64,000 nt of DNA. It comes from Octopus sinensis (lineage: Eukaryota). The stretch lies in NCBI RefSeq assembly GCF_006345805.1, contig NC_043005.1, forward strand, positions 61,318,001 to 61,382,000. Reading direction: 5' to 3'. The notes beneath the pieces were generated by a model. That model searched no databases. It was not told the DNA's origin and saw only the letters and a program-made list of their open reading frames with translations. Positions 1 through 64,000 of the stretch are shown piece by piece; the stretch's first letter is position 1, and each line of letters begins with the position of its first letter. The position numbers were made by a program, and so were the translations under genes.

Positions 1-1271
1 AGAGAGAGAGAGAGAGCTAGATAATACATGCTCGCACTTATGTGTCCGTCTGTCTGTCTATCTGTCTGTGTTTGTGTATGTGTATATATCTATGGCTGTA
101 GAAAGTACATACCAAATGACAAAGCACGTACCACAAACCTATCCGCTACAGGACGGTCGCATTATCTCATACACTGCAGAGTGCTTGGTGGTCCTTCTCA
201 AAACGAATGGTCCCCGTAAATATACTTATTTCATAGATATTCTGCAGACATTCAGTCTCTACCAAATAAGTTTTTTTTTTGTTCTAATATCTAACATTGA
301 TAAATATTTATTGGAATATATATAGCTTCATTTGTAGCAAAGGATTTTAATCTATACTTCTGTGGAGACTACCAGAATATTGGATATAATATGTAATAAA
401 CACACCTTATACAATTACTTTAATAGTTTCTAAATACTTCAGATCTGGTGTATATTAAATACTCATATGCGTTACAGGTATATTAATAATACAACCCATG
501 TGCGCTTATTTATGTGACCAAAGCTAGACTTAATTTAATATCAATGATAATACCTTCTTTGGCTTATATTTGCATGGCAGCAGCCACCAGTATTCGTCTG
601 TCTTTCAATGATTTTATTATAAGCATAGTAATAACAATAATAATGCTTCATAAATATGGCAGACTGATATTTGATATTTAAAAGCCGTAGAGTATAAACT
701 GTAAATAATATCCACTAGCAAAGGAAGACAATACATGTTGACAATATAAATGACACTCAATACCATATTAGATCCAACACACAACTCCCTTAACTCATAC
801 CCTACAGGATTAGAATTTGACAATGCATCAATACACGTACTGCTCAACTTTTAAAGTCACTGCTTAACACTATAGTACATCAAAATTCACACTACATACG
901 CGTATTATAATCAGTACCCCAGAAAATTGCAGACTCCATATAGAATACTCTCTACACGATAACCACGAGCTCATATTAATGTAAGGGAAAAAAATAACAA
1001 AAAACAACACAAACATTATACAACAAACAACCAGAATTCTATATTTCAAAAAAGCATGCTATTAATATGTGTCAGCAACATGATGCGCATCATTTTGCGT
1101 AGTAGTAACCTGAAACTGTTAGAAACATCTTAATAATAATCACAAACTGTAAGATTTCCTCAATTTTAAAAATCTGCATCGCATCAAGGAATCAATTTTA
1201 AAAAAAGGTGCTACTTTATTGTTGGGTCTACCGCTGTATCCGTAGTCTTCGCTGTAAAAATGACGTGATCA

Positions 1272-1345
1272 GGTTAGGATTAGGGTTAGGTTTTAGGACT
1301 GGGTTATAATTTAGAGTCAGAGTGTAGAATTAGATTTAGGTTTAG
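1272..1345 (+). repeat. Degenerate telomere-like (TTAGGG/TTAGG) tract
   Basis: gttaggattagggttaggttttaggactgggtt...ttagatttaggtttag; only one perfect TTAGGG. Confidence 0.45.
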
Positions 1346-1362
1346 AACTAGACTACGCGCTT

Positions 1363-1765
1363 AATTGTAAATGGTCAGGTAGGCCACATGCTAAAATTGC
1401 ACCAAATAAAGAAAAATAATGGTTATATTCAGTAAAAATATACCGAAGAAGGTTTATAAATAATAAAAGATTATCTTTTGTCTTGATTTTTGTTTCAGCC
1501 ATTAAACCGCAGCAATCCTGGGGCATTGCCTTGGAGAATATTCTAGTCGAATGAATTGACCCCCGTACTTTTTTAAGCTTGGTAACCGGTTGCCAGGTGG
1601 TGCTGAAAGATATCCTCAAAGACACACGCACGCACACACACTCATACACACACACACACATACACACACACACATACTGCTGAGACCCCTTCGGCCATGA
1701 CGACCATGGGATACCACCTAGAAAGTTACCCTTATATATATATATTATATATATATACATATATA

Positions 1766-1803
<38 letters not shown>

Positions 1804-1819
1804 ATATATATATATTATA

Positions 1820-1852
<33 letters not shown>

Positions 1853-2230
1853 CATACATAGACATATATATGCACATATATACATAATTACATATATATA
1901 TATATTGAACTAATGTGAACTAACGGCTGTATAAGACCGCACATGGCTTATAACATAATGACTATTGATGAAGAAAATATTCGTGTATTTTATTGTATAC
2001 TTTTTATAGAAATGACAAACATATTTCCTGCCGAACAGATAAGAAGCGAAAAATCCTATGAAATACAAGTTCCCTGCCGATGACGCGGTTGGACACTAGA
2101 AAACAATTTACCAAAGAGAGAGAATCAAACAAAATGGAAAAGAAAATCGGTATATTTTTACTGAATATAACCATTATTTTTCTTTATTTGGTGCAATTTT
2201 AGCATGTGGCCTACCTGACCATTTACAATT
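1363..2230. mobile_element. Segment bounded by an ~84-bp inverted repeat (MITE/fold-back-like), with a SINE fragment and (CA)/(TA)n inside
   Basis: 1363-1446 aattgtaaatggtcaggtagg...aaaaatataccga is the reverse complement of 2147-2230 tcggtatattttt...cctgaccatttacaatt. No clear TSD. Confidence 0.65.
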
Positions 2231-2639
2231 CCTGATATTATTGTTGCTTGAGAAGGTGATGTTCATTGTGGAATACCAATTTGCTGAGCCTGATGAATTA
2301 AGTTTATATATCGCTAACGGGATTTGCTCTCCTTAGATTTGGCACGTTAATGGTCTAGCCTCAAACATGATTTCGATCTTAGAATTTGTAGCATATTGAC
2401 ACGTATGGCTCTGTATTTTCAAAGATAGGAAAACCAGTAGAAACTATGGAAAGCATCTTTCAGGATGTCAATGTAATATCAAGCTAACGAAATCTCGGCA
2501 TAGTGGCTTCATTTCTAGAAATAGCAGCCCACTCTTCCCTATCTCAGAAGATTGAGCCATGAAAAATAAAGGACACATTAGTTAATGTAGTCATAGATAC
2601 ACAACGCCTAAAGAAAAAAGACAGGATATATATACAAGC

Positions 2640-3580
2640 AATATAATGGTAACAGAGTCACTGATGTTGAGGGAATATATTGGGGTGTACTGCTAAATAA
2701 CGAAAAGAAACAGATGGATATAAAAGATAAAACTGGAGACGAGAGAATCAACCTTGCAGATAACAAGGTAATATCGAAATTCAAGAAGATCTGAGAAAGA
2801 GAATTAATGGATCAGAACATCGATAATACCAATATTGTTGTTATCGGTAATATTTCTTCAGTAAACCACGTCGATCTCACCGAAACGGATGCAATGGATG
2901 AAGCGGATTAACACATCTGAAGGCTGTTAACAATGCAACAATGCAGAATACCCTGAACACTGCTGATATTATAATACGTAAGAAAGGGAGAAAAAAGATT
3001 CAGACAACTACTGAAAAGATTAAACGTATTAATATTAGGGTAAATGTATAATTGTAGACTCGTTTTCAGAAAAGTTGGTATGTTCAGTCAAGATGATAAA
3101 GTTGAAAAGAAATAGGAAATTGTTAAAACAAAATATATAGAGGAAAATATATAGAGAAAAAGCGATCACGTTAGACATACAATGTGCCAGGTATTCAAAC
3201 GGCACAAATAGAGAGAACAGCTATGGAACACAAAGCTTCACAAGGATGTAATATTATAACAAAGGTTGTTGGAAGAAAAATTTTAAAAAAAACAGAACAG
3301 TATGAACTTGATATTGCTAAGTGAACAATATTAGCAAACATATACCAAGTTGGCCCTATACAGTGAGAGAATAGGAGGAAATTTCTATTGAAATTCGTTG
3401 GAATCCGCTATTGAAGTAGATTGTATGTTTCAAAGTGATTTAGTTGTATGAGAAGGACAGAGAAAGCAGTTGAGGTTATAATACAGAAATAAAAGACAAG
3501 AATATTAGCTCATAGATTTTGCTCTTCCATATGATAAGGGAGTGAAAGGAAAACAAACAAGAGAATAATCGAAAGTCCTT
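2640..3580 (+). mobile_element. Highly decayed RLE-type (R4/Dong-like) LINE remnant
   Basis: Near 3500 it translates QEY*LIDFALPYDKGVKGKQ, resembling CLLIDMSIPCDHNISAKE of the younger copies; many stops; left boundary approximate. Confidence 0.4.
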
Positions 3581-3656
3581 GATGTGTTCGAATTATTGAG
3601 AAACTGTTTTGCGAACAGCCTGTACTAGTATGAAAATGTTATTATTAATATTATCA

Positions 3657-4060
3657 AGGCTGCGATCTGGTAGAATCGTTAAAGGCATCTCTTCCGATTC
3701 TTTACTTCCCGATTCCAAATTCTGCTGAGATCGAATTGCCTTTCAGTCTGTTGAAAGTCGCTAATATAAATAACAGCTGAACACTGGAGCCTATAAAAAC
3801 GACTGTACCCCTCTAGAAAAATTGCTGGCCTTGGGCCAAAATTTGAAACCAGTGTTATTATTGATGTGGTCAGCTGACATAATCGTTAAAGCGTGGGACA
3901 AATTGCTTAATCACGTTTTTTTAGGCTCGTTATGTTCTGAGAACAAATCTCACCGAGACAAACTTTGCCTTTCCGATAAAATACAATACGAGCCAAACTG
4001 AAGTCGATGTAATCGGCTATTCTTCCCCAATCATCAGCCTTTGTGCTTGTATTAAAAAAT
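3657..4060 (+). mobile_element. Two degenerate tandem copies of SINE family A
   Basis: ctggtagaatcgtt...caaattctgctgagatcgaattgcctttca...ggccttgggccaaaatttgaaacc, followed by a second copy; both match the better copy at 34733. Confidence 0.7.
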
Positions 4061-4236
4061 TGTAATTGTTATTATTACACACACACACACACACACAGAA
4101 ACAAATACTCACACACATCCATAGATATTATGTGTGTTCTTTATCCATGTCACCACTCGATTAATTGTTTTATATGACGTGAACATACACTTCCAACTGG
4201 TAAACCTATGAAAACAGAAAATTTAACCTGTCGATA

Positions 4237-4365
4237 TTATTATTATTATTATTTTATTGTCTTTGCAATGGTCTCTAATGCTGGAGATGTACTACAGTGT
4301 CAGCTATTCACTACCAATGAACTAAGGTAAAACCCCTTATTTTTCGAGCAGCATCCTGAGTGTTC
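4237..4365 (-). mobile_element. Probable 3' end of a non-LTR element with an (AAT)n tail
   Basis: Unique sequence ending on the minus strand in gacaataaaataataataat; abuts the L1/Tx1 fragment. Confidence 0.35.
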
Positions 4366-4381
4366 GAACCCTAGCTTGGTT

Positions 4382-5204
<823 letters not shown>

Positions 5205-5212
5205 TATTAATG

Positions 5213-5420
5213 TGGTGAGCTGGCAGAACCGTTAGCAGGCTGGGTGAAATGCTTAGAGGCATTTTTCCCGTCGCTACGTTATAAGTTCAAATACTGTCGA
5301 GGTTGACTGTTTTTCATCCTTCGGGGGCGATAAAATAAGTACCAGTTGAACATTGAGGTCGATGTAATAAAATCATCCCCACCTACCTCCCAGCTGCTCT
5401 TGTGGCAAAAATTTGAAAAA
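5213..5420 (+). mobile_element. SINE family A (tRNA-derived)
   Basis: ggtgagctggcagaaccgttag (A-box-like), gttcaaatact (B-box-like), core tttcatccttcgggggcgataaaataagtaccag, 3' aaatttgaaa plus AAT tail. Confidence 0.8.
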
Positions 5421-5464
5421 TAATAATTATCAATAATAGTAATAATAATAATAATAATAATAAC

Positions 5465-5497
<33 letters not shown>

Positions 5498-5516
5498 TAA
5501 TAATAATAATAATAAT

Positions 5517-8089
5517 ATGGCAAAAAATTCTACAGGGAAATAGGGAAGGAGAAAGTAACCGTTAAAGACCCCCCTCCCATGGAAGAAGTTCAAAACTTCT
5601 GGAAAAGGATTTGGAGTGACAAGAAGACGTACAACATAAATGCAGACTGGATTATACAAACTGAAGGATCCTACCAAAATTTACAACAACAAGCATGGGA
5701 AGACATCACAATAGCAGACCTAAGAAAGGCACTCACGAAGGCCCATAATTGGAAATCCCCCGGTAAAGATAGGGTGCTGAACTTCTGGCTCGCATCGCTC
5801 CCATGCGCACACGGTAAGCTAGTTCAGCTGCTCAATGGAGTTATGAGAGACCCAAAGAAAACACCTGAATGGTTAGCAAGTGGCATTACTTACCTACTCC
5901 CAAAGAATAACGAAACCAACCTTTCAAAAAACTATCGGCCTATAACCTGTCTATCCACCACGTATAAAATCCTAACATCTATCCTGGCGGAGAAAACATA
6001 TGCATTCATGGAGAAGAACGATATTTTCCCCATTAAACAAAAAGGGTGCCGCCGAGGCTCTTACGAATGCAAAGATCAACTGCTAATCAATCGTATGATC
6101 CTTGAGAACTGTCACAACAAGCGCTGAAATCTCAGCACCGCATGGATTGACTACAAAAAGGCCTTCGACAGTATACCGCATCCATGGATCTTGAGATCGC
6201 TGGACATCTTCAAAATTTCCCCTGTGATTTCAAACCTCCTGAAGCACAATATGTTGTTGTGGAATACGAATCTCCAATTATACCACTCTAATGGAGTACT
6301 TGCCTCAGAAAATATAAACATCAACTGTGGAATTTTTCAAGGTGACTCACTTTCACCTTTAATATTCTGCATAGCCCTAATACCTCTTACAAGTGAATTA
6401 AACAGAACAGGGTATGGGTATAAAACTGCCAATAAAAAAATAAGCCATCTATTTTATATGGATGACTTAAAACTTTATGGTAAAGACAATAATGAACTTG
6501 AAGGCCTATTGCGCACCGTGAAAGCATTCAGCGATGACATCGGGATGGAGTTTGGACTTGAGAAGTGTGCCAAGGCCACTTTCCAGAAAGGGAAAGTGAA
6601 GACCACAAATTCAGTCGTGTTAGATGTTGACACAGTCATAAGAGAGCTTGAGCAAGAACAAACATACAAATATTTAGGGATAAATGAAGGCTCTGGTATT
6701 CAGCATACAAGCATGAAAGAGAAAATCAGGAAGGAATGTTATAGGAGAGTTCGTGCAGTCTTGAAATCTGAACTGAATGCACGTAACAAGGTGTTAGCTA
6801 TAAATTCCTTAGCAGTTCCAGTTGTTACTTATAGCTACAATGTGTTGAACTGGAATATGAGTGAAGTAAAGAATATAGATAGAAAAATACGCAAGCTGCT
6901 GAGTTGTAATAGGATGCACCACCCAAGGCAGACGTAGATCGCCTTTACCTTCCCAGAGCCCAAGGAGGTCGAGGCCTGATCCAATTTGAACTAGCTTACA
7001 AAACAACCACAATTGGACTGGCCAAATATCTCGAAATATCGAATGACTGGATGCTAAAGCTCGTGGAAAATCACGAGAGACGAAAGAAGCTTCATTCTAT
7101 CATAAAGGAAAGCAAAAGATTTGCTACTGATCTCGTGCAGGATACCCAAACTGAACAACCCGAGGGAAGTACGGCAACTATTGTTGCAAAGAAGGTGAAA
7201 ATGATGGCAATGAAAAAAACGCACGGGCAATTGGCTGATAGGTGGGAGGAGAAACCTCTGCACGGCAAATATGTGACCCGCAGCAAACAAGCTGATGTTG
7301 ACCAGAAGCAAACCCATCAGTGGCTACGGAGCTCAGGGCTAAAAGCAGAGAGCGAAGGTTTCATCCTGGCTGCTCAAGATCAAAGCCTATTAATCCGGAA
7401 CTACCAGGCCAATGTGATGAAAAATGGAGCAGACCCAAAATGCCGATTCTGCAACGACATGATTGAAACAGTGGACCACCTAATCTCTGGATGTAAAGTC
7501 TTAGCACCAGTGGAGTATAAATTAAGACATGACAGAGTTGGCCAATATCTCCACTGGCTAATAAGTCGGCATTACAATATCAAAACTGCCGACAAGTGGT
7601 ATAATCACCACCCTGAGGCTGTAACTGAAGGAGAAAATGTAACCATTCTGTGGGACTTTCCAGTACATACAGACCGAACCATCAAGGCCAATAAACCATG
7701 TATTGTTGTGAAAGACCAAAACAATAAAGTTTGCTTATTGATCGACATGAGCATCCCCTGTGATCATAATATCTCAGCGAAAGAGTTTGACAAGCTCAGA
7801 AAATATAAAGACCTACTCATTGAAATTGAGAAAATGTGGCATCTCAAGGCGGTTACAATACCAGTGATCGTAGGAGCACTAGGAATGATCAAGAAGGGAA
7901 CCGAAAATTATATGAGAATGATCCCTGGCTTACCATCTATTTTAATTTAACTTTAAAAAGAAAAAAAAATGAACGAACTACTGAGTTTGGTTTAATGGCC
8001 TACCAATGTATACTATGAGTTTCTTTGCCCTAGGAGTCGGGAAGACACTCGGCAAGAAATGGAAGCAAATTTGAAAGAAGAAAAAAAAA

Positions 8090-8121
<32 letters not shown>
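5517..8121 (+). mobile_element. R4/Dong-type non-LTR retrotransposon (RT + CCHC + restriction-like endonuclease), 5'-truncated, pseudogenised; copy 1
   Basis: RT motifs KSPGKD, NYRPITCL, WIDYKKAFDS, GIFQGDSLSP, YMDD; knuckle CRFC..ETVDHLISGC; RHD; LLIDMSIP..KY. Stop at 6125, frameshift near 6925, ~100-bp deletion at 7938. (AAT)n on both sides. Confidence 0.93.
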
Positions 8122-8689
8122 TTACAGAAAGTTCGCCAAAATAACAGTGCGTTAATTGTCGTTGAATATGTGCTGAACGGCGAGGTGTTATCAGCAACAG
8201 ATATTTGAGGTGTTATTAGCAGCTAAATGTTGAGGTGTTATTCGAGTTTAAATGTTATGAAGTTAGGTGTCGTAATGCGAATATTTTTTAATAATGATTA
8301 AATGACGTTTTCTCAGAGGTTAGAAATTTCAAACAGAGAAACAGTTGTTGAAATGTAATCATAGTGTATATAAGATCTTTGTTCTTTTACTTATCCCGGC
8401 TGACGGTGTTGTGTTTCACCAGAAATAATTTTAAGTCAATTTTAATGTCGTTCAGTAGTTAGCACACTCACTTCCCCTTGATTTTTATTTAATACGACAT
8501 CAGTATATTTCATCCTTATCTTATGGAGAAAGATGTTTTATTGCTACTTTTGTGAAATATCTTTCCTCAACTTCTCCCTTTGTCTGACTGACTATACTTA
8601 GATCCTAATTAAACACAAGCAGAAACCAGTCACTACACACCATAAGGTACAGAATATGGTGTGCAAAACTTCAACCCTCGCATTCTTTT

Positions 8690-10860
8690 AAAGAAGGTTA
8701 AGAGATGGTATGACCACCGATCACTTACGGACGACTTCTGATGTCGACGAGAAACATTTCAGTAACGTTCTATTGATGAAAATTCAAATCAAGAATTATT
8801 GATAGTTTTCAAGTGTTATTCACCTGGAAGTACTTCAAGAAGAATCTTCAAGTGTGGTCATATTGGAGTCCGTCAATGAAAGAAACTGCTCGAGATTTGC
8901 ATAGTGAAGTAAATCTTTACATGTCACTGGTTTAGTTGCAGTGTATTTGTGATTTCTTTTAGTTTATGTAGAACTAGTATCACATAGATGTCCAGCTACC
9001 AGCCGAGTCTATGGGGAAAATAGCCTCAATGTCTTCTTTAGCAAAGAAATGCTGGTATTCTTTTTTCTGCTTGGTGAGTATGGTCAAATACGTTTTATGG
9101 TGGACGTGGTTGAAAGTTTCGAGGACAGACTAATTTTTGTCTCTATGATTGAGCCCTCATCAGATACTTTAACGTATTGATCCTTTCTACTGAATAAAAG
9201 TAACGATTATTATCTATAAATAGAATATGAAATACATAGCAATAATAACTACATGGTATAGCCGAAGGATAAAGAACGGTGCTTATGACTTGTAAACAAT
9301 GATTCCCAGTCCAGTGGTGGATCTGGAAACTAATATCAATGCGACGTCCGCTGAAGACAGTCAAAGGTCAGACAATGGTGTTAAGCCGTCACAGATCACT
9401 TATACTATTCCCCAACCCAACCTCCAAAAAAAAAAACAAAAAAACGAAATAACCATAGTCCGTGAAACCTTCGCACATTTTTCTTAAGACATTAATTAAT
9501 CTGAAATCATGTTCGAAAACAGCATCCGCTGTTTCCACGGTGAAATCGAAACCGATAAAACATGATTTATGTATCTTCTTCATCACTTGCTTTCGAGTAC
9601 CAACATTGAGGTGTGATATTTTTTTGTGTTGGGGTTCTGTTAAGGTATGCGTTGTGTGTTTATGTTTAAGGAACTTGGTTAAGATACTAAGGAACTTGGT
9701 TAAGTTTCGGCCAGAATTGGCCAAGGCTATGACTAACTTAATAGCACCGCCTAGAAAAGATATTTAATGGTGCTTCGTATTTTTGAGTCCAGAACATTCG
9801 TCAGTGTGGACAATTGCCTTTGATTATGTTGGAAAAGTAACAAAATTACAAATAATAAAAACACTACTGTTGTTACCAATGTTTCTGCTACTGTTTGCAT
9901 ATATCATTGTTTTCGCTATTTATTCATTTGGTAAGCCTATGATGAAATATGTTACCACTGAGATAATCTCATGTTTTTGTGTTCTCAGTGTATGAAGAAT
10001 TCATTTCATAAAACACTTTTTCTATTTTTGAACACAATTTGAACACTATAATTTGACGTTAATACAGATGCGCACCACTTTTGACTGGTTCACATTCGAA
10101 AAGTCTCGGTTTTATTTAGTTATTTATTTACAACAGCATTTCAGTTTAATTTCTCCGCACAATAGCTGCACATAAAGATTATGCCAATTTTTGAAAGAAA
10201 AATGAATTTAAAGGAATATTGAAGAAATGAAGTAATCAAATAACGTTGGTTCGGGTTGGTATAAGATCCAGGTTTCAAAAATATACAGTCGTTCAATGCC
10301 TGGGACTTCACAGATTATTACCAGTGAATTGTATTGCGAATCTCATTGAGAGGCAATTAAAGAACGGAGTATAGCATTTGAAAGGGGTTATTTTTTTCTT
10401 ATCATAGACACTAAACAGAAATGTAATAAAAAGTAGTGGGAAAAATGACAAAATGCTTACTGATGGGTAATATTTAACCCCACTTAAATGTTCAGTTAGA
10501 ACAAACTATACTGAGACAGTCACCATGAGAGCAACTCTCATATTGGCTTTTGGTGCAAAATGCACTTTTGTTTATGTCGTCAGCCATTTGTTCAGAAAAA
10601 TTTCTATGCTATTTCTATAAAGATGAAAGACAATATCGGTATTATAGTTATTATCCGTGTGCGTAAGTAGTGTAAAAAACGCTAAATTTGTATGTGCTAA
10701 ATATAAAGTCAGTAAAGTAGATATGGTACAATACTGAAGTAGCACCTCGCTTCTCTTTCTAGCAGGCCCAACCACAAAGTAGAGATTGTTATTATCGACG
10801 AAAACGTATTTGTTTTTGTTTCCATTTAGATTTCTGTTGTTTACGTTATGAGATAATATC
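8690..10860 (-). pseudogene. Decayed intronless ionotropic glutamate receptor-like (iGluR/IR) pseudogene
   Basis: Minus-strand fragments in iGluR order: FVVGP (ATD), HLNVGT..KMCEGFTD (S1), ADVAL..TTGLGIIVYK plus a hydrophobic M1-like run, FFAKEDIEAIFPIDS..W..LHKLKE (S2), ITLENYQ*FLI*IFI (M4-like). Many stops and frameshifts; SYTANLAAF not found. Confidence 0.45.
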
Positions 10861-12189
10861 ATTCATTTATCAATAAAATGAAATACTAATGATTCTCAAT
10901 TTTTACTTCACTGTTTACTGTATATTTCTTTCTTTTATGCCTGGTAATATTTTCTCTTCTCTTACAAATATTGCATTAGCATAGACAATATTATTCAAAA
11001 TATTACCGAATTTCAAAAACTATTTTAAAAATTTTAAATTCTCTCTCTGATTTTATTAGATTATATAGAATTTTTATTTGGTCATGTTATGTTTTCGTAT
11101 ATTTTCCATTAATTTAATCAGCTTAATTTAATCAAAATATATTTCCATTGTAAATAGCAACATTTTTAAATGATCTGTACTTACACAACATATACATAAC
11201 ATATACTCATATGACTATAAAACCAATATGTATATGTATATGTATGTGTGTGTCTGTTTATACATTTATGTATGTGTATATCCATGTGCTTGTATATATA
11301 TATATATGAAATTAATTCGTGTGTTTATGTATGCATTAGATAAAGTAAAAATGTTAAGATATTTTATGTAGTTACATACAGGCAGCTATTTCTTTCTACA
11401 TATACGTCTACGTTATTGGAAGGATTTATATGTAATTTATGTTATTCACTCCTATATGGAAATTATATTTGTGTTTTTCAGGACTCCCAATAAAATATAT
11501 ATAATATCGAATACATAAATATACACACACATACATATAGTCATACATATACCTCTGTGTGTGTGTGTGTGTCTCTGTGTGTGTGTCTCTGTGTGTGTGT
11601 CTCTGTGTGTGTGTGTGTGTATGTGTGTGTGTGTGTGTGTGTGTGATATAGAGAGAGAGAGGGAGTGTGTGTATATATGTGTGTGTCTATGGATGATTTA
11701 GCACGACGTTTTTCCTTCTCTTACATCCACCCGTTTGTCTGAACGTCACGTTTGTAAGAGAGTAGACGGTGGCCGAAAATCCGTCACGTTACTTAACTAT
11801 GTGCGGCTTACGCTCCATAAATCTACTTGTACTTCTACCAACAGGTTAATTGTAGTGCGTAAAAAAAATCATACACTACATATATATATATATAAATGTG
11901 TGTGTGTGTGTGTATGTATGTATATGTATACTCACACATACACAGGTAGACACGCAAAATACACTTATTAATGTATGTATGTGTGTGTGTTTTGTTTTCC
12001 AAATGAGCACTACTGTTTTCACTTCAACAAAGGATTGCCAAAACAATGTTCAACCGTATATTCAATTATCGCAAACAAACACGGAGGGTGACGGAGACAG
12101 AAGGGTTATGAGATTAATAAAACTATATAAATGCTTATGCATTCCTTGACATTAGAGTGAATCGTCTACATGTTATATATGGATGTTGT

Positions 12190-12483
12190 TGTTTGTTCCT
12201 TCTCGGGGCCATGCCTGTCTCATAAGGGCCGGTTTCCCAGTTTCATTGGGGTATAGGTTCTCTACCTGGACTTCGTCGCAGGTGGGGTGCTAGATGCAGG
12301 AGGAAAGAGGGAAAGAAAGTTGTGGCGAAAGTGTCAGCAGAAGTTCCCTGTTACTCTCTGCTGGAGCTGCGTGAAATTTAGGCGTTTCACTCATAAACAT
12401 ACACATCGCCAGGTCTCAGATTCGAACCCGCGATGACTCGATCGCGAGTCCGCTGCTCTAACCACTGGGCCATGTGCCTTCAC
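12190..12483 (-). mobile_element. tRNA-derived SINE related to family B
   Basis: Minus strand: ggcacatggcccagtggttagagcagcggac...ggttcgaatct (A/B boxes); 3' gaaactgggaaaccggcccttatgag resembles the 38392 copies. Confidence 0.8.
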
Positions 12484-12515
12484 ATATATGAATAGAAGTA
12501 TAATTGTGTCTGTGC

Positions 12516-12552
<37 letters not shown>

Positions 12553-12899
12553 ATATATACATACATGCACATTTTTATATAGATGTATGTGTGTGTGTGT
12601 GCGAGTGTACGTATGTGTACACACACACACATATATATATATGCACTATAACAGAGAAAGCTGCTTATTAATTAGGTATGCATCAATTACTAAAAGTACT
12701 AAAAGAAAGCAATTATCAAAGAGTTGAACGTCTGGAAATTTTTTTTTTGTAAATTAATGTTTTAAGAAACTTCCTATAATTTCGATTTCTCAAGTTTATT
12801 GAACTTTCTTAACTCCAATTTCTCGCAAATTTAAATATTCACTGCCTCCAATTCATCACAAATGTAAATATTCATAGTATTCAAACGCATAAATATAAG

Positions 12900-13045
12900 A
12901 CGGTCTTTCACACAATTTCCGTCTAGCAAATTGACACGCAACTCATTGGTTGCCACGGGGCTATATTAGAAGGCATTTCACGAAAGTGCTGCAGAGAGAT
13001 ACTGAATACGAAATGACGGTATTGCATAACCAGCATTGCCATTCC
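12900..13045 (-). mobile_element. SINE family C fragment (other copies near 15335, 53628, 58775)
   Basis: Recurrent tttccgtctaccaaat...gaagacac.tgcccaag.tgcca.g.agtggga.tgaac pattern with a B-box-like motif on the minus strand. Confidence 0.6.
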
Positions 13046-13069
13046 TGGAACAACAGTTAGGAGGCGTTT

Positions 13070-13925
13070 ATTTCAAATTTTGGTACAGAGCCAGCAATTT
13101 CGGAGTATGAAAAAAGTCGATTACACTGCTCAACTACTACTTATGTTATCGATTCCGATAGTATGAAAGGCAAATTCGACCTCGGTGGAATTTGAACTTT
13201 TCAAGTAAGGACGAACAAAATGCCGATAAAAATTTTGCCCGGCACGCTTACGATTCTATCTGCTCAACGCCTTGGTCTACTAAAAAAATAATGACAACTG
13301 CCTTAGTATAAAATGGATGTGTGCATAACTAAAAGAACACTTTCTAATTACAAATTCATGATAAATTGACTGACATATTAATATCAATAGATATATACAG
13401 AATACAATTGTCTGTTGCCTGCCACATACAAAATCCACCTACCTATCGAGAACCCTTTCTATATAAATAATTACCGTTAATTACATTTTTCAGTCTGACG
13501 AGACTAAATACAGACGAAATTTTTAATTCATTGTCAATAAAATTTTTGTTTGGCACAAGACCAGCAACTTAGCGGGAAAAGCTTAAAGATTTACAGCGGC
13601 CCCTAATGTCCAACTGGTACTTATTACATCGACTGCAAAAGAATGAAGGCAAAATCGACCGCGGAGAAATTTTAACTCGGACCATAAAGTGTGAGAAGAA
13701 AATGGTGCTGTGCAGAGAAACTGGAAAGCGGGCATGTGCAGCTTACGGAGTACTCTGGCACAAGGTCAGTTATTTTGGCACAAGGTCAGTTATTTTGGCA
13801 CAAGGTCAGCTGTTTTGAATGAATGGGGAAGTCTATTACACAGACATCACTGTTCGCCTGGTATTCCATACCGTAATGATGAAAGGCAAAATTTCGATGA
13901 GATTTTAACGCATTTTGTTCGGCAT
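13070..13925 (-). mobile_element. Cluster of three degenerate SINE A copies (13070-13272, 13548-13690, 13755-13925); 21-bp unit tggcacaaggtcagttatttt triplicated at 13756-13812
   Basis: Repeated gaaaggcaaa.tcgacc.cgg.ggaattt.aact core. Confidence 0.7.
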
Positions 13926-14334
13926 GCTACACGTACACACAAACATATTCATATATCCCGCAAGCACACATAGGTATAGAGTAACCCAGAATTACGGTAT
14001 TATTGTATATTTATAAGCGTCTTTGTACTCATTCTTATGCAAATGCCCTCATGAAATCTAATCTTAGTCACACATACGTAAATTAATATTTAATCAACAA
14101 TTACATGTAAGAAAGTTCTAATAGAAAGATCACCCAATGTTACATACATATGGGCATTTTGAATTATGAGCATTGTGAACTATATATAGATATAAATATT
14201 ACAAAGTTTTGATCACACGCGCGCACACACACACACACACATACATATATAATATAATTTACGTAATTGGCATTATAAACAGATAGACAGGTAGACAGAC
14301 AGACAGCTACATATAGATATATATAGAGAGAGAC

Positions 14335-14470
<136 letters not shown>

Positions 14471-14588
14471 AGATATACAGATAAATGAGTGTGATTGATA
14501 GTGTGTATGAATCTATTTAAATATCCATTTACTGAAGGTGTTTAACTGTCTTTCTATTTATCTCGATAGAATGTGTGTGTATATATAT

Positions 14589-14664
<76 letters not shown>

Positions 14665-15459
14665 ATATGTATGTATGTATATAGGAGTGCGCACGCACAC
14701 ACAAATACACATATACACATATCTTTGATCATCTGGCAGATATGTGTGTAATTAATATACTTATCGATTTCAATATCTCTCTGATCAAAAATAGACGGTG
14801 ATTACATGTGCCCCATCGACATGTTGAATTTAGCGAATAATTCTCATTCAAATCACACTCTTCGGATTTTAAAAGGCAGAAACAGTTCGACAAACAGAAT
14901 GTCATATAATATGCATATGTCCCAAATCAAAACGAAAGGTCGCAGTTCAAAAGCCTACAAGAATAGTGTTATTCAACTGAAAAACTTGCAAGCATAGAAC
15001 TGTTCAACTGAAAAACCTACGAGCATAGAGCTGTTAAAACCCTACGCTGAAATAACATTTAACTGCCAATTACTTTATTGCTTTGCTCAGATCACCGTCC
15101 ATACTCTTACTCACCCGCACTTCGCCTCTATCTGTCTGTCTTTATCTCCCCCACTCTCGACCATCCTCTCTCCCTCTTGATATCGCTATATCTTTTATCT
15201 TCTACATTTTCCTTGCCTCAAGCATTAGACTGTGGTCATACTGGAGCACTGATTTAAAGAATTTGACTTGAATGTGGTGTGTATGAGTATAAACACACAC
15301 GCACACATACACATACACACACACATACATACGCAAGGGTTTTTTCAGTTTCCATCTACCAAATCCACTCACAAGGCCAAGTAAGCTCACTCCTAGACGC
15401 TTTTCACTCATATATATATATATATATATATACATGCATACATACATATATATACATAC

Positions 15460-15493
<34 letters not shown>

Positions 15494-15559
15494 ATATATA
15501 TATATATATATATATAATAAAATATTATCTTTTTTAATAATTTTGATATATATTTAAAT

Positions 15560-15645
15560 AATATAAATTAATTAATCTTATGTATTGGCTTAAGTTTTTC
15601 ATTGTATGATTTGCCTAATAGTGGTTTTATCTCTAATTTAATATA

Positions 15646-15650
<5 letters not shown>
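15560..15650 (+). mobile_element. Solo 3' end of the fold-back family at 27788, in (TA)n
   Basis: tatgtattggcttaagtttttcattgtatgatttgcctaatagtggttttatctctaatt matches 28010-28075. Confidence 0.7.
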
Positions 15651-15723
<73 letters not shown>

Positions 15724-16325
15724 TGTGTGTGTGTGTGTGCGTGTGTGTGTGTGTGTATATTCACACACTCCTTATTTTGAAATACTTATAATTTATCAAC
15801 TATATTTTTTAGAAAAAATGAATATGTGAAGAAAGCATTTAGCATGGAGTTTTATTTAAATTTTGATATAGGCACCAGCATTCGCCACCAACTTCTCGTC
15901 AGGAACACTTGTGAGATGGAAGATATAACTTTTCGTATTCGCCCTTCAAGTTCTTCCAGGTTCGTTGCTTTGGTAGAATAGACTTGCTCCTCTAACCAAC
16001 TCTGAAGGAAAACGTCACCGGGTGCTAAATCAAGGCTTCTGGCCGACTAATCATGCGGACCTCACCAACCCATCCATTTACCAGGGAAGTGAACATTTAG
16101 CCATTCACGAACAACAATAGCAAAATGTGGAGAATCGCCGTCAAGCAAAAAAATCAATTCTTCAATATTCTCCCAATTACTGATAACTGTCTAGATTTCA
16201 TCTTGCAGCATGGTGAGGTAACTTTCCGCATTCATGATATTGCAAACGATGAGAGGGATCACAATCGTGAGTGCAGTACCCTAACTACTAGGCCATGCGC
16301 CCTAATGATGATGATGATGATGACG

Positions 16326-16369
<44 letters not shown>

Positions 16370-16371
16370 TA

Positions 16372-16930
16372 TGCCCTGATGCAGTACCAGACAGTGGCTC
16401 GTGTGGCTTCTGATCTTAACTGATTGGAAGTGTTATCATGTACATTGATTTGTCTTGGTATAAAAGATGGGCTACAACAAATATTCTGCTCAATACCACA
16501 GATTTGCTTGTCAGTTGCTTGACCTTAACCAGTTGACCATGCCCCTTAGTTCCTGACGATATGTGCATCTCTGATCACGAGCAGAAGTAGTGGGGGAGCA
16601 TCATAGCCATGTGTTAGGAGGGATTATTTGGAGTTTGAATAATTCAACTCTGGAAACATGGGTGTTTCGTTCAACATCCTTTAGCAACCCTTATTCAGGG
16701 ACCTTTTGAGCGGGATGAGTTACTCGTCCAGAAGAAAATTCTAACTCGGCCCCACCTGCAAGGTCATGTGCTGTTTAATCTTGATATGAGATCACCATCT
16801 CGCGCACACATGGTTGTGATGCATGTGCCTAGTGTACCCTTTTCAGACGGGTAGTCATGATGGGTATACTGGTCTTCGTATATTTTACCCCAGTGTCACT
16901 TTGATGGCATGCACGGCTCTCTCACTCAAT
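16372..16930 (+). mobile_element. Non-coding interspersed element (probable LINE 3'UTR) in an (AAT)n tract
   Basis: ~560 bp of unique sequence with (AAT)n on both sides; ends ctctctcactcaataataat. Confidence 0.55.
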
Positions 16931-16937
16931 AATAATA

Positions 16938-16975
<38 letters not shown>

Positions 16976-16984
16976 TAATAATAA

Positions 16985-18646
16985 TGAAAGCATTCAGCGA
17001 TGACGTCGGGATGGAGTTTGGACTTGAGAAGTGTGCCAAGGCCACTTTCCAGAAAGGGAAAGTGAAGACCACAAATTCAGTCGTGTTAGATGTTGACACA
17101 GTCATAAGAGAGCTTGAGCAAGAACAAACATACAAATATTTAGGGATAAATGAAGGCTCTCGTATTCAGCATGCAAGCATGAAAGAGAAAATCAGGAAGG
17201 AATGTTATAGGAGAGTTCATGCAGTCCTGAAATCTGAACTAAATGCACGTAACAAGGTGTTAGCTATAAATTCCTTAGCAGTTCCAGTTGTTACTTATAG
17301 CTACAATGTGTTGAACTGGAATATGAGTGAAGTAAAGAATATAGATAGAAAAATACGCAAGCTGCTGAGTTGTAATAGGATGCACCACCCAAAGGCAGAC
17401 GTAGATCGCCTTTACCTTCCAGAGCCCAAGGAGGTCGAGGCCTGATCCAATTTGAACTAGCTTACAAAACAACCACAATTGGACTGGCCAAATATCTCGA
17501 AATATCGAATGACTGGATGCTAAAGCTCGTGGAAAATCACGAGAGACGAAAGAAGCTTCATTCTATCATCAAGGAAAGCAAAAAATTTGTTATTGATCTC
17601 GTGCAGGATACCCAGACTGAACAACCCGAGGGAAGTACGGCAACTTTTGTTGCAAAGAAGGTGAAAATGATGGCAATGAAGAAAGCGCACGAGCAATTGG
17701 CTGATAGGTGGGAGGAGAAACCTCTGCACGCCAAATATGTGACCCGCAGCAAACAAGCTGATGTTGACCAGAAGCAAACCCATCAGTAGCTACGGAGCTC
17801 AGGGCTAAAAGCAGAGAGCGAAGGTTTCATCCTGGCTGCTCAAGATCAAAGCCTATTAACCCGGAACTACCAGGCCAATGTGATGAAAAATGGAGGAGAC
17901 CCAAAATGCCGATTCTACAACGACATGATTGAAACAGTGGACCACCTAATCTCTGGATGTAAAGTCTTAGCACCAGTGGAGTATAAATTAAGACATGACA
18001 GAGTTGGCCAATATCTCCACTGGCTAATAAGTCGGCATTACAATATCAAAACTGCCGACAAGTGGTATAATCACCACCCTGAGGCTGTAACTGAAGGAGA
18101 AAATGTAACCATTCTGTGGGACTTTCCAGTACATACAGACCGAACCATCAAGGCCAATAAACCAGATATTGTTGTGAAAGACCAAAACAATAAAGTTTGC
18201 TAATTGATCGACATGAGCATCCCCTGTGATCATAATATCTCAGCGAAAGAGTTTGACAAGCTCAGAAAATATAAAGACCTACTCATTGAAATTGAGAAAA
18301 TGTGGCATCTCAAGGCGGTTACAATACCAGTGATCGTAGGAGCACTAGGAATGATCAAGAAGGGAACCCAAAATTATATGAGAATGATCCCTGGCTTACC
18401 ATCCCTGCAAGAAGTGCAAAAGATTGTCTTAACTGGTACATCACACGTATTGAGAAGAGCATTGTCGATGTGAGAACTGTTGCTGCTCATGTATTTTAAT
18501 TTAACTTTAAAAAAAAAAAAAAAAAATGAACGAACTACTGAGTTTGGTTTAATGGCCTACCAATGTATACTATGAGTTTCTTTGCCCTAGGAGTCGGGAA
18601 GACACTCGGCAAGAAATGGAAGCAAATTTGAAAGAAGAAAAAAAAA

Positions 18647-18690
<44 letters not shown>
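16985..18690 (+). mobile_element. R4/Dong-type LINE copy 2, more 5'-truncated
   Basis: Near-identical to 6520-8121; retains PDIVV and the full C-terminus SHVLRRALSM*; stops at 17787 and 18201, frameshift near 17420; (AAT)n on both sides. Confidence 0.93.
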
Positions 18691-18870
18691 CCTTTCTATT
18701 ATAGGCACAAGGCTTGAAATTTGTAGTGGAGTTGGGGTGAGGAGTTGATTACCATGACACCGGTGCTCAACTAGTACATATTTTATCGACCTCGAAAGGA
18801 TGAAACACAAAGTCGGCTGCAGTTGCATTTGAACTTAGGACGTAAGGCCGCAAGATATGCCGCTGAGATG
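18691..18870 (-). mobile_element. SINE A
   Basis: ggcacaaggcttgaaattt...ttatcgacctcgaaaggatgaaacacaaagtcg. Confidence 0.75.
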
Positions 18871-18879
18871 ATGCAGCAG

Positions 18880-19622
18880 TAAGAAGAGGAGAAGTAGAAG
18901 GAGGAGGAGGAGAAGGAGGAGAAGGAGGAGGAGGAGGAGAAGAAGAAGAAGAGAAGAGAAGAAGAAGAGAAGAAGAAGAAGAAGAGAAGAAGAAGAAGAA
19001 GAAGAAGAAGAAGGAGAGCAGCAACAACAAAAACAAAAGGATGATGATAGCGATGTTGATGATGATTGCATGGTAGTGGTGGTAATGGTGGCGGCGGTGG
19101 CAGTGGTGGCGGTTGCGGTGACAGAGGTGGTGGTAGCAGTTATGATGAACACGATATCGATGATGATTGTTATGTTGATGAGGATGATGACGACGACGAC
19201 GATGACGAAACTGATGATTTTTAGAATTATTCCTCCGGTTATACTGGAACGTGACTCTGAAACAGTAAAGTTAACCATGTGTTATTAACGAAAACAAAAT
19301 ATAATTCTTTCAAAAAATGCCATATTGTATTTCAGAGAATAATCATGTACAAATTTAAAGAAAGAAACCAACAACAAAAACATTCTAATTTAATTTGCCA
19401 CTAAAGTAATTAATTAATAGATAATTATTTTCGTTTATTCACTGAATTTAATCCATTCTAATCCACTCTTATTTTCTTTTTAATAATTTATTTCATATCT
19501 CCTTCATTCCCGGAATATAAATATAATCTAGGTCAGGATTTTTATCTTTTCGTGCGTTCGTTTTGGGTGGTGGTCTTGGCAGTGATGCTAGTAGTAGTAG
19601 TAGTAGTAGTAGTGGTAGTGGC

Positions 19623-19660
<38 letters not shown>

Positions 19661-20260
19661 CAGTAGTAGTGGTGGTGGTGGTGGAGATGCTGGTGTACTA
19701 TGGTAATGATGCTGCGGTGGTTTGTAAGTATCAATAGTATTAATAGTAGTGGTGGTTCTTATTGGTGGTGATGATGGTGGTGGTGGTGGTGGCGGTGTTA
19801 GTGATGGTGGTAGTGGTGTTGGTGATACTGGTAGTGGTGGTGGTGATGCTGGTGTACTTTGATAATGATAGTGGTTGCGGTTAGGTGGTAGTAGCAAGAG
19901 AAGGACGGGGACGAGGAGGAAGAGAAGAGGGGAACTGTAGCAGTAGTAGTAGTAGTAGTGCTGGTGGTTCTGGTGGTGGTGGAGATGCTGGTGTACTATG
20001 GTAATGATGCTGCGGTGGTTTGTAAGTATCCATTGTATTAATAGTAGTGGTGATGTTATTGATGGTGGCGGCGTTAGTGATGGTGGTAATGGTGGTGGTG
20101 ATGCTGGTGTACTTTGATAATGATAGTGGTTGTGGTTAGGTAGTAGTAGCAAGAGAAGGACGGGGACGAGGAGGAAGAGAAGGGGGGAGCTGTAGTAGTA
20201 GTAGTAGTAGTAGGGGGAGGAGGAGGAAGAAGAAGAAGTGGAAGTGGGTAAACAATAGCA
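18880..20260. repeat. Trinucleotide low-complexity region (GAA/GGA/GAT/GTG/GTA) with a ~290-bp tandem duplication (~19673-19958 and ~19973-20213)
   Basis: ggagatgctggtgtactatggtaatgatgctgcggtggtttgtaagtatc...gcaagagaaggacggggacgaggaggaagagaag occurs twice. Confidence 0.85.
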
Positions 20261-20334
20261 GTAGTTATTAGTAATATTTTTAGACCCCGGTCGAAATTAT
20301 GTCCAAAGATAAATACTCTGAAGGAATATAATCG

Positions 20335-20530
20335 TTTCTAATTTAGGCACAAGGGGGGATGCAGTCGATTATATTGACCCCAGTGCGTAACTGGCACTTA
20401 ATTTATCGACCCCGAAAAGATGAAAAGCAAAGTCGACCTCGGCGGAATTTGAACTCAGAACGTAGCGGCAGACGAAATACCGCTAAGCATTTCGCCCAAT
20501 GTGCTAACGTTTCTGCCAACTCGCCGCCTT
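20335..20530 (-). mobile_element. SINE A, well preserved
   Basis: gcaaagtcgacctcggcggaatttgaactcagaacgtagcggcagacgaaataccgctaagcatttcgcc...ttctgccaactcgccgcc. Confidence 0.88.
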
Positions 20531-23500
20531 AAAGAAGGAGTATAATAGATAAACTAATATAGTTGTTCCATTCGTAAAATAGCTATAACATGACAGATTT
20601 AGTGGTGGTGGGGGGATTTACGTGCAATTTTTAACACTTACAGAGAAGGCACAGATGTGCTAACTTTGGCTCGAATCGTAATAGTAGTAGTAGTTCTACT
20701 TGTTGTTATTGATAGGGTTGCTTTTAAGGAGAGTAATGGTGGTGGTGGTGGTGGTGCTAGTTTTCAAAAGAATTCGATTCGTTTCTTATGTCATTTCTCA
20801 CCTGAGACATGACTTTAACATTCTCATTATTGCTATTTCTTTTTAAAGAAAACTACTCCGCATTATATTAATTCTATGGCTGTAACCCAGAGTTTTTCTT
20901 TTCGCGTAACAACTAGTCCTTTCTCAGCTTGTTATCATCAATGCACATAATATGTTTATATTCACGCAGAGTCGTCTTTCACGCACTACAATAGACACCG
21001 CATGCATATGTGATTTCTTGAAATGTGAGAAATATCAGTCAAATTGTTCTGAAATCATTCCATACTGTCACTACAAAAAGAACATCTTATGTAGTATAAT
21101 TTAGTTTCAGATTTACTTTGTCTGAAATAAAGGGATGATCTCGGTTAGAATGACATTAATCATAGGTCTTTTCGACCATAGCTGACATGAACATGAACAA
21201 AATCGTCAGCATTCTTACAATTTAGCTGCAGTAAATATTACTTTAAGGCAGAGCTTCTGAAACTTAAAGTATTCATGGACATTCATAGATTAGGCGGAAT
21301 ATCATGGGAACATTTAATATACATCGGAATAATATTATTACAGGTATGCTGAAAATAAGCATCAAAATAGAATTTTGTTAGCATAATTTAGTTATGTATC
21401 TTTTCTTCGTATTTCGAAATCTACAGATCGATGACTATCATAACTAAGAAAGTAAATCTTATAACCTTAGATGAGTTTTCGTCAGATGTTAATGAATCTT
21501 GTAACTTGTGGATGGAACTTGTAACCGTAAATCAGCTACTATATTCAGCCTTTACTAACATTCGTTCATTATTATTGCTATTAGTATTATTATTATTATT
21601 ATTATTATTATTGAATACAGAAAAAGCGTCTTTTGTATGAAGATGAAGTGGAAAATCGCATTAACACTTTTAAAGATTCTGTACTTCTGGAATGTAATTC
21701 CATTAATGTTACAATCGAAAATGTTATGAGCTCCACTTGCTGAAATTGTTATTTGGGGGTAAATTTTGTTGCACTTTGTCTATTTTCTGATCCTATCATT
21801 CTATGAACGATTATTTGAGCTGAATAAGTCTACAAATGTCTACAAATGGGATTTCCCCTCGCAAATTGATTACCAAATTTAATACTATTTTCCCCCGAAG
21901 TTTAAATCTCCATATAGTATAAGTTTTATAAGTCTTTGTCGAAAGGTGAAAATCTAGTAAAATCTGTCAACTTATCCGTTTGTAGAATTCTCCGATCAAT
22001 TTAACACTTCTTATTTAACTCACTTTCTCAAAGAAATTTCACATTTTATTAATACACTTATTGACAACTATTTGAAAGTGATACATTACCAAAGTTTACT
22101 ACCACGCAAATTCCAAATCTTTTACCATGTGACATTCTGTAATTGTATGTTTTATGTTTTTTTATTTGCTTTTTACTAGCCAATAACGAATTTGATATGA
22201 AAGCAAGTAAACTTTTATTTTCTTTTTTTGTTGTTGTTGCTGAAATGCTTGTTTCCCATTATGGAAAATGTAACTTTAAAATTCCGTTTTCTTTCGATTC
22301 AATTTCAAGCAATTTATTTTAAGACATTCTTCACTTGAATCTTTTAAATTCAAATTACCTCTAAATGTTCAACTGGATTTAAGCTGATATTACCGAAAAC
22401 CTTTCCATATTCAACACGCAGTCACCTTGGTTCTCTTTTAATACCAACCCAGGTGAATCTGAAAGCAATAAGACTTTCATCATATTTTGTTTTCTTATGT
22501 TTACTTTGTTGTTCTGGTTTGTTTGAAATTGGTTTTTGAAGATGAATGTTCTCTAACCTTAATCTAAGTTACATCTATTTCGATCACGTTGCATGGGTTT
22601 TTGATTTATTGATTTTTTTTAACGATTCAACCATTGGAGAAGTAAATAGAGTGCAATTTATTGATTATAGGAAATTTTTATGACCTCAGACACTTATCTT
22701 CACTGCACATGCATTATAAAAATCATTAAACTATTTAACACAAATATTGTGCAATATTTTTAACAACCACTTCACATTTATTGTTGTCTAAACCGAAATT
22801 TATCGGAAATTATCGCGTAATCTTAGCTTGAGTTAACAAAATTTTCAAGTTAAGCTGATATATGTCCAGGATTAGTATGCATATATCAAATTTGTATAAA
22901 TTTGCGTCAAGTTTACATGTGTATGCGTGCGTGTCTTTTGCGTGTTCTAGAAGTATCTAATGTACAACTCCATTACTTACTTCCACCTCAGCGTGTCACT
23001 TCATATGTGTATCTGCATGTTTTAAAGTGTGTAACAGTAGATTTCATTCTAAATGGGTGTAAAATATTGGATTTGGTTTTGGCACCAAGTAGAAAGAGTA
23101 AAAGAGAAGAGAATGCTGTTGGGTTGTTTAAGGCCTGCCCCAAGTATGTATATGGCTACGTTTTATGCGTTGAAGTTGAGCATGTCAATTTGCTTTAACA
23201 GCTGCTAAAATTTATCATTCTTTCAAAATGAATAATTAATTGAAAAAGTGAGGTGAAGAAATCAATAATTTTACTCTGATATAAACAGCAATGTATTTAC
23301 ATATGAATATAGACATATATCTGCCTATTCGCATAGTATATAATCAAGTGTATATACAAATGCATATACAACACGAAAGGTTCGAAGTTCGGTCTAAAAC
23401 AGAGTAGAATACTAATCAGTTTGTATTCCGTTACAAACTAAGGATAACTGAAAGTGTTATAAAGAATTAATATTTAAATCTTTCTTTTCCATAACTAAGG

Positions 23501-23773
23501 TCTCATTACCAAAATTAATATAAAAGTGAGAGTTCATATTTTTCATATTGGTAGAGCAACTCTTCTTCTGCATAAAGGTATTACTCAAATTAATCTGTTA
23601 CATTTACGATTTTTTTAAAGTTGGGATCAGCAATTGGGCAGATGAAATGGAAGCTATGTTGTGTAGTATCTTTGTATAGAAGGTCTACTCTACGAAATTT
23701 GAGTGACCAATGTCAATTCATAAAACATTATGCGCACCCGTGCATTATTTTCGGCCCAAGCTTTGTATTTATG

Positions 23774-24570
23774 TACGAGGAGGTATCCAGAAGTAACCGG
23801 AAACCTTCTCTATAGGAAAAACCCGTTCTAGTTCAGTCTTCCTACGATAGAAGCCACTTGATGTAAATTTGAGGCATCAATCTGCCGACCGGCGTCGTCT
23901 GGTGGTGTCGTACTGCCACGTGATGCGTTTTTATTTTGCAGTACTTCTCTTCGGTTCGTCGATTTTTGCGATGATTGAAACGAAGGAACAGTGTGCTGCT
24001 GTGAAACTCTGTTTTCTTCTTGGGAAAACGGCTACCGAAACAGTTGTCACGCTTCAGACAACTTACAAGGACGCTGCCATGAACAAAACGCAAGTTTACG
24101 AGTGGTTACTACGCTTTAGGAACGAATGAAAACATTATGAAAATTCACGAACTGATCTTGGAGGACCGTCAAAGAACAAGTGACGAACTTGTTGATATCA
24201 CTGGTGTGTCCAGGAACTCCTCCCAACGAATTTTGTGCGAGGAATTGCGAATGCAAAGAGTTGCAGCAAAATTTGTACCTCGCTGGCTCATGGAAGCTCA
24301 GAAGCAGTCACGACTGAATCCGTGTCGGGAACTGAGAAAACAGTTGAAAGTTGATCCAGACCTCTTTTCGAAAAACATCACTGGTGACGGAATTGCAGAT
24401 ATGGAAGATGTGGAGAAAAGAACGGTGGCGGTGTTGAAAAACATCACTTAGCCAGAGTTCCAGCACTGCTTCGAACAGTGGATAATGCACCTGAACCGAT
24501 GCATTGCTTCAAATGGAGAATACTTTGAAGGCGATACAAGTTTAAACATGTAAAATTAGGTGAATAAAAT
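23774..24570 (+). mobile_element. Tc1/mariner (mariner-type) transposon relic, internally deleted
   Basis: 5' end tacgaggaggtatccagaagtaaccgg; HTH EQCAAVKLCFLLGKTATET..KTQVYEW; KFVPRWL; ITGD; C-terminal RCIASNGEYFEG. Confidence 0.88.
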
Positions 24571-26818
24571 ATTGCAAAATCCAATTTGCCTATCTAGTTT
24601 GGAAGTGTTTTCAGGATGTTTTGATACGAAATATTACGAATGCACATGACTATAATTTTAGATACAATTCGACTAGAATTGCAAAAATTCAAATAGGAAA
24701 TTGAAAACAATCAATGAAAGAGAGTAATTTAATTATTTATTTTGTGGCAAAGACACATACGCTTTCGTAAATGTATAAATAAATTATTGGCCTTTTACCA
24801 AATCTTACGTTTTCGCACTTAATTAGAAAATTGTATGACTCTATAACAGATACAGTCCGCCACATTACTGAGATAAGTATTATATTGATATTCTTGGTGT
24901 TATATTCGTGTTTCGTTTATCTGTTGCACAGAGGGAAAATATCTTATGGGAACTGTGTTATTTGGTTGGATGATATTGGTGAAGAGTTTATGTTGCGTGA
25001 GTGGAGTTATGTCTTTAAGTGTCAGGTGATGATTGTGTCGAATATATGCTTCGTGATGTGTGTTATATTATTGGATGGAAATTATGTGCAAAATAATTTC
25101 AATGAGTTGTCAAATGAGAGAGAGAACCGAACAATGTGTCTATCAGTGTTTAGAATGTCTTTTAACGGTCTACGTCGCGATCGATCATGTAATTGGTAGT
25201 TAAGTACTAAAATAGATTAAGTCCCTTTCTGAATTGTGTAATGCTATTCTAATGTAAGATATCATTAGAATCAGTTGAACAACAATCGGAGTACTTTGTG
25301 CTGGAGGTTTGAATCACTTTTTTAAGATTCAAATCTCGACTTATTCTACCTTCCATTTTATCATCATGGGGTCGATGCAACGTGCATCTTTATATACTGG
25401 CAATTATTTAATAGAATTTGCTCTTCGGCCAATATTTCTGACATTGTGCTTATGCTAAATCAGATCATTACTACCTTTATTATTGAAATGTTCGATCTTA
25501 AGTATTCCTATTTCTGATGTGTACTTTAGCGACAGCAATTCATTGGAACTCTGAAAAGGGATTGGCTTTTTAAATTACCGTTCTTGTCACGTGTTGTTTC
25601 TTCAGTCCCGAGTTAAAATTTAATGAACGTATTTTGCATCAAAACATTCCAGGTATTACCATTAGGCACGCAATCATTGATATTCCTTTAAAATGATGAG
25701 ATTGCAATTGCAAGATTTAGGGTTCGATCGGGCTGTGCAATATCAGGTGCTAGTGAATATTTACTAAACGGAGATTGTACGGAAAACTTTTGGAAGAGAC
25801 GTTCTGTACTAGTGTAGTAGAATTAATCCGTCACTATCTTTAATCCAAGTTCATCTGGGTCCCTTTAATGAAGAACGCTTTGTTGGAAGCATATAAACTT
25901 TCGAAACTTCGATCGCAAAATAAATGCTACAAATTTCTCACTCGCCTTGGTGACTCTGTAAAAGGTCCTGTGCACTAAAAAGCAGTACAAATGGCGGAAT
26001 TTTCGCTGTTGTTTCAAGCAAAATGAAAGACCACGGAGAAACTTCTTCCTTCGATTTCAATCACTCTTTCAATTATCTAACTGGTGTTCTTGCAATCTCT
26101 ATGAAAACAATTCAAGTATTTCTTTGTTTCTACCCCAGTCCAAAAATTTTCAAACATTTTTTCTTTGGCTTCGATTCCACCATTATAAAATATAACATGT
26201 TGTATAACTTGCCTTTTTCTATTATCATAATACAGTAAATACAAGTCTTTATAATTGTTTAGTTTCTACAGGCAACTTTTACAATACAGTTATTTTCACA
26301 GTCATTCATTCATCTTGACTCTATACTTCCATCTAAACTACATTTATATATTATTTTCTTTAGCATTTAAGTTTTCCTTTTGTATTCATTTGTGCGATCT
26401 TGTAACATTTACACGTTATTTTGCTCTAGGATATCAAGACTTCTGTATTTACCATTGTGTTGTTTTATAATTAGAAAACGGTTTGGTTAAATCGTGTCAA
26501 CTTTCATAGCCAGTATCGTATTATACGTCTCTATTAAGTCGTCTTACAATCAACCAGACTTACGTAAAACTTTTACTATTTTTCTGTCTCGTATATAAGA
26601 TATATGGTGGATAACAGGGTCGTGGGATATAAATCTTCGTGGAGCGAATCTCTATTTCATTAAATTTCGGAGGTAACATTAAATTGTCTTTACAATGTAG
26701 CACAGAATTACCGTCTGTTCGTTTACATATCTGCACACGTACACACATACACCCACATACGTATACCTACAATTACGTGTGTGCGAAAGTGTCCGAGTGA
26801 GTGTGTCCACGTATATAT

Positions 26819-26849
<31 letters not shown>

Positions 26850-26894
26850 GTGTGTGTATGTATGTATATATATATATATGCGTGCGTGTACATT

Positions 26895-26933
<39 letters not shown>

Positions 26934-27362
26934 ATATATATGCATATATATATATATGCATATATATATATATATACATATATATATACATGCATACACA
27001 CACACTCCGTGTTCTCGTCAGTAAGGGCTTTACAATTAACGTATAATTATGGGACAAATAGACAACACATGTCTCATCTTTGACCCTGTCAGTGTCACTT
27101 CTTTTGTGTATAAAAGTTCACTAGTTTTATATGAAGTATATAAATATATATATATGTAATTAAAATAAGCAACAAGAATATCTCCGGTAATTTGATACGA
27201 TCGCTTCACGCTAAATCATTTTATTAAATATTGTAAGTATTACAACAGTTTTAAAATGTTGAGCAATCATCAGGCATTTATAGAGGTTTTCCATTAATAC
27301 ATAATTTTCATATTAACTTAAGTAAGTACCCTATTCATTTGAATCTAAATTTTGCCGAACTT

Positions 27363-27418
<56 letters not shown>

Positions 27419-27464
27419 TTTGTATATATATATATGCGTGCGTGTACATTTATATATATATATT

Positions 27465-27708
27465 GTCAATAATAAAAGGATAAAATTGATTAATTATTAA
27501 TTAATATTTCACCAAGTAGTGTTCAGTATGTAAACAGACCGTTTACAGTATATTTAAAACATTACGTTATATAATTCGGGTTCAGTAAAAAAAATTACTT
27601 TACCACACACCGAACATTCAGAAATAACAGGAGGAAATAGCTAAATTCTTTGGCTGTTATTTCTAAAAGTTCGGTATGTGGTAAAGTAATTTTTTTTTTA
27701 CTGAACCC

Positions 27709-27718
<10 letters not shown>
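27465..27718 (+). mobile_element. Mini fold-back element in (TA)n (tail + inverted 3' end + direct 3' end), probably Penelope-like-derived
   Basis: 27568-27630 is the reverse complement of 27654-27718; unpaired extension at 27465-27567. Confidence 0.7.
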
Positions 27719-27778
<60 letters not shown>

Positions 27779-27787
27779 TATAAATAT

Positions 27788-28067
27788 TAGGGAATAAATC
27801 CAAATTTACAGGGAAAAATTAGATTTAGGATTGAATCCAATTTCATAGTAAAATATAATATAATATTAATTAGAGACAAAACCACTATTATGCAAATCAA
27901 ACAAAGAAAGACTTAATCCAATACATAAAAAATTTTATATAAATTAAATAAAATTAAGTTATTCACTTAATGGATAACTTAATTTTATTTAATTTATATA
28001 AAATTTTTTACGTATTGGATTAAGTCTTTCTTTGTTTGATTTGCATAATAGTGGTTTTTGTCTCTAA

Positions 28068-28078
<11 letters not shown>
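27788..28078 (+). mobile_element. Mini fold-back element in (TA)n, ~105-bp arms, 5-nt loop
   Basis: 27859-27965 pairs with 27971-28078 almost perfectly; unpaired extension 27788-27858; solo copies at 15560 and 53522. Confidence 0.75.
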
Positions 28079-28123
<45 letters not shown>

Positions 28124-29052
28124 ATGCAGTCGTGTATTCACACGCGCGTACGTTTGGGGTTAAGCAAGATGAGTATGTTGTTAGATCAGGACAATGACGC
28201 GTTGATTCATATTAGATTAAAGATACCTACCCATGGTGTTGACCTATGGGGCGAGAACGTGGAATCATGCGTAAGGAAGCGACCATCTCCACAACAGCGC
28301 TCCGTCGCCTAATTATATTTTTCAGCCTCTCCCCTTCTGTATATTCTCCAGTGATGCTCTTGACCGCACACATAAACTTCTCATCACTTCTTTTCGTATT
28401 TCTTTAGAAGTCAAATTGCCAAGTGCATTGTGTCTAATATAGCGAGAAGCCATCTCTAAATTTTATTTTTTCATATATATATATATATATTTGTCTCTTG
28501 CAAGTAATGCATGGTGCATTCATATCAACTTACTGGACAACACGGAAAAAGCTGCAAAATAGCTTAATATTGTTATTGCTCAGTCTTTGCTATCTTTAGT
28601 GATGGCTCTTTCATTTATTTTTTTCTCGGGGAAGTTTTTGAACATCCTCTTATATATTTTCGCCATCTGCAAATTTCATTTTCTTTTTCTTTTTGAATTC
28701 ATGTATTGGCATCATCACAAAAGACTCACATTTCCTTCATTACTTTTTCTTTTTCCGCTGGAAAATATTTATGATATATTTATCTCGGAAGATGATTCCC
28801 GCAACCCTTCTTTCTGTATTTTGTTTTTTTGTTTTGTTTTACCCTCTATCATTCAATATTGCGTGATATACCTGTCAACATGAAACGGTGAGTGCTACTG
28901 CTACAAATGATGATGATAATGATGATCATGATGATTATGATGATGAAGATGATGACGACGACAGCATTATGTAATCTGTGAGACAGTCGTTTTGAATAAA
29001 GAGAAATTTCATATACGTCTGTGCGCGGACGCGTATACTAATGTATATAAAG

Positions 29053-29087
<35 letters not shown>

Positions 29088-29250
29088 ATACATACATATA
29101 TATATATATATGAATGTTATGTATATGTATTCATTATATATATATATATACATATACATGCATACTTATACCTATATATATATAAACATATATATATATA
29201 AACATATATATATATATATATATATATAAACATATATATATATATATATA

Positions 29251-31815
29251 AGTAGGTGAATGAATTATCCTGTGTTTCTCGTCAGCATGGAAAATTCGTT
29301 TAACCGAAACCTGGGTAGCAAATTCACGTCAGAAACACGGTTGAAGCGACCTGTCAAGGGTAGTAACTCCGGGTTCATGTGCAGAAATGTGTGTGTTGTA
29401 TATGAATAAATGAAAGAATGGAGTCACAAACAGAACTTTCACACTAACCCAGCATTGCGGCTCATATGCCCTTCCAGTTCAGACATCGGTACCCTTAGTA
29501 AATACATATTAGATAAGTATATCCCTATATTAATTAATAAATTAAAACTTAGCTTATGGTCCAATTCTGTTCAAGTCGTAGATTGGTTCACCTCTATTAC
29601 TGATAAGGCCAACACTAAATTTATCCAATTCGATATATCTAGTTTCTATTCTTCAATCAACCCTATTATACTTAATAAGGCCCTAAGGCACGCACACAAT
29701 AAGGCAGGCCTCTCCATGGAGGAAATTAGCATATTGACTGCTAGGAAATCTTTCATCCAGTTCGATAGCAAGTTGTGGGTCCGTACCGACACCCCTAATG
29801 CATTTGATGTACTAATGGGAAGTACAGACAGCGCCCAGATAGCCGATTTAGTCGGGATTTATATTCTTTATGAAATGGCCGACCAATTCCCAGACATCTG
29901 TGGAGGTCTTTATCGCGGCGATTGTCTGCTTTACCTCCAAAACGTTTCGAACCAAAAAATACAGAAGGTTAAGAACAGATTAGTTAGGTTTTTTAGTAGA
30001 ATGGGCTTGCGCATAGGTTTTGACGATGAATTAACTAAAGCCAACTTCTTAGACATTACCCTCAATTTGCAGAATAACTCATAAACCTTCCACAAATCAT
30101 AAACCTTCCACAAATCTTAAGTATATTAGCATTTTCAGTAATCATGCCAGGCCAATTACCGATAATTTAGTTTAAAACATCTCTCTGAGACTGTCCAAAT
30201 TATCTGCTAATGTCGACATCTTTAACCAAAAGGCAGACTTCTATAACGCCGCCTTGTTAAGAGCCGGTTATAAGGAGAAAGTGTCATACATCGACTCGTA
30301 ATAGGAATAATGATTTCAATTCTAATAGTGCCAGCAACCCTGTACATAAAATATATTCTTTACGGACTAGGGGAGGTAAGCGCCATGCAACCCCAAATTG
30401 CCAACCCAGAAACGTTCCCCTTACTATCACAAATAACACTAAGAACAATTCAAAGGCCACAAAAAACTGTATCTGGTTCGTAATACCTTTCGGAAAACAA
30501 ATTAAATCGAACCTTCCCTTACAGTTCCGTGAAGCCGTTGCTAGGAACTTTCCCAGAAATTCTAGATATCATTCTATTATCAATTCCCACAACGTCAGAA
30601 TCGCTTTCTCTAACACTATGAATCTTTCACAAATTATATCTTCCCACAATACCAAGCTGCTAAACAAAGATTCTTCACCCGGGAGTTCCAACACTAATCT
30701 TGCTAATTCCAACCCATCATACAATCATAATAATAGGAATAGTATTAATAGTAACAGCATTAGTAGCAGCGAAAGTGTTAACAATGATAATATTAATAAT
30801 AGTATTAGTCGTGTTAATAACAACGGTAGTGTTGATGGTAACAACAATAACGGTATTATTGTCGGTGGTATTACTGGTTGTAATACCATTAATAATACTA
30901 ATAATAATAGAAATAGTGTAGTTGTTAGCGCTAATAATAATGGTAACAACAATCATAACAATAAAAACTTCGTTTCGATCTCGGAGGACAGCCCAACAGA
31001 ATTAAATATTTCGTCTAGTAATTCTAAGATGAAGAATTCTATTTACCAGGGTAGATTTTCTTCCGATACCGATGTCTTCTTCTATATAGCAGCGTCCACT
31101 TCCCAGTTATCCAAGAGAATTTCAAACCACTATTCAACATTCAGGGATAGTAAGACACGACATAGTACAGGGCTAAGTAAATTAGTTTGGCGTCTTAAAG
31201 ACAACAATATAATTTTCAAGTTAGATTGGTTCATACTGTCTGTATCCTTTCCTTTTGATAAGGGCAGGAGATTTTGTAACATTTGTACCTCTGAACTCTT
31301 CCATGATCTTTTCTCTAAGGTTCCCCTAGTAAACACACTCATAGAAAAATCATACAAATGTAAACACTGGCAGAAACACACTTTCTACTCATATAAATGA
31401 TAACGATAGTCACTGTGGTTTGAACAATTAGCTTTACGTCCACCCCACTTCTACAGAGAAATTCTTTCCTAAGCCTTCGAACATTCTTTCAATCAACGTA
31501 CCCTTCTTCTCCACTTGTTCCCTACCTATTATTACTTTATCCCTTCTCTTCCTACTATCTATTTTTGACGTCAATTCTTCTAACGGTTTTTTTTTAAAAA
31601 CACTCATTATCGCTTTGTTTACCATGTAGGCAATCATCGAAATTTTTGTTTCTCTTGTTGTCGAGAGAGGCTCCCTTTCTTTCCTGATGAGAGGATTGCA
31701 TAATGCACCCTTTATTCCTTTGGAATGAAAACATGCTGTCTTCGAAACATGTGTCGAGAGTAAAGGAATTTTCTTAACATCTTCGTTCGACTCCATTCTT
31801 TCATTTATTCATATA
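29251..31815 (+). mobile_element. Penelope-like retroelement, Naiad type (RT + GIY-YIG), 5'-truncated, pseudogenised, in (TA)n
   Basis: RT: PALRLICP, FIQFDISSFY, MGSTDSAQIADLVG, LYRGD (YRDD mutated), NFLDITL. EN: SIYQ..FYIAAS..KRISNH..CNICTSE..LVN..CKH. 29399-29425 is the reverse complement of 31789-31815 (short inverted pLTR). Confidence 0.92.
31671..31768 (+). ncRNA. Type I hammerhead ribozyme in the PLE 3'UTR
   Basis: CTGATGA at 31684; stem II gaggattgcat/atgctgtcttc; GAAA at 31744; stem III AC-atgt-GT; cleavage triplet GTC at 31753-31755; stem I ctttc/gagag. Confidence 0.85.
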
Positions 31816-31861
31816 TAATATATATATATATATATATATAAACATATATATATATACATAT

Positions 31862-31895
<34 letters not shown>

Positions 31896-32411
31896 ATCCA
31901 TATACATATGTACACATATACGTATTCATAAATATGTGCAGACATATAGATTTAAACTTATACATATATATATTATTCATAACTCCAAATACACGCAGAT
32001 ACATAGATGGATATATTTATATGGAATTTTAAAAACCATTGATTTACATATGTTCCACCCAGGCAACATCGCAGTATATTTCTTGCTTTCGTATATTATC
32101 AAAAGATAACACTTTTCGAATATCCAAAACATGTTCCGAATCATTTATTAGACAACACTGGAAAACAACTAAAACTGAAGAATTCTAATTTATAGTATGG
32201 TAACATATATTAACACAGAATCTATTTCATTCACATTACAACCTGGATTTAATTTATTTTCAGCTGCTCAATAATTTAAATCTGGTTACAGCTGATTTTA
32301 GACTTTAAAAAATTACTAGATTGTGATATGAATACGTAAATACACAAACACACACAAACACATTCACACATGTAATTAAGCACAGTCACACGCGCTTATC
32401 TATAATATTGT

Positions 32412-32454
<43 letters not shown>

Positions 32455-32713
32455 TTACCATACTTGTCTAATATACTTATACATGTATTTGCGTGTGCCT
32501 CTCTGTGTGAGTATACATATGTATGTCTATGGATATATACATATATATATGTATATATGAATATATATCACTATATGATTATATATGTGTACATATGTTT
32601 ATATATAAATATATGCACATATGTATATATATATGTGTGTGCGTATATATATATATATATATACATATAAACATAAATATATATACATATATATACATAT
32701 ACATATATATATA

Positions 32714-32753
<40 letters not shown>

Positions 32754-32757
32754 CACA

Positions 32758-32788
<31 letters not shown>

Positions 32789-32802
32789 TTACATATATAT
32801 AT

Positions 32803-33400
32803 TTAGAAAGTTCATAAGGTGAAGTTATAAATATAAATACATACAAACACACTTTCACATATACATAAATATACATGAATTGATATCTATACATTTATAT
32901 GTATACAAAGAAATCAATTATTATTATTATTATTAAGTGTATTATGTATTATATTATTCCTATTAGATAATGTATAAACAGGGGAAAGAAAAATTTTCTT
33001 TTCTCTGTTTATACTTTATCTAACAGGAATAATATAATACACCTAATAATAATAATTGATTTCTTTGTTTTCATCTACATATACATATAAGTATGCATAT
33101 ACTTATACACATAAATATATTTATGCATATTTATGCATAATTGTATTTATGTATATTTATGAACATGTATGTATATGTAAAAAGTGTGTATATAACTTAA
33201 CATTATGAACTTTCTAAACTCTCTGACGAAGCCCAGAGGCACACCCAAGTACTTAATCGTATCTGCTCAATACTTCAGTTCACTGAAGGGATAGGAGTAC
33301 AGTGATGTACCATGATCTCTTGGCTGAAAGAGCTGTAAGATACTATTCTACTTCCTATGCTCTCCGTTATATATTTTAATAATTACTGGTATTATTATAT
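32803..33400 (+). mobile_element. Fold-back non-autonomous PLE-like element followed by a hammerhead motif
   Basis: Imperfect palindrome centred near 32992 (gaaagaaaa/ttttctttt), with arms out to ttagaaagttcataa / ttatgaactttctaa; flanked by TA-rich repeats. Confidence 0.7.
33218..33342 (+). ncRNA. Hammerhead ribozyme motif with one core lesion
   Basis: CTGACGA at 33223; stem II agcccagag/ctcttggct with a long loop; GAAA at 33326; g-agct-GTA (expected C is G); stem I tct/aga. Confidence 0.7.
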
Positions 33401-33751
33401 TTTTATATATTATATATGTAAAGCAAAATATGTTATATATGTATGTATACTGTTATAATGTGTTTTTTTTAATAAATAGATAGACAGAATATAATGTCTA
33501 GAAGTTGATGAATATCACTTCTACATCCCCTCCATTTTCTTGTTCTATATATTAATGATAAAACAACTTTTTACTCTCACATATTTATCACATTCAGTAG
33601 TGTAATTGCCATGCAATGAAAATACACTTGTGTATTAACAATTGGGTATTCTACCAGCAGTATATTGGATAGATATTATCCCCTAGTTGGTTGGACTGAC
33701 AACCTCTAACTCTCTTGGAATTACATATAAATATATATACATATGTATACA

Positions 33752-33808
<57 letters not shown>

Positions 33809-33811
33809 GTG

Positions 33812-33854
<43 letters not shown>

Positions 33855-34732
33855 TATATATATACATATATATATACATACATGCATATATATATATATA
33901 TATATATATGATGTTTGTTTTCATACTGAGTTAATTAAGCAAACTGTTTCATTTAATCAAAACTAATCAATCACGGATAAAGAAGTGTCAGAATAAATTA
34001 AACAGTCATTTCCTTGTTAGTGTTTGACGAAGAAAATGAGATGCTCCAAGAATTTGATCACAAAATATATAAAGAAAACAGAAAACAAAGACAGAAATGC
34101 AAGTTTAGGAAAAACAAGAACAGAAAATACATTAAAGATTTTTCTTGATAAAAAGCAATTAACTAATTTTGTTTGTTTTTTGTTTGCTTTTACAAAAGAA
34201 TAACATAACTCTGCGTTTAAATGTTACTTGTGTACTGCCCGGTTCCTAAAGTGATTCTTCCGTTTTTAATCCACGTTTTCCTTTAGCCCCACATACAATC
34301 ATACATCGCACGTTCATATATCCAGCACATAACGCCTGAAATTACATTGACACCACTGTTTAATTTGTATTTATGTCATTTATTCTGAAAGTATGAAAGA
34401 CGAGGTCAGCCACAGCGGAATGAGAATCCGGATGCTGAGAAAGGTCGAAATGAGACAAAGCATTTTATTTTCCCTGCTGTGCTAACACTATTCTGCCAAG
34501 CCCGCAGCTATGTGTCAGGTTATGACAAAAGCATTTGGACATTAAGTTGAAAGCTTACTCAATACTTTTGGTAGAGTGCATATTTAGTATTTTTTAGCAA
34601 GAATATTATTATACAGCGAGTTCGTAATTTCGGCAGGTTGAGCCATCATTAGTCTGCCCGATGTTGGCTTTGAAGGCTGAATATTCGAACGTCCAGCGAA
34701 AAAATATTCAATAAAAGTAATAGATATATATA

Positions 34733-34957
34733 TTTCTTTACTACCCACAAGGGGCTAAACGTAGAGGGGACAAACAAGGACAGACAAAGGGGTTGAGTCG
34801 ATTACATCGACCCAGTGCGTAACTGGTACTTTATTTATCGACCCCGAGAGGATGAAAGGCAAAGTCGACCTCGGCGGAATTTGAACTCAGAACGTAACGA
34901 CAGACGAAATACGGCTACGCATTTCGCCCGGCGCGCTAACGTTTCTGCCAGCTCGCC
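34733..34957 (-). mobile_element. SINE A, best-preserved copy
   Basis: Minus strand: ggcgagctggcagaaacgttagcgcgccgggcgaaatgcg...ttctgagttcaaattccgccgaggtcgactttgcctttcatcctctcggggtcgataaataaagtaccag. Confidence 0.9.
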
Positions 34958-35373
34958 ATCCAACAACATAGAAACATTTATATGTATATCTATATAATAG
35001 ATATATATATACATGTATGTGTGTATGTGTATGTGTATGTGTGCGCATGTGAGTGTTTGTGTACTTCGTTGAAGTGTTTTAAATCATATCCAGCTAATGC
35101 TATTAATTTAACCACGAGTTATTCATGTATATGCTCATATATAAATACATATATGTGTGGGTAGGTGCATGTTTGTGTGCCCGAGATTATGTGCATGCAG
35201 AGATATGTACGACACTTTGACAATTTTTGATGTCTTGGCGTCTGAAGCAGCTAGAGATACGATATTTTGACCAAAAGAACCGGCTACTGCAAGCAATATT
35301 ACGTCAGTTTAGCATAACAGCAGCAATATATATTTATATACATCAGTATTTTCATATGACAATAAATAAATAC

Positions 35374-35420
<47 letters not shown>

Positions 35421-35423
<3 letters not shown>

Positions 35424-35794
35424 AATAGTAAAAAGTGAAAAAACTACAGAAGGCTTAAAGGTTAAAAATATATATATTTGCGTCAATATGTCTGAAGAAT
35501 ATTAAAAAAATTTTCTTACAATGACATAATTTAGAAGAAAGACCGGTTTCGCGTTTAGCTTTTCAAATTTCTTACGAAGTTGAAAAGCTATATCTGAAAA
35601 ATTTGAAAAGCTAAACGCGAAACCGGTCTTTCTTCTAAATTATGTCATTGTAAGAAAAAAATGTTATATCCTTCAGACATATTGACGCAAATATATATAT
35701 ATATATTTTAACCTTTAAGCCTTCTGTAGTTTTTTCACTATTTACTATTTTCTATATATTCAACCACGTGCTTTCACAAACCAACTTTCTTATC
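35421..35794 (-). mobile_element. Mini fold-back element in (TA)n with hammerhead 3' half and a 36-nt tail
   Basis: 35421-35570 is the reverse complement of ~35598-35757; GAAACCGGTC at 35619 and its inverse at 35541; tail ttcaaccacgtgctttcacaaaccaactttcttatc. Confidence 0.75.
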
Positions 35795-35869
<75 letters not shown>

Positions 35870-36454
35870 CTGTGTGTGTGTGTGTATGTATGTATACAGA
35901 GAGAGAGAGAGACAGACAGATATAGGCAAAACGTAGTCGTAACTAATGGTGCCTGTAAGTGTTACAGGCATATCTATTGCTATAAATACGAGGTAAGCCA
36001 CTTATAGCTGAGCAATATAATCCTATGCTGCTTATATTGTGCCCAGGGTCCCCGTATTAATTATATATATATACATATACATACATACACACAGCGCACC
36101 CACACTAACACACTCACAGACACCACACACACATATATGTATATATATATAATCATGACTGTTTCATTTCTTTATGTATTAACCTACGAGCATAGAAGCT
36201 AAAAACAAAGAGGGATATGTACTCCTGTAGAATCAGTATGATACAATTGTGACCATCAATTGGATGGATCGTTGTACAGATTTGGCCAACGCAAATTCAC
36301 TCATAAGTACTGGATCGTCCTGGGGTTATAAGGAATGCACTTTTCCCAGACACACCCATCTCGTACCGAAAGCAGTGCCTCATTGTTGCGAAGCAAGCCT
36401 TATACCCACACACTCCTGATTCCATATATGTCTGAGTGGGTGTGTGTGTGTGTG

Positions 36455-36505
<51 letters not shown>

Positions 36506-36516
36506 ATAAATTATAT

Positions 36517-36640
36517 ATATATTTCTGCAGACGCTAGGAGCAACGTTGAAATAAATATGTATACAATCATGTCTAACCCATTGTTATACACTCGTACATG
36601 AGTAGAACTTTTACTGCAGAAATATATATATATATATATT

Positions 36641-36695
<55 letters not shown>

Positions 36696-37158
36696 GTGTG
36701 TATGTACGTATGTATATGCGATTATATATAGATATTTATATATATATATATGTATGTAAATCTGTATGTACTAATTTGTAATCAGATGTAGAGCACTAAG
36801 AATGAATATATCGATTTTACAATAAAACTTCTGAGGCATGTATATGTGCATAATCAATATATTCCTTCTTTGTGAATGTTCTATATGTAATTAAAGTTTA
36901 ATTACGACCATTTGCGTGTATATGTAAGAATACAAACATACATACATATATATTATATAAATGCGTGTGTGTGTGTGTGTGTGTGTGCATGGTGTGTGCG
37001 TGTGTTCGTGGAGAAAGAAAGAAAGAAAGAAAGAAAGGAAGAAAGTGATAGAATTTTCTGCAGACACTCGGAGCAACGTCGAATGAAATATTTATACAAT
37101 CATCTTTATCCTATTGTTATACACTCGAACATGAGTAGAACTTTTACTGCGGAAATAT
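36517..37158 (+). repeat. Two local copies of a ~105-bp unit (36517-36625, 37053-37158) with short inverted ends tttctgcag...ctgc(a/g)gaaa
   Basis: ggagcaacgt.gaa...attgttatacactcg.acatgagtagaacttttactgc shared by both. Confidence 0.7.
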
Positions 37159-37349
37159 TCTCAAGCAGAAAAAGAACTGACCTCATAGTCACTGTGTGTG
37201 ACAAGAAATTATCGGGCAAGGAATGACGTCATCGCATTTCTCCGTTGTACCTTTTCTCTACTATGACCGCTGAATCACATCTTAACAGCCTTATAGTGAG
37301 TCTACATACATACACACACTCATACACACACTTACAATCAAACTCACAT

Positions 37350-37431
<82 letters not shown>

Positions 37432-37432
37432 G

Positions 37433-37508
<76 letters not shown>
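37350..37508. repeat. (GACA)n(GATA)n microsatellite
   Basis: Direct reading. Confidence 0.97.
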
Positions 37509-37509
<1 letters not shown>

Positions 37510-38391
37510 ATACAAGGATGGATGAAAGTAATTAGGTCATGCATACATACAGCACATCGCCAAAATATCCAACATAGAAACATTAATGCACACAGCTGTA
37601 CGTACATACATACATACATACATACATATATACATACATACATACATACATCATACATACATACATACATACATACATACGTACGTACATATGCATATAT
37701 AGAAATATATTTGTATATGTGCACACACATTTATATACACATACACATACACACACAAAGCACTAGACGGGGAAAGGAAAAAGGGAGATACGATCGGTGC
37801 TGATACAGAAAAAGAAAATTTTACTAAGATAATCATTTGCAGAGGAGCGCTCACACGTACACGCGTACATGCACATTTACATATAAACACCCAAACATTC
37901 ATACACACACATACATACATACATATGTAGATACGTATGCACGTACATACATATATACGCATGTGTAAAAATCAATTTCCTAAACATGGCATTATTACAT
38001 CATTCATTTTGGTGTTAAATATCCTCTGCGTGAATACAATACCGCACTGGTGATTGTAGAACAATTACACTGGTACACTGGTTCAAATAATCAATCAACA
38101 ATTCTATTTCTGGCTACTTTAGTAATACAAGGAAGTCTTAGAAGGAAGTACAAATATTTGAATGAAAGAGAGCTGTAACTTTTAAAGCTGGTTCGTAGTA
38201 AATACATCTGCAGTAGAATTGTAGTTATAATTGAAACGATATTGTTGTAGTAGGGGACATGTTGCTTTGAATCATTGAAGGATTTCCTTCCATTGTGACG
38301 TACTAGTGACTCATTCAATGAGAGTTAGGCATAACGTCAGGTCGACGATGTTCCCTCTGTTCACATATTTGAATCATTTCTTGATAAATTG

Positions 38392-38878
38392 TGGAGGCGC
38401 GTGGCTTAGTGGTTAGGGTGTCATCATCATGATAGTAGGATTGTGGTTCCGATTCCCGGACCGGGCGACACGTTGTGTTCTTGAGCAAAACACTTCATTT
38501 CACGTTGCTCCAGTCCACTCAACTGGCAAAAACGCTGCGATGGATTGGCGTCCCGTCCAGCTGGGGAACACATACGCCATAGAAACCGGGAAACCGGGCC
38601 CATGAGCCTGGCTAGGCTTTAAAAGGGCGCGGTGGATGCGCGTGGATTAGTGCTTAGGGTATCAGCACCATGATCATAAGATTGTAGTTTCGATTCCTGG
38701 ACCGGACGACGCATTGTGTTCTTGCGCAAAACACTTCATTTCACGTTGCTCCAGTCCACTCACCTGGCAATAATGAGTAACGCTGCGATGGACTGGCGTC
38801 CCGTCCAGCTGGGGAACACATGCGCCATAGAAACCGGGAAACCGGGCCCATGAGCCAGGCTAGGCTTTAAAAGGGCGC
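38392..38878 (+). mobile_element. Head-to-tail dimer of tRNA-derived SINE family B
   Basis: A box tggcttagtgg, B box gtttcgattcc; central gctgcgatggactggcgtcccgtccag (V-SINE-like by recall); each unit ends ggctttaaaagggcgc. Confidence 0.88.
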
Positions 38879-39187
38879 TTTTATTCATTATTTAACTCGG
38901 TAAATTAATATGCAAACCACTGAGTGTCTTATAGACACATGCGTGAGTTCTTGATACAATTGTTGCGTCTAATTAATGTGGCCGACCCCCACTACTGTAT
39001 GAATTTCTTAAGCCTAGTAGCTTCATACTTACTTTGATTATTTCGTTTGCCGAACCGCTAGTCTACGGATATGTAAACAAACACAGGTTATCAATCAGTG
39101 GTGGGAGACACTTTCAAACACGCACACATATATGTATGCACACACACCCACACACACATATATGTTTTTATGTGCCCTTTTCAAGTC

Positions 39188-39232
<45 letters not shown>

Positions 39233-39291
39233 TAGAAGGTTTTTGTGATATTTTTTAAGCTTTAATAATATAGTGTATGTATGTATGTATG

Positions 39292-39322
<31 letters not shown>

Positions 39323-40639
39323 GGTAAGTCAATCTTTATCTGAAAATTAACGTTGTGGTTGACTTAGATCACAGAATACTGCGTCAGTTACCTTGAGAGG
39401 AACATTCATATAGACTTTTGCTTTTTAAAATCATGTTTAGTTATCTCATTTGCAGACAAGAACAGTCTGCTACGACTGTGGTAACTGCCAGGTCATGTGA
39501 TTTCACCATTGCTTGAGGTCTTCGGTGACAGACTTCCAGGTGCGTCATAACTGCCGAAAATCTCAGTGATATATACGGTATCAGTGTTCGTTCAGATTAT
39601 CAAATAGCTTAATTGGCTTATTAAAATATAATTAATAGTGACAGAAGCAAATATGAATAACAAACATATGAATATCTTCAACGTAACGTGAAGTTCGTTA
39701 TTTACCTTCAGATGACCTCTCATATATCGTTGAAGGGTGATTATGCTATTATGGTGTGATCGGATATCTGACACTGAAGATCTCAAAACACTACTACATC
39801 ACGTGATTTGGCAGCTCCGGCGACCGCAGTTGATGATTCTCGCATGCCAACAATATAAGAGTGCTTTTATTCACCATGAATCCATATGAGAGATCCCACA
39901 GTATTCTGTATTCTGACCCAACCACCACGTTAAGGTGCAGATAAAAATTACCTACACGTATTTTTCTCTCAACGAAATGATCAACATGCCCGAGACTATG
40001 CTGAAATACAAGTGCTAGTTCATCATTGTAGTTAAATCGAACCTGAAACACGGTATTTCCGAAGCGAACTTAGTAACCACCAGTTTATACTTGCAGCTTA
40101 TGTTCCTATATGTTCATGATCCACACTGTACTTTTATACACAACTTCATTTCCAATTTATAATTCAGAAAGTATATATGATTTATATAGAGCGACAATGA
40201 TTTAATAAATCTTTTTTACGTTCTATTTGCCTTTGCATTTATCTCATTTTCTAAAAGTAATATACTTGGTAAGAATCACCTGGGAACTTATTAGGTATTT
40301 TGCCTTATCTTAAACACGCTTTAATTTTTGTTTTCCATTCCAATCTTTCTCTGTTTAATGATGAATTGTAACGTTTATTGCAACTCCTGCAGTAAAAAAA
40401 AAATCTTCCTTCTTATTTCTCGTTTATTATATTTGTGTCCCTTATTTCGCTATTTGCCTCATGTTTTATTATATTTCTTCTGTGTCTTCTCCTAAATCGC
40501 TTTCTTATATTTCCATCATCGCCTTCACCACTGACTTTATTGTCGTAGTTGTCATCACCGCCGCCATCGTCGCTCTCATCACCATAATCATTATCATCAA
40601 CAACAACAACACCAACGTATTATTATCAATGAGTGGAGA

Positions 40640-41050
40640 CAGTAAGCTTGGAGAATTGTTAGCATGCCGGACAAATCGCTTTGTGGAATTTTGTCAGTCT
40701 TTACATTCTGAGTTCAAATTCCGCCGAGGTTACCTTTGCCTTTCATCCTAAGTGTCAGTTGAGCAGTGGAGTCAACTTGCCTGTCGCTTGAAACTGCAGG
40801 CCGTGTGCCAGAATAAGAAAGGTTTATTAACACTGTGCTTAAAGCGATAAGTTGGATTAATCGTTACCGCACCGAAAAAAATGCTTCGCGGTGCTATTTT
40901 AGCTCTGTATATTCTGATTTCAAATTCCACCGAGATCAACTTTGCGTTTCTTCCTTTCGTAGTCGATAAAATCAGTACCAGTTGATCACTGAAGTTGATA
41001 TAATCGACTAACTCCCCTCCCCAAAAAATTTCTGACGCTGTCAAAATTTG
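40640..41050 (+). mobile_element. Two SINE A copies
   Basis: gagttcaaattccgccgaggttacctttgcctttcatcct; caaattccaccgagatcaactttgcg...gtcgataaaatcagtaccag. Confidence 0.75.
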
Positions 41051-43077
41051 ACATCTTCATTAACACCGAGTTTGAGTTGTGGATTAGAGTCGCACAAAAT
41101 GCTTTGTTGGCTTCCTATAAAGCGTTTAAAGGACTCACTTTCTGTCTCTTCATAGCGTTGCTGTCTTTCTTTAGTGGAGGGTTGTATTTTCTTGAGGGGG
41201 GAAATTGTGTACAAGGATAGGACCTGTAGAGTATGAGAAATACAGAAAGGAAAATGACGAGAGAATTAAAGCCAATATGCCAAGATCTCATGGGTGGATA
41301 TATTTATTATTCTCTACAATCAGTCTTAGTTTTGTTTTAATCTTTTACAGTAGATAAAATATTAACAATAAAGTATAGAAGTTACACTTCAAACTCCGAC
41401 ACACTGGAAGCGCGTGGTGTTGTATCGACGTAATCCAGTGGCTTTAACCATTTCTAGCTTAGTATCTTCTTTAACCCAAACAGTGTCTTGCAAATGATCC
41501 CACCCGATTGATTGCAAAAAAAGATCAGAGTAAAGATTGTCATAATTAAACAGAAGGTAATTTTGCGCAGTTGTTTATTATCCATATGTTGTTATATATG
41601 GATGTACCACTTGTTAGTTGTCTCTACGGACTACAAACTCCTATGTGAAATATTTAGAAAAATTACTAAATGGAATTTGGCTCATCATGAATAAAATCCC
41701 AGCTAACCCCGCTCATATTGTAACTACGACAAATTTTGTTAAACATGTATAAACAATGAGTATTGTGCCTGGTGTAAATGTATTTCTGAGAAAAATCATG
41801 ACATCCCTAACACTCAACACTATCTACAAAGGGGCTTTGATATTTTATGTGTCTGTGAATTCGCATGCTCAGAATGTTTCGTTATTACTGAGGCTAGCAT
41901 CCATTGATTTAAGCAACCATTATTTACACCAAATACAAAATAAAACACCTCACGGATTTCATTTGCATATATAGATATATTTGTTTGTAGCTCAATAACA
42001 AAATCCTTTACACGTGCACTTCATTATTAATTATTAAAGATCCTACACATGAATATGAATGCTTGTTCAATACTTAATGTAAGAAATAGCAGATGGTGGA
42101 GAGAAGTGAGAAATCTAAGCGAGTAGGTGATATAGTAGTAATACATTATTTGGCTAAATAGTTGAAGAAGGAATATTAAATTGGTAGCGAACACGAGATA
42201 TTGAAATGTAGATAGACGCAAAATGGGTTTTATGTCAATGGTCTCCTACACTGCTTTCTGATAGATGAAAATCAATATGCCTTGTGTACTTAAACACAAG
42301 AGTAATTTATCTGGGATCTGAGACAATATTTATATACATATAGTGTAATTATTTACTGATACATTGAAATTATTCTGTACGGAAGCACACACTCAAACAT
42401 GACTAAGTATGTACACATGTAAGCATACATACAAGCATACACCACACACACACACGCACGCACACACATACACACACACACACTTACACACGCACACAGA
42501 TATAATAGGTGAGTGATGGAGATAGTGACAGCGAGAAAAAGACTTATCACTTATACCATCATATATATTTGCAACAGAAAAATAAATACTCACACACAGA
42601 TATTCAATTATACGTACATACTGACATACACACTATAGCTGGAATCTCATTTTAAAAATATAATATTTGTATGAAATATAAATGCAAGACGATTAGAGAA
42701 AAGATTATTGATTAACGTACATAAAGTACTGGAATAAACCCTCAAACGTTGTATGTTCTAATGTCTAATGCATCCTTCATTCTAAATTTTGAGTGATTTC
42801 AAGCAGGTGGAACAACTTCGTAAAAAAAAAAAAAAAAAAAAAACAGCCATTTCAATTCACGTCATGCAACCAGAAAGGAGCTGTTTTAAAATTTTCGTGC
42901 CATGAAACAACACTGAATTCCTAGTAGATAATTACATTCCAAACATAACACTGTACTCTATATACGCATGTCCCTTTATGAAACATGAAAACACTCTCTC
43001 GACTTAATGATATACGTTCAGATAAGCAACTCTGCTTTCCAGCCTAGCCCACATCTAAACCTCATTTTACAGCGCAA

Positions 43078-43118
<41 letters not shown>

Positions 43119-44042
43119 TACTATTATTATTATCATTATTATTATTATTATTATTCATTAATTTATCTGTGTACCCACACAGCATCGTTTATTTCATGGC
43201 GGGTGTTATAGTAAACTTACGAAACCCTATGTTCAATTCAATTCAATTAAATTCTCTCTCACTTTAATGCTCATTTTTCATTCATTCAGTTATTTATCTA
43301 TTTTTGTCACAAATGTTTGGCTTACTCCATACTGTAGGTTATAGTCATCGCTATAGTTAACGTTAAGAATGCAAATGTTCAATTCTATTTACTCTTGCTC
43401 TAAATCCCGAAAATTCTATCTCTTCAAGTTTGTTTTCGACCAGCCCTTATTCTGGAAAATTTTTACCGCTCTACCTCTGTTTCGTTAGTCATTTGCTTTT
43501 CGCATATTCATTGTCAGTTAATTAGTAGCTAGCTTTGTCTGTGGCCATGCCACATTGGTTTCTGCTAGGGAATAGGGTTGCCAGAGTACTTGAATGTCAT
43601 TCGTTCTTCACTGTCATTTACCATTTTTACAGATGCTTGTGTGTAATTCAGAGAAGATATCGGTGATTTTGTTATTAGCTTGTCTCATAATACAGGAAAC
43701 TATAGACGCTATATTGTCACAGTATCAACTAATTTCATATCACTGACTTGATTGTAGTTTTATCTTGAATCTTTCGTCTTGTATATTATCTATGTAGCAC
43801 AATTTTAGGTATTACGTGTATGATACCATATGAAATTTAATCTACAGCACACACAATTTGTCAGGCATTATTAATTGGACGAAATTTATTAGGTATCATA
43901 TTCCAGTGTTGACGTTGATTCGTTTATATCTCATCTTGAAGCTAATACAACAAATACTTAAATGCAGCCCAATGTACATAATGATATTCTAGACTGAGGT
44001 TAAACTTTACTCTTCAAGTACAGTTCTAGTTGGAACAATTAA

Positions 44043-44382
44043 AGCGCATATCTATCATCCAGCATGCTCGTTGGAAGAATTGGTTTTTAAATAAGTTATA
44101 TGCATCCATCTGAGGTGTGTGTGAGGAGGTTAGGCAACAAGAGACATGGGCATAATGCTCCGAGTTCGATTCTTTGTCCCGGATGTGTATTGTGTTCGTC
44201 AATAAGATAATCATAGCGCATGTCTATCCTCCAGCATGCTTTTCGAAGGATTGGTTTTTAAATAAGTTATATGCATTCATCTGAGGTGTGTGTGAGGAGG
44301 TCAGGCAACTAGAGACACGGGCATAATGCTCCGAGTTCGATTCTTTGTTTCGGATGTGTATTGTGTTCATCAGTAAGATAAT
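44043..44382 (+). repeat. ~172-bp tandem duplication including a decayed SINE head
   Basis: agcgcat.tctatc.tccagcatgct...ccgagttcgattcttt...gtattgtgttc occurs twice. Confidence 0.85.
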
Positions 44383-44998
44383 TTACTTCACGTTGCATCT
44401 AACCATCTAGTTGGTTAAAATGAATATCAAGTCTGGTATAACACCTTGTCAACGTCAAGTAAGCCCGGCAGCGCTGATAAGTGATTAGTATAACTAAAAA
44501 CATTCCGATAGGAAGAGCGATTTGGGAAGCAATATGAAGCAATATCCTATCTTTACTCCGTTTTACTTTTTCCGTTGATTTTTTTTATTTATTATTATTT
44601 TTTTATTTTTTGCTATTTACTCATTCAGTGATATAGAACGCATTTACAAACATTTTACCGCAACATTCGGTGCATCGATTAATATGAAGAGAATCGGAAA
44701 CCAAACCAATCGTAACATGGTGTAGATTCAAATATTAAAAAATGAACTTTTCATCTCTAGAAAAATGAGGTTAATAGTCTGGAAATATATAATCATATTA
44801 ATAAGAAATCATCAAAGACAGCTTCTTCACACCATTTCTTGCAGAGAACGTAATGAAATAAAACCTAATTGGAATAGCGAGACTTTAGTTATTAAACGCA
44901 TTTTCTTGCTATAGTTTATAAGAAAAAAGAATAGATAATCTACAGCAAGATTTGAATAATTTGCCTCTATGTGTGTGTGTATGTGTCATATATATATA

Positions 44999-45031
<33 letters not shown>

Positions 45032-45039
45032 ATGATAGG

Positions 45040-45229
45040 TCGGTAACACTACGCAGATTTTTTTCTCTTCTTGTTTCTCTCATTGTTTTTTTCTGTGTCC
45101 CTTTCTGTAGAAGAGCGTAGGCTCGAAACGTAAAAAACTTTTTTCTATTCCTGAGCTTTATACTAATACATCTGTTTGTTTTGTACACCACCTGTCTTCG
45201 TATTTTGTTTTTTTCTTCGTGAACTCTCC

Positions 45230-45232
<3 letters not shown>
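45040..45232 (+). mobile_element. PLE-like 3' end in (TA)n with a variant minimal hammerhead motif
   Basis: ctgtaga-a-gagc-gtag-gctc-gaaa-cgta at 45105-45132; (TA)n on both sides. Confidence 0.55.
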
Positions 45233-45275
<43 letters not shown>

Positions 45276-46692
45276 TTAAATTCTCTCCTTGTGCTATATA
45301 AACACTTAAGGTGATTTTATAGTCAGATACTGGCTGCTATTTTCAGCATGGTGGTATCTCGTAGATACCCTAAGTTATAATTTTAAATTTACATATGTAC
45401 GCATGCACATACAGCGAAGCATGCATGTAAATATATGTGTATGTATATATGTATATATGCATATTGAGAGAGAAAGATAGTTGCATGCATGCATACATAC
45501 ATACATGTATGCACATATATACATGGATGCATACATACCTATAAATACATATGCACACGTGAATTCATATTACTCAGATATATTGTATTTGATGTGGTAA
45601 AATATATGATGGGCTTTCATTACGACAGCTGAGCAGTAGAAAATACATCTTCATAACGTCCGTTCTATAAGAAGGCTCCAATTGATATTAATCACATGCG
45701 ATGTTCGCTTGTAGATTGTTCTGATAGAATGACCTTAATTTATAAATCATCTCTATCTGATTGGCTAATAACATTGATGAAATCGAGCTTGAAATCACTT
45801 CGTGGAAACTTTTATAATATTTATTTTCTAGTTATACTTCATCTGACTTTAATTTGTAGATCATTATCATCCTCTTCGTCACCGCTATCATCATCATCAT
45901 TATAAACATTTATCGTCATCACCTCACCCCCCACTATATTCATCGTAATTAATGTTGTCATCGTTATCATCACAGTTGTCAGCTTCGACGTCGTAGTCGT
46001 AATAACAACTCCGCGATCTCTTATTTTTCCGCTAAAATCTATACTACAGTGTTGTATAGTTGGCAAATTTATATTAAATTCGTCTACTTCTCGTTCGTCA
46101 CGATTGCATTCAACTTTATCACCATCATCGTCATTATCATTATCAGCATCGTCATCATCTGTCATTATCATCAAGATCATCATTAGTGGATTAGCAGAAC
46201 CTCCTTTACAAAATTATTTGTGGTATTTCCTCCGGGTGTTTGTACACTAACTTCTAATCCCTCTAAGATCGATGAAGCAAACTAATAGTCTAGTGCTGGG
46301 TTGAATGGTATCAACTGACCACTTCCCTTCAAAGATTCAGGCATTGTGCCTAAATTAGGACCGATTGTTATTTTTTGTTGTCGTCGTTATTATCATCATG
46401 AGCTGGCAGAATCGTTGCAGAGTCGGATCAAAATGCGCAGTGGAATTTCCTCTAGCCCACTACGTTTTGAGCTCAAATCCCATCGAGAACACCATTGCTT
46501 TTCGTCCTTTCAGGTTCGATAAACAAGATTTATACCCTTAAAAGCGACTCCATTCTCCCTATCAACGTCTTCATAGCAGTGGCCACAGATATATACAAGA
46601 TAATACTATTATCAAACTCCACACAGCAGGGGATATAGCATTCGCTGAACTGAAGCAGAAACACAATGAGTATATATTATCACCCTTTTAAG

Positions 46693-46783
46693 GCTGTAAA
46701 TGCATTAAAAACTCTGAAAGGAGTATACCTACAATTGCGACAAAAGGAAAGCAAGAACGTTGACAATTTTATTCGAGTACAAG
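46693..46783 (+). CDS. Candidate host exon (AVNALKTLKGVYLQLRQKESKNVDNFIRVQ)
   Basis: cccttttaag acceptor, AG/gtaaga donor, open in phase 0; no recognisable homology. Confidence 0.3.
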
Positions 46784-46952
46784 GTAAGAGTTGTACTGTA
46801 TGAAAGTTGTGTGGAGTTCCATATACACACCAAGAAAAGATGGTAATAGTGAACGGTTTTAGACTTACGCCTCAATGATGAACAGATTTAGAAAAAAAAG
46901 CATCAAGTGAAAAAAGACGTGTATATATATATATTTATATATATATATCTTT

Positions 46953-47858
46953 ACACTGGGATATATGAGACGGATCAAAGATAATGCCTACACATCTGGT
47001 CATTAAGTTACAATGAAGTGAACAACATATCTGTAGTATTCATATGATTATTCGCTTGCACTTGAAAATGATCACAGTGTGCTAATTATCGGCACAGCAA
47101 TATCAAAACACAAAGTTATAGACGTGTGAACTGAAACGTTAATGAATTGCACTGCTTTAATGTTCAATAAAAGACTTATTAGCAATTAACGAATATGTGG
47201 ATTATTTTATTTGAAAATAGCACAAGGTTGGTGACACACAGCCACTTCTGAAGACATAGGAACGTGATAGACATAGGAACGTTCCAGAAAATATAAATTA
47301 TTGGATCAGGAAATATTGTTAGGGCATTCTCACAGAGAATCGGCGAATTGACAGTAACTCAGCCCGTTGGAGAAAAGGATATATGGTATCTTCTCCTGTT
47401 CTCTGCGACTTGAGTTTAGATACCATTGATATCAAATTAAATTTTCATCTTTTTAAGGCACTAGATTGCCGGAACTGTTAGAAGATTGAGCGAGATGTTT
47501 TGTGTATGTTCTGGCTTTACTTTTGCGTACCTTCCAAGTAAATTTTTTAATATCGTTTCAAAAAGTGGATGTGTGTTATCAGATTTGTGCTATTTTTCAA
47601 ATAGAATATTTAAAACATTCATTAATTGCTGTAAAGCCATTTGTTCTACACCTAAAGCGGTGTAAATCATTAGCTAAGCAGCTCACATGTGTATAACGCC
47701 GTTGTTTCTTCATATTGCCGTGCCGATAATTAGCATATCACTGTCATTTTTAAATACAGGTGAGTGTTCACATTCGTAATACAGATATGCTGTTCGTTAA
47801 AACTGAGTGATTAGATGTATAAGGAACATCTTTGATACGTTTTCTATAGTCCAGCATA
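46953..47858. mobile_element. Old non-autonomous DNA element with ~300-bp diverged terminal inverted repeats
   Basis: atcaaagat, catatctgta, tgctaattatcggcac and tttgaaaatagcacaa (46955-47260) are mirrored in reverse order at 47550-47855. Confidence 0.75.
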
Positions 47859-49169
47859 TAATGATGTATCTAATGTAAAAGATACTGAGATATAGATATT
47901 AAGATATATATATATATACAAACATAAATACATACAAACATATTAGTTGCATTCTCGTATATGATCAAAGCCATTGCTAGAAAGAATAACTGAAATGAAT
48001 CAATGTTGATGAAATGTGAGACCCTTGTATGACGATTGAGCCCAGCGAAAGTTTTGCACAAAATGCACAGAAGAAACAGGTGTCATAGTATGAACTCTTT
48101 CGACATGCCTTTTCAATCCTACAACATTCCCATAGGTTGCATATATTCTGCATATATTCTCACAATTTACCATGTGTCGATTCCTGTTAGTTCTCCGATG
48201 GCTGACCAGACACGTACGCTCAAGCACCTCCTGCCTCAAACAACACACACAAAAAGCAACAATCCTACATTTTCCACAGATTCATTCCTTCTAAGCCTTG
48301 TCTTAATCTTCTCGTATTCATTCGCTTTTCTTCAAACCTCCAACAAACACTGTACACTCTCTCTCCTCCATCCATTTCGTTCTTGTTCCTCCCTATCCAA
48401 TACAACAACTGAGGTCAATGCAATTGATTTACCGCCTTTACCGAACTTGCTGGCCTTGTGCCAACATTTGAAATCAATATAACCAGTGAGTTGTGTGTTA
48501 TACTTCGAAGCGATGCACGTTACCAGAATTTCCAACCAAGTCGAATAGAGGAAACGACTCTAAATTCTAAATTCATTTACAAAGAGAAATGTGACCGTTT
48601 TGTAAAAGTGTAGATCTTTTAAAACAAGCGTGCATTATGCTATCATAAAACTGTAAACCCACGTAAATGCTTACATTCATTTGAAAGCACAGAAAGCATT
48701 ATCTTTATGCATACATGTGAGTTGGTGGGGTAGACTATGTGTGTGTTTGGTAATACATAGATATATGTATACAAACATAAATATATACACAAAATCTAAG
48801 TGTTATTAAATGATGGTTATTTGAGTGCTAATTCCCATATCCTAAATGTAAATGAATAAATATATTTCTCTATAGCAGTAAACATTACTAAATATTATAT
48901 TGCACTTTCGCTTGCTAAAACATCAACAGAGTTTTCCTTTTTTTTTTTTTGGTAACAATGTTGGTGAAGGAATCTACTTCAGTTGACGTCATTGCTTTGA
49001 ACTGTTTGGAAGGAAAATGATTACTCATTGTTTCAGTATTATAATCTTTTCCGCTCTCGACACAAGGCCCGAAATTTTGGGGGAGGTGGCCAGTCGATTA
49101 GATCTACCCCAGTACTTAACTGGTACTTAATTTATGTTTCAATATTGTAATATTAAAACGATAAGTTAG

Positions 49170-50062
49170 GTGACAAGCTGGCAGAATCGTTAGGATGCCG
49201 GGCAAAATTCTTAGCAACATTTCGTCCGCCTTTACGCTCTGAGTTCACATTCCGCTGAGGTCGAATTCGCCTTCTCTTATTTCGGGGTTGATAAAATAAC
49301 TACTAGTTGAATACTGGAGGTCGATATAATCTACTTGGAGCTTCTCCAAAACTTGCTGGCCTTGTGCCAAAATTTGAAACCAATATTAAAACAATTAGCG
49401 ACTATAACTTTAAAGAAAGCTCTGCTCTCTATGTTGCCCCTTTTGGTCTCCTATTATGAACCAGTAATAAATTGTACTATTTCATTTAACCATGTTTGTA
49501 CTCTCTCTTCCTTTTCACCAAATTGAAATCACCAGTCATAAAAGTTGAAGTCAGGAAAAGGTCATGAAGACAAACTAATTTAAGTTTTGAAGTTTTTGCT
49601 AAAATATTAAATGTTACAGCCATGAGGTCTACAACACAAAATATACAACAGACAAAACTTAAGGGCTTCAATTCTCTCCAAAAAAAATCAGACGTTAATT
49701 TTGGAAATTTCTCGAAAAATTTGTTCACAATTTGAGAACAGCTCATCCAAACTAAAATCAAAATTAGACACATTACAATGTCAGTCATCTGAACTTCCTC
49801 CATCTACTAAATACAATGCTATCTACAAAATACGGATACCAAACATAATATAATAATATGGATCTTTAAGGCGGGGAGCTGGCAAAATGCTGAGCGGCAT
49901 TTCGTCTTTTTTATGTACTGAGTTCACATTCCGACGAGGTCAACTTTGGCTTCTATCTTTTCGGGGTCGATAAAGTAAGTACCAGTTGAACACTGGGGCC
50001 GATGTAATCGGCTCACTCCTTTTTCATTAATTACTGGATTAGTGCCAAAGTTTAAAATCAGT
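49170..50062 (+). mobile_element. SINE A copies (49170-49385, 49868-50062); further copies near 46400, 49050 (-), 52685
   Basis: agctggcagaatcgttagg...gagttcacattccgctgaggtcga...ggccttgtgccaaaatttgaaacc. Confidence 0.8.
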
Positions 50063-51329
50063 TATATGGATCTTTACAGATAAATTCCCAAAACAAACAA
50101 AGGTAATTTAAAGATAAATTGTTCTATAACTGTATGAAAACAAAATATATTTTTGACTAAAATATGTATTTTTAAATTGTATGGATTTCGGATACTAGCC
50201 AGGATAATGTTATTTATTCATCAATGTTAACAGTTTATCAATATCAAGATGTTTTGCCTCAGGTCGACTCCAGTTACGCAGACTCATTAACAGAGTCACG
50301 TTAACCAAAGCAACCATTTGTATAAGTGTGTAAGTCTTGTACATTTTGAGGGGTTTTTTTTCTTATCCAAGACACAAAGATGCAATAAGGAGACTTTTAG
50401 TTACTATTTATGCTCGATCGATTGACTCATAAGTGCTCCTTCGATGACTCAATAGACCATAGTAGTGATGACTGAGGTTAGAAAATATTATACATGTAAC
50501 AGAGTACTTAATGGGCCGTATCATATCTATATTCCTTCATTCTAACAGGATATTATATTGATTTAATATTTTACCTGGATAAATGCAGGTTGCTTCCACT
50601 AACATTTCCGCGAATTTATCCGATAAAGTTGTGGTACAGCAAAGTGGAGACTCCTTGCTGTCAGTTGTGGCTTGTTAGAGTTATCATTCGTAGGATAATA
50701 TTTGTAGGAACTTGTTTCTCATTTATATTAGAAAGAGACTGTGTTTATCATTTGCGGAATGTGTTATAAATGATATAATTATATTTGTAACATTTTAGAT
50801 GGACTCATTGACAACTGATGTATAATTGCACCACATTCTCGAGGTAACAAAAAAGAAAACTAAAAGGGAAATACATATGTATGTATGTATCTATGTATGT
50901 ATGTATGTATATATGTGTGTATGTATGTATGTGTATTAGTAACAAATATTTACTATCACATATCAGTGAAGACGGTGAGTATGGTGTTAACGTATGTGTT
51001 CTGTATAATATATGTTTTTGTACGTTTCTGAAATAGTATAGACTGCCTGTCCACTGAGTATGCCCGTTACCATGGTAAAAGGGATAGACAGACAGACAGA
51101 CAGACAGACAGAGGAGAGGTGATCAATATCAGTAAGGTTAAGGTTGCACTTTTTATAGGTTTCACTTAATAGAAACACATCTGGATTTAGAAGCGTAGAG
51201 AAAAAGACTCACTATGGGATGAAAAGATGTTCAGTGCCAGTAATGTTAGCGCGTGAATTTGTCAATAGATGCGTACATACACACATTCAGATACATTTGT
51301 GAATGTATATAGGTTTATATGTATGTACA

Positions 51330-51775
51330 TCACTTTTAAATTTCATTTCAAGATTTCTTGCCAATAGATTTGTATGTTTTGTTTTATGTATGTATTGTCA
51401 TGTATGTAGTTGTTTAGATATGAGTATATATACTTAAATTATAAACTTCTGGAAAGTTTTACAAATTTTTACAGTTCCAGTCATGGCTTGGGTCTGTAGA
51501 CTTTGAATCAGCTTTCTAGTTTCTGGTTTTGATAGGCCTAATTTCTCAAGATTGGTACTTAGGCAATGTGTTACATATCGCAGCTCCCCAATAATTACAG
51601 GTATAAACCTGAAGTTGTAATTTAGGAAGAGTAACTGCAGATATCTCAATAGTTCAGCGTGGGTATTTTCTTTTTCGCGGATAATTAGCCTTATGTTAAT
51701 ACCGCTGGGAAGATGATTTGCACTACAGTACACAGTTTCTCTTCTCTGTTACATATAACTATGACAGGTCTATTA
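51330..51775 (-). mobile_element. 3' end of another RLE-type LINE
   Basis: REKENTHAELLRYLQLLF..FIPVIIGELRYV..LEKLG..GTVKICKTF matches an RLE C-terminus; (TACA)-like tail. Confidence 0.75.
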
Positions 51776-53225
51776 TATATGTGTGTGTATGTATGTATGT
51801 ATGTATGTATGTATATCAAGGTGTACCAACGAGGGAAAAATTCGATCATGTAGATGCAAAACTTTTTTATTTATTCATTCAAAACTGACAGATTACTCCC
51901 TAGCGCATTGTGTAAATTCCTCATTTAAAAAAAAAGGATAGAATAGTAATTCGACAAAATTGTATCACTTGCATATTTGTCCTTAAAAGCTTCTTTAATT
52001 TGTTTAATATATAATAGCTTAAATATTCTTTCTTTACTTTTTCTCTTCGTTTTTTCTCCGCCTCATACGCATTTCGTATTTATATCATGTTTCTTTAGAA
52101 AAAAATACATACCATTCGCTTCTTTCAAACTATTTAATTATGTACTCCTTCCTAGTATTCTAGAATTTTTCATAGATGTTCCAATGGGTTAGTTTTCTAA
52201 AGTTGATCTATCAGCTTCATAGTACATCTTGTTTACATCAGCTGGAATTGTAGTGTCTCACTAATACAGAATTATTTCACAATTTACTTTCTGATTCTCT
52301 GATGCCAAGATTGATGAGATGTTTGTCTGGCCTAACTCATCAAAATACTTTTACGCTAGATATACAGAAATAGACTTTTTGCTTTATTATTATCGCTAAT
52401 TAAATTATTCATTTCGGTTCAACTTTCAACTTTCTTTTTAGCGATAATGTATCACCGAGATGATTATAATGATCAATAATATTGAAGGCACTGAGTGCGG
52501 TAGATCGTGAGAAAAATTATATCTTTAGACATAATATCTTACAGAATATATATAGTGCACTTAAAACACGAGGTCTGCATTGCATTTCATCCTTCAAGGG
52601 TGGACAACAGAATATTACCAGTAAAGTACTGCGATTGATGTAATCGACTGTTCCCCCTTCATCCAAAATTCAGGCCCAACACAGGGTAAAATGCTTAGCT
52701 TTATTTCGTCCGTCTTTACTGTCTGATTTCAAATTGCGCCGAGGGCGATTTTGTCTTTCGTCTTTTCTGATTCGGTAAAATTACTACCTGCTGAGCACTG
52801 GGGTTCGATGTAACTGACAATTGCTGGCCTTGTACCAACATTTGAAATTGCAGTTTCACAAACACTCGAACACTGGATATCAAACTTTGGTCAGATACAA
52901 ATCCATACAAACACACTCACATACATACATACATACATACATACATACATACATACATACATACATACATGTATACATTCATGCATATTTATATATACAT
53001 ATATATATATTTAAATCAAAGAAGTATTATTACCGTTATTAATGATAATAATGATAATAAAAAGGTGGTTAGAAAGTTTACACCTTTACAGGTAAAATAT
53101 ATTCAGATTCAGTAGGGTACTTGAATACCACTTGCTATAAACAGAGCCATCGCTCCAAAACCACCAATAATTCGCTATTAAAATACACACGGGGAAGGCA
53201 ACGAATATAGGAGAAACAGGCTTAC

Positions 53226-53284
53226 CTTGCGTGGAATACAGAAGTAAGTAATGTGTATATTTCAGTATCAATTGATTTCGTCAC
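53226..53284 (-). CDS. Candidate micro-exon (VTKSIDTEIYTLLTSVFHA)
   Basis: Minus strand ttttatacag acceptor, AG/gtaagc donor, one open frame; may be chance. Confidence 0.2.
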
Positions 53285-53521
53285 CTGTATAAAAACACAT
53301 ACTTTGAACTCATCAGTTGAAAATAACACTGACATCTATTTCTGAAATATTCATCACATTACCTCGTGTGCGTTCTTTACTTTAAACGTCCCTGTGACAT
53401 TCAAAACAAAACTATCGTGAGCCAGTATAAATTTCAATCAAATTATTATTACTGTTATTAATAATAATGATAAGGTGGTTACTAAGTTTACACCTGAATA
53501 TGAAGATGTATATATATATAT

Positions 53522-53600
53522 ATTTATTAAAATTTTATGTATTGATTAAGTCTTTCCTTGTTTGTTTTGCAAAATAGTGGTTTTGTCTCTAATAATATTT
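53522..53600 (+). mobile_element. Solo 3' end of the 27788 fold-back family in (TA)n
   Basis: gtattgattaagtctttccttgtttgttttgcaaaatagtggttttgtctctaat. Confidence 0.7.
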
Positions 53601-54247
53601 TATATATATATATATATATATATACTATAGGCTTCATTCTGTTTCCGTCTACCAAATCTCACGAGTCTTGTCTTTTGCTGCCCCAAAAGTCATCTGCCCA
53701 AGCTGCCATGTAGTGGGACTGAACAAAGAATAAAATGCTTGTGAAGCAAACATCTTACAATACAGTGCAATACCACTAATGATAGAAAGTTGATGATTAA
53801 ATCGCCTCTAATAATTGCGTATTATATATCAAACCAGCTAGCTTGAAATGCTAGATAAAGGAGCTAAACCAAATCTCACTCAAATCACTCAGTATTAACT
53901 CAGAGAAGGATACGTAGGACAGATCGTTCTTGGGTTTCTTCTTCTTAGGAAAAAGACCTAATACTCACGGTTAGAATACCTTTGATGATACGTCTGCTCG
54001 ATCAGTGCTAATCCGAGGACTCGAGCAGAACACCAGCAACAACAAAAGTATACACTGCTATGGATCACAGGGAATTTGAAATCGGTGCCATATAAAAACC
54101 TGAATATTAAAGAAATATTACTAATATCAGAGGTCCTTTTGCTCAGTGCTGTACTAATTTTGAGCTACGTTTAATTATTGATATGTTTGTCACCTGTTGT
54201 TATTTAGGATTCCTGTTAACAATTTTTTTTTTCTTTTTATTCTCCAG

Positions 54248-54308
54248 CTTTCTCTACAATGCAAAATCTACGGACTTACAGGAATGAGGTTTCCTGGGAC
54301 AGCAGGAA
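54248..54308 (+). CDS. Candidate host exon (FSTMQNLRTYRNEVSWDSR or LSLQCKIYGLTGMRFPGTAG)
   Basis: Long polypyrimidine tract plus ccag acceptor; gtaagt donor. Confidence 0.35.
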
Positions 54309-54344
54309 GTAAGTATGCATCGTAACTTTTAATTCTGCGTAATA

Positions 54345-55637
54345 TACGGGGGTGGGCTGAAAAGTTCATAGGCTGACAATGGAGGAATTATACTAGAGCT
54401 ATGAAATATTGCATGCATTAATTTCAGATGTTCTTATAAAAATCTGAACTTCTTTTTCCAAGTAAACAGAAGGCATATTTTTCAAGGAAGACTTCAAAAT
54501 TAGCTAGTACGGATTTTTCTTGAAAATCGCCAACATTTGCCATCGTTGTTTTATCATATAATGCAGAAAAAGGGTTTAACCCCTAATGACATTCATGCTG
54601 ACATGGTTACTAGATTATGAGATGACACTCCAGATTTATCAACGAGGCAAAAGTAGGCAGCGAATTTCGAGGGGAAGAGAGGATCTTGAAGATGACCAAG
54701 GGTCTGCACGTTCTGAAGCCACCACCACCGAGGAAAACATTGATTGTGTTCACCAAATGGTGACGGATGACAGGCAACTCACGACAAATCAAATAGTCTA
54801 AATTATCGGCATATGTAGTGAGATAGTTGAAAATATTCTGCACAATGAACTTGGAATGATGAAGGTTTCTGCTTGGTGGTTGCCACGTCTTCTGACACCT
54901 GGTCAAAAGCGCACTAGGCTGAATAGAATCATGGGAAAATCTGACAGGTTGAGGTAGAACCATCTGATTTCCTTGAATGTTTCCTAACTCAGGATTAATG
55001 TTTTGCTCATCACTCAGGGACAGAGACAAAGAGACAATCTAAACCGTGCAAACACCCCTACTCACCTGGTCCAAAGAAGACCATAGTCGCTTCATGCGCA
55101 GGAATGATGGTGGCCTCAGTTTGGAGGATGTAAAAGTATTGTGCTTATTGACGTTCTTCAAATGAGCCAGAGTATTAATAGAGAGTACGATGCGAACTTA
55201 CTCAGGCAGTTACAAAAGTCTATCAAGACCAAGCCCGAGGAAATCTAACAGAAGATATCTTGTCTTTTATTCAACAGTACAACGCTCCAGTACACAACTC
55301 CTTGGTTTTAATGGCTACTTTGCCTGAGTATGACTTTGAACTGGTTGATCATTATTCCTATTCCCTTGATTTGGTCTCATCTGACTATCATGTTTCCTAG
55401 TATGAAACGACACTTGGCTGGTGGCCATTATCGAAGTGACGATGATGTCATAACCGCTGTTGATGACTTTTCTGACTAACAGAATGAAAGCTTCTTCACC
55501 ATTGGAATCCAAGCGCAGCAACACCGTTGTAGGAGTTGTGCGGACTGCAAGGAGAGATATGTGTTTAAAAATAAACCTCATCTGGTGACATTCTTTGTGT
55601 CTTGATCACCCTATAAACTTTTCAGTTATCCCTCGTG
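54345..55637 (+). mobile_element. Near full-length decayed mariner transposon
   Basis: TIRs cggggg.tgggctgaaaagttcatagg.tga / tcaccctataaacttttcagttatccctcg; LEDDQGSARS, KVSAWWLPRLLT, a (D)NAPVH-like motif and a YSPDL-like region; ~1.3 kb. Confidence 0.9.
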
Positions 55638-55654
55638 TGTGTATTCGTTTTCAA

Positions 55655-55797
55655 TGGTGGAACTTGCAGTAGATAAAGCAATAAATAATACAGCTTAAGC
55701 TTTGGATTAAAAAGCATTTCGGGTAAGAACAATTTTTTAAACCCAATATTTAGACGCTATCATTTATGGCTTTATCTACTTCGAGTTTCACCGTTAA
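55655..55797. mobile_element. Small palindromic MITE-like element
   Basis: atggtggaacttgcagtagataaagcaataaat pairs with atttatggctttatctacttcgagtttcaccgt. Confidence 0.55.
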
Positions 55798-56554
55798 TAT
55801 TGAATTATTTCACGTCTCTTGAACTTTCTAAACTCTTTACATGTGTGTGTGTAAAAGTAGTAGAGACACCTGAGTTAAAAGGGTACTGGGCGGAATAAGT
55901 TTTCAATATTGAGGCCCAATTTCCTTAGTTCGAACTTCAAACATTTGATTGATCTACGCTTTATATCAAATTGCTTGGATGTCGATAAAAATAATTTCCC
56001 TTATCATATAAAGATCAATGAAATTTACTATACAACAGCCGCAAGAATATATGCTGTTGTGCATACCAAGAGAAAAACTAATTATATAGTTTCTTTCATT
56101 CTTACAGAAATTCACATAGAAAACACTTCCGTACAGATATATAATTGTCGTTAAATGGAAAAAAGCGGTGTTTTAGAAAAGTTTTTGATGTTCTGTTAAG
56201 TGCTTCACTGTACAATTAACGTACCACCCCAAAAATTCAACACATATTTTTTCATTTTCCTAACTATGTTCATAGGTGTTGTTCGGAAATGCTTAATACT
56301 ATTTCGTCAGAACAACGTCTTACATTTTTGACGATGATGTGTGCATTATTAATGCAATCGAACCATAAATATCATTTGTGTTTAACTTGTCGATCCCTAG
56401 AGTTGGAGAAGACAAAATAAGGTTTGTTTTTATGACATTATTGGTTATATTTCGTTTTATGAAGATTTTGCCCCTCAATCTGTAATGTTATAAATTTATT
56501 CAAATAATGTAGGGAAGCAACCAAAACTTTTGAAGCTTAGTCCTTTCCCCTACA

Positions 56555-57135
56555 GAATATAAAACCAAGCATGGTCGAGTTTGCCATTACTTGCACTGGA
56601 GTGTATGTTGTCACTATGATATCCTGAACCCTTAAAACTGGTATGAACACCATCCAGAGCCAGTCACTTGGGAAGATAATTTTACCATTCTATGGGATTA
56701 TGGGATAGGCAAAGATAAAAAAATAAACCAGACATCGTCATTAAAGACCTAAGACAAAAACATGCCTGTTAAATGATATGACAGTGCATTCTGATAGTAA
56801 CATCTCAGCAAAGGAATTTGAAAAACTGCCGAAATATAAGGACCCTGACATGGAGATATTTAGGAAATGGCAATTAAAAACCAAAACCGTTCCCTGGTGT
56901 TGTGGATGCCCTAGGAAGGATCAAGAAAAGTAGTAACAATTTTCTTTACTTTATCACTGGAAAACAAGCAGTCTGTTAGACTCATAGAATTGTGTTGATA
57001 TCAATCACCCGCGTTTTGAGGAAATTTCTCTCCATCTAATATATACATGTCTTAGGTCTCTGGTTCAGACACAGCCGAAAGATGAAATAAAATGCAAATC
57101 AATCAGAAAATAATAATGATAGTAATAATAATAAC
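56555..57135 (+). mobile_element. Older R4/Dong-like LINE 3' fragment
   Basis: KHGRVCHYLHW..WYEHHPEPVT..TILWDY..KPDIVIKD..SAKEFEKLPKYKD; AAT-like tail. Confidence 0.85.
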
Positions 57136-57454
57136 AGACAGAGAGACAGATAGATAGATCCGGTAGTAACAAACTTCTTATAAACAATTTTAGTAGTTTA
57201 TCACAATAGTAGGAGGCAACAGCTTCGCCCAGTACTACTATATATATTTATATTTCCTTCTATATTAATACTCTGTTTTCTCGCTTATAATATACATATG
57301 TGTATTGGCGTGTGTTTGTACGTGCGTGTGTGTGTGTCTTCACATTCTATGATATAAGCAGAGATTTTATGTGAATAACAAAGAATAGTTACGCACTTAT
57401 TAACGCGTATATTTATATATATCTATTTGCTAACATACATTCACACACGCTTGC

Positions 57455-57494
<40 letters not shown>

Positions 57495-60400
57495 GTATAA
57501 GTGTTCATATATTCACTTACAACATATATATAAATTTGCATATCATATGAGGGGGTATGCACACATATACAAGAACGTGTGTATGCGTATGAAATCACTA
57601 TGTATTATTTGGGAATTCATATTGATTAATATGTGTATCAGACGGACAATAAATTTATTTAAAGTGTTTTTTCCGTTATTTTCGGTTCGTTCGCCTTCTT
57701 TTCTCAATACCTCATTCATGTTCATAGTGTGGTTACCGTGAATACTAAATGATCTTGCTGAGAGGACGCATTGAAAATATACACTTTATTCAGACATGTC
57801 TATTTGCAATATATTGCTTAAATAAACTTTGCTACCAACCCCATTTGGTAATGGAGAAAAGGGAAGACAAAGGGGAAGACACCGAGGAAAAGAAAGTGAG
57901 CGGATGCGGGAGAGAAAAGTAGAGTCACAGATAGAAGAGTAGAAGAAAAGGAAGGAAGAAACAAGAAAATACGTTTTTCTATATTTTGCTATATGCAAAT
58001 GTAAGAATTTTTTTGTTAATATTGTAGGCATCTCTCTTTTTATCGTTTTAGGTTTCTTCACCTTTGCTATTTTATTATTCAGACCAATAATACCGCAATC
58101 GACAACTCTTTATTTATAAAACAATATCATTTAATGGGCGAATACATATATATGATTGCCATTATTTACGAAAGGAATGCGACTGGTGAAATCAATAACG
58201 TGTCTGAATATCATTCGAAATATCGATATTTCTTGTATAGATACTAATATTAATGCCCTTTCTATAGTGACGAGATATTAACTATCATTGTATGAGTTCA
58301 AAAAGTCGTGACCGAACCAGTGGATAATTTTCTATGGAGTCACACATCTGCTAGTGATAGGAACCACAGCTCATTCAAATCACTCATTACAAGTATAATC
58401 GAAAGAAGGATGCATAACACAATGAGAAGTTTTAATGTGATCGTATCACTAAATAAAAGAGTTAATGAATGAAAATATTTTCATTTTTAGTTGCTCGATA
58501 ATTACATATTCAAACTAAACTTTGTCCGGTTACATCGAATACAGACCTCAAACAAGGTGACTGAGTCAGGAGTTTTAATACATAATCCGACAAAATAGAT
58601 ATTGTTTCAAGAAAGTATCCGACTCACTGGAGATAAAATGGGAAAGAAAGGAAAATAGATAGATATATTAGTGCGTGTTTGTGTATGTATCTGTAGTATT
58701 TATATGAGCATGGAGCACACAGTTAAGCTTACCACCAAAAGGAATAAATAAATGTTCATACTTACTATCTTCCATCAACAACCAACTGAATTCTATTCGC
58801 AAAATTATGGTGTACCTGAGTTAGAAGACACATGCTCAAGTTTCCATGCAGTGGAATCGAACTATAAACAACCTTGCTGCAAATCGAACTTAATTATCGC
58901 ACAAACATTCCTACTCCCTTAAATCCATTGTATTTCAATTACATAAAAAGATTCTTACTCATTGTCACAAGGTCAAGCACACTTGCTACCTAGTAATTGG
59001 TTCTCGAGGACGCAAATGCCTGCTTGGTAATTATTTATTAAGATCAGGTGTACGATATACATAGCAGGTTGATTTATCAACAGTGAAATTGATTAAGTCA
59101 AGACTTATGAAAATTAAATATAGTGTTTTAGAAAATAATACACCAATGCATGTGATACGTTATCTCAAACGCGTCGGTCACTCTGTTACATTTAATGGTT
59201 ATTTTTTCCGAAATTGGTGGATTTTAACAATTTTCAATACATTTAAACTGTTTTCACGTCTGTAGATGTAACTCCGATAAAAATGATATCTACATTAATC
59301 ATATGATAATAATATATCTATGAAAATGAATATCTATATTTATTATCTGGGTAATGTATAAAAAAACAAATTACTTCTAGATTTTTCATTCTCCAGTACT
59401 GAAATCAATAGACATCACATTTATCTCTAAGATATGATAATAATATTCTTTGAATATAAATCATTCGGTAATACAATATGTTGATGCTGTACAAATTTAT
59501 TAATAACCTTCGTGTTCGAAAAGGGAACAGTTCTGCGTTGTTCAGAGAGTACTTCGATTTCAATTCTCGGTTGAATATTTTGTATGCTTTTAATATTCTT
59601 GGGAACATTATGAAAGACATTTTATACTACTTATTTCTTTGGCAAAAATATAAGTAAAACATAACTGATTCATTTAAAGATGTTTTATAATCTACACAAA
59701 TATATTTCCCTAAGCCAACTGATTTCTCAAGGATTTCCAATGACATTATAGGTATAGAGTAATATATCTGTTCAGTTAGGGATGGACTTTCTTAAAGATT
59801 ACTTGTTCTAATGCAACCGCCTATAAATTTTAAACGCTTTGGAGAAATAACGCAGAAATGTCATCTTCATGACAACGTAATTAAGTTGGTTTTAAATATT
59901 TAGGACATGATGCATTCAAATGTTGACTAAAAGTTAACCATGGGGAAAAGGAACAAAAAATAACAGTCAATTACTAAAATCATTTTATTTATTTCTGGAA
60001 GAACGTGAGACAACAGCCTGCACGATTTGTTTTTAGTATGACCTGATTACCGAAGAAGATTTTTAGCGCACTTCTCGGCGTAGTTAGTATTGAATCCCTA
60101 AGTAACTACGTTTTACAACCAATGTACCTTGCACAACACAGTCACTTAAGAATTCCCTCCTCGTTACACCCATACTTCAGTAATCAGGTTATACAAAAAC
60201 CAAAATGTGTCAGCTATTGTTTCACGTGATTTTGGAAATAAGTAAAATAATATTAGTAATTAAGTAACTTCTAGTTATCTTTTGAATACTCTGTGTTATA
60301 AATATATGAACGCTAACCTCATTATTTTGACTTGAAAATTACTTTCGGAGTTATTAAGTCTCTAAAGCGTTTTAAATTTATAATTAATCTGCTTAGAACA

Positions 60401-61231
60401 CATAATTCTAGTTCAACTAATTGTCTTTAGCCTATACCCCTAATACCATGAAAAATCTATGATATAATACCTTTGAGAATACTGGACTTCCTCAGCGAAT
60501 TATGAACATCATTTTACTTACCGAAATATTGTGGAGATAATCACTAAAGTAACTGAAATCTTCGAACTTATAAAAATTGAAATTCTCAGAGAAAAAGTTT
60601 GGTTATTCTATTGTTTAAAATAAGTCAGTTCTGATCAAGCAGCTCTGATTGAAAGATTAAAAACAACATACCAAAAGATCATATTCGCTTATTTTTTTTA
60701 ATATTTTTATCTAAAGCTACATGGTCCCAGGTGTCTTCTATTTCTAATAAAGCCCTCTTTTTATTAATATTCATTTAATCCACCTGTGATGCTGAATTTT
60801 ACAATGGACAGCAAAGTTTATTGAATCCTACCAAACAAAAAATCAACTCACTGTTACTTAGGCGAAGGGAAAAAATGGATATTTAAATTCTATTTTAACA
60901 GGTCTTTAGTCGTCACATAATGTCACCTTTTGTTGCAAGACACACACACACACGTATATATATATATATTATATATATATATATATACACACACACACTG
61001 TCAAGTGACAATTTATGTATTCTATTAAATTGTAGAGTCTACAAAAAAGACTCGACCGCGATGCAGAATCAGTCCTAGAGATGAAAGTGCATGCAGTATA
61101 TTTCTTATTATACTCGTTTGGGTGTTGTAATTTGGCCTCCTTTATCATTTATCGAGTACTTCATTTTAACTGTGCATATTCCAAACTCTCATATACTATA
61201 GCCTAATATATATATATATATATGTGTGTAT

Positions 61232-61338
61232 ATGTAAAAAAATACAAACTGGGACAAGAACGCAAAACATTTAGAAGACGATACAAAAAACACGGACGGG
61301 ACATTCGAAGCCTTCAATCTTCAGTCAAGAACCGGATC

Positions 61339-61340
<2 letters not shown>
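61232..61340 (-). mobile_element. Short PLE-like terminal fragment between (TA)n tracts
   Basis: ~110-bp unique insert, T-rich on the minus strand with a gtcttc motif like the other PLE 3' ends here. Confidence 0.35.
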
Positions 61341-61381
<41 letters not shown>

Positions 61382-61599
61382 ATATATATATTTTTGTGAA
61401 ATAGAAAGATGAATAATCTTGTTGCAGATTAATCAAAAGTTTAACCGATACCTTGATAGCAAAAATCACAGCAGAAGACAGCACGGTTGGAGGTACAACC
61501 ATATGGTGTTGCAACCGTGCGTTGGTGCGGATAATTGAATTTTAATATTATTAGTGAATTGAAGAAATGGAGTTGAACGAAGATTGAACAGAAATCGTT

Positions 61600-61695
61600 T
61601 TATTGCATTCTACACGTGTTTCGAAAGGCACAATTTACCAAATTCCGATTGAATAAGGAGACCATATTGTGTCTTTCTCTTCAGGAAGAAATAGG
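61600..61695 (-). ncRNA. Type I hammerhead ribozyme in the inverted pLTR
   Basis: Minus strand: ttc-CTGAAGA-gaaagacacaat...attgtgcctttc-GAAA-c-acgt-GTA-gaa. Confidence 0.85.
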
Positions 61696-61976
61696 AAATC
61701 CGTTGGAAAAAACAAAAAACAGAACAGAGGCGGAGCAAAACAAATCGAACGAGGCTCCTAAGAGCCCATGGCCAAACTGTTTATCAATGTATGTTGAAAA
61801 CTGGTGGTGGGTGCGTTGAAGGTTTTAACGGGTCAGGCAGCGGTCATTCCAGTGGGTGGGAGCACGGGGTGCTTAGATGTTCTTTGTGACCGAGACTAAA
61901 GTTCTGACTATTTAAAGAATATTAGGTGTATTATTTCCTTACATTATTTCCTTACATTATTTCCTTTAAGGAAATA

Positions 61977-64000
61977 ATGTTGAAACACGGAATTCAAATG
62001 AGAACGCAGCCGCTTAGCCCTAAGCAACCTAGATTCATAGTGAAGGACCATAAACCGAACTTCCACACCAACCCAGCGCTAAGACTCATATGCCCTGCTA
62101 GCTCTGATATCGGGATAATCAGTAAGTACATTTTAGATAAATATATCCCTAGTTTAGTAAACAAACTGAAGCTCAGCCTTTGGGCCAACTCCTCGCAGGT
62201 AGTGAAGTGGTTCTCTTCCATCCCCAATAAGAACCGTACTAGGTTCATCCAGTTCGATATCGCCAGCTTCTACCCCTCGATTAACCCTAGTGTACTAAAT
62301 AAGGCCCTTTGGCATGCTCACAACAAGGCTGGCCTCACCAGAGAAGAAATAGATATCATTTTAGTTGCCAGGAAATCGTTTATTAAGTTTGATAATAAGT
62401 TGTGGATCCGTAAAGATACTCCCAATGAATTTGATGTGCCTATGGGTAGTTCGGATAGTGCGCAGATAGCCGATTTGGTCGGTATATATATTCTCTACGA
62501 ATTGTCCGACCAATTCCCAGAGATCGCGGGTGGCCTGTATCGTGACGATTGTCTGTTTTACCTGCAAAACACCACGAACAGAATAGTGCAGAAAACTAAC
62601 AGCAGGTTAACTAGGTTTTTTAATAGAATGGGCATGAATATAGTTTTTGATAATGAACTCACCAAGGCAAATTTCCTAGACGTTACACTTAACCTTAATA
62701 GCGACTCATACTGCCCTTACCATAAGCCTTCCACTAATTTGAAGTATGTCAGTGTCTTCTCCAATCATGCCAAAACCGTAACAGACAATTTGGTTAAAAA
62801 CATCTCTCTAAGATTGTCTGGCTTGTCCGCTAGTGCCGATATTTTTATGCAGAAAGCGGAATTTTATAACGCCGCACTATCCAAGGCCGGTTATAGGCAG
62901 AAGGTAATTTATATTGATCCGGCCCTTCCGATGACATCATTCGGTCATCAGGATAGGGCCGTCTATAATAACATTAATAATTTAAGTAGTGACGGGAGCG
63001 CGGCGGGTGCTGGGGCAGTCGCTCCCGCATTTAATTTAGCGAACAAGGATAATTATCGGTCCGGGGGATCTCAAACTAACCCAAAACCCGTTATTCATCC
63101 GAGAATCACCCACCCGAATGCGAGAGCTGGCGTCCCGACCCATCACATAAATAGGAACAAGCATATAGGGTTTGTAATTCCCTTTGGTAAGCAGATTAGA
63201 ACTAACCTCCCCCTCATGTTTCGACAAGCCATCGCCAATAACTTCCCCAGAAATTCCAAATATTACTCCACGGTTAATTCGCATAAAGTTAGGATCGCTT
63301 TCTCCAACACTAAAAACCTCGCCCAGATAGTCGCCTCCCATAATAATAGGATGCTTACTAAGACCCTACCACCTTTTTCCGGAGGCACAGCTTCTTCCGC
63401 TCCCGGTTTAACGCTCAGTAGGAATAATAATAGTAGTAATAATGATATGAGAGCCAGTACAGTGACTCATAATCTCAGCTCCAACCAGGGATTATATACT
63501 AGGGGTATAGTTATAAATAAGGGTGATGTCATTGACGGTAACGATGACAGTAGTGGGGTGAGCGCAGCTCGGCTCGCTAGGGTAGAGAGTCCCAATAGCA
63601 ACTCCAGCATCGTTTCCGGCAATAGCAGCACCACGGGCACTAGCAATGACAGCACTCTGAGTGATAGTGTAGAATCAGGGGTTATTCCGTTAGTTAATAG
63701 TGACGTAGTGGAAAATAAAGTAGTAAGCGGCTGCAGTTCTCGCAACAAATATAGTAACAGTAACGCAGTTCTAATTTCAGAAACTAATCCTAATAGAATA
63801 AGGTTCACGTCGGTGAACTCCAAGATCAGAAACGCCGTCTACCAATGTAAGGTTTACACGGACTCAGATGTCTACTCTTATGTCGGGGCCTCATCGTCAA
63901 GATTGTCCTCACGAATCTCCAACCATTACGCAACTTTTCGAGACGTGAATAAATGCCAGACCACGGGACTTAGCAAGCTAATATGGCGATTGAAGAATAC
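61977..64000 (+). CDS. PLE reverse transcriptase/GIY-YIG endonuclease ORF, uninterrupted to the window end (absent from the ORF track)
   Basis: Hand translation: MLKHGIQMRTQPLSPKQPRFIVKDHKPNF..FDIASFYPSI..PMGSSDSAQIADLVG..LYRDD..NFLDVTL..SNH..AVYQC..YVGAS..RISNHY..LSKLIWRLKN, no stop; natural N-terminus probably truncated. Confidence 0.9.
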   Translation, partial: MLKHGIQMRTQPLSPKQPRFIVKDHKPNFHTNPALRLICPASSDIGIISKYILDKYIPSLVNKLKLSLWANSSQVVKWFSSIPNKNRTRFIQFDIASFYPSINPSVLNKALWHAHNKAGLTREEIDIILVARKSFIKFDNKLWIRKDTPNEFDVPMGSSDSAQIADLVGIYILYELSDQFPEIAGGLYRDDCLFYLQNTTNRIVQKTNSRLTRFFNRMGMNIVFDNELTKANFLDVTLNLNSDSYCPYHKPSTNLKYVSVFSNHAKTVTDNLVKNISLRLSGLSASADIFMQKAEFYNAALSKAGYRQKVIYIDPALPMTSFGHQDRAVYNNINNLSSDGSAAGAGAVAPAFNLANKDNYRSGGSQTNPKPVIHPRITHPNARAGVPTHHINRNKHIGFVIPFGKQIRTNLPLMFRQAIANNFPRNSKYYSTVNSHKVRIAFSNTKNLAQIVASHNNRMLTKTLPPFSGGTASSAPGLTLSRNNNSSNNDMRASTVTHNLSSNQGLYTRGIVINKGDVIDGNDDSSGVSAARLARVESPNSNSSIVSGNSSTTGTSNDSTLSDSVESGVIPLVNSDVVENKVVSGCSSRNKYSNSNAVLISETNPNRIRFTSVNSKIRNAVYQCKVYTDSDVYSYVGASSSRLSSRISNHYATFRDVNKCQTTGLSKLIWRLKN

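Follow-up and report, generated by a model that had tools for sequence, protein, structure and literature searches.

The window analysed here, a stretch of 64,000 nucleotides of the Octopus sinensis genome (NCBI RefSeq assembly GCF_006345805.1, contig NC_043005.1, positions 61,318,001 to 61,382,000 of the forward strand), holds two diverged Penelope-like elements (PLEs), each present as a head-to-head insertion in (TA)n-rich DNA. In both, a segment of about 150 nt lies between the upstream (TA)n and the inverted copy of the element's 3' end, and the direct 3' ends of both elements meet (TA)n without it. We asked where this segment, hereafter the tail, originates, whether it represents a cis-acting module as the original prediction proposed, and why a single arm of each insertion carries it. 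Site A denotes the element end without the tail and site B the end with it; A arms and B arms terminate at the respective sites (Table 1).

Table 1. Features of the two PLEs in the window, with positions numbered from its first nucleotide.
Feature	Position	Strand	Basis
(TA)n-rich target, left flank of element 1	29055..29250	.	Sequence
Family 1 tail, 148 nt: leader from site A (29398/29399) to site B (29250/29251)	29251..29398	-	Tandem copies, clustered ends
Retained part of G-free single-stranded loop holding site B	29251..29261	-	Loop prediction
Predicted hairpin P3	29262..29297	-	81% of cells paired; 5/9 pairs with double changes
5' strand of stem P2 (partner just before the ATG, missing from the element 1 insertion)	29301..29311	-	Covariation
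Conserved TGCTA(C) box	29315..29322	-	Alignments
Predicted irregular hairpin P1 after site A, weakly supported	29325..29382	-	Base pairing counts
Inverted 27-nt copy of the 3' end of element 1 (remainder of B arm)	29399..29425	-	blastn, 29425-29396 vs 31789-31818
Element 1 A arm: broken, 5'-truncated ORF, RT then C-terminal endonuclease	29426..31400	+	Four pieces vs intact relative
Element 1 hammerhead ribozyme motif, 3'UTR (predicted)	31684..31755	+	Core pattern; stems by eye
Element 1 A arm 3' end at site A, joined to (TA)n	31790..31815	+	Sequence, end mapping
(TA)n target, left flank of element 2	61341..61392	.	Sequence
Family 2 tail	61395..61545	-	P1 61467-61528, box 61457-61463, P2 5' strand 61441-61452, P3 61410-61435
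Element 2 B arm: inverted 3'UTR copy, ~395 nt	61546..61940	-	Hammerhead motif 61611-61684
Element 2: short-repeat junction, then A arm with truncated ORF	61941..64000	+	Continues beyond the window

Class of the two elements

Both elements had been labelled Naiad-type. Naiads are described as bearing an N-terminal endonuclease and lacking a canonical hammerhead (PMC8557442). In elements 1 and 2 the reverse transcriptase (RT) precedes an endonuclease-like C-terminal domain instead of following an N-terminal GIY-YIG endonuclease, and a hammerhead core is present in each, so that the label was abandoned. The Hydra clade comprises C-terminal EN+ PLEs, in which the RT is followed by the endonuclease (PMC8557442, section 11). 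Translations and full-length homologs displayed a C-terminal GIY-YIG domain with CCHH absent, CxxC before E and CxH after N, together with a canonical hammerhead and insertion into (TA)n; the DKT motif was found in families 2-5. As a Pfam search of the PLE proteins returned no match, the name of the endonuclease domain rests on its motifs. The RW-x position reads RWL in families 1-3, RWK in family 4 and RWR in family 5 (RWK in Hydra), and the CxCX5C linker is absent from families 2 and 3 and from element 1 and present in family 5 and in the nearest homologs, P0001 and P0002. Since the linker is missing in families 1-3, we use the term Hydra-type and do not claim strict membership; judged from their sequences, the window elements are Hydra-type PLEs and not Naiads.

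A homolog search returned 87 proteins at 26-40% identity among 8000 scored candidates, and in a quick unrooted tree, made without named reference PLEs, families 1-3 fell on a long branch beside P0001-P0003. In these families (L125, L128 and window positions 30261-31400) an N/S-rich stretch replaces the CxCX5C linker, which is thought to help (TA)n targeting, and yet insertion occurs in (TA)n. Two more Hydra-type families of the O. sinensis genome (L343/L432 and L362/L433) have tails that are short, and their form of the hairpin described below reads ACTC/GAGT.

The A arm of element 2 contains an internal deletion and reaches its tailless end at site A at 64202 in window numbering (locus L033). 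Its inversion junction (61941-61990) carries three short direct repeats and a small palindrome, possibly deriving from repeated template slips. An unrelated, broken non-LTR retrotransposon was also observed at 5516-7950 (+), with a fragment at 16939-17445 (+), matching Pfam RVT_1 and, weakly, zf-RVT.

Origin and ends of the tail

The two segments, the motifs quoted from them, the element 2 hairpin and the tailless 3' end of element 1 (31815) were all confirmed in the sequence, and the proposed homology of the segments held, with a local alignment score of 104 against 51.6 ± 6.4 (maximum 86) in 2000 dinucleotide shuffles. The supposed confinement to the inverted repeat did not: the tail also terminates direct single copies and, in tandem arrays, runs into the ORF start. 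Searches of the O. sinensis genome with the two tails gave 1639 and 1178 candidates; the best 30 of 40 scored matches were examined for each, and all 60 tail loci adjoined the element's own 3' end, which speaks against a separate repeat family. Fifty-seven of them continue into (TA)n, and 3, from one tandem array, continue for about 50 nt to an ATG. Loci recovered with protein N-termini from family 1, family 2 and a third family displayed the order hammerhead, site A, tail, site B, ATG. Since tandem and full-length copies of all three families continue through the tail as far as the ATG, the tail represents the beginning of the leader of the following unit; in tandem copies it makes up the first ~150 nt of that leader and leaves ~50 nt to the ATG.

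Measured from the ATG, arms terminate in two clusters, at about -203 to -210 (A) and at about -41 to -51 (B), TA-like sequence leaving the exact end ambiguous by a few bases. Bimodal insertion ends at A and B were found in five families, and single arms also end at A and at B. Tail length was 148-153 nt in families 1-3, ~70-75 nt in families 4 and 5 and ~55-75 nt in Hydra-type elements other than families 1-3; these tails agree with the definition of the described PLE tail but not with its length of 30-40 nt.

The start of two family 1 B arms (L002 and L018) coincides exactly with the predicted site of hammerhead cleavage, at -262 relative to the ATG, and no cluster of B-arm starts at this cut was seen in families 2 and 3. 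At L021 and L052, entire inverted A+B insertions are duplicated in tandem inside (TA)n.

Conservation and predicted fold of the leader

The tail had been taken as selectively conserved. It is conserved between families (z of 4.5-8.2 against shuffles), but no more than the neighbouring stretches from the hammerhead to site A (z 8.6-12.5) and from site B to the ATG (z 3.9-7.4). Its identity between families is modest (0.58-0.59 against 0.51-0.53 when shuffled), and four-fold sites are near saturation (0.35-0.47 identity). Most of the 3'UTR indeed does not align between the families of the two elements (upstream 3'UTR, z -0.2), the upstream 3'UTR being unalignable in two of three family comparisons. 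On these alignments, the conserved unit is the whole cassette of ~340 nt from hammerhead to ATG, with the tail in its middle.

In 23 leaders the core of the tail is able to pair with the bases just before the ATG (P2; 91% paired, double changes in 4 of 11 pairs), and the resulting stem encloses hairpin P3, the loop holding site B and a further hairpin, P4. The site B loop measures 24-26 nt in all 23 leaders, with 1 G in 582 letters. Full leaders carry a second TGCTA(C) copy before the 3' strand of P2, giving one box per strand. Hairpin P1 was paired at 95% in its 3-bp base and at 58% in its middle stem; RNAalifold returned no consensus for it and recovered only P2 in the 3' domain.

Over the full structure 82.6% of cells were paired, compared with 75.8% in shuffles and 30-48% in slid controls, and 54 double-change cells were counted against 28.4 in shuffles, cell counts being inflated by related sequences; the number of pairs with a double change did not beat the shuffles (81/500). 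An alignment with one misplaced row (L276) contributed to no count. G-U wobbles agree with the sense strand. Families 1-3 fold the 3' domain alike, and whole-leader energy beat shuffles in one of the three (z -5.8, -0.5 and -1.0). No match was returned by an Rfam covariance-model search of the leaders of 4 O. sinensis loci and 7 distant loci. In this predicted fold, which is conserved, the tail supplies one half of a covarying stem whose closure lies immediately upstream of the ATG.

A repeated hairpin in distant relatives

In one metagenome scan 78 loci were kept, 64 with a locatable ATG and 51 with 150 nt upstream of it. Within these 51 leaders the motif GAGC(A/T)C occurred twice in 36, three times in 1, once in 9 and never in 5, the copies being spaced 53-74 nt, while two copies were present in none of 619 ORF windows. 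Each copy closes a GCTC/GAGC hairpin (GCTC/GAGC-ACT), one just after each end site. Among 70 hairpin instances, pairs were swapped to A-U (2) or U-A (4) and 8 were mismatched, 6 of the latter from the script taking an outer partner. Of 24 distinct leaders, 11 favoured pairing of each arm downstream of a copy with its own partner over the swapped arrangement (-10.4 against -5.5 kcal/mol). All 10 selected distant ends sit 0-4 nt before the hairpin, a selection from which L281 (end at -163) and L332 (single-motif leader) were excluded as non-fitting.

Variants of the repeated hairpin were found in families 4 and 5 of the O. sinensis genome, and the published Hydra-2_Amil consensus (supplement) terminates in an identical GCTC/GAGCACT hairpin. 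Since a covariance model of the families' leaders found none of 31 distant loci, the equation of P1 and P4 with the distant hairpins rests on layout and not on sequence. Covariation and the repeated motif support the suggestion that the tail belongs to a cis-acting RNA module for RT recognition, but this candidate module extends past the tail to the ATG.

Pairing of ends in head-to-head insertions

Queries placed upstream of site A, and blind to end type, recovered 65 head-to-head insertions of five families among the best 30 of 40-42 matches examined per DNA search (family 5: 30 of 32; matches of one insertion merged). These comprised 64 A+B, one ambiguous A+A and no B+B pairs (p 4e-18 against a free 50:50 choice). 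In families 1-3, 46 A+B pairs were assigned by script and another by eye, and the A+A pair, also from these families, lies at a three-piece locus (L211) and may be a true one; families 4 and 5 gave A+B in 9 of 9 and 8 of 8 pairs. With the upstream queries, 30 of 78 loci of families 1-3 had one assignable end only. Loci L217, L011 and L036 were paired by eye, and L076, whose end falls 15 nt early, was assigned to A. The tail queries added 37 further A+B loci and no B+B.

The two arms were compared in 76 pairs, omitting junction gaps >80 nt, L209, L211 and two duplicates. The A arm had the longer reach in 29 and the B arm in 19, and 7 B arms stop inside the tail; as either arm may reach further and B arms may stop in the tail, the arms appear to start independently of each other's extent. 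In 18 of the 76 pairs the two arms broke off no more than 10 nt apart (permutation mean 2.6, maximum 10), and arms of one insertion were closer in sequence than arms of different insertions in 45 of 54 cases. Matched breaks and similar arms are predicted by one shared template, and would also fit snap-back or later gene conversion.

Proposed mechanism and alternatives

We consider it fairly probable that the predicted fold holds two RT-endonuclease copies on one transcript and that each side of the (TA)n target primes at a different site. This reading builds on direct observations, namely the leader origin of the tail, the ends at A or B and their A+B pairing, the covarying P2 and the repeated hairpin motif; RT binding and start sites are those that we infer from the insertion ends. 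A transcript across a tandem junction, or a circle made by the hammerhead, would present site A, hairpin and stem strand, then site B, hairpin and stem strand, before the ATG. Each RT would bind its own hairpin and start a few bases 5' of it, in G-poor single strand, the two target strands each priming from one site of a shared sense RNA. The RT at B would copy the tail and then either stop or displace the first cDNA and recopy the same 3' end. Joining of the two cDNA ends would produce an inverted insertion in which one arm bears the tail and the other lacks it, and priming on one side only would leave a single arm ending at A or B. Because P2 needs sequence beyond site B, the whole signal would exist only on tandem or circular templates; circular templates, which would present the same junction, have been proposed (PMC4209133).

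In vitro, the RT of the Poseidon element PAc starts at two internal sites, the tail of 30-40 nt being the sequence between them; extension occurs on both strands of the target, the reaction needs RNA reaching past the start sites, and dimerization is predicted (Frangieh et al., PMC11167929). The two strands did not, however, differ in start site in vitro, and the PAc tail lies inside the ORF; both points count against this reading.

A single priming event followed by snap-back of the cDNA, with the second arm terminated at the other site by the endonuclease or by microhomology, seems rather unlikely. A snap-back copy cannot exceed its template, and the tailless arm is longer in 29 of the 76 pairs, including element 1 (27 nt against 2.4 kb); moreover, cDNA begun at A cannot supply the tail, and single arms end at A as well as at B. 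The explanation draws on the 18 of 76 junctions that are near-perfect palindromes, on the variants shared by the arms, on the endonuclease-mediated resolution to which Craig et al. ascribed the tail (PMC8557442), and on the need of the D. virilis endonuclease for tail sequence (as cited in PMC11167929). We regard as very unlikely an asymmetric dimer of two different subunits working on two RNAs, with A always used on one side and B on the other, on separate transcripts. Such a dimer predicts the same A+B rule and explains overlapping arms without strand displacement, but does not predict the matched 5' breaks (18/76 against 2.6) or the shared variants (45/54), unless both RNAs came from one donor locus.

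Highly improbable, and compatible with twin priming, is that the conserved features of the 5'UTR constitute a short spliceosomal intron (with a promoter), on the model of D. virilis Penelope, where a 75-nt intron occupies this place (PMC8557442). The G-free loop would serve as branch and pyrimidine tract, and splicing would free the ATG; of the 23 leaders, 22 open P2 with GT and 18 have a YAG-like AG after site B, the two lying 65-80 nt apart. Against this, family 2, with 99%-identical copies, reads CCG at that place, the pairing also explains both dinucleotides, the donor context is weak, and the ends at A and B are left unexplained. Contigs of runs only presumed to be RNA contain no GT-AG joint and constitute no evidence either way for splicing; loose ends into (TA)n occur in them at A and B (one set) and at B (the other set). 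Finally, the view that the tail is a separate repeat or neutral passenger sequence can lean on its modest identity between families and on the examination of only the best 30 matches per search, but is almost certainly wrong, given the junction of every tail locus examined with the element's 3' end, the fixed place before the ORF, the covariation and the saturation of neutral sites.

Twin priming as set out above uses a sense template; an antisense template was earlier proposed for inversions (PMC3846280). One array with units in both orientations carries sense-strand A-to-G changes, a single case that argues for a sense template. That Hydra-type PLEs possess an undescribed, clade-wide two-fold RNA scaffold, in which a long stem closing at the start codon joins two copies of a hairpin motif and which seats an RT-endonuclease dimer, with programmed twin priming as the source of tails and inverted repeats, has in our estimate an even chance of being correct; if so, this stem could also decide whether the RNA is translated or copied.

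The array in question, a family 1 tandem/inverted array (L031-L032, G000:C18:16643600-16656400), is hypermutated from A to G on the sense strand, one unit carrying 205 A>G changes and no more than 11 of any other type. The context is ADAR-like (5' neighbour U 0.46, A 0.28, C 0.14, G 0.07; G highest at the 3' neighbour), the leader and hammerhead are nearly spared, and the edits are common to the units (98.9% alike). Contigs of sequencing runs X1 and X2 closely match the G version, and no other such locus occurred among 204 alignments. From its substitution pattern, the array looks like a retrocopy of hyper-edited RNA; a literature search found no account of a hyper-edited PLE retrocopy.

Comparison with known systems

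A tail on one of two inverted pLTRs has already been described (PMC3846280; PMC8557442), and the origin of PLE tails and of tandem/inverted ends has been stated as an open question (PMC8557442, section 15; PMC11167929). As the PAc tail spans two RT starts, the tail studied here is a known kind of PLE feature, four to five times longer. The idea of an undescribed module survives for the predicted fold, which looks new, and not for the tail itself, for which an explanation is published (PMC11167929). The Hydra account of PMC8557442, in the sections covered, makes no mention of a leader motif or tail length, and the repeated motif, long tail and counted pairing rule were not found in the article text covered, including passages of PMC7229834 and bioRxiv 10.64898/2026.07.22.740005. 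The tail length, the predicted two-hairpin fold with its repeated motif and the A+B pairing rule look new.

The finding names a likely RNA signal for the tails, with a clade-wide motif, covarying stems and a near-absolute pairing rule. Single-hairpin mutants make the mechanism directly testable, and the repeated hairpin motif is a practical marker of Hydra element ends. As PLE RTs are the sister group of telomerase, a structure fixing the RT start also bears on template definition.

The Hydra-type leader resembles that of Poseidon PAc in the optional extension between two end sites, downstream of a hammerhead at the pLTR-ORF junction, in the G-poor start region and in the AT-rich target. Unlike the PAc tail (30-40 nt, in the ORF), the Hydra-type tail measures 148-153 nt (55-75 in others) and lies wholly in the 5'UTR, with a hairpin repeated at each site, a closing stem beside the ATG and a counted A+B pairing. 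With the Hydra clade the elements share DKT, RW-x, CxxC-E, CxH, the hammerhead and the (TA)n target (PMC8557442), whereas families 1-3 differ in the missing CxCX5C linker, in RWL for RWK and in units of 2.9-3.2 kb. Naiads have in common with them the (TA)n target, the tandem/inverted structure and the tail at one end (PMC8557442). The C-terminal endonuclease and the hammerhead set the window elements apart from Naiads. In LINE-1 twin priming, both target strands prime on one RNA, resulting in a head-to-head inversion; there, annealing of the primer decides the position of the second site, and the two arms share no overlap. In the PLEs, by contrast, neither site varies, RNA structure being the likely determinant, and in most cases the same 3' end is present in both arms.
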